Source of the DNA: Bacteroidota bacterium
GTDB taxonomy: Bacteria; Bacteroidota; Bacteroidia; 2-12-FULL-35-15
Reading direction: 5' to 3'
Assembly (NCBI GenBank): GCA_040389865.1
Contig: JAZJZM010000014.1
Location: 39,531 to 103,530 of the forward strand
DNA length: 64,000 nucleotides
The translations under genes and the position numbers were made by a program. Below the pieces are notes generated by a model. The model ran no database searches and was not told the origin of the DNA. It saw nothing but the letters and a program-made list of their open reading frames with translations. Below are positions 1-64,000 of the stretch, one piece after another (the stretch's first letter is position 1; each line of letters opens with the position of its first letter).

Positions 1-6
1 TAATTA

Positions 7-2940
7 ATGCACCTCAATTGTCATACATATTATAGTTTCAAATATGGAACCATGTCGGTATCACAGCTACTGGCAGAGGCTCAGCATAAAGGAATAACAT
101 CTTTTGTATTAACGGATATTAATAATACTTCTGCCTGCTTAGAGTTTATCAGGGAAGCTCCCAAATATGCTATAGCTCCAATTGTAGGCATCGATTTTAG
201 AATTGGTGCGAAACAACACTACATAGGCATTGCAAAAAATAACGAAGGTTTTTTAGAATTAAATCAACACCTTACTTCTTACCTGTCAAACGAAATAATT
301 TTTCAATCGCAGGCGCCTGAATTCCAAAACAGCTATATTATATACCCGTTCAATACTATTCACCCAAAACTATTACGAGAGAATGAATACATAGGCATAC
401 GTATTTCTGATTTAAATAAATTACTTTTTTCGGAACTAAAAAATCATGTTCACAAGCTTGTGATCCTACATCCTGTTACATTCCGGCATAAAAAAGATTT
501 TAGTGCGCACCGTTTATTAAGAGCGATCGATAATAATACGCTTTTAAGCAAACTTCCTTTAACAGAACAAACGGATATAAATGAGATCATGCTTTCAGAG
601 ATGGACTTATGCAAGATCTATGAAATCTATCCTCAATTGATCAGGAATACAAAAAAAATTATTACTGAATGTGAGGTCAGTTTTGAGTTTGGAAAAAGTA
701 AAAATAAAAAAACGTTCACAGGCAGTATCAGCGGAGATGAGTGCCTGATGAAAGAACTATGTTACGAAGGACTTAAATACAGATACCCTGATCCAGGTTC
801 GGCTGTTTACGAACGTTTAGAAAAAGAGTTGGACGCGATCTTTAAAATGAGTTTTTGTTCTTATTTTTTGATCAACTGGGATATTGTAAAGTATGCTCAG
901 CATAAAAATTATTTTTATGTTGGCAGGGGTAGTGGCGCAAATAGCTTAGCCGCTTATTGTTTGAGAATAACAGATGTTGATCCTGTTGACCTTGATCTTT
1001 ATTTCGAACGTTTTATAAATCCATACCGGGTTAATCCTCCCGATTTCGATATTGATTTTTCGTGGAAAGACAGGGATGGTATTATCCAATACATTTTTGA
1101 AAAATATGGCTCAGCTCATACTGCTTTATTAGCAACCTATAGCACCTTCCAATATAACTCGGTGATCAGGGAACTCGGCAAAGTATTTGGATTACCTAAA
1201 GGAGAAATTGATGAATTGGTTGACAATAAAAAATCAAAACAAACGCCTGATAATATCACTCAGCTTATTTTAAAATATAGTCAGCATATCCATGATTTCC
1301 CAAATCATCTAAGTATTCATGCAGGTGGCATTTTAATTTCCGAAAAACCAATCAACTGGTATACCGCTACCAGCATGCCTCCAAAAGGCTTCCCCTTAAC
1401 ACAATTCAGTATGATTGAATCCGAAGACATAGGGCTTTACAAATTTGACATCCTTAGTCAGCGTGGTTTGGGCCATATAAAAGATACTGTTGAAATTGTA
1501 AAAAAAAACAAAGGAATTGATATTGATATTCATAACATCAGTGAGTTTAAAAAAGACGAAAAAATAAAACAGCTGCTGCGTACTGGAAAAACAATGGGTT
1601 GCTTTTATGTGGAATCTCCGGGAATGAGAATGCTTTTAAAAAAACTGGAAACAGATACTTATTTAGGATTGGTTGCAGCAAGCTCTATTATTCGCCCCGG
1701 TGTTGCTCAATCAGGGATGATGCGTGAATATATTTTACGGTTTCGCGATCCTACACGAAGAACATACATTCATCCGAAAATAGGAGAATTGATGAGTGAA
1801 ACGTATGGCATTATGGTATACCAGGAAGATGTCATAAAAGTAGCACACTACTTTGCTGGCCTTACCTTAGCTCAGGCTGATGTGATGCGTAGAGGAATGT
1901 CGGGCAAGTTCAGGGCAAGAGAAGAGTTTCAAAAAGCAAAAGAAGATTTTTTTATTAATTGCAAGAAAAAGGAATACACGGATACTATCACCAACGAAGT
2001 ATGGCGGCAGATAGAGAGCTTTGCAGGATATTCATTTTCCAAAGGACACTCCGCATCCTATGCCGTTGAAAGTTATCAGAGCCTTTATTTAAAAGCATAT
2101 TTTCCAAAAGAATTCATGGTAGCTGTGATCAATAATTTCGGAGGATTTTACAGAACCGAAAATTATATTCATGAAGCAAAGATGTCGGGAGCAAGTGTAT
2201 TAGCACCTTGTGTGAATAGAAGCGAACACCTGACCACGATATATAACGATGATATTTATTTAGGGTTTATTCATTTAGCAGAATTGGAAAAGATAACTGT
2301 TGAGCTATTATTATCAGAGCGGACAGCAAACGGTGATTTCAAAAACCTGGAGAATTTTATTAAACGCGTAAGTATTTCCGTTGAACAACTTAGAATATTA
2401 ATACGTATCGGAGCATTTCGTTTTATCGAAAAATCAAAAAAAGAATTACTATGGGAAATACATAGCATACTTGGAAGTCAGAAAAAAACTATTCCTAAAA
2501 AAGAACTTTTTGAGATCTCTAAAAAGGAATTTCAACTTCCTGAATTACATCATCACCCCTATGATGATGCTTTGGACGAAATTGAAATATTAGGTTTCCC
2601 ATTGTGTTCTCCATTTTCATTGTTAAAAGATCCTGTTAAAAATAATTTGAATGTTCAGGAGTTAATTCAGCATGTAAATGAAACTATTTCTATCGTTGGA
2701 TATTACGTAACGCATAAACTTACAAGAACTGTAAAAGGCCAGGATATGTCATTTGGAACTTTCCTGGATTCGAATGGTTATTTTTTTGACACCACCCATT
2801 TCCCCAATGTACTGGCCAAGTATCCGTTCATTGGTAAAGGATGTTATTTAATAAAAGGCAAAGTTGTGGAAGAATTCGGTTTTCCAAGTATTGAAGTTAA
2901 TTATATGGAAAAATTATCTTTTTTGAATAGAGAGACCTAA
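7..2940 (+). CDS. DNA polymerase III alpha-subunit family protein (PHP domain + pol III alpha core), possibly error-prone DnaE2-type
   Basis: N-terminal PHP motif 'HLNCHTYYSFKYG...SFVLTDINN'. The 977-aa length is shorter than replicative DnaE. The 'GIMVYQEDV' and 'FSKGHSASYA' blocks are typical of pol III alpha. A stop at 1-3 precedes the ATG. Confidence 0.7.
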   Translation: MHLNCHTYYSFKYGTMSVSQLLAEAQHKGITSFVLTDINNTSACLEFIREAPKYAIAPIVGIDFRIGAKQHYIGIAKNNEGFLELNQHLTSYLSNEIIFQSQAPEFQNSYIIYPFNTIHPKLLRENEYIGIRISDLNKLLFSELKNHVHKLVILHPVTFRHKKDFSAHRLLRAIDNNTLLSKLPLTEQTDINEIMLSEMDLCKIYEIYPQLIRNTKKIITECEVSFEFGKSKNKKTFTGSISGDECLMKELCYEGLKYRYPDPGSAVYERLEKELDAIFKMSFCSYFLINWDIVKYAQHKNYFYVGRGSGANSLAAYCLRITDVDPVDLDLYFERFINPYRVNPPDFDIDFSWKDRDGIIQYIFEKYGSAHTALLATYSTFQYNSVIRELGKVFGLPKGEIDELVDNKKSKQTPDNITQLILKYSQHIHDFPNHLSIHAGGILISEKPINWYTATSMPPKGFPLTQFSMIESEDIGLYKFDILSQRGLGHIKDTVEIVKKNKGIDIDIHNISEFKKDEKIKQLLRTGKTMGCFYVESPGMRMLLKKLETDTYLGLVAASSIIRPGVAQSGMMREYILRFRDPTRRTYIHPKIGELMSETYGIMVYQEDVIKVAHYFAGLTLAQADVMRRGMSGKFRAREEFQKAKEDFFINCKKKEYTDTITNEVWRQIESFAGYSFSKGHSASYAVESYQSLYLKAYFPKEFMVAVINNFGGFYRTENYIHEAKMSGASVLAPCVNRSEHLTTIYNDDIYLGFIHLAELEKITVELLLSERTANGDFKNLENFIKRVSISVEQLRILIRIGAFRFIEKSKKELLWEIHSILGSQKKTIPKKELFEISKKEFQLPELHHHPYDDALDEIEILGFPLCSPFSLLKDPVKNNLNVQELIQHVNETISIVGYYVTHKLTRTVKGQDMSFGTFLDSNGYFFDTTHFPNVLAKYPFIGKGCYLIKGKVVEEFGFPSIEVNYMEKLSFLNRET

Positions 2941-3057
2941 ATCAATATTTTACGAAAATTCCAAATCGTTAACACGTCATACGATATTAAAGCATGAATT
3001 TGTGATCAATCATTAATTCCTTTCAGAAAAATTCCTTATACTTTTTATCTTTACACT

Positions 3058-3312
3058 ATGCAAAAAACAATAACCTATCCACAATATCGCAAATACCCTC
3101 ATGAACGAACGTATTTTAAGGTCATTTCTAAAGACGAATGGGAAGAAATTCAAGTGATGGGGAACAAATTCAGCATCCATCAATTTAAAGTTGCCATTTT
3201 ACCGGACCGAAATTATATTTATGATCTCACTTTTGATTATGAAAAAAATTGGGTAAAAATAACAGAGGAAGAATATGAAGCTGTTAAGAAAAAAATGACC
3301 GACATTGTCTGA
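3058..3312 (+). CDS. hypothetical small protein
   Basis: 84-aa ORF with balanced composition, sitting in the convergent gap between the polymerase and dtd. No recognisable motif. Confidence 0.35.
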   Translation: MQKTITYPQYRKYPHERTYFKVISKDEWEEIQVMGNKFSIHQFKVAILPDRNYIYDLTFDYEKNWVKITEEEYEAVKKKMTDIV

Positions 3313-3317
3313 TATAT

Positions 3318-3770
3318 TTACTCCCTGTTTTTTGTATCAATAATAATTGTAACTGGTCCATCATTCAACAATTCAACTTTCATATCGGTTCCAAACTGTC
3401 CTGTTTGTATCGGTTTCCCTAAATCAATTTGCAACTGATCAATTAGGTTTTCGTAAAGAGGAATTGCAATTTCAGGTTTGGATGCTTTGAGGTATGATGG
3501 TCGGTTTCCTTTTTTTGTTGAAGCCTGTAATGTAAATTGAGAAATAAGAAGCAGCTCTGCATCTATATCTTTTAAAGATAAATTCATCACATCTTTTTCA
3601 TCATTAAAGATCCGCAGATTAATAATTTTTGAACTCAACCAGGTAATATCCTCTATCGTATCGGCATCTTCAATACCCACTAAAACAAGCAGTCCCCTGC
3701 CAATGGAACTTTTTAATTTCCCATCGATAGTGACAGAACTTTTAGTAACACGTTGAATTACAACTTTCAT
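3318..3770 (-). CDS. dtd: D-aminoacyl-tRNA deacylase
   Basis: 150 aa, starts 'MKVVIQRV', contains the 'SQFTL' and 'NDGPVT' signature blocks of Dtd. Confidence 0.9.
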   Translation of the reverse strand: MKVVIQRVTKSSVTIDGKLKSSIGRGLLVLVGIEDADTIEDITWLSSKIINLRIFNDEKDVMNLSLKDIDAELLLISQFTLQASTKKGNRPSYLKASKPEIAIPLYENLIDQLQIDLGKPIQTGQFGTDMKVELLNDGPVTIIIDTKNRE

Positions 3771-3791
3771 AAAAATATTTCTGTGGAGGAA

Positions 3792-4721
3792 TTAATGCGG
3801 AGTATCCAGCTCTTCTCCGTTCATTATTCCAATATAACTATTGTATCTCGACTGCGCTATTCTACCTTGTTCAACCGCTTCAATAACGGCACATTTAGGC
3901 TCATTGAGGTGTACACAATTATTAAACTTACATTGATTTTTTAAAGCGCGCATTTCCGGAAAATAATTTGAAATTTCTTCCTTCGACATATTCACCAAAC
4001 CTAATTCTTTTATACCCGGTGTATCAATTATAAATCCACCATAAGCCAATGGATGCATCTCGGCAAAAGTGGTAGTGTGTTTTCCTTTAAAATGGACATC
4101 CGAAATTTCACCAACGGTTAAATCCAGATTAAAATCCATCGCATTTACTAATGTGGATTTACCTACTCCGGAATGCCCTGATACCAATGTGATCTTATCT
4201 TTTGTTAATTCTTTCAACAAATCAACATCCGTTTTTTCTGTAGCAGAAACTTTATAACATTGGTATCCGATCTTCTGATAAACACTTATAAATTCATCCA
4301 ATTCAGTCATCATTTTCGCATCCTTTTCAAACAAATCAATTTTATTAAAAATAATGTTTGTAGGAATCTGGTAAGCTTCAGCCGTTAATAAGAATCTATC
4401 AATAAAACCGGCCGATGTGCGCGGGAATGCAAGTGTTACTATCAGAAATGCCTGATCCATATTTGCAGCAATAATATGCGATTGCTTGGATAAATTTATA
4501 GATTTACGAATGATATAATTTTTGCGGTTTTCTATCGCATGAATCACACCCCGTCCGTCATTTTCCATTTCAAACGCTACCTTATCACCAACAGCAATAG
4601 GATTAGTGGTTTTAATGCCCTGGATACGAAACTTCCCTTTGATGCCGCATTCCACTATTGTTCCGCTTTCGTTTAAAACGGTATACCAGCTACCGGTTGA
4701 TTTTATTACTACGCCTTTCAT
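3792..4721 (-). CDS. rsgA: ribosome small-subunit-dependent GTPase A
   Basis: P-loop 'GHSGVGKSTL', C-terminal zinc-finger 'CKFNNCVHLNEPKCAV', about 310 aa. Confidence 0.85.
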   Translation of the reverse strand: MKGVVIKSTGSWYTVLNESGTIVECGIKGKFRIQGIKTTNPIAVGDKVAFEMENDGRGVIHAIENRKNYIIRKSINLSKQSHIIAANMDQAFLIVTLAFPRTSAGFIDRFLLTAEAYQIPTNIIFNKIDLFEKDAKMMTELDEFISVYQKIGYQCYKVSATEKTDVDLLKELTKDKITLVSGHSGVGKSTLVNAMDFNLDLTVGEISDVHFKGKHTTTFAEMHPLAYGGFIIDTPGIKELGLVNMSKEEISNYFPEMRALKNQCKFNNCVHLNEPKCAVIEAVEQGRIAQSRYNSYIGIMNGEELDTPH

Positions 4722-4976
4722 TTCATTTCTCCCTATCCCCTTTATTATTCATACCAAAGAAATAAATTCATTCCTTCGGAAGGAAAAGGATTTTTTAACG
4801 ATTTTTAGAACATCAAATTTATTAAAAAGAATTAGCTTTGTGTGAACAATTAAAACAATTGAACAATTTTGCCTAGGCAATTTAACAATTGACAAAAAAA
4901 TGAACAGTTGGCAATTGGCAATGAGCAGTTGCCAAACATCGTTTCGTAAATTCGTAATAATTCGTTATCCGTAATC

Positions 4977-5885
4977 ATGTCAATAATAGTAAGCAATATA
5001 ACAAAAACGTATGGTGATCAACGTGCACTGGATAATGTATCCTTTGAGGTACATACAGGTGAAGTTGTTGGTTTTCTGGGCCCTAACGGTGCCGGGAAAT
5101 CTACCATGATGAAAATTTTAACCTGTTTTATCCCACAAACCTCAGGCGAAGCTTCTGTTTGCGGTTATGATGTGGCAGAAAACAGTCTGGAAGTACGAAA
5201 AAATGTAGGTTATCTTCCGGAGCACAATCCTCTTTATCTGGATATGTACGTAAAAGAATATCTCGAATTTATTTCGGGTTTACATCATTTAAAAAATGTG
5301 AAATCACGTATTTCCGAAATGATTGAAATGACCGGCTTACAAATTGAACAAAAAAAGAAGATCGGTGCACTTTCAAAAGGCTATCGCCAACGTGTAGGGC
5401 TTGCACAAGCCTTAATTCATGACCCCAAAGTATTAATACTGGATGAACCTACAACAGGTTTAGATCCAAATCAGTTAGCCGAAATACGCAACCTGATCAT
5501 TGAAATAGGAAAACAAAAAACGATACTTCTTTCCACACATATCATGCAGGAAGTAGAAGCGGTTTGTAATCGCGTGATCATAGTTAACAATGGAAAAATT
5601 GTTGCTAATGACATTACTTCCGTTTTACAAAATTCACAATCCAACAACACACAATATATCACCGTGGAGTTTGATAAAGAAACATCATTGATCACCTTGA
5701 AAAATATTGAAGGAATATTTGATGCTAAAAATATAAAAGGAAACATCTGGCAAATTGAAGCACGAACTGAAAAAGATATCCGCACTGATATTTTTCAATT
5801 TGCTGTAAAAAACGGAATGGCTGTACTTACACTTCACAAAGAGGAGCAGCGGTTAGAAGATGTTTTTAAACAATTAACAAAATAA
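4977..5885 (+). CDS. ABC transporter ATP-binding protein
   Basis: Walker A 'GPNGAGKST', ABC signature 'LSKGYRQRV', Walker B 'ILDEPTTGLD'. GldA-like size (302 aa), but no gldF/gldG partner is visible. Confidence 0.85.
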   Translation: MSIIVSNITKTYGDQRALDNVSFEVHTGEVVGFLGPNGAGKSTMMKILTCFIPQTSGEASVCGYDVAENSLEVRKNVGYLPEHNPLYLDMYVKEYLEFISGLHHLKNVKSRISEMIEMTGLQIEQKKKIGALSKGYRQRVGLAQALIHDPKVLILDEPTTGLDPNQLAEIRNLIIEIGKQKTILLSTHIMQEVEAVCNRVIIVNNGKIVANDITSVLQNSQSNNTQYITVEFDKETSLITLKNIEGIFDAKNIKGNIWQIEARTEKDIRTDIFQFAVKNGMAVLTLHKEEQRLEDVFKQLTK

Positions 5886-5943
5886 CCCCTCACCCCACCC
5901 TTCGGGCACCCCTCTCCAATTGGAGAGGGGAAGGGGGTGAGGT
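5886..5943. terminator. GC-rich nested inverted repeat downstream of the ABC gene (putative terminator)
   Basis: 'cctcacccc...cccctctccaattggagagggg...ggggtgagg' forms a nested perfect hairpin. No clean U-tract follows on the + strand. Confidence 0.4.
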
Positions 5944-6035
5944 AAAAAACAATCATTAGCCAATAAACGTAAAATGGGGATGAAAATTTATAATCTATGT
6001 AATCTATTTTAAAAATCTGTGTAATCATTTTTCAA

Positions 6036-8087
6036 ATGAAAAAAATCCTAATCCTACTTACAACACCGGCAATTCTTCTTTTTGCCTGCAACAACTCAAC
6101 AAAAAAATCAGAAGCCACAATTGATCTATCTGACCCAATTGCAGAACATATTGATTCTTCTTTTACTCCGGGTCAAAATTTCTTTTTGTTTGCAAACAAT
6201 AATTGGTTTAAACAAAATCCAATTCCTTCATCAGAAAAAAGCAACGGGATTTTCCGAACCATACAGGATACTATCAATGAATCGATCCGCAAGATATGTG
6301 AATCGTCAGTTTCTGATACTCAATTAAAAAAGGGAAGCAACAAACAAAAAATCGGTGATTTCTATTTTTCCGGAATGGATACGGTAACCATTGAAAAGGC
6401 CGGCTATTCGGGCTTAAATGAAGAATTCATTAAAATTGATGCTGTAAAAAATATTCCGGAATTACTTGGAGCTGTTGCTCACCTGCAAACGCTAGACGTT
6501 TCATCAATGTTTTCATTTGGAATAAGTCCGGATGAAAAAAACAGCTCCAAGAATGCTGTTTACATTGCACAAGCCAATTTAGGTTTGCCCGAACGTGATT
6601 ATTATTTTAATACAGATTCCCGTACAAGTGATATCCGCAAGGAGTATGCGAAACATATAAAATCAATGTTCCGGTTAATAGGTACGGATGAAAAAACTTC
6701 TTCGGCAAATAGCGAAAGTATTATTAAGCTGGAAACAGCTATTGCCAAAGCCAGTAGAAAAATGGAAGACTTACGTGATCCATATAAAAACTACAATAAA
6801 ATGTCAATTTCGGAAGTCAACAAATTAACGCCATCTATCCAATGGCCTGAAATTATGACTGGTTTAGGTTTAAAAAACGTGGATACAATTATAGTTGGAC
6901 AGCCTGAATTTTTTACTGCTTTGGAAACAGATCTAAAAAAAATAAATATTGCCGATTGGAAACTCTATTTAAAATGGACATTATTAAACGACTATGCTGC
7001 TTGTTTAAACAAAAAAATTGAAGACGAACATTTCTATTTTTATTCAACAGTACTTGAAGGCGTAAAAGAACAAAAAACACGTTTAAAAAAGATCGTTGAA
7101 AGCACAGACGCTGCACTTGGCGAGCTGATCGGACAAGTTTATGTAGATGAGTATTTACCGAAAGGCACCAAAGAAAAATTACTGGAAATAGGCAACAATA
7201 TCCGTGATGTATATGCCGATCATATCAAGGCGTTGGATTGGATGACGGATGCTACTAAACAAAAAGCATTAAGTAAATTGAGTAAAATAAATATGAAAGT
7301 AGGTTATCCTGATAAATGGAAAGATATGTCCAACTTGGAGATTGATAGGAGCAGTTATGTTCAAAACACAATAAATGTAAGTAAATGGGAGTATAATTTT
7401 ATGATCAATAAATACGGCAAACCTGTTGATCGTAACGAATGGAATATGTCTCCGCAAACATACAATGCCTATTACAGCCCCACAAACAATGAAATTGTGG
7501 TTCCTGCATGCAATATCATTGTTCCTGGATTTGAAGGCCGGATGCCTGATGATGCTGTATTATATGGCATTGTAGGCGGCTCCACATTCGGGCATGAAAT
7601 CACGCACGGCTTTGATGACCAGGGAAGTTTGTATGATGAAAAAGGAAACCTAAAAGACTGGTGGACAAAAGAAGACCGTGAAAAATTTGTTGTTAAAACA
7701 AAATTAATAGTTCAGCAGTTCAATGATTATAAGGTGCTTGACAATATACACGTAAAAGGAGAAAATTCACAAGGTGAAAACATTGCAGATCTTGGTGGTG
7801 TAATTATGGGTTATGAAGCATTCAAAAAAACAAAGCAAGGTCAATCTACAGAAAAGATGCATGGACATACCCCCGATCAGCGCTACTTTTTGTCCTATGC
7901 CTATGCCTGGATGGTGAACCGCACCGATGCATCATTAGCAAAACAAATAATGAGCGATGTACACTCCCCTGCTGAGTTTCGCATCAACGGCCCCCTTTCC
8001 GATATTGATGAATTTTACCAGGCTTTTAATATAATTAAGAGTGATGCAATGTATCGTGATGAAAATATCAGAGTTAAGATATGGTAG
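6036..8087 (+). CDS. M13-family zinc metallopeptidase (neprilysin/PepO-like), lipoprotein
   Basis: Lipobox 'LLFACNNS', zinc motif 'HEITHGFDDQG' and 'ENIADLGG' typical of M13 peptidases. 683 aa. Confidence 0.85.
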   Translation: MKKILILLTTPAILLFACNNSTKKSEATIDLSDPIAEHIDSSFTPGQNFFLFANNNWFKQNPIPSSEKSNGIFRTIQDTINESIRKICESSVSDTQLKKGSNKQKIGDFYFSGMDTVTIEKAGYSGLNEEFIKIDAVKNIPELLGAVAHLQTLDVSSMFSFGISPDEKNSSKNAVYIAQANLGLPERDYYFNTDSRTSDIRKEYAKHIKSMFRLIGTDEKTSSANSESIIKLETAIAKASRKMEDLRDPYKNYNKMSISEVNKLTPSIQWPEIMTGLGLKNVDTIIVGQPEFFTALETDLKKINIADWKLYLKWTLLNDYAACLNKKIEDEHFYFYSTVLEGVKEQKTRLKKIVESTDAALGELIGQVYVDEYLPKGTKEKLLEIGNNIRDVYADHIKALDWMTDATKQKALSKLSKINMKVGYPDKWKDMSNLEIDRSSYVQNTINVSKWEYNFMINKYGKPVDRNEWNMSPQTYNAYYSPTNNEIVVPACNIIVPGFEGRMPDDAVLYGIVGGSTFGHEITHGFDDQGSLYDEKGNLKDWWTKEDREKFVVKTKLIVQQFNDYKVLDNIHVKGENSQGENIADLGGVIMGYEAFKKTKQGQSTEKMHGHTPDQRYFLSYAYAWMVNRTDASLAKQIMSDVHSPAEFRINGPLSDIDEFYQAFNIIKSDAMYRDENIRVKIW

Positions 8088-8094
8088 TTTTCTA

Positions 8095-8225
8095 AAGAAT
8101 TAGAGAAATAGAGAATTGGAGAGTTGGAGAATTGGAAAGGTTACAAAATCGAAAATTGAACTTTAAACAAAAGACTATATCTCTAATTCAATAAATCACT
8201 AAACTCCATTTCTCTATTTCACTAA
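8095..8225. repeat. imperfect palindromic array built from 'agagaattggagagttgg' units with an inverted partner
   Basis: Forward 'agaattagagaaatagagaattggagagttggagaattgg', then inverted 'tctctaattc...atttctctatttc...aatctctattt'. The same unit recurs at 61542-61600. Confidence 0.5.
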
Positions 8226-8242
8226 ATCTCTATTTTTTTATA

Positions 8243-9421
8243 ATGTTAACACAACGCCAGCTTTTTTTTAATCATCTTGCTCAAACAAGTGAAACACCTT
8301 TAGCTTTAGAAATTGAAAAGGCGGAAGGCATCTATTTAATTGATGTTTCCGGAAAACGGTATATTGATTTAATTTCGGGCATTTCCGTTAGCAATGTAGG
8401 GCATCGTCATCCGAAGGTGTTAGCTGCTATTCAAAATCAATTGGATAAATACATGCACCTGATGGTGTATGGCGAATTTATTCAAAGTCCTCAAGTACAA
8501 CTTGCCAAACTTTTATCAGACCACCTTCCTGAAAATTTAAGTTCAGTTTATTTTGTTAATTCGGGCAGCGAAGCAATAGAAGGAGCAATGAAACTGGCTA
8601 AACGTTTTACCGGCCGAACAGAGATCATATCTTTCAAAAATGCATATCACGGCAGTACGCATGGTAGTTTAAGTATAATGGGTAATGAAGAATTTAAAAA
8701 TGCATTCCGCCCCCTGTTACCGGATATCCGGCAAATTGAATACAATAATATAAGTGACTTAAAACAAATAACAACTAATACTGCAGCTGTTATAATAGAA
8801 ACAATTCAAGGCGAAGCCGGTGCTATTATTCCACAAAATGATTTTTTAAAAATTCTTAAAAAACGCTGTGACGAAGTGGGAGCAATGCTTGTAACCGATG
8901 AAATACAATGTGGATTTGGGAGAACAGGAAAACTATTTGCTTTTGAACATTATGATTTCATTCCTGATATACTTTGTTTAGCAAAAGGAATGGGTGGCGG
9001 AATGCCTGTTGGAGCCTTCATTTCCTCTAAAGAGATCATGCATTCGCTCACCAACAACCCGCATCTGGGACACATTACCACATTTGGAGGACATCCGGTT
9101 TCTTGCGCTGCAAGCGCAGCTACATTAACTGTTTTGATGGAAGAAAAATTAATTGAGCAGGTCGAAAACAAAGAAAAATTATTTCGCAGCTTATTAAAAC
9201 ATTCCCGAATAAAATCAATAAACGGTAAAGGATTACTGCTTGCTATAGAGTTCGAAAGCTATGAACAAAACAAAAAAATAATTGATAAGTGTATTGAAAA
9301 AGGTGTAATTACGGATTGGTTCTTATTTAATTCACATTCCATGCGTATTGCACCGCCTCTCACTATTACCGAAGAAGAAATCACAAATGCTTGTGAAATT
9401 ATTTTGGACTGTATTGGTTAA
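8243..9421 (+). CDS. class-III (PLP-dependent) aminotransferase, acetylornithine/ornithine aminotransferase-like
   Basis: 'TDEIQCGFGRTG' and 'LAKGMGGGMPVGA' class-III motifs. 392 aa. Confidence 0.8.
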   Translation: MLTQRQLFFNHLAQTSETPLALEIEKAEGIYLIDVSGKRYIDLISGISVSNVGHRHPKVLAAIQNQLDKYMHLMVYGEFIQSPQVQLAKLLSDHLPENLSSVYFVNSGSEAIEGAMKLAKRFTGRTEIISFKNAYHGSTHGSLSIMGNEEFKNAFRPLLPDIRQIEYNNISDLKQITTNTAAVIIETIQGEAGAIIPQNDFLKILKKRCDEVGAMLVTDEIQCGFGRTGKLFAFEHYDFIPDILCLAKGMGGGMPVGAFISSKEIMHSLTNNPHLGHITTFGGHPVSCAASAATLTVLMEEKLIEQVENKEKLFRSLLKHSRIKSINGKGLLLAIEFESYEQNKKIIDKCIEKGVITDWFLFNSHSMRIAPPLTITEEEITNACEIILDCIG

Positions 9422-9473
9422 GAGTAAGGAACAAAAAAAAATTACGAAAAGGTATTTGCCATTTTTAATTTGT

Positions 9474-9732
9474 GCCGTTTCGAGGGCAAACGCATTTAAA
9501 AATTTTTAATTTTTTTAGGCTTTTAGACAAAGAGCCGTAGGCTCTGTTTATTTTATAAGGATGGACTTTAGTCCATCCACTAAAGTAAGACCGACATACT
9601 TAAAGAGTCGTAGGCTCGGTTCATATAATTACAATATCATTCGCTCCGGAGTTTATCCTGACGAAGGAAGGGGAACTCTGTATTTGAAAATATTGAGCAT
9701 TGCTAAATTTAGATGCGTTTGCCCTAGTTTCG
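9474..9732. repeat. about 260-bp hairpin-rich intergenic element bounded by 11-bp inverted repeats (MITE/sRNA-like)
   Basis: 'agggcaaacgc' at 9483-9493 and 'gcgtttgccct' at 9715-9725 enclose three hairpins: 'caaagagccgtaggctctgttt', 'gatggactttagtccatc / actttagtccatccactaaagt', and 'gagtcgtaggctcgg'. Confidence 0.3.
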
Positions 9733-9763
9733 TAAATTACTGATCATTCGTAATTCGTAACTA

Positions 9764-10123
9764 TTAGTAATTCCCGATCGACAACATCACCAATGTACAT
9801 CCCACAATAGTTTCAATTTTATTCTGTTTTAGCAATTGTTCAAACTCGGGATTTTCTGTTCCCGGATTAAAGATCACGCGCTTAGGCTTTAAACCAATGA
9901 TATATTCAAACCAGAACGGTTGATTTTTGGGCCCTACATAAAGCGTTATTGTGTCAACATTATCTATATCCACTTTCTCCTTAAGGATCTTTAATCCGTT
10001 AATTTCGCCATCATGAATACCAACAGGTATTACTTCATGATTGCGTCTTTGCAAGGCTATTGTGGCTTTATAGGCATACCTGTTTGGATTATCGGAAGCT
10101 CCTATTACAACAGTTTTTTTCAT
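9764..10123 (-). CDS. CoA-binding domain protein
   Basis: 119 aa, 'VIGASDNPNRYAYKA' N-terminal CoA-binding (YccU-like) pattern. Confidence 0.75.
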   Translation of the reverse strand: MKKTVVIGASDNPNRYAYKATIALQRRNHEVIPVGIHDGEINGLKILKEKVDIDNVDTITLYVGPKNQPFWFEYIIGLKPKRVIFNPGTENPEFEQLLKQNKIETIVGCTLVMLSIGNY

Positions 10124-10136
10124 CTGAAATTAGTCA

Positions 10137-10283
10137 ATGGTTGTTAGTTGTTAGTTGTTAGTTGTTAGCTGATGGTAGATGCCATTATCAATTGTCAATT
10201 GTTAATTGATTCCTTTTGATGGTTGTTAGTTGTTGTTACCTAAATGCCCAATTGCCTATTGCTTAATTGCCTACTGCTAAATT
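10137..10283. repeat. tandem 'gttgttagtt' x4 followed by 'caattg'/'aattgcct' word repeats
   Basis: 'gttgttagttgttagttgttagttgttagct', 'caattgtcaattgttaattg' and 'caattgcctattgcttaattgcctactg' read directly. The inverted counterpart 'caactaacaa' array is at 28022-28080. Confidence 0.7.
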
Positions 10284-10288
10284 GATCC

Positions 10289-11596
10289 TTACTCCACCTC
10301 CATATAATCAAGATCCTTCCCATGTGTTTCATCCAGAAAAAATGTTGCCATAATGGCGAGTGGAATTACAACCCCACCCACGATCATTGCTGATTGTACT
10401 ATTCCTATACCCACCGACATATAATTCCACCATATTATCATCAATACCGTAGATCCCCTCACAAAATTAGGGACAGTGGTAGTAACGGTCGACCGGATAT
10501 TGGTACCGAACTGTTCGGAAGCCACCGTAACAAAAACGGCCCAATAGCCCATTGCTATTCCCATTACAAAAATGATGCTATAAAACAATTGGGGAGAAAC
10601 TCCTGAGGCTGCAAAAAACCAGGAACAGAATATTCCCAGGCAAACCAAGGCAATTACCAGGGCCTTTTTTCTTGACTTTAATTTTTGACTGATAAAACCG
10701 GTTAAAATACTTCCGAAAGCAGCACCAATATAATGAAACATAACAGATTTGCCCGTATTCACCGAACCCGTAACTCCAAGCGCTTCACCAAATTCTTTTG
10801 AAAAAGTGACCAGGATACCAACAGCAAACCAAACAGGAACACCTACAAATATGCAGCAGATATATTTGAAAAAACGTTTACCATTTTTAAATAAACCTAT
10901 AAAATCACCTCGTTTTACCGAAGATGTTTTCATTTTTTCAAACATTCCCGATTCATGAATATAAACGCGCAACAAAAGCAATACTAATCCGAGTCCTCCT
11001 CCAACCCAATAGGCTTCTCTCCAGCCCCATTCGGCCATATAAAAAGCCAATACAGCGCCCAGTATCCCTATACCCGAAACAATACTGGTGCCCCATGCAC
11101 GCGTTTCCTTTGTCATTACTTCCGAAACAAGCGTAACCCCTATCCCCAATTCACCGGCAAGACCAAAGCCTGCTATCACACGCAGCCAGGCGTATTGATT
11201 AAGATTTTGAACAAAACCATTTGCAATATTTGCCAGCGAATAAAGTAAAATAGTAAGAAAAAGTGTAGATAATCGTCCTTTTTTATCACCTAAAACTCCC
11301 CAAGCAATTCCACCAAGAAGCATGCCTATCATTTGCATATTAATAAGGAAAATACCGGAATCTTTAATTTGGTCGGCCGGGATCCCGATCGCCTGTAAGC
11401 TCGGAACCCGAACAATACTAAATAGAATTAGATCATAAATATCAACAAAGTAACCAAGGGCGGCTATAATAACCACTATGTTGAAAGGATTGCTGCTTCC
11501 GTTTTTAAGCATAAAGCTATTTTTTGAGTGCTTAAATGTAATAATAAAAAGTCCTCTTTTTCTGAAATTTAATTTGGGTTTCAGGCACCTGTTCAT
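10289..11596 (-). CDS. MFS transporter
   Basis: 435 aa, about 12 predicted TM segments, 'GVLGDKKGR' MFS motif-like loop. Confidence 0.8.
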   Translation of the reverse strand: MNRCLKPKLNFRKRGLFIITFKHSKNSFMLKNGSSNPFNIVVIIAALGYFVDIYDLILFSIVRVPSLQAIGIPADQIKDSGIFLINMQMIGMLLGGIAWGVLGDKKGRLSTLFLTILLYSLANIANGFVQNLNQYAWLRVIAGFGLAGELGIGVTLVSEVMTKETRAWGTSIVSGIGILGAVLAFYMAEWGWREAYWVGGGLGLVLLLLRVYIHESGMFEKMKTSSVKRGDFIGLFKNGKRFFKYICCIFVGVPVWFAVGILVTFSKEFGEALGVTGSVNTGKSVMFHYIGAAFGSILTGFISQKLKSRKKALVIALVCLGIFCSWFFAASGVSPQLFYSIIFVMGIAMGYWAVFVTVASEQFGTNIRSTVTTTVPNFVRGSTVLMIIWWNYMSVGIGIVQSAMIVGGVVIPLAIMATFFLDETHGKDLDYMEVE

Positions 11597-11685
11597 ACAT
11601 TGTTAATTAAAATTTGTAACGCTTCCTGCTTTTGTTCGTACTAAGTTATATTCCGCTTAAGTCTTAACCTCTAAAACTTACCGCC

Positions 11686-11982
11686 ATGATGAACACTACT
11701 TATACAAATGGGCCTCTCTCAGTTGAAAAAGAGAATATTCGTTCTTTAAGATTTCCGGCCAATGAAGTTTTAACATCAGCGGATGAAATTAAGATCAGGT
11801 ACTCCGATCTGGAAAGAGCTTTGAAACTTGGTAATCTGGAGCACAATAAAATCAAGATCGTGTTTGAAGATGAGCATGGTTTAAAACAAGTAGAAACCAC
11901 TGTTTGGGGAGTAACCGACAAACGGGTGATATTAAAACAAGGAGTTCTTATTCCAATCCACCGAATACACGAGATCAGGTAA
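11686..11982 (+). CDS. hypothetical protein
   Basis: 98-aa ORF with normal composition and no recognisable motif. Confidence 0.35.
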   Translation: MMNTTYTNGPLSVEKENIRSLRFPANEVLTSADEIKIRYSDLERALKLGNLEHNKIKIVFEDEHGLKQVETTVWGVTDKRVILKQGVLIPIHRIHEIR

Positions 11983-12140
11983 TTTTCCACTATTAGATAC
12001 AAAACAACAACCCGAATTGCCTTTATGGTCATTTGATTACAAAACCATGTCTTTGCAGGAAGGAAACGGGCCTAGTTAGGAAATAATTTTTATTTTAAAA
12101 GGGAATTTAAATTTTAATTAAAAAAGTTATACACATTATT

Positions 12141-12178
12141 TGTTAGCAACAAGTATTTTTATACCTTTGCCGACAAAT
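12141..12178 (+). promoter_or_regulatory. putative Bacteroidetes sigma-A promoter (-7 'TAccTTTG') upstream of phasin-like gene 1
   Basis: 'tgttagcaacaagtatttttaTACCTTTGccgacaaat'. A near-identical block lies upstream of the second paralog at 13042-13078. Confidence 0.5.
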
Positions 12179-12230
12179 ATCGATTATTAGTCATAATTTA
12201 TATAGGTTTAATCTAACTAAAACAAAAAAA

Positions 12231-12821
12231 ATGAATAGCACATTAAACGAAAAGTCAGAAAAAATAAAGAACAGTATTAAAGGTACTGCTGAGAAATCGA
12301 AAGAAACAATAAGAGAGATCATTGACTCTAACACAAAACACATTGGAGAGGCTTTGAATTCCAACAAAAAAATTGTTGATTCAATAAAAGAAAAATTTAA
12401 TCAGCAAGAAATGGACGACTCTGTTACAGATACATTGAAAAGCACTTTTGGAAAATCAGTGGAGCTTGCAGAAGACGCCCTTGACAGCATTATAAATTCA
12501 TACACACGACAAATGGAAATGAATGTAGACTTCAACACCAAGTTGGTTGATGCTCTTAAAGAATCAAACACTGCTCATCCCGAAAAAGTGTTGGAACTAA
12601 TTCACGAAAATTTTGAAGCGTCACACCAGTTGACCATCAGAAACACAAAAGAAATACTTGATTTCTACAATAAGCACACCAACCTGGCTGTAAATTTCAA
12701 TCAGAAATTTGGAGAAAGCATAAATGCTCAAATAGAATCACTTTTTAATCTTCAGAACAAAGGCTTGAATAAATTTACAAATTGGGCTTCTGAATGGTGG
12801 AAACAGGAAAGTAAAAAATAA
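12231..12821 (+). CDS. all-helical K/E-rich protein, putative phasin (PHA granule-associated) paralog A
   Basis: 196 aa of low-complexity amphipathic helix. About 90% identical to ORF 14012-14617. Lies 2.5 kb upstream of phaC. Confidence 0.6.
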   Translation: MNSTLNEKSEKIKNSIKGTAEKSKETIREIIDSNTKHIGEALNSNKKIVDSIKEKFNQQEMDDSVTDTLKSTFGKSVELAEDALDSIINSYTRQMEMNVDFNTKLVDALKESNTAHPEKVLELIHENFEASHQLTIRNTKEILDFYNKHTNLAVNFNQKFGESINAQIESLFNLQNKGLNKFTNWASEWWKQESKK

Positions 12822-13041
12822 GGCATACAACACTTAATTTGCAGATTTAAATCCCCCTTTCAAGAAGGACAAGAAATAAAACACGCACGCTAATGATTTT
12901 GTTATCAGCCAATTAAAACTAAAAAGCTGAATTAAAACGATATATTTTTATTCGAATTAATTCAGTTTTTTTTATGTTTTAACAAAGAGCCGCATTTAGT
13001 AAAATTATTTGAAAATAGTATTAAAAGTTATAAACATCGTC

Positions 13042-13078
13042 TGTTAGTAAGATATATGTCTTACCTTTGCGGACAAAT
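13042..13078 (+). promoter_or_regulatory. putative promoter (-7 'TAccTTTG') upstream of phasin-like gene 2
   Basis: 'tgttagtaagatatatgtctTACCTTTGcggacaaat', conserved with the 12141-12178 block. Confidence 0.5.
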
Positions 13079-13101
13079 TAATCAAAAAAAAACCAAAAAA
13101 A

Positions 13102-13854
13102 ATGATAACAGAAAAATTCACTGATGCAACAGAAACATTCAAAAAGAATGTAAGCGAAACAATGAAATGGTTACAGGATACCACTGCAACGATCATTGAA
13201 ACTCAAAACAAACAAATGAAATCTGCAAGTGATATTTATAATAAAACTATGAATACTGCATTCGCGGGAATCAACAAAGATAATTTCAGTAGTTCATTCG
13301 GAGTTTCAGAAAAAGTTGCTGAAATTTTGCAAAAAAATATTGAAACGATCACCAATATGTCAAAAACTACAATGAAAACTGCAATGGATTTTGGTAAACA
13401 AGCCAGTTCAGAAACATTTTCAAAAGATTCAACAACAAAAATTGTTGATTCATACAAAAAGCAAGTAGAAGAGATTACTGCTTACAATAAAAAATCATTT
13501 GAGTCATTAACAAAGGAGTGGGATGTTACAAAAACAACTACTGCTGAATGGACTGCAAAATGGAAAAAAGAATTTGAAACTACTGTTGCAACTTCTAAAG
13601 AAAAAATCCAGTCAATTGTTGATTCATATACCAAAGTTGCTACGCCTTCTGTTGAAACCAACAAAGAATTGTTCAACAAATTGAATGACCAAATGAACAC
13701 TAATTTTAATACTAATTTAAAATTTTGGTCAGATCTAACAAATTCTTACAACACAAAAGGGTTTGAAACAAAAAATGTTGTAGATTTTTTCAAAAACAAC
13801 ACTTTCACCGGGACAAACGGAACTAAAAAACAAACAACTACTGCGAATAATTAA
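13102..13854 (+). CDS. all-helical T/K/E-rich protein, putative phasin-like protein B
   Basis: 250 aa, repeated 'KxxxExxT' helical periodicity, same promoter block as neighbour A. Confidence 0.55.
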   Translation: MITEKFTDATETFKKNVSETMKWLQDTTATIIETQNKQMKSASDIYNKTMNTAFAGINKDNFSSSFGVSEKVAEILQKNIETITNMSKTTMKTAMDFGKQASSETFSKDSTTKIVDSYKKQVEEITAYNKKSFESLTKEWDVTKTTTAEWTAKWKKEFETTVATSKEKIQSIVDSYTKVATPSVETNKELFNKLNDQMNTNFNTNLKFWSDLTNSYNTKGFETKNVVDFFKNNTFTGTNGTKKQTTTANN

Positions 13855-14011
13855 TAGGCACAATTAAACAATTTTGCAATTTTTCAGTAGGCAATAAGGA
13901 TATGTTAAATTACATAATTGCCTACTGATTAATTGTAAAATTAAATAATTGCCTACTGAAAAATTGTTTTAAATTGCTCAATTAGGGTAAATAACCATAA
14001 ACACAGGTCAG

Positions 14012-14617
14012 ATGAACATCACATTAAATGAAAAAGCTGAAAAGATTAAAAGCAGCATTAAAGGAACTGCCGAAAAATCGAAAGAAACAATAAGAGAGAT
14101 CATTGTTTCAAACACAAAACACATTGGCGATGCGTTGGATTCTAATAAAAAAATAGTTGATTCGATCAAAGAAAAATTGAATCAGCAAGAAATCCAGGAT
14201 TCTGTTACTGACACGCTGAAAAGTACTTTTGGGAAATCAGTTGAATTAGCAGAAGATGCTCTTGATAGTATCATCAATTCATACACAAGACAAATGGAAA
14301 TGAATGTTGATTTTAACACAAAATTAGTTGACGCTCTTAAAGAATCTAATAGCGCTCAACCGGAAAAAGTGTTGGAATTAATTCACGAAAATTTTGAAGC
14401 ATCACACCAGTTAACGATTAGAAATACAAAAGAAATCCTTGATTTCTATAATAAACATACAAACCTTGCTGTGAATTTCAACGAAAAATTCGGAGCAAGT
14501 ATCAATGCTCAAATTGAATCACTATTTAATTTACAAAGCAAAGGTTTGAATAAATTTACAAACTGGGCTTCTGAATGGTGGAAACAAGAAAGTAAAGATA
14601 AAAAAGAGACCGTTTAA
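14012..14617 (+). CDS. putative phasin paralog A' (near-duplicate of 12231-12821)
   Basis: 201 aa, 'MNITLNEKAEKIKSSIKGTAEKSKETIREII...' aligns almost residue-for-residue with paralog A. Confidence 0.6.
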   Translation: MNITLNEKAEKIKSSIKGTAEKSKETIREIIVSNTKHIGDALDSNKKIVDSIKEKLNQQEIQDSVTDTLKSTFGKSVELAEDALDSIINSYTRQMEMNVDFNTKLVDALKESNSAQPEKVLELIHENFEASHQLTIRNTKEILDFYNKHTNLAVNFNEKFGASINAQIESLFNLQSKGLNKFTNWASEWWKQESKDKKETV

Positions 14618-14754
14618 TTTAAACCGAAAAATGAGAGTTTCAGGTTTCAGGTTCTGTGTTAAACAAACTTGAAATTTGAAACTTTTTTAAAATTTGAACA
14701 CATTTCTTATATTTTAAGGTCATTTATAGTAGTTAAACTCAAAAATCCAAAAAT

Positions 14755-15231
14755 ATGACTAACACTTACAAATCAAAAAGCAAGAACAGTATTTTATGGT
14801 TATTAAGCACTGCTACAGTGTGTTTATTAGCAGTATCGAACAGCGCTTACGCTCAAAAAAAACCAGCACCTGATAAGCTTTTGGCCGGAAAAATTTATAC
14901 AATTGAACTGGCTGAACAAGGAAAAAAAGCGGGTGACCCTGAACCGGATGAACTAACTTTTAAATCAGATAAGTTTACATCAAAAGTAATGAAACTCGAT
15001 GAAAAATTCCTTCCTTCGGCTTATACTGCCGAACTTGATACTTCTGATGCAGCTAACAAAATAATTACTTTTGAAACTGAAAGTAAAAACCCGGGTGAAG
15101 AACTTTTAAAATGGACAGGCACTATTACCGGAGAAGAAATTGAAGGTACTGCTGTATGGACAAATAAAAAAGGTAAACTGAAAAGAGAATACACTTTTAC
15201 CGGCACCTTAAAAGGTAAAAAGAAGAAATAA
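14755..15231 (+). CDS. secreted hypothetical protein
   Basis: Signal peptide 'LLSTATVCLLAVSNSAYAQ'. 158 aa, Lys-rich. Confidence 0.5.
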   Translation: MTNTYKSKSKNSILWLLSTATVCLLAVSNSAYAQKKPAPDKLLAGKIYTIELAEQGKKAGDPEPDELTFKSDKFTSKVMKLDEKFLPSAYTAELDTSDAANKIITFETESKNPGEELLKWTGTITGEEIEGTAVWTNKKGKLKREYTFTGTLKGKKKK

Positions 15232-15239
15232 AAATAAAA

Positions 15240-15280
15240 AGCCCCTCCCATCCTCCCCGAAGGGAGGGGTTTGTGTTTAC
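15240..15280 (+). terminator. intrinsic terminator
   Basis: 'cccctccc atcctccccgaa gggagggg' followed by 'tttgtgttt'. Confidence 0.6.
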
Positions 15281-15331
15281 ACCGGTATATAATCCAGGTT
15301 TTGTGTATTACCAACCCCTACTTTGGAGTAG

Positions 15332-16363
15332 TTGAGTGGGGCTTCTTTTATCAATTATCAAATGAGCGCAGCAAAAAAAAAGATCATTCGTAATGTAAAA
15401 ATTTCAGGCACCGGCTCTTATGCGCCTTCCGGAGTTTATACAAATGAATATCTTGAAACCATTGTAGATACTAAAGCTCCATGGATTTATGAAAACCTGG
15501 GTATCAAACAACGACATATTGTTGCAAAAGGAGAAACCACATCTGACCTTGGTGCAAAAGCAGCTCTCAAAGCCATTGCTGATGCTAAACTTAGCCCGGA
15601 AGACATTGACCTCATCATTTTTGCCACTACCACGCCTGATATGAAGGCGCCCTCCACAGCTTGTTTTGTTCAGGAAAAAATAGGCGCTTTTAATGCCGGA
15701 GCCTTTGATGTGGTAGCGGTTTGTACCGGTTTTTTATATGCGATAAGTCTGGCAACGGATTGTTTAAGCAATGGAAATTACAAACATATCCTTGTAATAG
15801 GAGCTGATACTTTTTCAACAATAACCGATTGGACGCGCAGAGATGCTGTGTTTTTTGGTGATGGTGCAGGAGCTGTTGTTCTTTCCCGTGTAGATGATGA
15901 ATCAGGTTTTGTTATTTCCAAAGTAGGTGCTGACGGACGTGGAAAGATGATCTGGCACATCCCTGCCGGTGGATCACAACACCCGATTGATGAAAACACA
16001 GCAAAAGACCGTTTGCAATATTGGCAAATGGATGGAAAAGGAATATACAACACCGCTGTGCGCGTATTACCACAGGTTATTACAGAAGTATTAGCCGATT
16101 CTGGATTAAAAATGGATGATATCAAATACATGATCCCTCATCAGCCAAGTCTTAAGATCCTTAAGAAAACTGCCGAACTTATAAATTTTGATTTTGATAA
16201 AGTATTGACCAATATGGATCAATACGGAAATACTTCTGCAGCATCTATTCCAATTTTATTGGATGAGACCAATAAAGCCGGAAAGTTAACCCGTGGCGAT
16301 ACCTTATTATTTGCCGCTGTTGGGTCTGGAATGGCTTGGGGTGCAATGATATTAAAATGGTAG
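15332..16363 (+). CDS. KAS-III (FabH)-like condensing enzyme
   Basis: Cys block 'DVVAVCTGFLYAISLA', His block 'IPHQPS', Asn block 'YGNTSAAS', giving an intact Cys-His-Asn triad. Its stop TAG abuts the phaC ATG. Confidence 0.8.
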   Translation: MSGASFINYQMSAAKKKIIRNVKISGTGSYAPSGVYTNEYLETIVDTKAPWIYENLGIKQRHIVAKGETTSDLGAKAALKAIADAKLSPEDIDLIIFATTTPDMKAPSTACFVQEKIGAFNAGAFDVVAVCTGFLYAISLATDCLSNGNYKHILVIGADTFSTITDWTRRDAVFFGDGAGAVVLSRVDDESGFVISKVGADGRGKMIWHIPAGGSQHPIDENTAKDRLQYWQMDGKGIYNTAVRVLPQVITEVLADSGLKMDDIKYMIPHQPSLKILKKTAELINFDFDKVLTNMDQYGNTSAASIPILLDETNKAGKLTRGDTLLFAAVGSGMAWGAMILKW

Positions 16364-18292
16364 ATGAAGAAAACTGAAATAAAAAACACTACAAAAATGA
16401 AGAGCAAGCCGAAAAGTCCGAAGTCTGAAATGAAAACTGAAAACACTAAAAAAACAGAAAAAGCTAAAACAACGGAAAATACTAAAAATACAGAAAAAAC
16501 CGAAAAAACAAAAATGGAAGAATTAACAGAGAGTATCACAAAAGCAAGTCAGAAAATTATTCAAAATTATTTTGAAAATAAATCAGGCGGTAACCATGAT
16601 AACAGGGATATAGCTCATACATTTGGTGAGTTAGGTACCAAATTAATGAACGAGCCCAAAGAAATGGAGAAAGTTCAGGAACTATACAAGGGATTCTTTA
16701 ACAGTCAGCAGGAATTATGGAAACGAATTACTGATCGCCAATCTAAACCGGAAGAATATAGTCCGGTTATTCAACCTGCCGAAGGTGATAAACGTTTTAA
16801 AGCACCTGAATGGGATGAAGCACCGTATTACTTTGATTTTGTTAAGCAAAATTACTTATTGGTTTCTCAATTAATGAAACAGATCATTGCTACTTCTGAA
16901 ATAGATGAAAAAGTTAAAAAGAAATTGAACTTTTATTCTCAACAGTATATTGATATGCTTTCGCCATCCAATTTTATTGCAACAAACCCTGAAGCAATTA
17001 AATTAGCACAGGAAACCAATGGTCAGAGTTTAATTGACGGATTTAAAAACTTATTGACCGATATCGAAAAAGGTGGTATCACTCAAACGGACATGTCAGC
17101 ATTTGAAGCTGGTAAGAATATAGCAACCACGCCTGGTGCAGTCGTTTTTGAAAATGAATTGATGCAACTTATTCAATACACCCCTTCTACTAAAAATGTG
17201 TTTGAAACACCTGTAGTAATAATACCACCTTGGATCAACAAATATTATATTCTTGATTTGCGTCCTGAAAATTCTTTTGCAAAATTTGTGGTGGATCAAG
17301 GATTTACAACCTTTATCATTTCCTGGAAAAATCCAAGTGCGGACTTACGTCACATCACTTTTGATGATTATGTGGAGATGGCTGCTTTAAAGGCTTTTGA
17401 AGTTGCAAAAACAATTACGAAATCTAAAAAAGTAAATACTATTGGATATTGTTTAGGTGGAACGTTGCTTAGCACTTCACTTGCTGTACTTGCTGCTCGT
17501 GAAAAAACAGAGGAAAACCCTGTTAACACTGCAACATTCCTTGCCACAATGATCGACTTTTCGGATGTTGGCCCAATGGGTGATGTTATTGACAATGCCT
17601 TATTAAAAAAACTAGAACGTGGCGAATTACTAGAGCAAGGCGTTATGCATGGTCATGATATGGAAAAAGCTTTCAATCTGATCAGAGCAAATGACCTGGT
17701 ATGGAGCTTTGTAATAAATAATTATTTGAAAGGCAAAACACCTACTCCTTTTGATGTTCTTTATTGGACAAATGATAATACGAATTTACCTGCAAAAATG
17801 TATTTGTATTATTTGAGATACATGGTTTTGGAAAATAAATTAAGCAGAAAAAATGCGTTGCGTATTTGTAATACCCCTATTGATATTGGCAAGATAGACA
17901 TTCCTGTTTACGTAATTGGCCTTCAGGAAGACCATATCGCACCACCACAAACAACATTTACAACAACAGAGCTTGTTAGTGGACCGGTTGAATTTATACT
18001 TGGCGGATCTGGTCACGTAATGGGTGTTGCTAATCCTCCATCAAAAAAGAAATATGGTTATTATTTAGATGGTAAACTGGAAAATGGATTTGCTGCATGG
18101 AAAGACTCTGCTAAATTTCACGAAGGTAGCTGGTGGACTGCATGGACAGAACGTCTTGCAAAAAAATCAGGAAAACAAATTGTAGCTGCTAAAACGTTGG
18201 GTAATGCTAAATTCAAAGTTATAGAAGCTGCTCCGGGCAGATATGTAAAAGAAAAATGTGCTCCGCACCATCCAGAAAATGGTAAGCATTAA
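16364..18292 (+). CDS. phaC: class-I poly(3-hydroxyalkanoate) synthase
   Basis: Lipase-box 'GYCLGGTLL' and alpha/beta-hydrolase core. 642 aa with a roughly 50-aa 'KTEK/TENTK' Lys-rich N-terminal extension. Confidence 0.85.
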   Translation: MKKTEIKNTTKMKSKPKSPKSEMKTENTKKTEKAKTTENTKNTEKTEKTKMEELTESITKASQKIIQNYFENKSGGNHDNRDIAHTFGELGTKLMNEPKEMEKVQELYKGFFNSQQELWKRITDRQSKPEEYSPVIQPAEGDKRFKAPEWDEAPYYFDFVKQNYLLVSQLMKQIIATSEIDEKVKKKLNFYSQQYIDMLSPSNFIATNPEAIKLAQETNGQSLIDGFKNLLTDIEKGGITQTDMSAFEAGKNIATTPGAVVFENELMQLIQYTPSTKNVFETPVVIIPPWINKYYILDLRPENSFAKFVVDQGFTTFIISWKNPSADLRHITFDDYVEMAALKAFEVAKTITKSKKVNTIGYCLGGTLLSTSLAVLAAREKTEENPVNTATFLATMIDFSDVGPMGDVIDNALLKKLERGELLEQGVMHGHDMEKAFNLIRANDLVWSFVINNYLKGKTPTPFDVLYWTNDNTNLPAKMYLYYLRYMVLENKLSRKNALRICNTPIDIGKIDIPVYVIGLQEDHIAPPQTTFTTTELVSGPVEFILGGSGHVMGVANPPSKKKYGYYLDGKLENGFAAWKDSAKFHEGSWWTAWTERLAKKSGKQIVAAKTLGNAKFKVIEAAPGRYVKEKCAPHHPENGKH

Positions 18293-19491
18293 TTGGAATA
18301 ACCATTAGATTTCAATATTAGTTTTGATCGTTAAAATTGAAGTTTCAGGTTTTTATGTTTGGTAACAAACATAAAAATCTGAAACTTTTTTTATTATTAA
18401 ACTGTGCTATAAATTCTTAAAACATCTTTTGAGCTTGAGTTCAATCAATAAAATAAAATTGAAAAAAGAATTTTTATTTTGACGTTTCCCTTTCTTGAAG
18501 AAATAAAAAGAGTGGCTCGGCCAAACTGTCAATACCTTCGTGTAATGTGGCTGCAGCCCATTTTGGTCTCATTGCCGTCTTGCTTTAGGACTTTAATCAT
18601 AACAAATTAGATAATTTTCGCTAACTTTACTATGTGAAAAAATTTGCTTACATATTTATTCTATTATCATGTTTTGGGTTTAGATCCATGCATGCAGAAT
18701 CTGTGCAAATGTTCAAGGCAAAGTACAGCTCTGAATTAAATAGATCTGAAAAAAAACATATTCAGAAGACTCCCGCGCTTTCATTAAGTATAATTACTTC
18801 GAAAGAGTCGGACGAAAATCCATTTTCAAAAAAAAGAAAGAGAGCAAAAAAAGGCCTATCACCAATCTTTTTTTGTCTTACAGATCAACCCCATTTAAAA
18901 ATTATTTTTTTTGAAATTGACTTAGTTTATGCTCCCCAGTCATTTCATTTCTCACACCTTCATTACGCCTGTGGTGAACGTGGTCCGCCCACCATTTCCC
19001 TTTCTTAAAACCCCACATTTTATTTATTCATTTTAGAACATAGCGCTATGCGTTTGTTCCGCCAACAATTTTAATCATGAAAAGCTGGAAAGTTGTCATA
19101 TACTATTTCGGAGATACACTCGAAGTAATAATCGAAGCAAGATCTTATGCTGAGGCCTGTTTCTCAGCAGAGCGGATCTATTCAGGTTGCACTATTAACG
19201 AAATTTCCGAGATCAAATATTAAAAAAAAATCCATTTTTTTTACCGAGACTAACAACATCACCTTTGGGATATGTTGGTTTTCTGTATGTAACAATTTGG
19301 AAAATAAGGGTTCACTATTGAAAAAACAGAGCATTAATTTTAATAAAAAATTAAAATCAGGCCTATACACAAACAGCATAAAACCATTGACATTAGACTG
19401 TTTCACTCATATATGTAATTAAAAAAAAAGCCCTCCTGAACATTAAAGATCTAATAGGGAATATTTTTTTATGATTCATATACGCAATTCG

Positions 19492-19499
19492 TATATTTG
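19492..19499 (+). promoter_or_regulatory. candidate -7 element 'TATATTTG' upstream of phaB, adjacent to the 'atacg-n5-cgtat' inverted repeat
   Basis: 'atacgcaattcgtatatttgtcatcg' lies about 55 bp upstream of the ATG at 19551. Confidence 0.35.
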
Positions 19500-19550
19500 T
19501 CATCGATTTAAAATTTAGAATTTAATCTTTAGACTTTTTCAATATATTTT

Positions 19551-20318
19551 ATGAGAGAAAAAAATAACAAAGTTGCATTGGTTACAGGCGGTACAGGTGG
19601 TATGGGTACTGCAATATGCGAAAGATTATATAAAGATGGATATACAGTAGTTGCCAATTACAAAGATTTTACCAAGGCGATGAAATGGAGAGAAGAAGCA
19701 AAAAAATGGCGTGATGACCAACTTAAAATGGGTTTTGATTTGAAAATTGTTCAAGGAGATATTTCAAATTGGAAATCTGCCGAAAAGATGATGAAGCAGA
19801 TCAATGATGAAGTTGGACAAGTGGATGTTTTGATAAATAATGCCGGTATAACAAGAGATTCAGCGCTTCATAAAATGAGCCCTGAGCAATGGTATGAAGT
19901 TATTGATACCAACCTTAACAGTGTATTTATTTGCACTCGCCTTGTAATTGAAGGTATGATAGCAAAAGGATGGGGACGTATTGTAAGTATCTCTTCTGTG
20001 AACGGACAAAAAGGACAATTCGGACAAACAAATTATGCTGCAACTAAAGCAGCTATGTATGGTTTCTCCAAATCACTTGCTTTGGAAGTTGCTAAAAAAG
20101 GTATTACTGTAAATACGGTTTCTCCGGGATATGTTGGCACTGCTATGGTAATGGCTATAAAAGAAGAAATACGTGATAAGATCATCGCTCAGGTACCACA
20201 AGGGCGCTTAGGTTCACCGGAAGAGATTGCAGGTGCTGTGGCTTATTTAACATCTGAGGAAGGACGTTATATTACAGGTGCCAATATTGCTATCAATGGT
20301 GGGTTGCATATGTTCTAA
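19551..20318 (+). CDS. phaB: SDR-family acetoacetyl-CoA reductase
   Basis: 'VALVTGGTGGMGTAI' Rossmann motif, 'NNAGIT', catalytic 'YAATKAA'. 255 aa with pha-locus context. Confidence 0.8.
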   Translation: MREKNNKVALVTGGTGGMGTAICERLYKDGYTVVANYKDFTKAMKWREEAKKWRDDQLKMGFDLKIVQGDISNWKSAEKMMKQINDEVGQVDVLINNAGITRDSALHKMSPEQWYEVIDTNLNSVFICTRLVIEGMIAKGWGRIVSISSVNGQKGQFGQTNYAATKAAMYGFSKSLALEVAKKGITVNTVSPGYVGTAMVMAIKEEIRDKIIAQVPQGRLGSPEEIAGAVAYLTSEEGRYITGANIAINGGLHMF

Positions 20319-20335
20319 GTTTAATTCACAAAGTA

Positions 20336-20395
20336 CAAAACCCAACAAAAATGAATATTGATTTTATTCATTTTTGTTGGGTTTTTCTTTTTCTA
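20336..20395. terminator. strong bidirectional intrinsic terminator
   Basis: Perfect 19-bp stem 'aaacccaacaaaaatgaat / attcatttttgttgggttt' followed by 'ttctttttc'. Sits between convergent phaB and the ATP-grasp gene. Confidence 0.8.
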
Positions 20396-20435
20396 ACAAT
20401 TGTAAAATTTTTAACGGATCAAATAATCTCCCCCC

Positions 20436-21914
20436 CTACAACATCTTAAAATCCCCGGCCTCCATCAAATCTTCTTCAGTTAATAATCCTGCATCAATAA
20501 TATCTGATTTGTATTGAGCACGTAAAGCTCTGATCCATCTTTTGCCACGGTCGGATAGCTTAAAATCATCGGACATCAAACGGCCTCTCATTACAAGAAT
20601 CCCCAGATCTGCACCTTCGTATAAATAGCCATCTTTTTGTGTGATCTGAAAAAAAAATGCTTCATTATCATCTACCACGGATTGACGGTGAGCATCCATC
20701 TTTTTGAATTTTATTTTTCCATTTTTTTTCATTTCCCAAATTCCGGATGATGGAGCTTCGGTAACAATTGCTAATGTTTTTTTTGTATGCTTAATTATCA
20801 GTTGACTCCAACTGTCATTATTTTCAGGTTGTGCCCAGCGGTCAGTTAATTCCTTTACATCTATTTCGTAAGGAACATCCATCCATTCCAATAAGTGAAA
20901 CAGAAAAAGAGGCACATCTTTCATTGCAAACAGTGCATGATTAGTTATGGAGCTTGCCCCTGAAATCCTTGGATTCAGCTCACCAAGATAAATTTCACCA
21001 TTATCCTGATCGATTAAAAAATCAAGTTCAAAATATCCTTTATATCCTTCCTTACGAAGCTGATCACCAAAAAGCTGAGTATATTTTGTTGCTTTTTCTC
21101 GTATGTCGGGAGTAAAGGCATTTGCATAAACCTCATTTCCGCACCAACCGCCTTTGTATGGGGTTAATTCTTTAAAACCTACCAATTCGGTCATTAAAGG
21201 AGCAACCAGGGTTCCGTGTTTTGTAACACATCCTTCAATAGCAGTTCCATAACAATTGATACGCTTCATTATTTTAACTTCTTTCTCCTTAATGATTTCT
21301 TCTTTGTGAAGATCGAATTCTTCTTCATTGGAAATAAAAAAAGTTGTATGTCCCGAATCACCAAATGGGGTTTGAACCACTAAATTTTCACCAAGCTTTT
21401 CAGAAATTTTACGTAATTGAGCATAATTTTCTAGTGAAGAAAGTACATAGGGAACACAAGCTACACCTGCCTTTTCAGCTATCCGGTTTGTATTTACTTT
21501 ATTGTCGAGAAAAGTTCTAAGCTTAGCGGAAGGAAAACATACATCAAGCCCCAATACTTTTGCAGCCTCTTCTGTTTTTTCATTGAACATCAAAAACAAA
21601 GCCTTCCCGGCTTTTCCATCCACACTTCTTGATTTTATAAAATCTTTTACTTCTGCATGTTGAAGTAAATAGTTATTTATATCCTCAATGCTTTGGAATT
21701 CTTCGTGAAGCATCTCTACTTTCGGAGAAAACAAATTAGGATGTAAGCCGTCAAAAGAATCGATATGACTGATGTATTTAAAATTATTTATCCATTCATC
21801 AATCCCTAATAAATTAAAGCTGGTAGCACTTATAAAGTAAATAGGTGTTTCATTAGATTTGAAAAACTGTTTTATTTCAGATAATCCTTTTAAAGTTTTT
21901 TGCTCTTTCATCAT
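20436..21914 (-). CDS. ATP-grasp-fold ligase of unknown specificity
   Basis: 492 aa. Central block 'GENLVVQTPFGDSGHTTFFI...' and 'GYFELDFLIDQDNGEIYLGELNPRISG' resemble ATP-grasp B/C subdomains. Lies downstream of and co-oriented with the decarboxylase. Confidence 0.55.
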   Translation of the reverse strand: MMKEQKTLKGLSEIKQFFKSNETPIYFISATSFNLLGIDEWINNFKYISHIDSFDGLHPNLFSPKVEMLHEEFQSIEDINNYLLQHAEVKDFIKSRSVDGKAGKALFLMFNEKTEEAAKVLGLDVCFPSAKLRTFLDNKVNTNRIAEKAGVACVPYVLSSLENYAQLRKISEKLGENLVVQTPFGDSGHTTFFISNEEEFDLHKEEIIKEKEVKIMKRINCYGTAIEGCVTKHGTLVAPLMTELVGFKELTPYKGGWCGNEVYANAFTPDIREKATKYTQLFGDQLRKEGYKGYFELDFLIDQDNGEIYLGELNPRISGASSITNHALFAMKDVPLFLFHLLEWMDVPYEIDVKELTDRWAQPENNDSWSQLIIKHTKKTLAIVTEAPSSGIWEMKKNGKIKFKKMDAHRQSVVDDNEAFFFQITQKDGYLYEGADLGILVMRGRLMSDDFKLSDRGKRWIRALRAQYKSDIIDAGLLTEEDLMEAGDFKML

Positions 21915-21920
21915 TTTGTA

Positions 21921-22036
21921 TTTAGATCTTGGATTTTAGATGTTGGACGTTAGATGTTGGACGTTAGATGCTGGATTTTAGATGGGTTTAAATGTGTGGC
22001 TCTAATATCTAAAATCCTATATCTAACATCTAACTA
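21921..22036. repeat. palindromic 'tagatgttgg' satellite between the decarboxylase and ATP-grasp genes
   Basis: Forward 'ttttagatgttggacgttagatgttggacgttagatgctggattttagatgg' and inverted 'ctaaaatcctatatctaacatctaac'. Confidence 0.7.
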
Positions 22037-24778
22037 CTATTTCTTAGCTTTAGCTTTACTCTCATTTAACTGCATCATCGCTCCCATTGCAGAAATTGTG
22101 TTTTTACGATTTAGCGCCTCTTCAGTAAATACTTTCAAACCAAGTTCAACACGGTAACCATGAATTTCCTTTACATCCAAAGCGATCATGAATCGGATAA
22201 TTTCTTCACTAACCACCTGCCCCGGCACTAATATTGGAAAGCCTGGTGGATATGGGATTACAAAGGAAGTAGAAACCAGCTCTCTTTTATTTGCTAACTC
22301 ATTTAAACATTGACTCAAGGGAACATAATCACACAATTCCTCTTCATACGCTAAAAAAAATGCTTCTCTGATATTACCACCCGGTACTCCTGGCGAAGCC
22401 TGAAATGAACGATGGAAATAGCTGAAATCAGGTAATGGCGGCACATCATTTATCAATGACAAAATCTGTTTTTGTGAAATTTCAGATTCCCTTTTATTTA
22501 ATGATCGGTTACTTTCATCCAATTCATCAGCAATTTGTAACAACGCATTTATCAAAAATGTAACACTGCCCCGTGTTGTACCAATATTGGTCATTAACAA
22601 AACAGTGTTGCGTGATGTTTTATTTACCTGGATATTGAAACGATCCATTAAGTAAGTATTCTTAAACGCATCCCCTGTTATTCCTGCCTTTCCAACTGAA
22701 AGGGTAATTTTTGTCGGATCCAATACAAACTCATCTTTCTCCCAGGATTCTTCCATCCGGGCCCATCCATCTTCAACAGTGTAATATTCGTTTGGTCCGC
22801 ATTCACGGTACTCCTCAGGTATAGTGTCTTTTACGGTAAGTATATGAAAGTACTTATTTAATTTAGGGTGGTTTTGTATCGTAGAACGCACGATCATTGC
22901 CATCTCAATACTTTTTTCAACCAATTCATATCCTTCCAATTCAACCTGTCTGCGCCCAGCATCCATTGATGCTAAGATCTGATAATTGGGTGAAGTGGTG
23001 GTATGTGTCATGTAAGATTCCTGAAAATTATCTGCAACCCTGCGGCTATACTCTTCATCCCAGATCTGTATCATCGATCCCTGGCGGAAACAAGAAAGTG
23101 TTTTATGTGTACTTTGTGTTGCATACACCCTGATCTTAACCTTTTCCGGATCAGGCATAGAAGGGATTTCATTGGGTTTTAACCCGGCAATATGTTCTTT
23201 GTATTTTGTTTTATACTCTTCGCTCCGGTATTTATGAAATAATTTTTGTGCCACATACATTCCTGTTCGTTGCTTGTAGGTGTATGTAAAACTTGCAAAT
23301 GCAAACCAGGCTTCATCCCATAAAAAAACCATATCGGGTTTAATGGCAAGCACTGTTTCCATTACCTTTTCAACATTATATACCAATCCATCGAAAGTAC
23401 AATTGGTAAGTAATAACATTTTCACTTTATCTAATCTGCCCGCTGTTTTTAACGCGATCAGTTTTTCTTTAATAACTCTCAATGGCACTGCGCCATACAT
23501 CGAATATTCTTCAATAGGATAAGAATCCAAATACGCGGGAAATGCGCCTGCTAAAACAAGTCCATAGTGATGCGACTTATGACAATCTCTATCTACGAGT
23601 ACTACATCACCCGGTTTTATTAATGCTTGTTGAACAATTTTATTTGCAGTAGATGTTCCGTTGGTAACAAAAAATGTATGCTCTGCTCCATAAGCTTTCG
23701 CTGCTTTTTCCTGAGCCTTTTTTAATGGACCTTTGGGTTGTAAAAGCGAATCAAGACCTCCATTGGTTGCCGATGTTTCTGCTAAAAAAACATTTCTCCC
23801 ATAAAACTCACCAAAATCAGCTATCCATCGCGATTTAAATACGGAGTTCCCTCTGGATATCGGCAATGCGTGAAACACGCTTGTCGGTTTTTTGGAGTAT
23901 TCTGTTAATGCAGTATAGAAAGGCGTTTCGAAGCGTTCATTGATTCCACTAATAATTGTTAAGTGAAGCTCCTGAACATCTTCCATCCGATAAAATATTC
24001 TTCTGAATGCCTTTTGTGTAGAATCTTTTAAATGAGTTAATGAAGTATCGGTGATATAATAAATATCTAATTCAGGTCGGAACTGATGGATATATTTCCC
24101 TAAAAGAGGCCCGATTTCAGCATCCGTTACATCCGACAGATCGATTTTTAAAACATTTTGAATAAATGGTTTTATAAGTTTGGTAATATTTGTTGAGGAA
24201 TGCAAAGGCGCATATCTAATACATGCGGCTTGTATGTTGTAATTAAAAAAAAGACATATTAAGGCATCCTGAAAAGAATGCTGCACCACCAGATCATACG
24301 TTAAGGAACTATTCGGATTAATCAGTTCCTTTATTTTATTTTTAAGAACCATCTCTTCATTAGCAGACATGTCTTCTACATAGAGTACTTCAAAATAATT
24401 TTTTTTAGAGCTGCTTGAATGTTTATCTTTTTTACTGTCGAGAGGAATGCCGGCATTATAATTTTCACCCAACATCTCCGGGTGAGTTCTATAATTATCG
24501 CTTACCAAAAGTTGAACTATTTCAGCAACCTGATTGCTAACGGCTTTTAATTCGCCCTTTTTAACAGATTTAATAATTCTCCTGACAAGGGTAGACCCCG
24601 GAAAAGAAAAATATTGCTCGATGCTTAATAAGTTTTGGAGAATTTCGTTCAATTCACTTAAACGTTCATCTAATAATGTTTCATTTGATTGAATACGGGT
24701 TATCAGATTACTTTTTTCTTTAAGCTCATTCCACAAATCAATTCTTAACTGATTTATATTGTAATGTTTTGAATTCAT
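22037..24778 (-). CDS. large-form Orn/Lys/Arg decarboxylase family (PLP, fold-I, OKR_DC_1) protein with N-terminal extension
   Basis: PLP-lysine block 'YATQSTHKTLSCFRQGS' and 'FFVTNGTSTANKIV' major-domain motifs. 913 aa against about 715-755 for AdiA/LdcC, with about 120 extra N-terminal coiled-coil residues. Confidence 0.8.
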   Translation of the reverse strand: MNSKHYNINQLRIDLWNELKEKSNLITRIQSNETLLDERLSELNEILQNLLSIEQYFSFPGSTLVRRIIKSVKKGELKAVSNQVAEIVQLLVSDNYRTHPEMLGENYNAGIPLDSKKDKHSSSSKKNYFEVLYVEDMSANEEMVLKNKIKELINPNSSLTYDLVVQHSFQDALICLFFNYNIQAACIRYAPLHSSTNITKLIKPFIQNVLKIDLSDVTDAEIGPLLGKYIHQFRPELDIYYITDTSLTHLKDSTQKAFRRIFYRMEDVQELHLTIISGINERFETPFYTALTEYSKKPTSVFHALPISRGNSVFKSRWIADFGEFYGRNVFLAETSATNGGLDSLLQPKGPLKKAQEKAAKAYGAEHTFFVTNGTSTANKIVQQALIKPGDVVLVDRDCHKSHHYGLVLAGAFPAYLDSYPIEEYSMYGAVPLRVIKEKLIALKTAGRLDKVKMLLLTNCTFDGLVYNVEKVMETVLAIKPDMVFLWDEAWFAFASFTYTYKQRTGMYVAQKLFHKYRSEEYKTKYKEHIAGLKPNEIPSMPDPEKVKIRVYATQSTHKTLSCFRQGSMIQIWDEEYSRRVADNFQESYMTHTTTSPNYQILASMDAGRRQVELEGYELVEKSIEMAMIVRSTIQNHPKLNKYFHILTVKDTIPEEYRECGPNEYYTVEDGWARMEESWEKDEFVLDPTKITLSVGKAGITGDAFKNTYLMDRFNIQVNKTSRNTVLLMTNIGTTRGSVTFLINALLQIADELDESNRSLNKRESEISQKQILSLINDVPPLPDFSYFHRSFQASPGVPGGNIREAFFLAYEEELCDYVPLSQCLNELANKRELVSTSFVIPYPPGFPILVPGQVVSEEIIRFMIALDVKEIHGYRVELGLKVFTEEALNRKNTISAMGAMMQLNESKAKAKK

Positions 24779-24792
24779 CTTTTTTGTATTGT

Positions 24793-24984
24793 GATGTTGG
24801 GGTATTAGATGTTGGATATTAGATGTTGGATATTAGATGTTGGATATTAGATGTTGGATGTTAGATGTTAGATGTTAGATGTTAGATGTTAGATATTGGA
24901 TGTTGGATGTTGGATGTTGGATATTTAATTCGGGTAAAGACACTTTTACAACCATAGCCTCCAACATCTAACATCCAACATCTA
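24793..24984. repeat. palindromic 'tagatgttgga' satellite array immediately upstream of the decarboxylase start
   Basis: About 13 tandem units 'attagatgttggat / gttagatgtta' over 24793-24925, then the inverted copy 'ccaacatctaacatccaacatcta' at 24961-24984. Confidence 0.75.
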
Positions 24985-24988
24985 TTCT

Positions 24989-25426
24989 TTAATGTTTCGA
25001 GTGAAGAGCCAACCTGTTTCCTTCTGAATCAATAAACAGGGCAAAATAACCAGCTGTATCGCTTAGGTAGCTCTTTTCCATCACTACCCTGCCGCCAGCT
25101 TCATTTACTTTCGATAATACGTTATTTAGATCAAATCCTCCATTTAAATAAATCAATGGACCAATTTCGCTCGGTACACAACCTTGTCCGGTCACTATTG
25201 CCCCTCCTATGCCGTTTTCGGCAGGAAAAAAGCCCATAGCAAATCCATTAAGTTCTACTGTTGTAATTTCGATCCCATAGATATAATTAAAAAAAGCAAC
25301 CGATCTGTAATGATTATAGGCCGGAATTTCAAACCAGGTCACAAAATCTTTGAATTCGGATTGTTCTTTCAATTTCAATAAATTGGCTTCTTTTATTTTT
25401 TCTTTTAAATTGACGGTGGATCCCAT
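24989..25426 (-). CDS. VOC/glyoxalase-family protein
   Basis: 145 aa, 'WFEIPAYNHYRSVAFFNYIYGIE' and a C-terminal 'GGRVVMEK...GYFALFIDSEGNRLAL' glyoxalase-like fold pattern. Confidence 0.65.
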   Translation of the reverse strand: MGSTVNLKEKIKEANLLKLKEQSEFKDFVTWFEIPAYNHYRSVAFFNYIYGIEITTVELNGFAMGFFPAENGIGGAIVTGQGCVPSEIGPLIYLNGGFDLNNVLSKVNEAGGRVVMEKSYLSDTAGYFALFIDSEGNRLALHSKH

Positions 25427-25776
25427 TGCTTTTGAATATTTTGTTTTTAATAATTCTATGTCCTGAAATAGAGCTGGGCTCTATAATTTGAAATATTTTG
25501 TCGTTATTCGCAGGCTGCTTTTACCCGTTTTTTACAGGAAATTTAATCAATTACTTTACACTCAAATTTACATTAAATATAACAATTAAAGCGATTAAAC
25601 GATTATTTAGACTTACGAAGACATTAGCGTTATGTTGATAAAGATACAGAAAGGTATTTAATATAAATTCAAATAAAACTCTAAATTTATAACCTGTTAA
25701 AAAAAAGCGAAATTTGATTTTATATTAAAACAAGGTCAGTTTAAAAAATTATCACATAAAATTTTTACAAAATATT

Positions 25777-27984
25777 TTGGCAACAACACTCGAAAAACTA
25801 AAGACAAATTATTGGTTTCAATCTATTTTGAATAGCTATAGTTTGATGTTTTTTTCTTTAAATAATGTTCTTGCGGCTATTATTTTAATAGTGACTTTTT
25901 TTTCGCCTTATGTAGGATTGTCGGGCTTGGCAGCAATCGTTCTAATAAACCTATCTGCCTATTTTATAGGATTTAACAGGGATGAAATACTGAACGGACT
26001 TTTTGGTTTCAATGCCTTATTTCTTGGCCTTGCTTTGGGGTATGAGTTTTCATTTAACCTACCCTTTATAGCATTATTTATAACAGCGGTTTTGATCCTG
26101 CTTCTAATTACTGTATGGCTGAAAGGATTGTTTTCCCTATACAATTTGCCATTTTTATCCTTTCCATTCATTCTTACGTATTGGATCATTTCTTTAGCAG
26201 CCTCCAATCTTACAAATGTTTATTTAGATGAAGATCACATTTATATTGCAAATGAACTGATACTTAATCAATCCTCTTCATTTTATCAGTTCGTTCATTC
26301 TTTCGACAACATCAACGTTTTCCCGTTTATTCTTATTTACTTTAAAACGCTTGCAGGTACTTTTTTTCAAAGTAGTGTTTTAGGCGGTATGTTAATTGCA
26401 GCCGGATTACTTTACTTTTCACGTATTGCTTTTTCCCTGAGCCTCATAGGTTTTTCTTCTGCTTTTTTTTTCTATTCAATATTTGGTGCGGATGTAAATG
26501 ACTTAAATTATAATTTACTTGGATCCAACTTCATGTTTCTCGCAATTGCGATTGGTTGCTTTTTTCTAATTCCCAACACCTATAGTTATATAACCGTTCT
26601 TATTCTCACACCTATACTAATGTTGGTATTATTATCATTTGGTAAAATGTTGGCAGTTTTTCAACTCAAAGCCTTTACCTTTTCATTTAGTGTTATCTGC
26701 ACCGCTTTCCTCTTTACATTGAATCAACGATGGTTTCAAAAGTATTTACATGTTGTTACCATTCAGTATTTTTCAGCAGAAAAAACCATTTATAAATACC
26801 TGAATTCCATTCAGCGTTTCAAAAACGAACATCTTCTTAAGATCATACTTCCATTTTCCGGAGAATGGAATGTAAGCCAGGGCTATGATGGAAAAATAAC
26901 GCATTTAGGCGATTGGAGTAAAGCCTTGGATTTTGTGATCGTTGATTCCAAATCCAAAACCTATCATGAGCCATCCAACTACAGAGAAGGTTTTTCCACC
27001 GAAAATTTTTATTGCTATAATAAAGAGATCTTTTCTCCTTATGATGGTTATGTGTATGACATCATTAATACTGTTGAAGAAAATGATGTTGGGGAAGTGG
27101 ATACAGCGCATAACTGGGGAAATACTGTTATTCTGAATCATCTTAATGGATTGTTTTCACAAATAAGTCACATTAAAAAAGATTCATTTAATGTTTTTAT
27201 CGGACAATATATTTATAAGGGCTCATTTATTGCAACCTGCGGAAATTCGGGACGTTCGCCTGAACCGCATATCCATTTTCAATTGCAAACAATTCCCTCT
27301 ATTGGGGCAAAAACATTAGCCTACCCTATTTCATATTTTATTGAACGGGAAGGAAAAAAGAAAACGCTAAAAATTTCGGAGATCCCTAAAGAAGGCTCCT
27401 TCATAAGTAATGTGCAGGTAAATGAAATATTGATCTTAAGCTTTTCATTTTTACCGGGACATAAAATTACCTTTCAAAAGGAAAACACCGCTTCTACTAT
27501 CATCTGGGAAGTTTTTACAGATGCCTGGAACAGAACGTATATTTATTGCCAGGAAAGCAAATCATACGCTTACTTTATCAATGATGGTGTAATGTTATAT
27601 TTTACCGATTTTGAAGGGGATCGAAAATCATTGTTGTTTAATTTCTATCTGGCGGCTTACAGGCAGCTGCTTGGATATTATGAAAACATTAAAATAAAAG
27701 ACAATGTTCCTTTAATTCATTTCAATAGTAAATGGCTACAGTTTTTTCAGGATTTTGTTGCTCCTTTTTACCTGTTCACGAAAGCCAATTTCAGCTCCAC
27801 ATTTACGTATACTGATAATATTTATGCCCCGCAAAAATTAATTATTAATGCTGAAGTTGAAACTAAACTTATAAACTATACATTTAAAAAAATTAATTTT
27901 GAGTTTGAATTAAAGGACAATAAAATTCATCGTTTCACCATTCATGGTAAAAATAAAACCGAATCCTATATACTCAATCGATAA
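25777..27984 (+). CDS. polytopic membrane protein fused to an M23 (LytM) peptidase domain
   Basis: TTG start. Residues 1-330 form about 9-10 TM helices. M23 blocks 'HLGDWSKALDFV', 'DGYVYDI' and 'GNSGRSPEPHIHFQLQ', then about 230 further residues. Confidence 0.7.
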   Translation: MATTLEKLKTNYWFQSILNSYSLMFFSLNNVLAAIILIVTFFSPYVGLSGLAAIVLINLSAYFIGFNRDEILNGLFGFNALFLGLALGYEFSFNLPFIALFITAVLILLLITVWLKGLFSLYNLPFLSFPFILTYWIISLAASNLTNVYLDEDHIYIANELILNQSSSFYQFVHSFDNINVFPFILIYFKTLAGTFFQSSVLGGMLIAAGLLYFSRIAFSLSLIGFSSAFFFYSIFGADVNDLNYNLLGSNFMFLAIAIGCFFLIPNTYSYITVLILTPILMLVLLSFGKMLAVFQLKAFTFSFSVICTAFLFTLNQRWFQKYLHVVTIQYFSAEKTIYKYLNSIQRFKNEHLLKIILPFSGEWNVSQGYDGKITHLGDWSKALDFVIVDSKSKTYHEPSNYREGFSTENFYCYNKEIFSPYDGYVYDIINTVEENDVGEVDTAHNWGNTVILNHLNGLFSQISHIKKDSFNVFIGQYIYKGSFIATCGNSGRSPEPHIHFQLQTIPSIGAKTLAYPISYFIEREGKKKTLKISEIPKEGSFISNVQVNEILILSFSFLPGHKITFQKENTASTIIWEVFTDAWNRTYIYCQESKSYAYFINDGVMLYFTDFEGDRKSLLFNFYLAAYRQLLGYYENIKIKDNVPLIHFNSKWLQFFQDFVAPFYLFTKANFSSTFTYTDNIYAPQKLIINAEVETKLINYTFKKINFEFELKDNKIHRFTIHGKNKTESYILNR

Positions 27985-28080
27985 TGGATAATGGATATTG
28001 GATAATTGATAATGGACAATCACCTAACAACTAACAACCATCAACTAGCAACTAACAACCATCAACTAACAACCAAACTA
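27982..28080. repeat. 'ataatggata' and 'caactaacaa' tandem word repeats
   Basis: 'ataatggataatggatattggataattgataatggac' followed by 'cacctaacaactaacaaccatcaactagcaactaacaaccatcaactaacaacc', the reverse complement of the 10137 array. Confidence 0.7.
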
Positions 28081-28082
28081 AA

Positions 28083-28697
28083 ATGAAACTATTAAAAAAA
28101 TCGATCAGCGTTCTTGTAATTTTAACATCATTAAATTTACATGCTCAGGACAAGGCGTTAATGAATGCTTTTAGCCAATCTTACGACTATGAAGCAATTC
28201 AAAAATACGAAGTGGCAATATCAACACTAAATGCTGTTTATAGCCCAACATCGTATGAAATTAATATTAGGATGGGATGGTTAAATTACCTTGCAGGTAA
28301 ACATAAAGAATCAATAACCTTTTATCAAAAAGCGATAGCCTTGATGCCCGCGGCCACCGAACCATTATGGGCCATCATTAATCCACTGACTAAATTAGAA
28401 AACTGGAATGAAATTGAAAAAACCTATCTCTCAATTTTAAAATTAGATTCGAAAAATGCAACGGCAAATTATAATTTGGGCATGATCTATTATTATCGTA
28501 AAGATTATGTAAATGCAAAGAAACACTTTGATACATCTTTAAATCTTTATCCATTTGGATATAATAATATGCTGATGAGTGCCTGGACAAATTACTTCCT
28601 TGGAAATAAAAATCAGGCAATAACTTTATTCAACAAATCATTATTATACAGTCCTAATAACAAATCCGCTTTAGAAGGATTAAGTTTGATCAAATAA
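28083..28697 (+). CDS. secreted TPR-repeat protein (paralog 1)
   Basis: Signal peptide and TPR-like repeats. Paralogous to 30071-30691 (shared 'GWLNY.AG', 'ANYN/KMG.I.Y.RKD', 'LYPFGY', 'EGLSL.K'). Confidence 0.65.
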   Translation: MKLLKKSISVLVILTSLNLHAQDKALMNAFSQSYDYEAIQKYEVAISTLNAVYSPTSYEINIRMGWLNYLAGKHKESITFYQKAIALMPAATEPLWAIINPLTKLENWNEIEKTYLSILKLDSKNATANYNLGMIYYYRKDYVNAKKHFDTSLNLYPFGYNNMLMSAWTNYFLGNKNQAITLFNKSLLYSPNNKSALEGLSLIK

Positions 28698-28760
28698 GCC
28701 AAAAAAATATCAATTTTGAAATTCCGGGAGACGATTTAAAATCGTCTCCTCTTCAGCTGA

Positions 28761-30083
28761 ATGTATAAACTATTTTTATTTATTTATTTATTTTTCTTTT
28801 TTGCCAAAGGGCAGGCTCAAACCATGGCCAATTCAGCCATGGTTGATCAAAATAGCACCGAGCTATATTTTGACGAAAACTGGACTGGTCTGGCAAAATA
28901 TGGAGAAAAAGCAATTGCAAACGGATACGATTATTTTTATTTACGCAACAGGACAGGTATCGCCTATTACCAACAAAAAAAGTATAAAAAAGCGGTCAGG
29001 CATTTTGAAAAAGCGGTTAAATTTAATTCGGGTGATAAACTTGCACTCGAATATCTATATTACAGCTATATTTTTTCCGGTAGAGAAAGTGAAGCGCGGG
29101 CATTAACTTCACTATTCCCTGTAGAGTTAAAAAAACGTATAAATCCACCTAAAAACAAAATCATTGAAAGTGTTTATTGCGAGGGCGGAGTTGCTTCGGG
29201 AAACTTATATTCTATTTATAAAAACACAGATATTAATGGGCCGGCAAATATTTATGGCGAAGCTACTATCACCAATAATATGCAGTATTGGCATTTCGGA
29301 TTAAACCATCAGTTGGGCAATAAATTGTCTGTTTATCATGGTTATAGCAATATCAAAATAGATCTGACAAGAAGGATTGGCATTTACCTGAAAGATACTC
29401 TTGACAATTATAGCCTTACACAGCACGATTATTATTTAAGCTGCATGCAGCAATTCAAACATTTTGCTCTTTCTCCGGCTGTTCATTTTATTAATGTGAA
29501 TTTTGGTAAATTAACTGCCAGCAAAAACCTATTCACAAATAAATATGTTTTTACTAAAAAAGACACCTCATTTATAAATTATGCCACTTCGCTTTCTCTA
29601 ATAAAAAACATTGGAATTTATACCTATAATTTATCCGCAGGATTTGCTCAATTAAATGGGCTTACACAAATACAAGCCGGACTGGCCCTTACCTATTATC
29701 CCTTTAAAAATACAAACATTTATGGAACGTCCTCTCTTGTTTATTTGAATGAAAACTATACAAATCGTATTATTTCCATACAAAAAATAGGATTTAAAGT
29801 AATGCCAAAACTTTGGACAGAAATTGGAGTAACATACGGAAACCTTCAAAACTATAGCGAAAACAATGCTTTTGTCGTTTTCAATACCGGAGATAAAATT
29901 TTGTACAAATGTGGAATTTCTATTACATCCCCTTTATTAAAACATTTTGAATTCTCCGTACGGTATGATTACTTTAACCGGGAAAACACCTATTATCGCA
30001 CGAATGATCTATTTAAGACAGAATCATTAAGAATTAATTATAAAACCCAAACAATAATAGGAGGAGTAAAATGGAAAATCTAA
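28761..30083 (+). CDS. secreted protein with N-terminal TPR-like region and C-terminal beta-rich (putative outer-membrane barrel) domain
   Basis: Signal peptide 'LFFFFAKGQAQ'. About 100 aa TPR-like, then about 300 aa of alternating hydrophobic/polar Y/N/T-rich strands ending '...GGVKWKI'. Overlaps the next gene's ATG (30071). Confidence 0.5.
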   Translation: MYKLFLFIYLFFFFAKGQAQTMANSAMVDQNSTELYFDENWTGLAKYGEKAIANGYDYFYLRNRTGIAYYQQKKYKKAVRHFEKAVKFNSGDKLALEYLYYSYIFSGRESEARALTSLFPVELKKRINPPKNKIIESVYCEGGVASGNLYSIYKNTDINGPANIYGEATITNNMQYWHFGLNHQLGNKLSVYHGYSNIKIDLTRRIGIYLKDTLDNYSLTQHDYYLSCMQQFKHFALSPAVHFINVNFGKLTASKNLFTNKYVFTKKDTSFINYATSLSLIKNIGIYTYNLSAGFAQLNGLTQIQAGLALTYYPFKNTNIYGTSSLVYLNENYTNRIISIQKIGFKVMPKLWTEIGVTYGNLQNYSENNAFVVFNTGDKILYKCGISITSPLLKHFEFSVRYDYFNRENTYYRTNDLFKTESLRINYKTQTIIGGVKWKI

Positions 30084-30691
30084 AAAAAATAATATTTATA
30101 ACATTGATCGCATTTTCTTCCGTAAGTACTATTTATTCACAAGAAGGATCACTACAAGAGGCTTTTAACAACAGTTACACCTTTGAGTATAACGGTGAAT
30201 ACACAAAAGCGGTTGAAGCAATAAAAAAAGGGTATGACGAAAAATCATATGGGACCAATTTGAGAGCAGGCTGGTTGAATTATGAAGCGGGACTTTACAT
30301 AGAATCCCAAAATTATTATAAAAAAGCAATTGCATTAAAGTCAAATTCACTTGAAGCAAAATTTGGATATATATATCCTGCAACTGCCTTAGGCAATATG
30401 GATCAGGTAATAGCGCAATACAAAAAAATCCTGGAAATAGACCCACAAAATTCAACAGCAAATTACAAGATGGGATTAATTTTTTACGATAGAAAAGATT
30501 TTAAATCTGCTTATAATTATTTTGAAAAAGTAGTAGATCTTTACCCTTTTGGATACGATGCGTTATTAATGTATGCCTGGTCAAACTATCAACTTGGAAA
30601 AAATAAGGAAGCAAAAATTTTATTTAAAAACGCCATGCTGTTATCGCCTTACAATCAATCTGCAATAGACGGATTAAGTTTAACTAAGTGA
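30071..30691 (+). CDS. secreted TPR-repeat protein (paralog 2)
   Basis: Signal peptide plus the same TPR architecture as 28083-28697. Translationally coupled to the upstream gene. Confidence 0.65.
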   Translation: MENLKKIIFITLIAFSSVSTIYSQEGSLQEAFNNSYTFEYNGEYTKAVEAIKKGYDEKSYGTNLRAGWLNYEAGLYIESQNYYKKAIALKSNSLEAKFGYIYPATALGNMDQVIAQYKKILEIDPQNSTANYKMGLIFYDRKDFKSAYNYFEKVVDLYPFGYDALLMYAWSNYQLGKNKEAKILFKNAMLLSPYNQSAIDGLSLTK

Positions 30692-30710
30692 GTTTAAGTT
30701 AAAGCACTGT

Positions 30711-30762
30711 TATACTGAACTTGTTTCAGCATCTAAAGAGATTCCGAACAAGTTCGGAATGA
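30711..30762. repeat. double-hairpin repeat, copy 1
   Basis: 'atactgaacttgtttcagcatc ... attccgaacaagttcggaat'. An inverted copy sits at 37454-37503. Confidence 0.7.
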
Positions 30763-30858
30763 CGTTTTCTTCATGAATGTTCGTGGTTGGTTCTCTCATC
30801 TCAATACTATCAAGGATTCTTCGTAAATTTGTATATTATCACTTAAATTATTGATTAA

Positions 30859-31320
30859 ATGGCGAAACCTAGTTTTGATGAAATTTATATGGAATTGGCA
30901 GAAAACCTTGCTAAGCGCTCGCATTGCGTAAAAGCTAAAGTTGGTGCTGTTCTTACAAAAGATACACGTATTATTTCTTTAGGATACAATGGGCCACCTG
31001 CAGGCACCCACAATTGTGATGAAGTATGGCCGGATGTTGGATGCCCAAGGGATAGTAAAGGCAGCTGTTCTTTAGCTTTGCATGCCGAACAAAACGCTAT
31101 TTTATATGCCGCAAAAAGTAATATCTCTATTGAAGGCTCTACCCTGTATGTAACTCTTTCACCATGTATATCTTGTGCCAGAGTTATATTTACCATAGGT
31201 ATAAAAAAAGTATATTACCTGAATTCCTATGCCGATTTTAAAGGCTTACAAAGTGATGAAGGGGTTGATTTCCTCCAAAAATTCGGTGTAGAAGTGGTGA
31301 GGTATATTAAAAAACAATAG
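30859..31320 (+). CDS. dCMP (deoxycytidylate) deaminase
   Basis: Zinc-binding 'HAEQNAI' and 'SPCISCARVI' CMP/dCMP deaminase motifs. 153 aa. Confidence 0.8.
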   Translation: MAKPSFDEIYMELAENLAKRSHCVKAKVGAVLTKDTRIISLGYNGPPAGTHNCDEVWPDVGCPRDSKGSCSLALHAEQNAILYAAKSNISIEGSTLYVTLSPCISCARVIFTIGIKKVYYLNSYADFKGLQSDEGVDFLQKFGVEVVRYIKKQ

Positions 31321-31519
31321 GCAATTTTTACGCTAAGCAAATTTGCAATAGGCAATTTAACTGTAGACAAGGCTGAAATTTTAATACATAATTTTAACAA
31401 AAAATGGCTTAATTAAATGCTACTTCACCAACACGTGATTGTAAAATTGTATTCAAATACTTATATTTGTATAAGCAAATTGCCCATTGATTAATTGTAT
31501 AATTGCCTAATTAAAAATA

Positions 31520-33121
31520 ATGAATCGCCCAAAAATTTATGTTTACCTTCCTATAATATTTGCACTTGTTTTAATTCTTGGAATTTATATTGGAACTACC
31601 TTTCACCTTAATAATAATCTTGGAACTATTTCGGTTGATCCTAATAACAAATATAATAAAATAGAAGAAATATTACACTACATTCAAGAGGAATATGTGG
31701 ATACTGTGAATAATGAGCAATTAGTTGAAAAAACAATTGTATCAATGCTTCAAAATCTTGATCCGCATTCCAGTTATATTTCTGCCAATGAATTACAAGC
31801 CAATAACGAACCACTCAAAGGGAATTTTGAGGGAATTGGTATTGAATTTAACATTGTGGAAGATACTATATGCGTAATTGCTGCTATTCCGGGAGGGCCT
31901 TCTGAAAAAGTGGGTATACAAGCCGGTGACAAAATAGTAAAAGTAGATGGCAAAAAAATTGCGGGGATAAAAATCACCAATAAGGATGTTCTGGATAAAC
32001 TGAAAGGAAAAAGTAAAACGAAAGTAAAAGTGGCAATTAAACGTGGTGGAAAGCCTCAATTGCTTGATTTTACGATCACACGTGGTACCATTCCTATATT
32101 CAGTATTGATGTAGCCTATATGGTAAGTCCTAAAACAGGATATATTAAGATCAGCCGTTTTGCAGCCACTACGTATGATGAATATCTTAAAGCATTTGAT
32201 AAATTAAAAAAGCACGGGATGCAACAATTGATCATTGATTTGCGCGGAAACGGTGGCGGATATTTAAATACGGCAGTTGATATTGCTGATGAATTTTTAA
32301 GTGAAGGCAAAGAGATCGTTTATACACAAGGTAAAGCTCGTCCGCGAAAAGGTTACCAGGCAACCGACAAAGGAAATTTTGAAAATGGGAAATTAACCAT
32401 ATTAATTGATGATGGCTCTGCATCAGCAAGTGAGATCCTTGCAGGCGCTGTTCAGGATAACGACAGGGGAACTATTGTTGGCAGGCGCTCCTTTGGAAAA
32501 GGCCTTGTTCAGGAGCAAAGTGAATTCAGTGATGGATCGGCAATTCGCTTAACTATTGCGCGTTATTATACGCCAACAGGGCGTTGCATCCAAAAACCAT
32601 ACACCGAAGGCGCAGAAGCATACTATAATGAAGAATACAATCGTTTACAAAGCGGAGAGCTTGAAAATGCAGACAGTATGAAGATCGCAGATTCATTAAA
32701 ATTTGTAACTCCGGGAGGTAAAATTGTATATGGCTGTGGTGGTGTTACCCCTGATGTATTTGTTCCACTTGATACGGCTGGCCGTTCACGGTTTTTAACC
32801 GAAGTGCTGTACAGTGGCCTTGTAAATGATTTTGCTTTTGGTTATGCCGACAGGGAACGAAAAAAACTGAATGAATATAAAACCTTTCAAAATTTTAACA
32901 CCTCATTTGTTATATTACCTGCTGTTTTTGATGAATTTGTGGCGTATACCCAAAAGAACAAAATTGTTGCAAATGCTAAACAAATTCAAGCCTCAGCAGA
33001 AATAATAAAAATACAGTTAAAAGCCTTGATCGCCCGTAATATATGGAGTAGTGAAGGATATTACCCTGTGATCCAAAGTAGGGATAATGTTCTTAAAAAG
33101 GCAATTGAATTGATGAAATAG
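31520..33121 (+). CDS. S41-family carboxyl-terminal processing peptidase (PDZ-containing)
   Basis: 'IDLRGNGGGYL' and 'GSASASEILAGAVQDNDRGTIVGRRSFGKGLVQ' S41 catalytic blocks. N-terminal TM anchor. Confidence 0.85.
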   Translation: MNRPKIYVYLPIIFALVLILGIYIGTTFHLNNNLGTISVDPNNKYNKIEEILHYIQEEYVDTVNNEQLVEKTIVSMLQNLDPHSSYISANELQANNEPLKGNFEGIGIEFNIVEDTICVIAAIPGGPSEKVGIQAGDKIVKVDGKKIAGIKITNKDVLDKLKGKSKTKVKVAIKRGGKPQLLDFTITRGTIPIFSIDVAYMVSPKTGYIKISRFAATTYDEYLKAFDKLKKHGMQQLIIDLRGNGGGYLNTAVDIADEFLSEGKEIVYTQGKARPRKGYQATDKGNFENGKLTILIDDGSASASEILAGAVQDNDRGTIVGRRSFGKGLVQEQSEFSDGSAIRLTIARYYTPTGRCIQKPYTEGAEAYYNEEYNRLQSGELENADSMKIADSLKFVTPGGKIVYGCGGVTPDVFVPLDTAGRSRFLTEVLYSGLVNDFAFGYADRERKKLNEYKTFQNFNTSFVILPAVFDEFVAYTQKNKIVANAKQIQASAEIIKIQLKALIARNIWSSEGYYPVIQSRDNVLKKAIELMK

Positions 33122-33140
33122 AAAAAAACAGCACAAAAAA

Positions 33141-33172
33141 AAAGCATTCTTGTTGAAGAATGCTTTTTTTTG
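33141..33172. terminator. bidirectional intrinsic terminator
   Basis: 'aagcattctt gttg aagaatgctt' flanked by an A-run and a T-run, between convergent genes. Confidence 0.7.
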
Positions 33173-33187
33173 TACCGTAAAATAGAA

Positions 33188-33406
33188 TTAGTGTTTTTCT
33201 TCTACAGCTGGAGCAACTGGTTCTGCAGGAGCAACTGGAGCAACTGAATCTAAAGCAGTAGTCATAGATTGACTTGCAGCGTTAAATAAAGAATCCATTT
33301 TTGCTTTTGCTTCAGCTTCCATTTTAGCTTTTTCTTCAGCGCTTGGTCCGCAAGCAACAATACTCATTGCAACGGCAACAAATAATAAAGTAAATAATTT
33401 TTTCAT
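33188..33406 (-). CDS. small Pro/Ala-rich lipoprotein
   Basis: Signal peptide + lipobox 'IVACG'. 72 aa. Confidence 0.5.
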   Translation of the reverse strand: MKKLFTLLFVAVAMSIVACGPSAEEKAKMEAEAKAKMDSLFNAASQSMTTALDSVAPVAPAEPVAPAVEEKH

Positions 33407-33731
33407 TTTTGTTTGTTTTGTTTAAATTTATAATAGTATCTGGTGCAAAGATAATAATAAAATCAATTACATCCATCACTGATTTTGAATTAGTTGACAA
33501 ATTATATTTTTCAATGATGCTTTAAATGGATAAAAAAGGACAATTTACATAACAACAGGTGAAAATACCGCCTCATGAATACCGCCATAATTGTTGATTT
33601 AATTGAAATAGCCGCATTTTTTACCCCGAATTAACCAACAAAATACCCCATGATTAAATGTTGAACTTTTTTTATTTGCAACCTGGTGATCTTTATCAAG
33701 TCGTTTTTTCAGTCAAGAAACCAAAATGTTG

Positions 33732-33739
33732 TACCTTTG
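33732..33739 (+). promoter_or_regulatory. candidate -7 promoter element 'TACCTTTG' upstream of sod
   Basis: Same 8-mer as the phasin promoters, about 45 bp upstream of the ATG. Confidence 0.35.
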
Positions 33740-33784
33740 AGGAGCAATTAAAACAAAAAGTTTAACCTAAAAACTCTCAAAAAC

Positions 33785-34414
33785 ATGGCTTTTGAATTAC
33801 CAAAATTAACATATGCATATGATGCATTAGAACCACATATCGATGCACGCACAATGGAAATACATCACAGTAAGCATCACCAGGCATATGTAACAAATTT
33901 AAACAATGCAATTGCAGGCACTGATGCTGAAAAATTAAGCATCGAAGAGATTTGTAAAAACATTTCTAAATACCCGGTTGCTGTTCGTAATAATGGTGGC
34001 GGGCATTATAATCATTCATTATTCTGGTCCCTTATGGCTCCAAACGCAGGTGGTACACCTTCCGGTGACTTAGCTACTGCTATTGATACAGCTTTTGGCT
34101 CTTTCGAGGAATTTAAAAAACTATTTGCTGCTGCCGGTACTACTCGTTTCGGGTCAGGTTGGGCATGGTTAATTGTAAAAGACGGAAAGTTAGTTATCAG
34201 TTCAACGCCAAATCAGGATAATCCATTGATGGATGTTGCTGAAGTAAAAGGCACTCCTGTATTAGGAATTGATGTTTGGGAACATGCGTATTATTTAAAT
34301 TATCAGAACAGACGTCCTGATTACATTGCAGCTTTTTGGAATGTAATTAACTGGGCTGAAGTAACGAAATTATATAAAAACGAAATGGCCAAATTGTTAA
34401 AAGAAGCAAAATAA
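33785..34414 (+). CDS. sodA: Fe/Mn superoxide dismutase
   Basis: '[32 protein letters not shown]' and 'DVWEHAYYL' hallmark blocks. Confidence 0.9.
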
Positions 34415-34442
34415 GTTATTTAATGATAATTGAAGATTAAAA

Positions 34443-34482
34443 TAAAAGAGGCTGAGGTAACTCATCCTCTTTTTATTTTTTA
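34443..34482 (+). terminator. intrinsic terminator
   Basis: 'aaaagagg ctgaggtaactcat cctctttt' + 'tattttttaat'. Confidence 0.5.
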
Positions 34483-34486
34483 ATAA

Positions 34487-34945
34487 ATGTACAAAACCAT
34501 AAGTTCCATACTCCTTTTAGTACTGATGTTTGCTGCTTTTTCAACAGTTTCAGCTAACCCATCTTGCCTATCTTATGAAGAAGATAGTGTGGTAATATGC
34601 GTATTGGAAATTCAACCTGGTGATTCTATCCTAAATTCAATCGCAACAGATACTTTAGCACTTCAATTAAACCAAAAAGAAGTTGCGCTTGCATCCGTTT
34701 TGCCTTCAGATGATCTGAAACAGAAGAAACGGGTATGTGCATTTTTTGCCTTTCCTTTCCCTTTTGGTTTTGTAGGGGCTCACCGCGTTATGTTGGGCAC
34801 TAAACCCTGGATCCCGATCGTATACGTTGCTACGTTTGGTGGCTGCTTTGGGCTGCTTCCTTTAATTGATTTTTTAGTGATTTTAAATGCGAAGGATATG
34901 GAACAATATGAAAACAATCCCAATCTTTTTATGTGGATCAAATAG
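34487..34945 (+). CDS. TM2-domain membrane protein with signal peptide
   Basis: 'FPFGFVGAHRVMLG' TM2-domain signature and two TM helices. 152 aa. Confidence 0.55.
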   Translation: MYKTISSILLLVLMFAAFSTVSANPSCLSYEEDSVVICVLEIQPGDSILNSIATDTLALQLNQKEVALASVLPSDDLKQKKRVCAFFAFPFPFGFVGAHRVMLGTKPWIPIVYVATFGGCFGLLPLIDFLVILNAKDMEQYENNPNLFMWIK

Positions 34946-35150
34946 TTACAGATAAACATTGGTTACGGATAAACGAATCTATACAAATTTACGAAACGGT
35001 GTGTAAAAAAACAGCAAAGATAGTTTCGTAAATTTGTTATTAGTAACCATAAGGAGCAATCTGTATATTGGGAATGATTTCATTATCTATAACAAACATA
35101 GATTCGTAAATTCGTAAAAATTCGATATTCGTAACCAGTAATTCGTAGTA
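34946..35150. repeat. 'ttcgtaa/ttacgaa' palindromic word element (about 95-bp core shared with 44405-44490)
   Basis: 'ggttacggataaacgaat...atttacgaaac...tttcgtaaattt...gtaacc' then 'gattcgtaaattcgtaaaaattcgatattcgtaaccagtaattcgtag'. Confidence 0.65.
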
Positions 35151-35152
35151 GT

Positions 35153-35728
35153 ATGAAAGTAGGTTTGTTTTTCGGTTCGTTCAATCCTATCCATGCAGGC
35201 CATTTGGTGCTTGCTAATTATATGCTTGAGTATACCGATTTGGAGCGCATTTGGTTTGTTGTTTCGCCCCATAATCCATTAAAAAAGAAAAGTACACTTC
35301 TTGATGAAAAGCAGCGTTTACAACTAGTGGATCTTGCCATTGGAGATAACACAAAATTAAAATCAAGCAATATTGAGTTTAACCTCCCGCAGCCGTCTTA
35401 TACTATTGTTACTTTAACCTACCTGAAAGAAAAACATCCTCAACACGAATTTGTACTGATAATGGGAGCCGATAACCTGGAAAGTTTTCATAAATGGAAA
35501 AATTATGAAGAGATATTAAAACACCACCAACTGTATATTTACCCAAGGCCTGGGAGTGAGGGTGGGAACCTAAAAGATCATCCTCAAATAAAATTGGTAA
35601 ACGCTCCAGTAATGGAAATATCATCTACCGCTATACGGCAAGCAATAAAAGAAAAAAAAGATATGCGTTATTTTATGCCGGAAGCTGTTTGGCAATACAT
35701 TAAAGAAATGCATTTTTACGAAAAGTAA
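35153..35728 (+). CDS. nadD: nicotinate-nucleotide adenylyltransferase
   Basis: 'GLFFGSFNPIHAGHL' HxGH nucleotidyltransferase motif, 191 aa. Confidence 0.85.
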   Translation: MKVGLFFGSFNPIHAGHLVLANYMLEYTDLERIWFVVSPHNPLKKKSTLLDEKQRLQLVDLAIGDNTKLKSSNIEFNLPQPSYTIVTLTYLKEKHPQHEFVLIMGADNLESFHKWKNYEEILKHHQLYIYPRPGSEGGNLKDHPQIKLVNAPVMEISSTAIRQAIKEKKDMRYFMPEAVWQYIKEMHFYEK

Positions 35729-35835
35729 ACTGTTTTGAAGAGACAGTTCATAAATTCATTTTGAAAACTGAACCACTCTGCACTAAATTGCAGAGGTTCA
35801 AAAAAAAAATAATGAAATTATTTTTAGCGATATTA

Positions 35836-35918
35836 AATCGAGAACGTCATTGCGAGGAACGAAGCAATCTCATATTATGCTTTGGTTGAGATTGCTTCGT
35901 TCCTCGCAATGACGGCAA
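35836..35918. repeat. perfect 27-bp-stem inverted repeat
   Basis: 'cgtcattgcgaggaacgaagcaatctc' + 16-nt loop + 'gagattgcttcgttcctcgcaatgacg', read directly. No U-tract follows. Confidence 0.75.
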
Positions 35919-36048
35919 CAAGTCAAATTTTGTAGAAACTGAATTCTTGCACTGAATGTGCATAGTTTTGAACTAACGAACTGAAACAATAAAACAATAC
36001 CATCCTACTATTTATTGCAAATAATAAATAATTCACAATCCAACCTTA

Positions 36049-37410
36049 ATGATCATCCATCTGTTAGTTGATAGTTTTAAAAATAAGTTCAGCCGGTTTG
36101 TCCGGATGTTTCTTCTATCTACCCTATTGATAGGCTGTAATCAAGCACCTCAAAAAAAGGAAGCAGAAAAAGAAATAAAAAAAGACACATCAAAAACTCT
36201 TTCATTAAAAAAAGCGATCCCTCAAAAAAGCTCTCTTCAAAAAAAAGAATTTGTTAGGATTTACAATGACAATGCGCGTTTCATCGCAGGCTTGAAAAGT
36301 GAAGAAGGAAGCGACTTTTCAAAGTTCGAAAAAAATCAGGATTGGAAACAATATGCTGCATGGTATAATAATACCTGGGCACGTTTAGAAAAAGGTCCGT
36401 TACAAAAAACTAAATCCTGGGCAGAGCAGGAATTGGTATTTAATAATCCATCTTTGGTTTCTCAAAAAAACAATTCAAATCAGTCGCAAGCACCAACCAT
36501 TTTTTATCCTTTCAGCGGTGCCGATTTTTTATATGCAACTACACTTTTCCCTGCCGCTGAACAATATATAATGATTGGCTTGGAGCCCGTAGGCAAAGTT
36601 CCTGATATTAGAAAAATACCTGTCGACTTCTGGGAAAATTATTTCCTTGCTCTTCGAACCGCACAAGATGATATCCTTACGGCTTCTTTCTTCAAAACCA
36701 AAGATATGAAAGTAGATTTTCGGATCCAGGAACTAAAAGGGACATTACCAATACTAATGATCTTTTTAACCCGCACCGGAAATAAAATCATCACGGTGGA
36801 GCCGGTGCAAATAAACGATAGCGGAAAAGTTGTTGAAAGCAGTCTTGAAAAAATTGCTAATCATCAGTTCAGCCAAATGAATGGGATTAGAATTACATTC
36901 GAAAAAGATAATGAACAAGCCGCAGACTCTATTAACCTGAAGAATGACGGTAAAAATGAAAATGTACAAAAAACACTTTATTATTTTTCAATTGATCTAT
37001 CAGATAATTCCTTGATAAAAAAACCGCATTTTGAAAGTTTCATGAACAGCTTTGGGGAGGTAATTACTTTTATTAAATCTGCTTCCTATTTGATGCACCA
37101 AAATGATTTTTCAATGATCCGGAAATCAATTTTAAATCACAGCAGTATTCTTCTTCAGGATGATTCAGGTATTCCTTTGAAATACTTTGCTGATAAGGGT
37201 CCCAATGGACTTGAACAAACTTGGTCAGAGCTAACATTTTATGGTGCCTACAAAGAGCCAATCCGTTTATTCAAAAATTTTTATCAGGAAGATCTGAAAA
37301 AAAATTATGCGGATACCACAAAAACAAAACCTCTTCTTTTCAGAATTGGCTATCAAACCCCAACAAATAAATCAAATTTGCTGCTTGCAAAAAAAACAAT
37401 CATCAAATGA
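36049..37410 (+). CDS. hypothetical lipoprotein (true start probably the internal Met at about 36106)
   Basis: Internal 'MFLLSTLLIGCNQ' is a lipoprotein signal. 430-450 aa with no recognised domain. Confidence 0.55.
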   Translation: MIIHLLVDSFKNKFSRFVRMFLLSTLLIGCNQAPQKKEAEKEIKKDTSKTLSLKKAIPQKSSLQKKEFVRIYNDNARFIAGLKSEEGSDFSKFEKNQDWKQYAAWYNNTWARLEKGPLQKTKSWAEQELVFNNPSLVSQKNNSNQSQAPTIFYPFSGADFLYATTLFPAAEQYIMIGLEPVGKVPDIRKIPVDFWENYFLALRTAQDDILTASFFKTKDMKVDFRIQELKGTLPILMIFLTRTGNKIITVEPVQINDSGKVVESSLEKIANHQFSQMNGIRITFEKDNEQAADSINLKNDGKNENVQKTLYYFSIDLSDNSLIKKPHFESFMNSFGEVITFIKSASYLMHQNDFSMIRKSILNHSSILLQDDSGIPLKYFADKGPNGLEQTWSELTFYGAYKEPIRLFKNFYQEDLKKNYADTTKTKPLLFRIGYQTPTNKSNLLLAKKTIIK

Positions 37411-37453
37411 TTCCCTTGTGATTAGTTAAGTTTGCTTTGTTCTATTGATTGGC

Positions 37454-37503
37454 ATTCCGAACTTGTTTCGGAATCTCATGGATGCTGAAACAAGTTCAGC
37501 ATG
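37454..37503. repeat. double-hairpin repeat, copy 2 (reverse complement of 30711-30762)
   Basis: 'attccgaacttgtttcggaat ctcatgg atgctgaaacaagttcagcat'. Confidence 0.7.
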
Positions 37504-37533
37504 ACCTCGATCAATTTATGATTTACTATGTCG

Positions 37534-38421
37534 CTAGTATCCGGCTTTCGCAGAACCAATATTTTCAATAGGATGCCAGGTTGTTTTTATTTCCTGGTTA
37601 TCAAAAATTAAATATGGGCTTTGCGCTTTATCAGAAGCAAGAATAAGTTTATCGTAAATAAAAATCCGTTTCACATTCAATGAAGCGTTTTCTTTGATCG
37701 TTTTTATTTCATTTTTATTTTTACGATAATAGGTCAATGCATTTACATCCATGTGTGAAGAAAAATGAGAATGTAATTCTTCGCTGCTCCCTGTAAGAAT
37801 GTTTACTACACCACCCGGTAAGTCGGAAGAATTCAACACTTCCGCAAAAGTTACCGCACATAAAGGTTTGCTTTCAGATGCAAGAACAATACAAGAATTT
37901 CCTCCAGCGATAACGGGAGCAATTGCAGTTACCAATCCAAGCAAAGAGCTTTCTTCCGGTGCAATAATTGCCACCACTCCTGTTGGTTCAGGAACCGAAA
38001 AATTAAAATGTGATGACGCTACCGGGTTCACAGAACTGAATACTGCTTGATATTTATCACACCATCCGGCATAATACACCAAGCGATCAACAGAAAGCGA
38101 CACCTCATCATTAGCAGCTTTTTCTGTTAAACCTTGAAGTATAAGTTCCGAAATAAATTGTTCTTTACGGCCTTCCAGCATTTCAGCAATACGATATAAG
38201 ATCTGACTACGGTTAAATCCGGCACGCGCACTCCACCCGCCAAATGCCCCACGCGCAGCTACTACAGCATTACGAAAATCTTTACGGGATGATTGACAAA
38301 TATTTGCCATGATATCTCCTTTTTTATTTTTTAAAGGATAAAATCTTCCTGATTCTGTTCTCGGGAATTGACCTCCAATATATATTTTGTATGTTTTTTG
38401 AATTTCCAATCTTGTTGCCAT
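37534..38421 (-). CDS. aldehyde-dehydrogenase-like protein lacking the catalytic domain (truncated paralog or pseudogene)
   Basis: 295 aa. The first about 230 aa align with the NAD-binding half of ALDHs ('GGNSCIVLASE', 'GVVNILTGS'). No 'ELGG' or Cys-motif is present and the C-terminal 60 aa are unrelated. Confidence 0.5.
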   Translation of the reverse strand: MATRLEIQKTYKIYIGGQFPRTESGRFYPLKNKKGDIMANICQSSRKDFRNAVVAARGAFGGWSARAGFNRSQILYRIAEMLEGRKEQFISELILQGLTEKAANDEVSLSVDRLVYYAGWCDKYQAVFSSVNPVASSHFNFSVPEPTGVVAIIAPEESSLLGLVTAIAPVIAGGNSCIVLASESKPLCAVTFAEVLNSSDLPGGVVNILTGSSEELHSHFSSHMDVNALTYYRKNKNEIKTIKENASLNVKRIFIYDKLILASDKAQSPYLIFDNQEIKTTWHPIENIGSAKAGY

Positions 38422-47400: not shown

Positions 47401-50400
47401 TTCATTCGCTTCCGGCCATACTTTGTATTGATCATCTGAGTTGGTTCCATTGTAACTACCGGCAGCGGTTACAAGCATTGGGATATCATATTCGTAATAG
47501 TTATCGGTATAATCGGTACCTAAACGGATAAAAGTATGCAGATCGTTGTGATTCAAAATTTCAGCTGTATTGGCTGATGCTTCCGCATGAATATACATTA
47601 ATAATTTTTTGTATGAACGTACATCCAATTCCGTATTTTTAAAAGCAGCCCGAGCCTCTCCATCCTTTAGGTTGCACACTGTAAGTGACATCGCCTGTTC
47701 ATTTAAAGCAATTAAATTAGCTGATGCCGCATTTATTTCACGAGTGATATTTGGTGGTAAAACATAGTTTACCGGTTGTTTACTACCATCCACTTCAATA
47801 CTCACAGCCGAAACATCAAACTGAGTAATTGCCTCATCATTGGGAACATAAATACCGGGCTGCAATAGATCAAACCCATATTTCCGCCATTCGCCACGCA
47901 CCAACTCTAACCGTGCGAAACGCAAAATAATTGGTTTATCCACATTTTTATAGAACATACGAATAAAACGTATGGACTGGAAATTTTCAATTGACCCAAC
48001 CCTTTTTTCAGGTGTTTTAATTGGGATCCTGAATTGGTACCAGGTAATGGGTTTTGCAGTTCCGTCCTTAATGTTTTGCCCCGAAGTAGAGAACACATTT
48101 GTAATAAAATTAGTACCAACCCCTGAAGCAAAATCGCCTGGTTTTAAGCTGATATGATATTGGAAATAACTTTCCACTGTACTTAAGTTATTATCGCGGT
48201 TGATGTCCTCAACGTTGGGTGTTAAAGAAGCTGATGTAGGATAGCTTTCAGGCGATTGCTCTGTGGTACGGGAATTGTTTTCCATACCATTGAATTTTTT
48301 ATACCGCTCCACTGTTTTTACATTTGCCGCATCATAATCACTTCCCCTGAAATAATGAAAATCATCATTGGAAGGATCCGCACCGATTAAAGCAGCAGCA
48401 GCAGGTGTAACAACACCTGATAGGGAGCTTAAATAATTACCGAAAAAACTTTGTTCTGTAATACTTGTTGAAGCACCTACCCCATCTAAACCAACATCCT
48501 GAAAAGGGCGCTCAACGGGATCATTATTAAATGTATTTAAAAGTGGCTGTACAGCTGGCACAAGCCCCCAAGGCGTAGTAACAGTAGCGGCAGGGTTAAC
48601 GGTTGTTGGCAATCCATTTTCAGCACTTTTGTAGTTATCACGTAAAATATCTTCCGACACATTACCAATGTTAAAATACAATTCACCAGTTGTACTGGGT
48701 GCGGGATTATCAACATTAAAAGGATCCATAACCCAAAACTGGATGTATTCCACATTTGCAGTTTCAAAATCATTGGTTTGGATCGAGCGCATTATGCCTC
48801 CCCACCTTGTTTCCGGATCGTTCAAATTTCCATTTGCATCTAAACCTGCTGATATACCAGGGAGAGGAGCCACATCATAGTTATATGGTCCGCGCTCATT
48901 AGGGTAATAGGCCATATCTAAGGTTGCAATATTGGGTGGTATACCATTCGGAACCGGTTTGTTTGGAAAAACCTCCGTTTCAGGAACTTCACGGGCAAAG
49001 TTGTTCGACATGTCGGCATCTGTAATACCACCTGGCGTCAAACTTGTGGTTTGACGGAGAAACAAAGGATCAATAACATACCAGGCCAGCTTGGCGCGGT
49101 TGTATCCGTTAGGTAAGCTATCCGCCAGATTTCCTTCCGGGAACAAAGCCGTTTGTCCCTGAGGGGTACTTGCCAGTGTCCATGAGCTTTGTGAGCGCAG
49201 ATCTATGGTTGACTGGCTTCCTTCAAAATCATCAATGTATGAATTCCCCTTTTTACCAATTGCTTTACTGTGGCCCGGAATAAGGTATGCATATTCAGCG
49301 GCAGCAGTAATTGTACTCATTTCTTTGGTTTCAATAAAAGGAATTTTATCTACCCAACGTGTAAGGAAAGGGGCTTCCGTTCTATAATTACCATCTAACC
49401 CCACTATGGTATTTTTGATGGCCTCATCCCCAATGTTTACCTTTTGTGTCAATGGGCGTTCCGTTAAATTCATTACCGTCCCACCTATATTAAAATCTTT
49501 ATTAATTCTATAATCAAGGTGGGCAGCCATCAATGTTTTTTGCTGAATGGCAAATAGTGCATTACTCTCCAAAGCTATTTTAATAGGGGTTCCTGAGTTT
49601 AAAATACCATCATTAATAATTTTAACCCTTCCTAAGGTATAATCAACCGTATAATCAACGTTTTCGGTAAGCTTAACACCACCGGCAGTAACGGTTACAG
49701 AACCTTGCGGAACATTTGGCGCACCCAATGAAATATCGGAGCTGGAGGAGGATTGATACTGCCCTTTTAATTTGAAACGGTTCAATTGAGGGAATTGCTG
49801 GGCAACTATTCTTGTGGAATCGTATAACTGATCGAACACATAACTGTTTGCCACTGTACCGGGAGGAACAAATTTGGAACGTAAATAATCTCCAAATGGC
49901 TCTACAACTGGGAAGATCACACGTCCATTACTGGCATTGATCGTTACTCCATCAATAAAATCGAAAACACCATCCGCTATCTGGTCGGTCTGCTGATTGA
50001 GGCGATCCAAACTTAATACCTGGAGAAGGGTTCTTCCTTTGATAGCTGTTTCAGAAGCGGGAACCGGCAAATAATTAATATCGGTGCCGGTTTGCAAGTT
50101 ATTGTAAAGTACATTTAATTTAAAATCCTGCGGATTGATCTGATACGCACCAATGGAATATACGTTTTTCATCATCAAATTCCACATCGGATGTTTGGTA
50201 TTGGTTGCAGTACTTTTCAGCATCTTTGTATACAATGCTTTTGGGGCGCTTATCCCACCATCCGAAAACTCACCCACCTGGTAAACCTGCCCATTAATGG
50301 TATATTGGTAGGCCACAGAAAGTGCCTGATCGGGGTTTAATTGTTGATTTAAAGATACAAAACCCAATCTTGAATTTAAGGTGTATTCCGATGGCTGTAA

Positions 50401-51750
50401 TTTCCTTGCAGAAGCAGTTAATTCGTAGTTTATTGTTTGTTTAAGGGTGTTCCCCGAAAGCGTATTAAGTTTAGAAACAGTAGTATTGATGGTTCTTACA
50501 ACCGAGTCCCCCGAAAGGTTGCCATACAAATTATTTTGTCCGTTAAAAGGCAAAATTCCCGGATCGATATCACTCAGGTAGGTTTGATTAGCAGGAATAT
50601 GAGCAGCATCTTCGGCTAATTCAGAAAAAGAAACAATGCTTCGGATATCATTGGTTGAATTATTAGTATTGGAGATCCAAACTTCAATACGATTAATATT
50701 TACTTCCGAATTAACAAAAGGTAAACCTGACAAAGCGGTATTAAAATGATCACGAAAATAATGCGCTAAAAAAAAGTGTTTATTGGATTCATAAGCATCG
50801 CCTGCTACTTCAAACTTACTGATCTGGGCGCCACCGGTAACTTCCACCTCTGATTTCTTACCTTTTTGCTGTGAAAGTAAACCTGTAACAGTTAAGCGGC
50901 CAAACTGAAGCTGAGTTTTAACACCAAACAGTGTTTGGCTGCCGGTAATCAAAGATCCGTTCAAAGGCATGCTTACATTCCCTGCTTCAATTTTTTTAAT
51001 GATATCATCTTCCTCACCGGTGTATGCTAATTTCATTTGATTTTCAAAATCAAACATTGCTTCGGTGTTATAGGCCGTGGTTAACGTTAACTTAGTTCCA
51101 ATTTTACCTATTACATTCAACTGGATCCGTTCATTAAAATCGAATGTATTTACTTTCCGGTTCCTTTCCGGGATAGCAGGGTTTTCTGTTTTGGTTCCGT
51201 TATAGGCAAATATTAATTCGGCCGAACCGTTGGGGCGGATATCAACCGTATTACCACCAAATATCCGATCAAAAATTTCTCCCCCTACATTTAATTTAGG
51301 GATAGTAGGTTTACTCTGATTGTTTTGAGTTTCGGCATCTGAACGGGCATTCCAATAGTTTTTTACCTGTTTTTTAAACATGTAATCCTGATATTCCTCG
51401 CTCTCCATGTATGTAGGAGGGCGATAATTAGCACCACCTATTTTTTGGCCAATATTATAATTTCCCGTAGTGGGGTCATATTCAACATCTGTTGTAACGT
51501 TGGAAGGATTGTTTAGCATCAATCCACCTGAATTGGGATAATTCAAGGGGTCTCCGGTTGATTGATCCTGAAAACTATAAGGAAGAACAACAGGGGTTTG
51601 AGGAGTATCAACAACAAAGAGAGGTTGCTTCGCGTCAATAATAGCCGCGTGATTAAAGGAACTAACCTTTGCATCAGTGCCTACAATGAGCGACAGCAAT
51701 CCAATAGAAAGCCCTCCTATACCTATATATTTAGTTACGGTTTTTGTCAA
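44497..51750 (-). CDS. sprA: T9SS/gliding-motility cell-surface translocon protein SprA
   Basis: 2417-aa beta-rich giant ORF with an N-terminal signal/TM. Conserved ruvA-sprA synteny of Bacteroidota. Confidence 0.85.
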   Translation of the reverse strand: MTKTVTKYIGIGGLSIGLLSLIVGTDAKVSSFNHAAIIDAKQPLFVVDTPQTPVVLPYSFQDQSTGDPLNYPNSGGLMLNNPSNVTTDVEYDPTTGNYNIGQKIGGANYRPPTYMESEEYQDYMFKKQVKNYWNARSDAETQNNQSKPTIPKLNVGGEIFDRIFGGNTVDIRPNGSAELIFAYNGTKTENPAIPERNRKVNTFDFNERIQLNVIGKIGTKLTLTTAYNTEAMFDFENQMKLAYTGEEDDIIKKIEAGNVSMPLNGSLITGSQTLFGVKTQLQFGRLTVTGLLSQQKGKKSEVEVTGGAQISKFEVAGDAYESNKHFFLAHYFRDHFNTALSGLPFVNSEVNINRIEVWISNTNNSTNDIRSIVSFSELAEDAAHIPANQTYLSDIDPGILPFNGQNNLYGNLSGDSVVRTINTTVSKLNTLSGNTLKQTINYELTASARKLQPSEYTLNSRLGFVSLNQQLNPDQALSVAYQYTINGQVYQVGEFSDGGISAPKALYTKMLKSTATNTKHPMWNLMMKNVYSIGAYQINPQDFKLNVLYNNLQTGTDINYLPVPASETAIKGRTLLQVLSLDRLNQQTDQIADGVFDFIDGVTINASNGRVIFPVVEPFGDYLRSKFVPPGTVANSYVFDQLYDSTRIVAQQFPQLNRFKLKGQYQSSSSSDISLGAPNVPQGSVTVTAGGVKLTENVDYTVDYTLGRVKIINDGILNSGTPIKIALESNALFAIQQKTLMAAHLDYRINKDFNIGGTVMNLTERPLTQKVNIGDEAIKNTIVGLDGNYRTEAPFLTRWVDKIPFIETKEMSTITAAAEYAYLIPGHSKAIGKKGNSYIDDFEGSQSTIDLRSQSSWTLASTPQGQTALFPEGNLADSLPNGYNRAKLAWYVIDPLFLRQTTSLTPGGITDADMSNNFAREVPETEVFPNKPVPNGIPPNIATLDMAYYPNERGPYNYDVAPLPGISAGLDANGNLNDPETRWGGIMRSIQTNDFETANVEYIQFWVMDPFNVDNPAPSTTGELYFNIGNVSEDILRDNYKSAENGLPTTVNPAATVTTPWGLVPAVQPLLNTFNNDPVERPFQDVGLDGVGASTSITEQSFFGNYLSSLSGVVTPAAAALIGADPSNDDFHYFRGSDYDAANVKTVERYKKFNGMENNSRTTEQSPESYPTSASLTPNVEDINRDNNLSTVESYFQYHISLKPGDFASGVGTNFITNVFSTSGQNIKDGTAKPITWYQFRIPIKTPEKRVGSIENFQSIRFIRMFYKNVDKPIILRFARLELVRGEWRKYGFDLLQPGIYVPNDEAITQFDVSAVSIEVDGSKQPVNYVLPPNITREINAASANLIALNEQAMSLTVCNLKDGEARAAFKNTELDVRSYKKLLMYIHAEASANTAEILNHNDLHTFIRLGTDYTDNYYEYDIPMLVTAAGSYNGTNSDDQYKVWPEANEMVLEFGKLSSAKQQRNLAVGNTSISEYTVMDGNRKITVKGNPNLSAIKTIMIGIRNPKKEGIDGGDDGLSKCAQVWVNELRLSDFDESGGGAATARVTAKLADFGTLSLSGNYYAPGFGSLENKVSERKRATLKQYDITSSFELGKFLPDDFKIHVPMYVGYSESYITPQYNPLDPDILLAPVLKDPTIPAAIRDSVKLATQDYTQRKSINFTNVKKEKGKGAKKSHIYDIENWAASYSFNQLYKRNVNLEYDSTRNYKAGLIYSFAPSPKNIRPFAKTKIVQAKSLLLIKDINFYLFPNKLGFSTDVERGYNTAKTRNTTEGEMLIIPTFNKRFTMNRSYDLKYDITKALKLDFVATNEARILEPQGAIDTQEKKDTLRDNFLGLGKTTQYNQQLNVNYAIPINKLPLLDFTTASVRYTGTYNWTRAPFNFDSLGNTIQNSRVIQFTGALNMVTLYNKIPYFKKINQGANKKTNKKVVVPPIKTKINPTPKDSTKKEREPSIALEYVARIIMSLKNVNITYSMNNGTILPGYSHFTNMMGMDPNFAGPTPGFIFGDQRDIRDDAVKNDWLVKTPSINTPYTRTSSDNLNIRANIEPIPNLKIEVTAVKTTSLNESEFFRWRVNDTLEDGSIGDRFKHQSAMQTGNFSMSFLAFGTSFKDGDSTFSRFLNGRSEISTRLGAENDSSFSTINGYAEGYNETSQDVLIPAFVAAYSGKNPITVGLNAFPTLPKPNWRITYDGLSKIESIKKYFKSITLSHAYRSTYNVSSYTSNLLFTDPDNDGYTGRKEAVSSIPTNRNFLAKDLINTITVSEQWSPLIKVDVTLNNSVLVNFEYKKDRNLSLGLTSKTITEVGGREIVIGTGYRLKDLSLGKRLQIKGKPIKSDLNMKVDLSFRKNETIIRRIVEEVSQSTGGTNIISIKVSADYVINERINIRLFYDRIINKPVVSNSFPTTNTNAGISLRLTLSN

Positions 51751-51914
51751 AACTTATAAATACTACTTTTTAGTAATTTTCATGCCATGGGCAATAATTT
51801 AGAAGTTCTGACAATTTCTATATTTTTTTTGAATCTTTAAAAGGCAAGTAATTGAATATGGCATATATCTTATTTTTCTTATCAGATTGATTTACAACCT
51901 GTTGGTTTGTTAAT

Positions 51915-52502
51915 TTATAAACTTTTAAGCGCTGCTTTTATAAGTTGTTCTACCGTTTGTCCGGTTCCTTCCGTTCTGATAATTTTGTCTAATGCTTTAT
52001 CTGCAGCTCCTTTGTTGAAGCCCAGCATAACAAGCGCAGATAACGCCTCTTCTTTTAAAATATTGTTTGAGGACACAAAAAATTCTGGTGATAAGCTTCC
52101 TTTGCCTATTTTATCTTTTAAATCAACGATGATACGCTGTGCCGTTTTTTCTCCAATACCTTTTACACTTTTAAGGAGTGTTACATTTCCGGTAGCAATG
52201 GCATTTTGTATTTCGGCTGCACTCAACGAAGAAAGCATTAGCAGTGCACTGGTACCTCCAACACCAGATACCGAAACTAACTGGCGGAACAGATTACGTT
52301 CGGCTATGTCAGCAAAGCCAAAAAAACGCGGCATATCATCGCGTATATAAACTTGTTCGGTAAATAATTTGCAATTTTCGCTGTCACCGATCTTTGTAAA
52401 GGTATTTAATGAAATTTGCATGATATACCCTACTCCCGATGCATCTATTACAGCATAAGTGGGTGTTTTCTCAACTAATTTTCCTTCTACGTGATAAATC
52501 AT
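51915..52502 (-). CDS. ruvA: Holliday-junction DNA helicase subunit RuvA
   Basis: 'MIYHVEGKL...DASGVGY' OB domain, tandem HhH 'LLSVSGVG' and 'LKSVKGIGEKTAQRI'. 195 aa. Confidence 0.9.
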   Translation of the reverse strand: MIYHVEGKLVEKTPTYAVIDASGVGYIMQISLNTFTKIGDSENCKLFTEQVYIRDDMPRFFGFADIAERNLFRQLVSVSGVGGTSALLMLSSLSAAEIQNAIATGNVTLLKSVKGIGEKTAQRIIVDLKDKIGKGSLSPEFFVSSNNILKEEALSALVMLGFNKGAADKALDKIIRTEGTGQTVEQLIKAALKSL

Positions 52503-52528
52503 TTTTTCATTTAATTAATATATTTAGA

Positions 52529-52646
52529 GTCAGGATTTAAGAATCAAGACGCAAGATGTTGTTCGTGTACTAAATTCATTTGTCTTAACTCTTGATTCTT
52601 AGATCTTGGTTCTTAGATCTTGGTTCTTAAATCTTAACTCTAACAT
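52529..52646. repeat. palindromic satellite built on 'tcttggttcttaga' units
   Basis: 'ttaagaatcaagac...gtcttaactcttgattcttagatcttggttcttagatcttggttcttaaatcttaactc'. Confidence 0.6.
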
Positions 52647-52647
52647 A

Positions 52648-54918
52648 TTACTTCCTCGACTGAGCATCCACAACCGCAATGGTGATCATATTCACAATTT
52701 CTCTTACAGAACTTCCTAATTGTAAAATGTGAACCGGTTTTTTCATTCCAATTAAAATTGGTCCAATTGCTTCGGCACCACCTAATTCCTGCATTAGTTT
52801 GTAGGCAATATTTCCTGAAGCTAAATTCGGAAAAATGAGTGTGTTTACTTTTTTATCAACCAGATCGGAGAATGGAAACTGTTCTTTTAATAATTCGTTG
52901 TTAACAGCAAAATTCGCCTGCATTTCACCATCCACAATTAATCCGGGGTAATTCTTATGAAGGATCTCCGTTGCATCACGCATTTTGTTTGGCACTTCAC
53001 CATCCGTTGATCCGAAATTAGAATAGGATAATAATGCAATGCGTGGCGTAATGTTAAATTGTTTTACACTGTTGGCTGTAAGTACCGTAATATCTACCAG
53101 ATCCTGAACGGAAGGATTTACATTCATGGTGGTATCTGCAAAAAAGAATGGTCCCCGTTTGGTGTTCAGAATATACATCCCTGCCACACGACTTGTACCT
53201 TCCTGCACTCCAATAATTTGCAATGCGGTGCTGATAGGGTCTCCGTACTTGCGGGTAAGTCCTGAGATCAATGCATCAGCAGCACCTGTTTCCACCATCA
53301 TGGCACCAAAATGATTTCGCTCACGCATTATTTTACGTGCTTCGTACTGAGTAAAACCTCTGCGTTTACGCTTGTTAAAGAAGATATCTCCAAACGCGAT
53401 CCTTCTGTCCTCTTCCGAAGCACTTCTTGGGTCAATAATGGTAATGTCGGCTAAACCCAAATTGTGCTCTTCTATTAACTTTTTGATCTTTTCAACATCG
53501 CCCAACAATATTGGTTTTGCAATACCCTCATCTGCAACTTGTTGAGCTGCTTTTAAAATTTTATAATGATCGGCCTCCGCAAATACCACACGTTTAGGGT
53601 TTTGTTTTGCTTTGTTGGTAAGGCTTCTGATAAGTTTACTATCAAGCCCCAAACGATTGATCAATACTTGTTTGTAAGCATCCCAATCCGTTATTTTATG
53701 CTGTGCCACACCTGATTCAATAGCCGCTTTGGCAACAGCTGGTGCAACCGTGTATATTAATCGTGAATCAATTGGTTTAGGGATAATGTATTGAGGACCA
53801 AAAGTTATATTCTTCGAATCATAGGCTAAGTTTACAGCGTCAGGCACCGGTTCCTTTGCCAGTTGCGCAATGGCATACACTGCTGCAAGCTTCATTTCTT
53901 CATTAATTTGAGTAGCACGCACATCCAGGGCGCCACGGAAAATGAAAGGAAAACCAAGCACATTGTTCACCTGGTTAGGATGATCGCTTCTGCCGGTTGC
54001 CATAATGATATCAGGTCGGGCTGCTATTGCATCCGCATAAGGTATCTCAGGATCAGGGTTGGCCAAAGCAAATACAATTGGGTTATTTGCCATGGATTGA
54101 ATCATTTGTTGATCCACAACATTGCCTTTGGAAAGACCAATAAATACATCGGCACCTTTGATTGCCTCTGCAAGCGTTTTTGCTTTTGTGGTGGAGGAAG
54201 CAAAAAACTGTTTTTGTATATCTAAATCAGTACGATCAGTACTCAACACTCCTTTGCTGTCGAGCATTACAATGTTTTCCTTTTTAGCACCAACTGCAAT
54301 ATAAAGCTTAGCACATGAAATGGCAGAAGCTCCTGCACCATTCACTACTATTTTTACTTTTTCAATTTTTTTCTTTGCAACTTCACAAGCATTTAATAGT
54401 GCCGCAGATGAAATAATGGCTGTACCATGCTGATCATCATGCATCAATGGAATGTTTAATTCTTCTTTTAATCTGCGTTCGATCTCAAAGCATTCCGGTG
54501 ATTTAATATCTTCTAAATTTATACCTCCGAATGTTGGTGCTATTGCTTTAACAGTGTTTACAAATAGATCAATATCGGTTGCATCTACTTCAATGTCGAA
54601 TACATCAATATCGGCAAAAATTTTAAAAAGTAATCCTTTACCTTCCATAACCGGTTTTGATGCCAGAGCACCAATATTACCAAGTCCGAGAACGGCAGTA
54701 CCGTTTGATATTACAGCTACTAAATTACCTTTGGCTGTGTATTTATATGCATCTTCCGGATTTTTTTCAATTTCTAAACAAGGCTCTGCAACGCCCGGTG
54801 AATATGCTAATGATAAATCGCGCTGTGAACTATGTGGTTTTGTTGGTACAACTTCAATCTTCCCCGGTTTGCCTTGTGAATGATAATCTAATGCTTCCTG
54901 CTTTCTTAATTTTGACAT
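52648..54918 (-). CDS. maeB: NADP-dependent malic enzyme (malic enzyme + phosphate-acetyltransferase-like domain)
   Basis: 756 aa. 'MSKLRKQEALDYH', NAD(P)-binding 'VVNGAGASAI', C-terminal PTA-like domain. Confidence 0.9.
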   Translation of the reverse strand: MSKLRKQEALDYHSQGKPGKIEVVPTKPHSSQRDLSLAYSPGVAEPCLEIEKNPEDAYKYTAKGNLVAVISNGTAVLGLGNIGALASKPVMEGKGLLFKIFADIDVFDIEVDATDIDLFVNTVKAIAPTFGGINLEDIKSPECFEIERRLKEELNIPLMHDDQHGTAIISSAALLNACEVAKKKIEKVKIVVNGAGASAISCAKLYIAVGAKKENIVMLDSKGVLSTDRTDLDIQKQFFASSTTKAKTLAEAIKGADVFIGLSKGNVVDQQMIQSMANNPIVFALANPDPEIPYADAIAARPDIIMATGRSDHPNQVNNVLGFPFIFRGALDVRATQINEEMKLAAVYAIAQLAKEPVPDAVNLAYDSKNITFGPQYIIPKPIDSRLIYTVAPAVAKAAIESGVAQHKITDWDAYKQVLINRLGLDSKLIRSLTNKAKQNPKRVVFAEADHYKILKAAQQVADEGIAKPILLGDVEKIKKLIEEHNLGLADITIIDPRSASEEDRRIAFGDIFFNKRKRRGFTQYEARKIMRERNHFGAMMVETGAADALISGLTRKYGDPISTALQIIGVQEGTSRVAGMYILNTKRGPFFFADTTMNVNPSVQDLVDITVLTANSVKQFNITPRIALLSYSNFGSTDGEVPNKMRDATEILHKNYPGLIVDGEMQANFAVNNELLKEQFPFSDLVDKKVNTLIFPNLASGNIAYKLMQELGGAEAIGPILIGMKKPVHILQLGSSVREIVNMITIAVVDAQSRK

Positions 54919-54935
54919 CTTTCTAAAATTTTATG

Positions 54936-54992
54936 AATTGCGAATATAGGAAACTTCCTACGAATTACGAATAAAAAACGAATTACGAATAT
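54936..54992. repeat. 'ttcgtaa/ttacgaa' word element
   Basis: 'gaattgcgaatataggaaacttcctacgaattacgaataaaaaacgaattacgaatatg'. Confidence 0.6.
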
Positions 54993-55101
54993 GTATGTTT
55001 TTAAATGGGGCGCTACTTTACAGCGCTTGTGTATGGTAAGGGCTGGATTTGTGAAGGTCGAACTTAGTCACATCATTCTTTTTTGAAAAAAAACCAAACA
55101 A

Positions 55102-55130
55102 AAACCCCACCTTTTGAGATGGGGTTTTTG
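55102..55130 (-). terminator. intrinsic terminator (bidirectional)
   Basis: 'aaacccca ccttttgaga tggggttt' with T-runs on both strands. Confidence 0.65.
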
Positions 55131-55158
55131 GTACTAAAAACAGTAAAAACAGAAAAGG

Positions 55159-56121
55159 TTAATACGGTAAAACAACCTGTTGAGGCACATTATTAATATC
55201 AACCCAGTTGAACTTATAACCAAAAGGACATCCTGAGGTCATAACATTACCAAAAAGATCCACACCATAGGTTGTAGTAAGCGTGAATGCTGTTGTGTAA
55301 CTCACAACAACGCCTGGCATTGGTCTGTACAAACAAACAGAACCTGCCATGTAATAGGAAATAGAAGTAGGTATGTCAACAGTAAAAGGTTGACCTAATC
55401 TGTTAGTCCCCCAAACAGCTGCATGGCTATAAGAACCAAAAGTAGTATCTCCGGCAATGGTATTTGTGATCAAACCAAGTGCATGGGTAAATGTTCTTGT
55501 TTTTGCAACCATCCATGTGCGGGTGGTTCCATCGTCAAAAGTTATTACCATATTTGCTCTTACCTGATGAACAATTGTATTACCCATTAAAAGTTGTACA
55601 ATTCCACCTCCATTAACATTTTTAATACTGTGGAAACCATTAAAGGTGAGAGATTTATTATCAGAAAGGCGGGTAACCTTATAATTGTTGAAGGTAATGA
55701 TCGCTCTGGCACCAACTGTTGTCCAGGTAGTTACTATTCCATTATAGGGAAGTTGAATAACGATAGAACCTGTACGTGATGTCAGGTTCAGGCAATCGTT
55801 ACCGGTATACGTTAAGGTGATCTTACCTACAGATGCCATAGAAGTATCAACGGTCATATTACAAACAGCTTGCACATCTCTGGTTTGAGAACAATCCTGC
55901 ATAGCGTTGATCGCATCATCCATTGCACGGTTACTTTCACTATCGAAACTGTTCTGATCCTTAGCTTTTTGAGTCTGTTGAGAAGTGCTACCATCCGGAG
56001 TTGGCTGAGTAACAGGTGTTGGCGTTGGGATTTGAGCCTCCTCCTTTTTACATCCTGCTATTGTTAATCCAATAAATGCAATAGCTAAAACAAGTTTAAA
56101 GATCGATTTTTTTGTGTTCAT
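55159..56121 (-). CDS. lipoprotein of unknown function (tandem paralog 1)
   Basis: Lipobox 'LTIAGCKKEE'. 320 aa, beta-rich. Shares 'TFNGFHS', 'ITFDDGTTRTW' and a C-terminal '...LPY' with 56347-57297. Confidence 0.6.
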   Translation of the reverse strand: MNTKKSIFKLVLAIAFIGLTIAGCKKEEAQIPTPTPVTQPTPDGSTSQQTQKAKDQNSFDSESNRAMDDAINAMQDCSQTRDVQAVCNMTVDTSMASVGKITLTYTGNDCLNLTSRTGSIVIQLPYNGIVTTWTTVGARAIITFNNYKVTRLSDNKSLTFNGFHSIKNVNGGGIVQLLMGNTIVHQVRANMVITFDDGTTRTWMVAKTRTFTHALGLITNTIAGDTTFGSYSHAAVWGTNRLGQPFTVDIPTSISYYMAGSVCLYRPMPGVVVSYTTAFTLTTTYGVDLFGNVMTSGCPFGYKFNWVDINNVPQQVVLPY

Positions 56122-56287
56122 GATTTTTTGAGTTTTTTATGGTGCTTTAAGTCGAAAAAAAGGTTTTAAGTATAAGCGAAATTATAGAAAAAACAATTAC
56201 TGCACAAATATATTTTTTTGATTTATAACAAGTTACAACTAATTAAGGGCTGCTACTGATTAGCATTTTCGAAAAATTGAGCAAACA

Positions 56288-56316
56288 AAACCCCCATTTT
56301 TTTGGGAATGGGGGCT
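56288..56316 (-). terminator. intrinsic terminator
   Basis: 'cccccatt tttttggg aatggggg' with a T-rich tail on the minus strand. Confidence 0.6.
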
Positions 56317-56346
56317 TGCTTTAAAAGGCAGAATTAATATATTATC

Positions 56347-57297
56347 TTAATATGGTAGAATAAGTTGTTGGTTTGCGCCATTACCATCTGTCCAGGAGAA
56401 TTTGTATCCAAAAGGACAAGAGGTTGCAGTATAACCGCTTGCATCAACACCATACGTAAGAGTAAGTTGGTGAGCAACACCGTAATGTACAATAACTCCG
56501 GTTAAGGGCTTATAAATACAATTTGTTATTGGATTATTTATGTCATAGGAAAAAGATGTTGGCATATCAATAATAAAACTTTCTCCTATTCTGTTTACTC
56601 CCCAAAATGCAACATTATTATGCCCACTTATAGCTGTATCTCCAATTGTGGAAGCTTTAAGCACTTCAGTTACATTATTGTAGTTTAGTGTTCTTTTCAC
56701 TTTGGCATTCCACAAACGAGTAGTACCATCGTCAAATGTTAACTGTATATTTGCCCGTACTTCATGAACAATTGGAGTCCCGAAATATAGTTGGATCCAT
56801 CCCCCTCCATTCACATTTGTAACGCTATGAGTGCCATTAAAAGTAAGAGATTTATTATTCGATACGTACGTAACTTTGTAGTTATTAAACGTAAGTTTTG
56901 CAATAGCACCGGCAGTTGACCAGGTGGTTATAATACCATTGGAATATGGAAGCTGCACAGTGATAGAGCCGGTACGAATTTTACCGGAACAAGCTGTACC
57001 ATCATAATTCAATGTGATTTTACCAATACTTTTGTAAGTTGAATCGATGGTCATACCACAAGATTGTACACTTCTTGTTGTTGACACAGCTCCTAAGGCT
57101 GAATTGGCTTCATCCATCGCCTGATTAGATTCATTCTCTGTATTTGACTGGTCGGATGCTCTTGTAGTTTGGCTTGCATTTTCAGCAGGAGTTACTATTG
57201 GAGCTACTGGCTCTTCCTCCTTTTTACAGCCTACTATTAAGAAGGCAGCAAAAGCAACCGCAACAATACTCTTAAAAATTGTTTTGTTTGTTTTCAT
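56347..57297 (-). CDS. lipoprotein of unknown function (tandem paralog 2)
   Basis: Lipobox 'LIVGCKKEE'. 316 aa, about 45% identical to paralog 1. Confidence 0.6.
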   Translation of the reverse strand: MKTNKTIFKSIVAVAFAAFLIVGCKKEEEPVAPIVTPAENASQTTRASDQSNTENESNQAMDEANSALGAVSTTRSVQSCGMTIDSTYKSIGKITLNYDGTACSGKIRTGSITVQLPYSNGIITTWSTAGAIAKLTFNNYKVTYVSNNKSLTFNGTHSVTNVNGGGWIQLYFGTPIVHEVRANIQLTFDDGTTRLWNAKVKRTLNYNNVTEVLKASTIGDTAISGHNNVAFWGVNRIGESFIIDMPTSFSYDINNPITNCIYKPLTGVIVHYGVAHQLTLTYGVDASGYTATSCPFGYKFSWTDGNGANQQLILPY

Positions 57298-57655
57298 GTT
57301 TTTTTATTTTTTTTAAGTTAAAAAAGCTAATTTGAAATATTGATAAGGCCGGAGTTTTTTCTTATTCTAAAATTTAAGATGTTATTTAAAATAACATCGT
57401 TGTTGAGCAAATTTATGTAATCATTAGTTATTAAACAAATAAATAAGTGTTATTTGATTTAGTGATTTACTATTAGAGTTTACATATTTAAGATGCATTC
57501 CACTATTTACAAAGAAAATCTTCAACAAAAACGCTTACACACATTTTCTCGACAAGCTCGAAATGACAGCGCAGTGGGCATTTATAACTCATAGAGAATG
57601 AGCGTTGATTTCATTACAAACTAAATAAATAACGTTTATTGTTTAATTTTCAATG

Positions 57656-64000: not shown

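Follow-up and report, generated by a model that had tools for sequence, protein, structure and literature searches.

The TTCGTA words scattered over the intergenic DNA of this Bacteroidota contig belong to a real dispersed repeat family, whose unit is a 34-nt arm of four words found either as a single arm, oriented toward a gene and ending at its start codon, or as a doublet of two inverted arms that folds into a long hairpin near gene ends. What the sequences show directly is that the family exists, how it is built, where its copies lie, and how they are conserved and turn over between relatives. From these sequence data we infer terminator activity, a leader role and a copying mechanism, and we give a probability of about 0.5 to the reading in which the family is a copied and selected gene-boundary module, with the doublet as terminator or processing hairpin and the single arm as unstructured leader. 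Three points surprised us, namely an architecture of four words, a constant position at start codons and the spread over Bacteroidia and Patescibacteria.

Results

The TTCGTA family in the window

The window (the whole stretch of DNA analysed, 64 kb long) is a 35.5% GC fragment of a Bacteroidota MAG, with sprA, gcvH, nadD and maeB aboard. TTCGTAA occurs in it 34 times, against 10.9 +/- 3.3 expected (the richest shuffle had 19), and ATTCGTAA occurs 14 times, against 3.2 +/- 1.8 expected from shuffles. The density of TTCGTAA is about ten times higher in intergenic (2.28 per kb) than in coding DNA (0.24 per kb). Eight to nine ordered 34-nt arms are present (a mismatch scan with the arm consensus found nine, and gave none when run on 20 shuffles), with a density of 0.13 per kb, against a background of about 0.05 per kb at other loci. 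The k-mer excess over composition holds in the window, and the exact arm, with its 20 specified bases, is also present at at least 109 other genome loci.

The two long copies described in the initial annotation do exist, with their limits now corrected to 34961-35048 (copy B) and 44410-44494 (copy D), the earlier coordinates being about 5 nt low, and both carry the ordered blocks that it had pointed out (GGTTACGRATAAACGAAT, ATTTACGAAA, TTTCGTAAATT and GTAACC). The shorter runs of the same words, which it had only listed, are in register with the long copies (4943-4975, 9729-9761, 35103-35135, 61632-61664 and, on the minus strand, 54957-54989), so that all five align with the long copies as one family of 33-45 nt. 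The claim that the copies are always intergenic is also sustained, since 100% of the ordered copies in the window lie outside ORFs of at least 100 aa. Additionally, the family had been set apart from the RAYT-associated REP, and rightly so: the CGTC-headed REP hairpin at 35845-35914 is a different sequence. The individual features are collected in Table 1.

Table 1. Arms, loops and neighbouring signals of the TTCGTA family in the 64 kb window.
Feature	Position	Strand	Basis and context
Single arm A, CAAACATCG + TTTCGTAAATTCGTAATAATTCGTTATCCGTAATC	4933..4976	+	Immediately before the ATG (4977) of an ABC-transporter ATPase gene
Orphan arm with word 2 degraded, TTCGTAAATTACTGATCATTCGTAATTCGTAAC	9719..9763	+	Between convergent gene ends
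Canonical -7 box joined to a first word that resembles that of the arm, TTCGTAAATTTG	30820..30831	+	35 nt upstream of the ATG of the dCMP deaminase gene
Extra partial outer unit TTACAGATAAACATT, duplicating the TTACGGATAAAC end of the left arm	34946..34960	-	Sequence; directly after the TAG stop (34943-34945) of the TM2-domain gene
Copy B, left (reverse-complement) arm GGTTACGGATAAACGAATCTATACAAATTTACGAAA	34961..34996	-	Mismatch scan, 2 mismatches to the arm consensus; alignment
Copy B, loop CGGTGTGTAAAAAAACAGCAAAGATAG, the conserved family loop CTGTGTTTGCTGTTTTTTTACACNCNG in reverse orientation	34997..35023	.	
Copy B, right arm, shortened, TTTCGTAAATTTGTTATTAGTAACC	35024..35048	+	Holds the perfect Bacteroidetes -7 consensus TAAATTTG at 35029-35036
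Single arm C with loop-side stub, CAAACATAGA + TTCGTAAATTCGTAAAAATTCGATATTCGTAACC + extra word AGTAATTCGTAGTAGT	35093..35152	+	Runs up to the nadD ATG at 35153
Canonical -7 box of gcvH, TAAATTTG	44383..44390	-	38 nt before the ATG at 44352; just outside copy D
Copy D, left arm, T-run variant on the - strand, TTTCGTAAATTCGTTTTTTTATTCGTTTATTCGTAACC	44410..44447	-	Mismatch scan, fold
Copy D, intrinsic-terminator-like core on the sprA strand: 16-bp stem (44473->44434), 8-nt loop, then TTTTTTTATTC	44423..44473	-	Terminator consensus scan, fold
Copy D, short loop CACCCTAAACTA	44448..44459	.	Sequence, fold
Copy D, right arm TTTCGTAAATTCGTAATGATTCGCTATTTGTAACC	44460..44494	+	Ends 2 nt from the sprA stop 44497-44499 (- strand)
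Single arm, T-run variant, ATTCGTAATTCGTTTTTTATTCGTAATTCGTAGG	54936..54992	-	Followed by TATATTCG at -30 from the maeB ATG (54918)
Degenerate arm ATTCGTAAATTTGTATTGATCCGTAATTTGAAACAC with a perfect TAAATTTG	61630..61666	+	Ends at the ATG (61667) of an S41 peptidase gene

Anatomy of the arm and of the doublet

The arm consists of four TTCGTA words in 34 nt, with an 8-10-7 spacing between words (TTCGTAAATTCGTAANNATTCGTTATCCGTAACC). It starts with TTCG, a GTAG/CGTC head being absent, and is often preceded on the loop side by the stub CAAACAYAG. In a common variant a T-run takes the place of TAANNA, giving CGTTTTTTTATTCG. Single arms have no self-complementarity and are not palindromes, and their folding is like that of shuffles (z +0.4 and +1.2).

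In the doublet, two inverted arms stand back to back in a hairpin of 85-100 bp, with word 1 beside a loop of 12-27 nt (whose family consensus, faced by word 1, is CTGTGTTTGCTGTTTTTTTACACNCAG) and with GGTTAC/GTAACC outermost. Terminal inverted repeats are present (GGTTACGRATAACGAAT... and ...ATTCGTTATCCGTAACC), and conservation is higher in the inner words and the loop-proximal half than in the outer termini. By RNA folding, both long copies are predicted to form long hairpins (dG -27.2 kcal/mol and z -5.1 for 34961-35048, dG -34.0 kcal/mol and z -7.6 for 44410-44494), with none of 200 shuffles as stable in either case. Copies at other loci fold down to -68 kcal/mol, and the stem shows covariation, with five pairs that keep pairing despite changes on both sides. 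The loop of copy B recurs at four other loci (L029, L030, L097 and L113). Overall, the copies have in common a set of irregular features, namely the 8-10-7 spacing, the variable NN, the stub CAAACAYAG, the GTAACC end and the conserved loop.

Placement relative to genes

Single arms point to the gene that follows and stop at its ATG. Among the 119 matches listed, 38 have an ATG that opens an ORF of at least 70 aa at 31-39 nt from the arm start, and no comparable ATG peak is seen on the opposite side of the arms. The placement is even more uniform in the Patescibacteria leader copies among the matches listed, where the distance from arm start to ATG is always 36-37 nt. The genes served are unrelated housekeeping genes, including pfkA (twice), gap, gpmI, aceF, maeB, glpK, gpsA, adk, pyrH, pyrB and atpC, and further dnaE, lepA, rpoN, nadD, rpsU, rpsS, ribosomal proteins and ABC ATPases. 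The RNA of arm C, in front of nadD, is unstructured (z +1.15). The arm at 9729-9761 has no gene to serve, which counts against the boundary-module reading. Depletion of G as the defining property of the arm was considered and dropped, given that the last 40 nt before nadD have a G fraction of 0.17, against 0.03-0.10 for most leaders. The arm also resembles what we take to be the h44/h45 region of 16S rRNA, without being complementary to it.

The hairpin copies either follow a stop codon, at a distance of 0-20 nt, or lie between two convergent genes, as in locus L030. Copy B follows the stop of the TM2 gene, and its counterpart in the relative L113 begins at the very next base after that stop. 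Copy D fits the consensus of intrinsic terminators on the sprA strand, with a 16-bp stem and a TTTTTTTATTC tail, 2 nt after the sprA stop; since the -7 box of gcvH lies just outside it, this copy sits between terminator and next promoter. A same-strand ORF ends just upstream in five of the seven hairpins that have a T-run, a small sample. Copy B has no T-run, does not fit that consensus and stands about 100 nt from the nadD ATG.

Distribution across genomes

The pattern TTCGTAAATTCGTAANNATTCG (20 specified bases) was scanned over a species-representative genome collection and was found at at least 109 genome loci. All the matches listed come from MAGs; most of them are Bacteroidia, about 20 are Patescibacteria, one is labelled Pacearchaeota and one Gammaproteobacteria. 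The Patescibacteria carriers among the matches listed are Saccharibacteria, Sungiibacteriota, Azam-, Falkow-, Moran- and Parcubacteria, some of them on contigs of 125-198 kb. Bacteroidia and Patescibacteria copies have the 8-10-7 word spacing in common. The Patescibacteria copies nevertheless form a subtype of their own, without loop and with the centre TACGAATTCGTA, the arm still being 8-10-7, and the existence of this subtype argues against contamination. One AT-rich copy resides in a genome of 58% GC, and two MAGs, of which one is labelled Saccharibacteria, have the palindrome within the 5' domain of the 23S rRNA gene.

The exact pattern had no match in 2.9 M viral contigs, and blastn against plasmids and phages gave none either. 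With Rfam, the whole window had no match at the gathering score, and the locus, searched at E up to 10, had only chance-level miRNA matches. A full-text search of the literature for the arm sequence returned three irrelevant matches only, and in the literature on REP/MITE in Bacteroidetes or on CPR repeats we found no description of a TTCGTA arm.

Turnover and conservation at orthologous sites

Close relatives for the comparison of spacers were obtained through NadD homologs. L113 (NadD 96% identical) has the same palindrome-plus-arm TM2-nadD spacer as the window; it keeps arm C and the right arm of copy B (including TAAATTTG), and it lacks the unit at 34946..34960, which thus represents a one-unit copy-number change in an otherwise orthologous spacer. 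L115 and L001 (NadD 95% and 94%) and L117 (84%) have a wholly different spacer, made of GATTTGAGA and CTCA/ATCTAAT words, with an (ATCTAAT)x3-4 or CTCA-word leader instead of arm C, and the genes that flank this swapped spacer are still about 88-90% identical. Similarly, in relatives the sprA-gcvH spacer is swapped for CACAGATTAC/GTAATCTGTG arrays, and an arm upstream of a TPR gene (the TPR2 spacer) was gained in L115 alone. The site at 30820..30831 is kept in L001, L113 and L115 while the remaining spacer turns over, and is probably a regular promoter with the word in common.

Five independent presence/absence comparisons were made (the TM2-nadD and TPR2 spacers of the relatives of the window, and the pairs L051/L101, L077/L029 and L087/L067), and none of them shows a clean insertion. 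In all five the whole spacer, from stop codon to ATG, is replaced, and the partner carries another word array. Armless orthologs have other four-word arrays running up to the ATG, such as (AATCTCA)x4, (ATCTAAT)x3-4 or CAATGAACTAAT. The flanks of 12 full copies contain no direct repeat that could be a target-site duplication (for example aacaTT/../ATaagg, acaAT/../TTttaa and tttacG/../ACcc). Clustering of the ORFs of at least 90 aa from the 109 loci (up to 8 kb) returned generic paralog families only, with no linked transposase, and a Pfam scan of 20 window ORFs found no transposase.

Where an arm is retained, it is well conserved. Upstream of dnaE (L008 vs L052) the identity is 94% in the arm, 77% in the coding DNA and 32% in the spacer, and for the ABC ATPase gene (window vs its ortholog in L022) it is 94% in the arm, 89% in the coding DNA and 78% in the rest of the spacer. 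Two Patescibacteria lineages also have in common a conserved palindrome linked to rpsU. The number of units differs between near-identical strains.

Many other arrays of 7-9 nt words, with about four copies each, are present in the window and in the loci fetched, including those of Patescibacteria. Many of them are inverted pairs that fill the space between the stop codon of one gene and the start codon of the following one, and orthologous spacers differ in their words.

Discussion

A proposed gene-boundary module

The orientation of the arm, its ending at the start codon and its conservation above that of coding DNA point to a selected function at gene boundaries. As the arm is interchangeable with other four-word arrays, much of this function would be generic; however, the strong conservation of words 1-2 and the identity across phyla suggest that something also reads the sequence. 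The conservation of these two words exceeds what a merely unstructured region would need, and there may be a sequence-specific reader, such as RNA polymerase, the ribosome or a binding protein.

According to work on flavobacteria, flavobacterial mRNAs have no Shine-Dalgarno sequence and mRNA structure tunes initiation (PMC6847099). In the mechanism that we propose, the host organisms would not depend on Shine-Dalgarno pairing, and a single arm in sense orientation would fill the last ~34 nt before the start codon. Because direct repeats of a word that is not self-complementary cannot fold, such an arm would keep the initiation region unstructured. The first words of the arm look like the sigma-A -7 box, so that certain copies may in addition provide a promoter or overlap one. 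After a stop codon, the doublet would end or process the upstream transcript: with the T-run CGTTTTTTTATTCG in the descending arm it would be a textbook intrinsic terminator, and without it a long duplex of the type cut by RNase III, a cleavage suggested by the 30-36 bp of duplex and by the copy in the 23S rRNA gene. As for the turnover, new copies would arise by copying from other loci, word slippage would add or remove units, and the copies would displace functionally equivalent word arrays and then be retained by purifying selection.

Comparison with known systems

The initial annotation had compared the family to REP/MITE elements, a description that is supported for its appearance (dispersed, multi-copy, intergenic and with an inverted-doublet hairpin) and not for its mechanism, since target-site duplication, clean insertion and linked transposase were all lacking in the copies and loci compared. 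Like the REPs and REPINs of Pseudomonas and E. coli, the TTCGTA element is short, high-copy and extragenic, occurs as singlets and as inverted hairpin doublets of ~100 bp, and is often located behind genes, a position in which REPs terminate transcripts or stabilise mRNA. Unlike them, its unit is made of four direct word repeats (a REP is an imperfect palindrome of 20-40 nt with a GTAG/CGTC head), its singlets stand at start codons in a set orientation, the 109 loci of up to 8 kb showed no RAYT association, and it crosses phyla, whereas REP families are species- or genus-specific. The Correia elements of Neisseria (CREE/NEMIS) are also hairpin-forming intergenic repeats, of ~100-150 bp, near gene starts and ends; they can supply promoters or terminators, and RNase III cuts their transcripts. 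By analogy, they may be the best model for the mode of action of the family, although their 26-bp TIRs, TA target duplication, IHF site and restriction to Neisseria have no counterpart in it. We would therefore expect the TTCGTA element to work most like REPINs and Correia elements, with which it shares the generic features and not the defining ones.

Classical IS-derived MITEs are likewise non-coding and multi-copy, with inverted ends and presence/absence between relatives, but the TTCGTA family has no visible target-site duplication and no parent IS among the 109 loci compared, its termini are less conserved than its interior, and whole spacers are replaced. Rho-independent terminators resemble copy D and the other T-run copies in having a stem, a loop and a U-tract right after the stop. 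Ordinary ones are, however, locus-specific and do not form one dispersed family, and here the stem is AT-rich and up to 36 bp long, with many copies lacking the T-run. At the other end of the gene, the leaders of Bacteroidetes that lack Shine-Dalgarno sequences ("Kozak-like" in PMC6847099) share with the arm the position at -34..-1, the missing Shine-Dalgarno and the low folding potential; as described there they are a compositional tendency, whereas here one 34-nt sequence is reused across genes and phyla.

Alternative explanations

Several of our observations could also be expected from a selfish element of the REPIN or MITE kind, in which the doublet of ~95 bp is mobile in trans through a transposase encoded elsewhere, the singlets are decayed halves and the sites near genes are tolerated insertions. 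Such an element would be multi-copy and dispersed, inverted doublets and singlets would coexist in it (as they do for REPINs and REP singlets), and it would easily account for gain and loss between close relatives, for the copy within the Saccharibacteria 23S rRNA gene, for the AT-rich copy in a 58% GC genome and for the spread across phyla, which suggests horizontal movement. We consider it rather unlikely, given that the flanks of 12 full copies show no target-site duplication, that no presence/absence comparison shows a clean insertion, that no transposase recurs in the neighbourhood at the 109 loci (nor was any found by Pfam among the 20 window ORFs tested), that viral and plasmid copies were not found, and that conservation is lower at the outer termini than in the inner words. 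The tight distance between arm and ATG also argues against it, as does the conservation of arms above coding DNA at orthologous sites, which is not expected of neutral junk. At the opposite extreme, the copies might be independent local microsatellites, born by separate slippage expansions of an AT-rich word with no common origin, in a genome which is indeed full of unrelated 7-8 nt arrays and where the unit copy number varies between close strains. This is effectively refuted by the in-register alignment (simple slippage cannot regenerate the irregular ordered structure common to the copies), by the absence of arms in the shuffles and by the recurrence of a pattern with 20 specified bases at at least 109 loci, and we attach almost no probability to it.

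Two further explanations start from the sequence of the words. If words 1-2 (TTCG-TAAATTCG) were a sigma-A -7 box, with the -10-like TAAATT in Patescibacteria, the arm would be a portable promoter with a start near arm position 17 and a leader of 15-23 nt, and the doublet a terminator between two outward promoters. TAAATTCG fits five of the six specified bases of TAnnTTTG, a perfect TAAATTTG is present at 35029 and 61636 and, in conserved form, at 30824, and TAnnTTCG stands at -30 of both maeB and the ABC ATPase gene, neither of which has a canonical box closer than -144. The geometry is also suitable: in these genomes the positions of canonical boxes have their peak at -28..-39 relative to the ATG, the arm box lies at -27..-35, and in F. 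psychrophilum the -7 box is found at -12..-5 and the 5' UTR has a median length of 24 nt (PMC9723704). Nevertheless, the critical position in non-seeded members is C in 20 cases, T in 9, A in 4 and G in 1, so that the consensus T is not preferred; by inspection, no -33/-35 element is found at a fixed distance upstream of single arms; orthologs swap the arm for word arrays without any box; and the canonical box at -144 of the ABC ATPase gene is highly conserved, which would place the arm within the 5' UTR of that gene. A scan of the arms for the sigma-70 consensus found nothing, and canonical -7 boxes occur upstream of 16% of arm-bearing genes vs 18% in the background, a depletion test without power. 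On balance, a promoter role is unlikely as the general explanation. The four words could instead be an operator array for one conserved protein, tetrameric or with four domains, that binds DNA or RNA sequence-specifically and controls a broad housekeeping or central-carbon regulon at its transcription- or translation-start region. Word identity and 8-10-7 spacing conserved across phyla, conservation above coding DNA, the position at -34..-1, typical of operators, and the frequency of glycolysis and central-carbon genes (pfkA x2, gap, gpmI, aceF, maeB, glpK, gpsA) would agree with such a regulon. The heterogeneity of the other genes served (dnaE, lepA, rpoN, ribosomal proteins, ABC ATPases, nadD) would not, and sister-species orthologs use unrelated word arrays, no candidate regulator is linked to the copies at the 109 loci, and copies after stops, between convergent genes and inside the 23S rRNA have nothing there to regulate. 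We regard this explanation as quite improbable.

Implications

The TTCGTA arm looks like the one dispersed and sequence-conserved member of the broader word-array pattern described above. More tentatively, and as a possibility that we would still hold to be doubtful, uncultured Bacteroidia, Patescibacteria and perhaps DPANN archaea might use an unrecognised intergenic grammar, written in arrays of about four copies of a 7-9 nt word, with inverted arrays bridging stop to start; the TTCGTA arm would then be its most widespread member, exchanged horizontally between phyla and recognised by some conserved part of the expression machinery.

If the gene-boundary module is correct, gene boundaries in Patescibacteria and in Bacteroidia without Shine-Dalgarno sequences would be marked by reusable and copyable modules, and not by locus-specific signals. 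This would help to annotate, in thousands of uncultured genomes, where transcripts end and which start codons are the true ones, and would provide a compact terminator-plus-leader part for the engineering of Bacteroidetes. A 34-nt sequence that is nearly unchanged across Bacteroidia and Patescibacteria would mean either an unusually broad horizontal spread of non-coding DNA or a very conserved recognition factor, and the arm could even mark a physical association between Bacteroidia and Patescibacteria.

Intergenic word arrays in the window and in other loci

Besides the TTCGTA words, the intergenic DNA of the window holds many further tandem arrays with units of 7-8 nt, built from the words AGAATTGG/CTCTATTT, GTTGTTA, TTAGATG (17 copies), TCTAACA, AATGGAT, CTAACAA, TCTTGGT and AGTTGGAG. 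In a frequent layout, a G-rich array follows the stop codon and the complementary array runs up to the next ATG, and several of these spacers give strong hairpins (z -4.6 to -7.6). The same grammar was seen in Patescibacteria loci, as inverted pairs of roughly four-copy arrays with words of 7-9 nt; upstream of ftsA in two Patescibacteria species, an inverted array extends from stop to start in both, but the words differ (AAACTCT/AGAGTTT versus AATTATTCT/ATTAGAATA). The word arrays are length-polymorphic between near-identical strains, because in two contigs encoding an identical NadD protein (L001 and L002) the nadD leaders carry four and three copies of ATCTAAT, respectively, a difference of exactly one unit.

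Coordinates of the repeats and related features (L-numbers are fetched loci)
Feature	Position
Tandem word arrays, 7-8 nt units, intergenic	window 8088-8242, 10124-10288, 21915-22036, 24779-24988, 27985-28082, 52583-52641, 61542-61598
Inverted word arrays, Patescibacteria	L019:6180-6345; L020:4329-4470; L007:1976-2050; L005:2370-2482
nadD leaders	L001:9889-10000; L002:4224-4328
Reiterated or dense TTCGTA arms, Patescibacteria	L033:3931-4052 and 4446-4583; L031 (4 arm clusters in 5.8 kb)
TTCGTA palindrome within 23S rRNA gene	L028:343-460; L059:6187-6304
AGGCAAT-type arrays	L008, L016, L022, L024, L052, L057, L069, L071, L080; window 4843-4925
28-nt inverted repeat	window 35845-35914
CCCTGACAGGGTTTCAAACCCTGTYAGG hairpins and adjoining duplication	window 39915-40076, 40066-40096, 40799-40830, 40861-40892
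Paralog pairs	window 12231-12530 and 14012-14311 (83%); 55520-55743 and 56717-56940 (71%)

Distribution and unusual locations of the TTCGTA arm

The arm pattern has more than 109 genome matches (L004-L112, among the matches listed), and every one of them comes from a metagenome-assembled genome; lakes, groundwater, peat and wastewater are the main sources. No cultured isolate is among these listed matches, despite the many cultured Bacteroidota in the searched collection. In some Patescibacteria contigs the arm is itself tandemly reiterated, very densely, as a 35-nt block present two to three times. Two of the assembled genomes, one labelled Saccharibacteria, have a 23S rRNA gene whose 5' domain is interrupted by a TTCGTA palindrome without a loop. 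The insertion looks like an intervening sequence; in L028, model positions 1-508 are spread over 660 nt.

Other repeats and paralogs in the window

A perfect 28-nt inverted repeat (CGTCATTGCGAGGAACGAAGCAATCTCA / TGAGATTGCTTCGTTCCTCGCAATGACG) is a CGTC-headed REP-type hairpin, of a family separate from the TTCGTA arm. Three copies of a CCCTGACAGGGTTTCAAACCCTGTYAGG hairpin lie on either side of ORF 40100-40777 (225 aa, no Pfam hit), adjoined by an 82-nt tandem duplication that takes in the start of the neighbouring gene. Two pairs of neighbouring genes are paralogous, with DNA identities of 83% and 71%, and their 196-aa and 320-aa proteins gave no significant Pfam match.

Upstream region of the ABC ATPase gene

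Arrays of AGGCAAT / TTGGCAAT / CAATTTAACAA form a second family of recurring words, which in different species often sits directly 5' of a single TTCGTA arm. Upstream of the window's ABC ATPase gene, an 85-nt block (4795-4880) is almost 100% identical to the orthologous locus L022, an identity higher than that of the flanking coding DNA, and holds TAGCTTTG at -144. This block is probably the real promoter of the gene or an unrecognised leader element, and the 5' UTR is probably about 130 nt long and made of CAATTG/GGCAAT word arrays.
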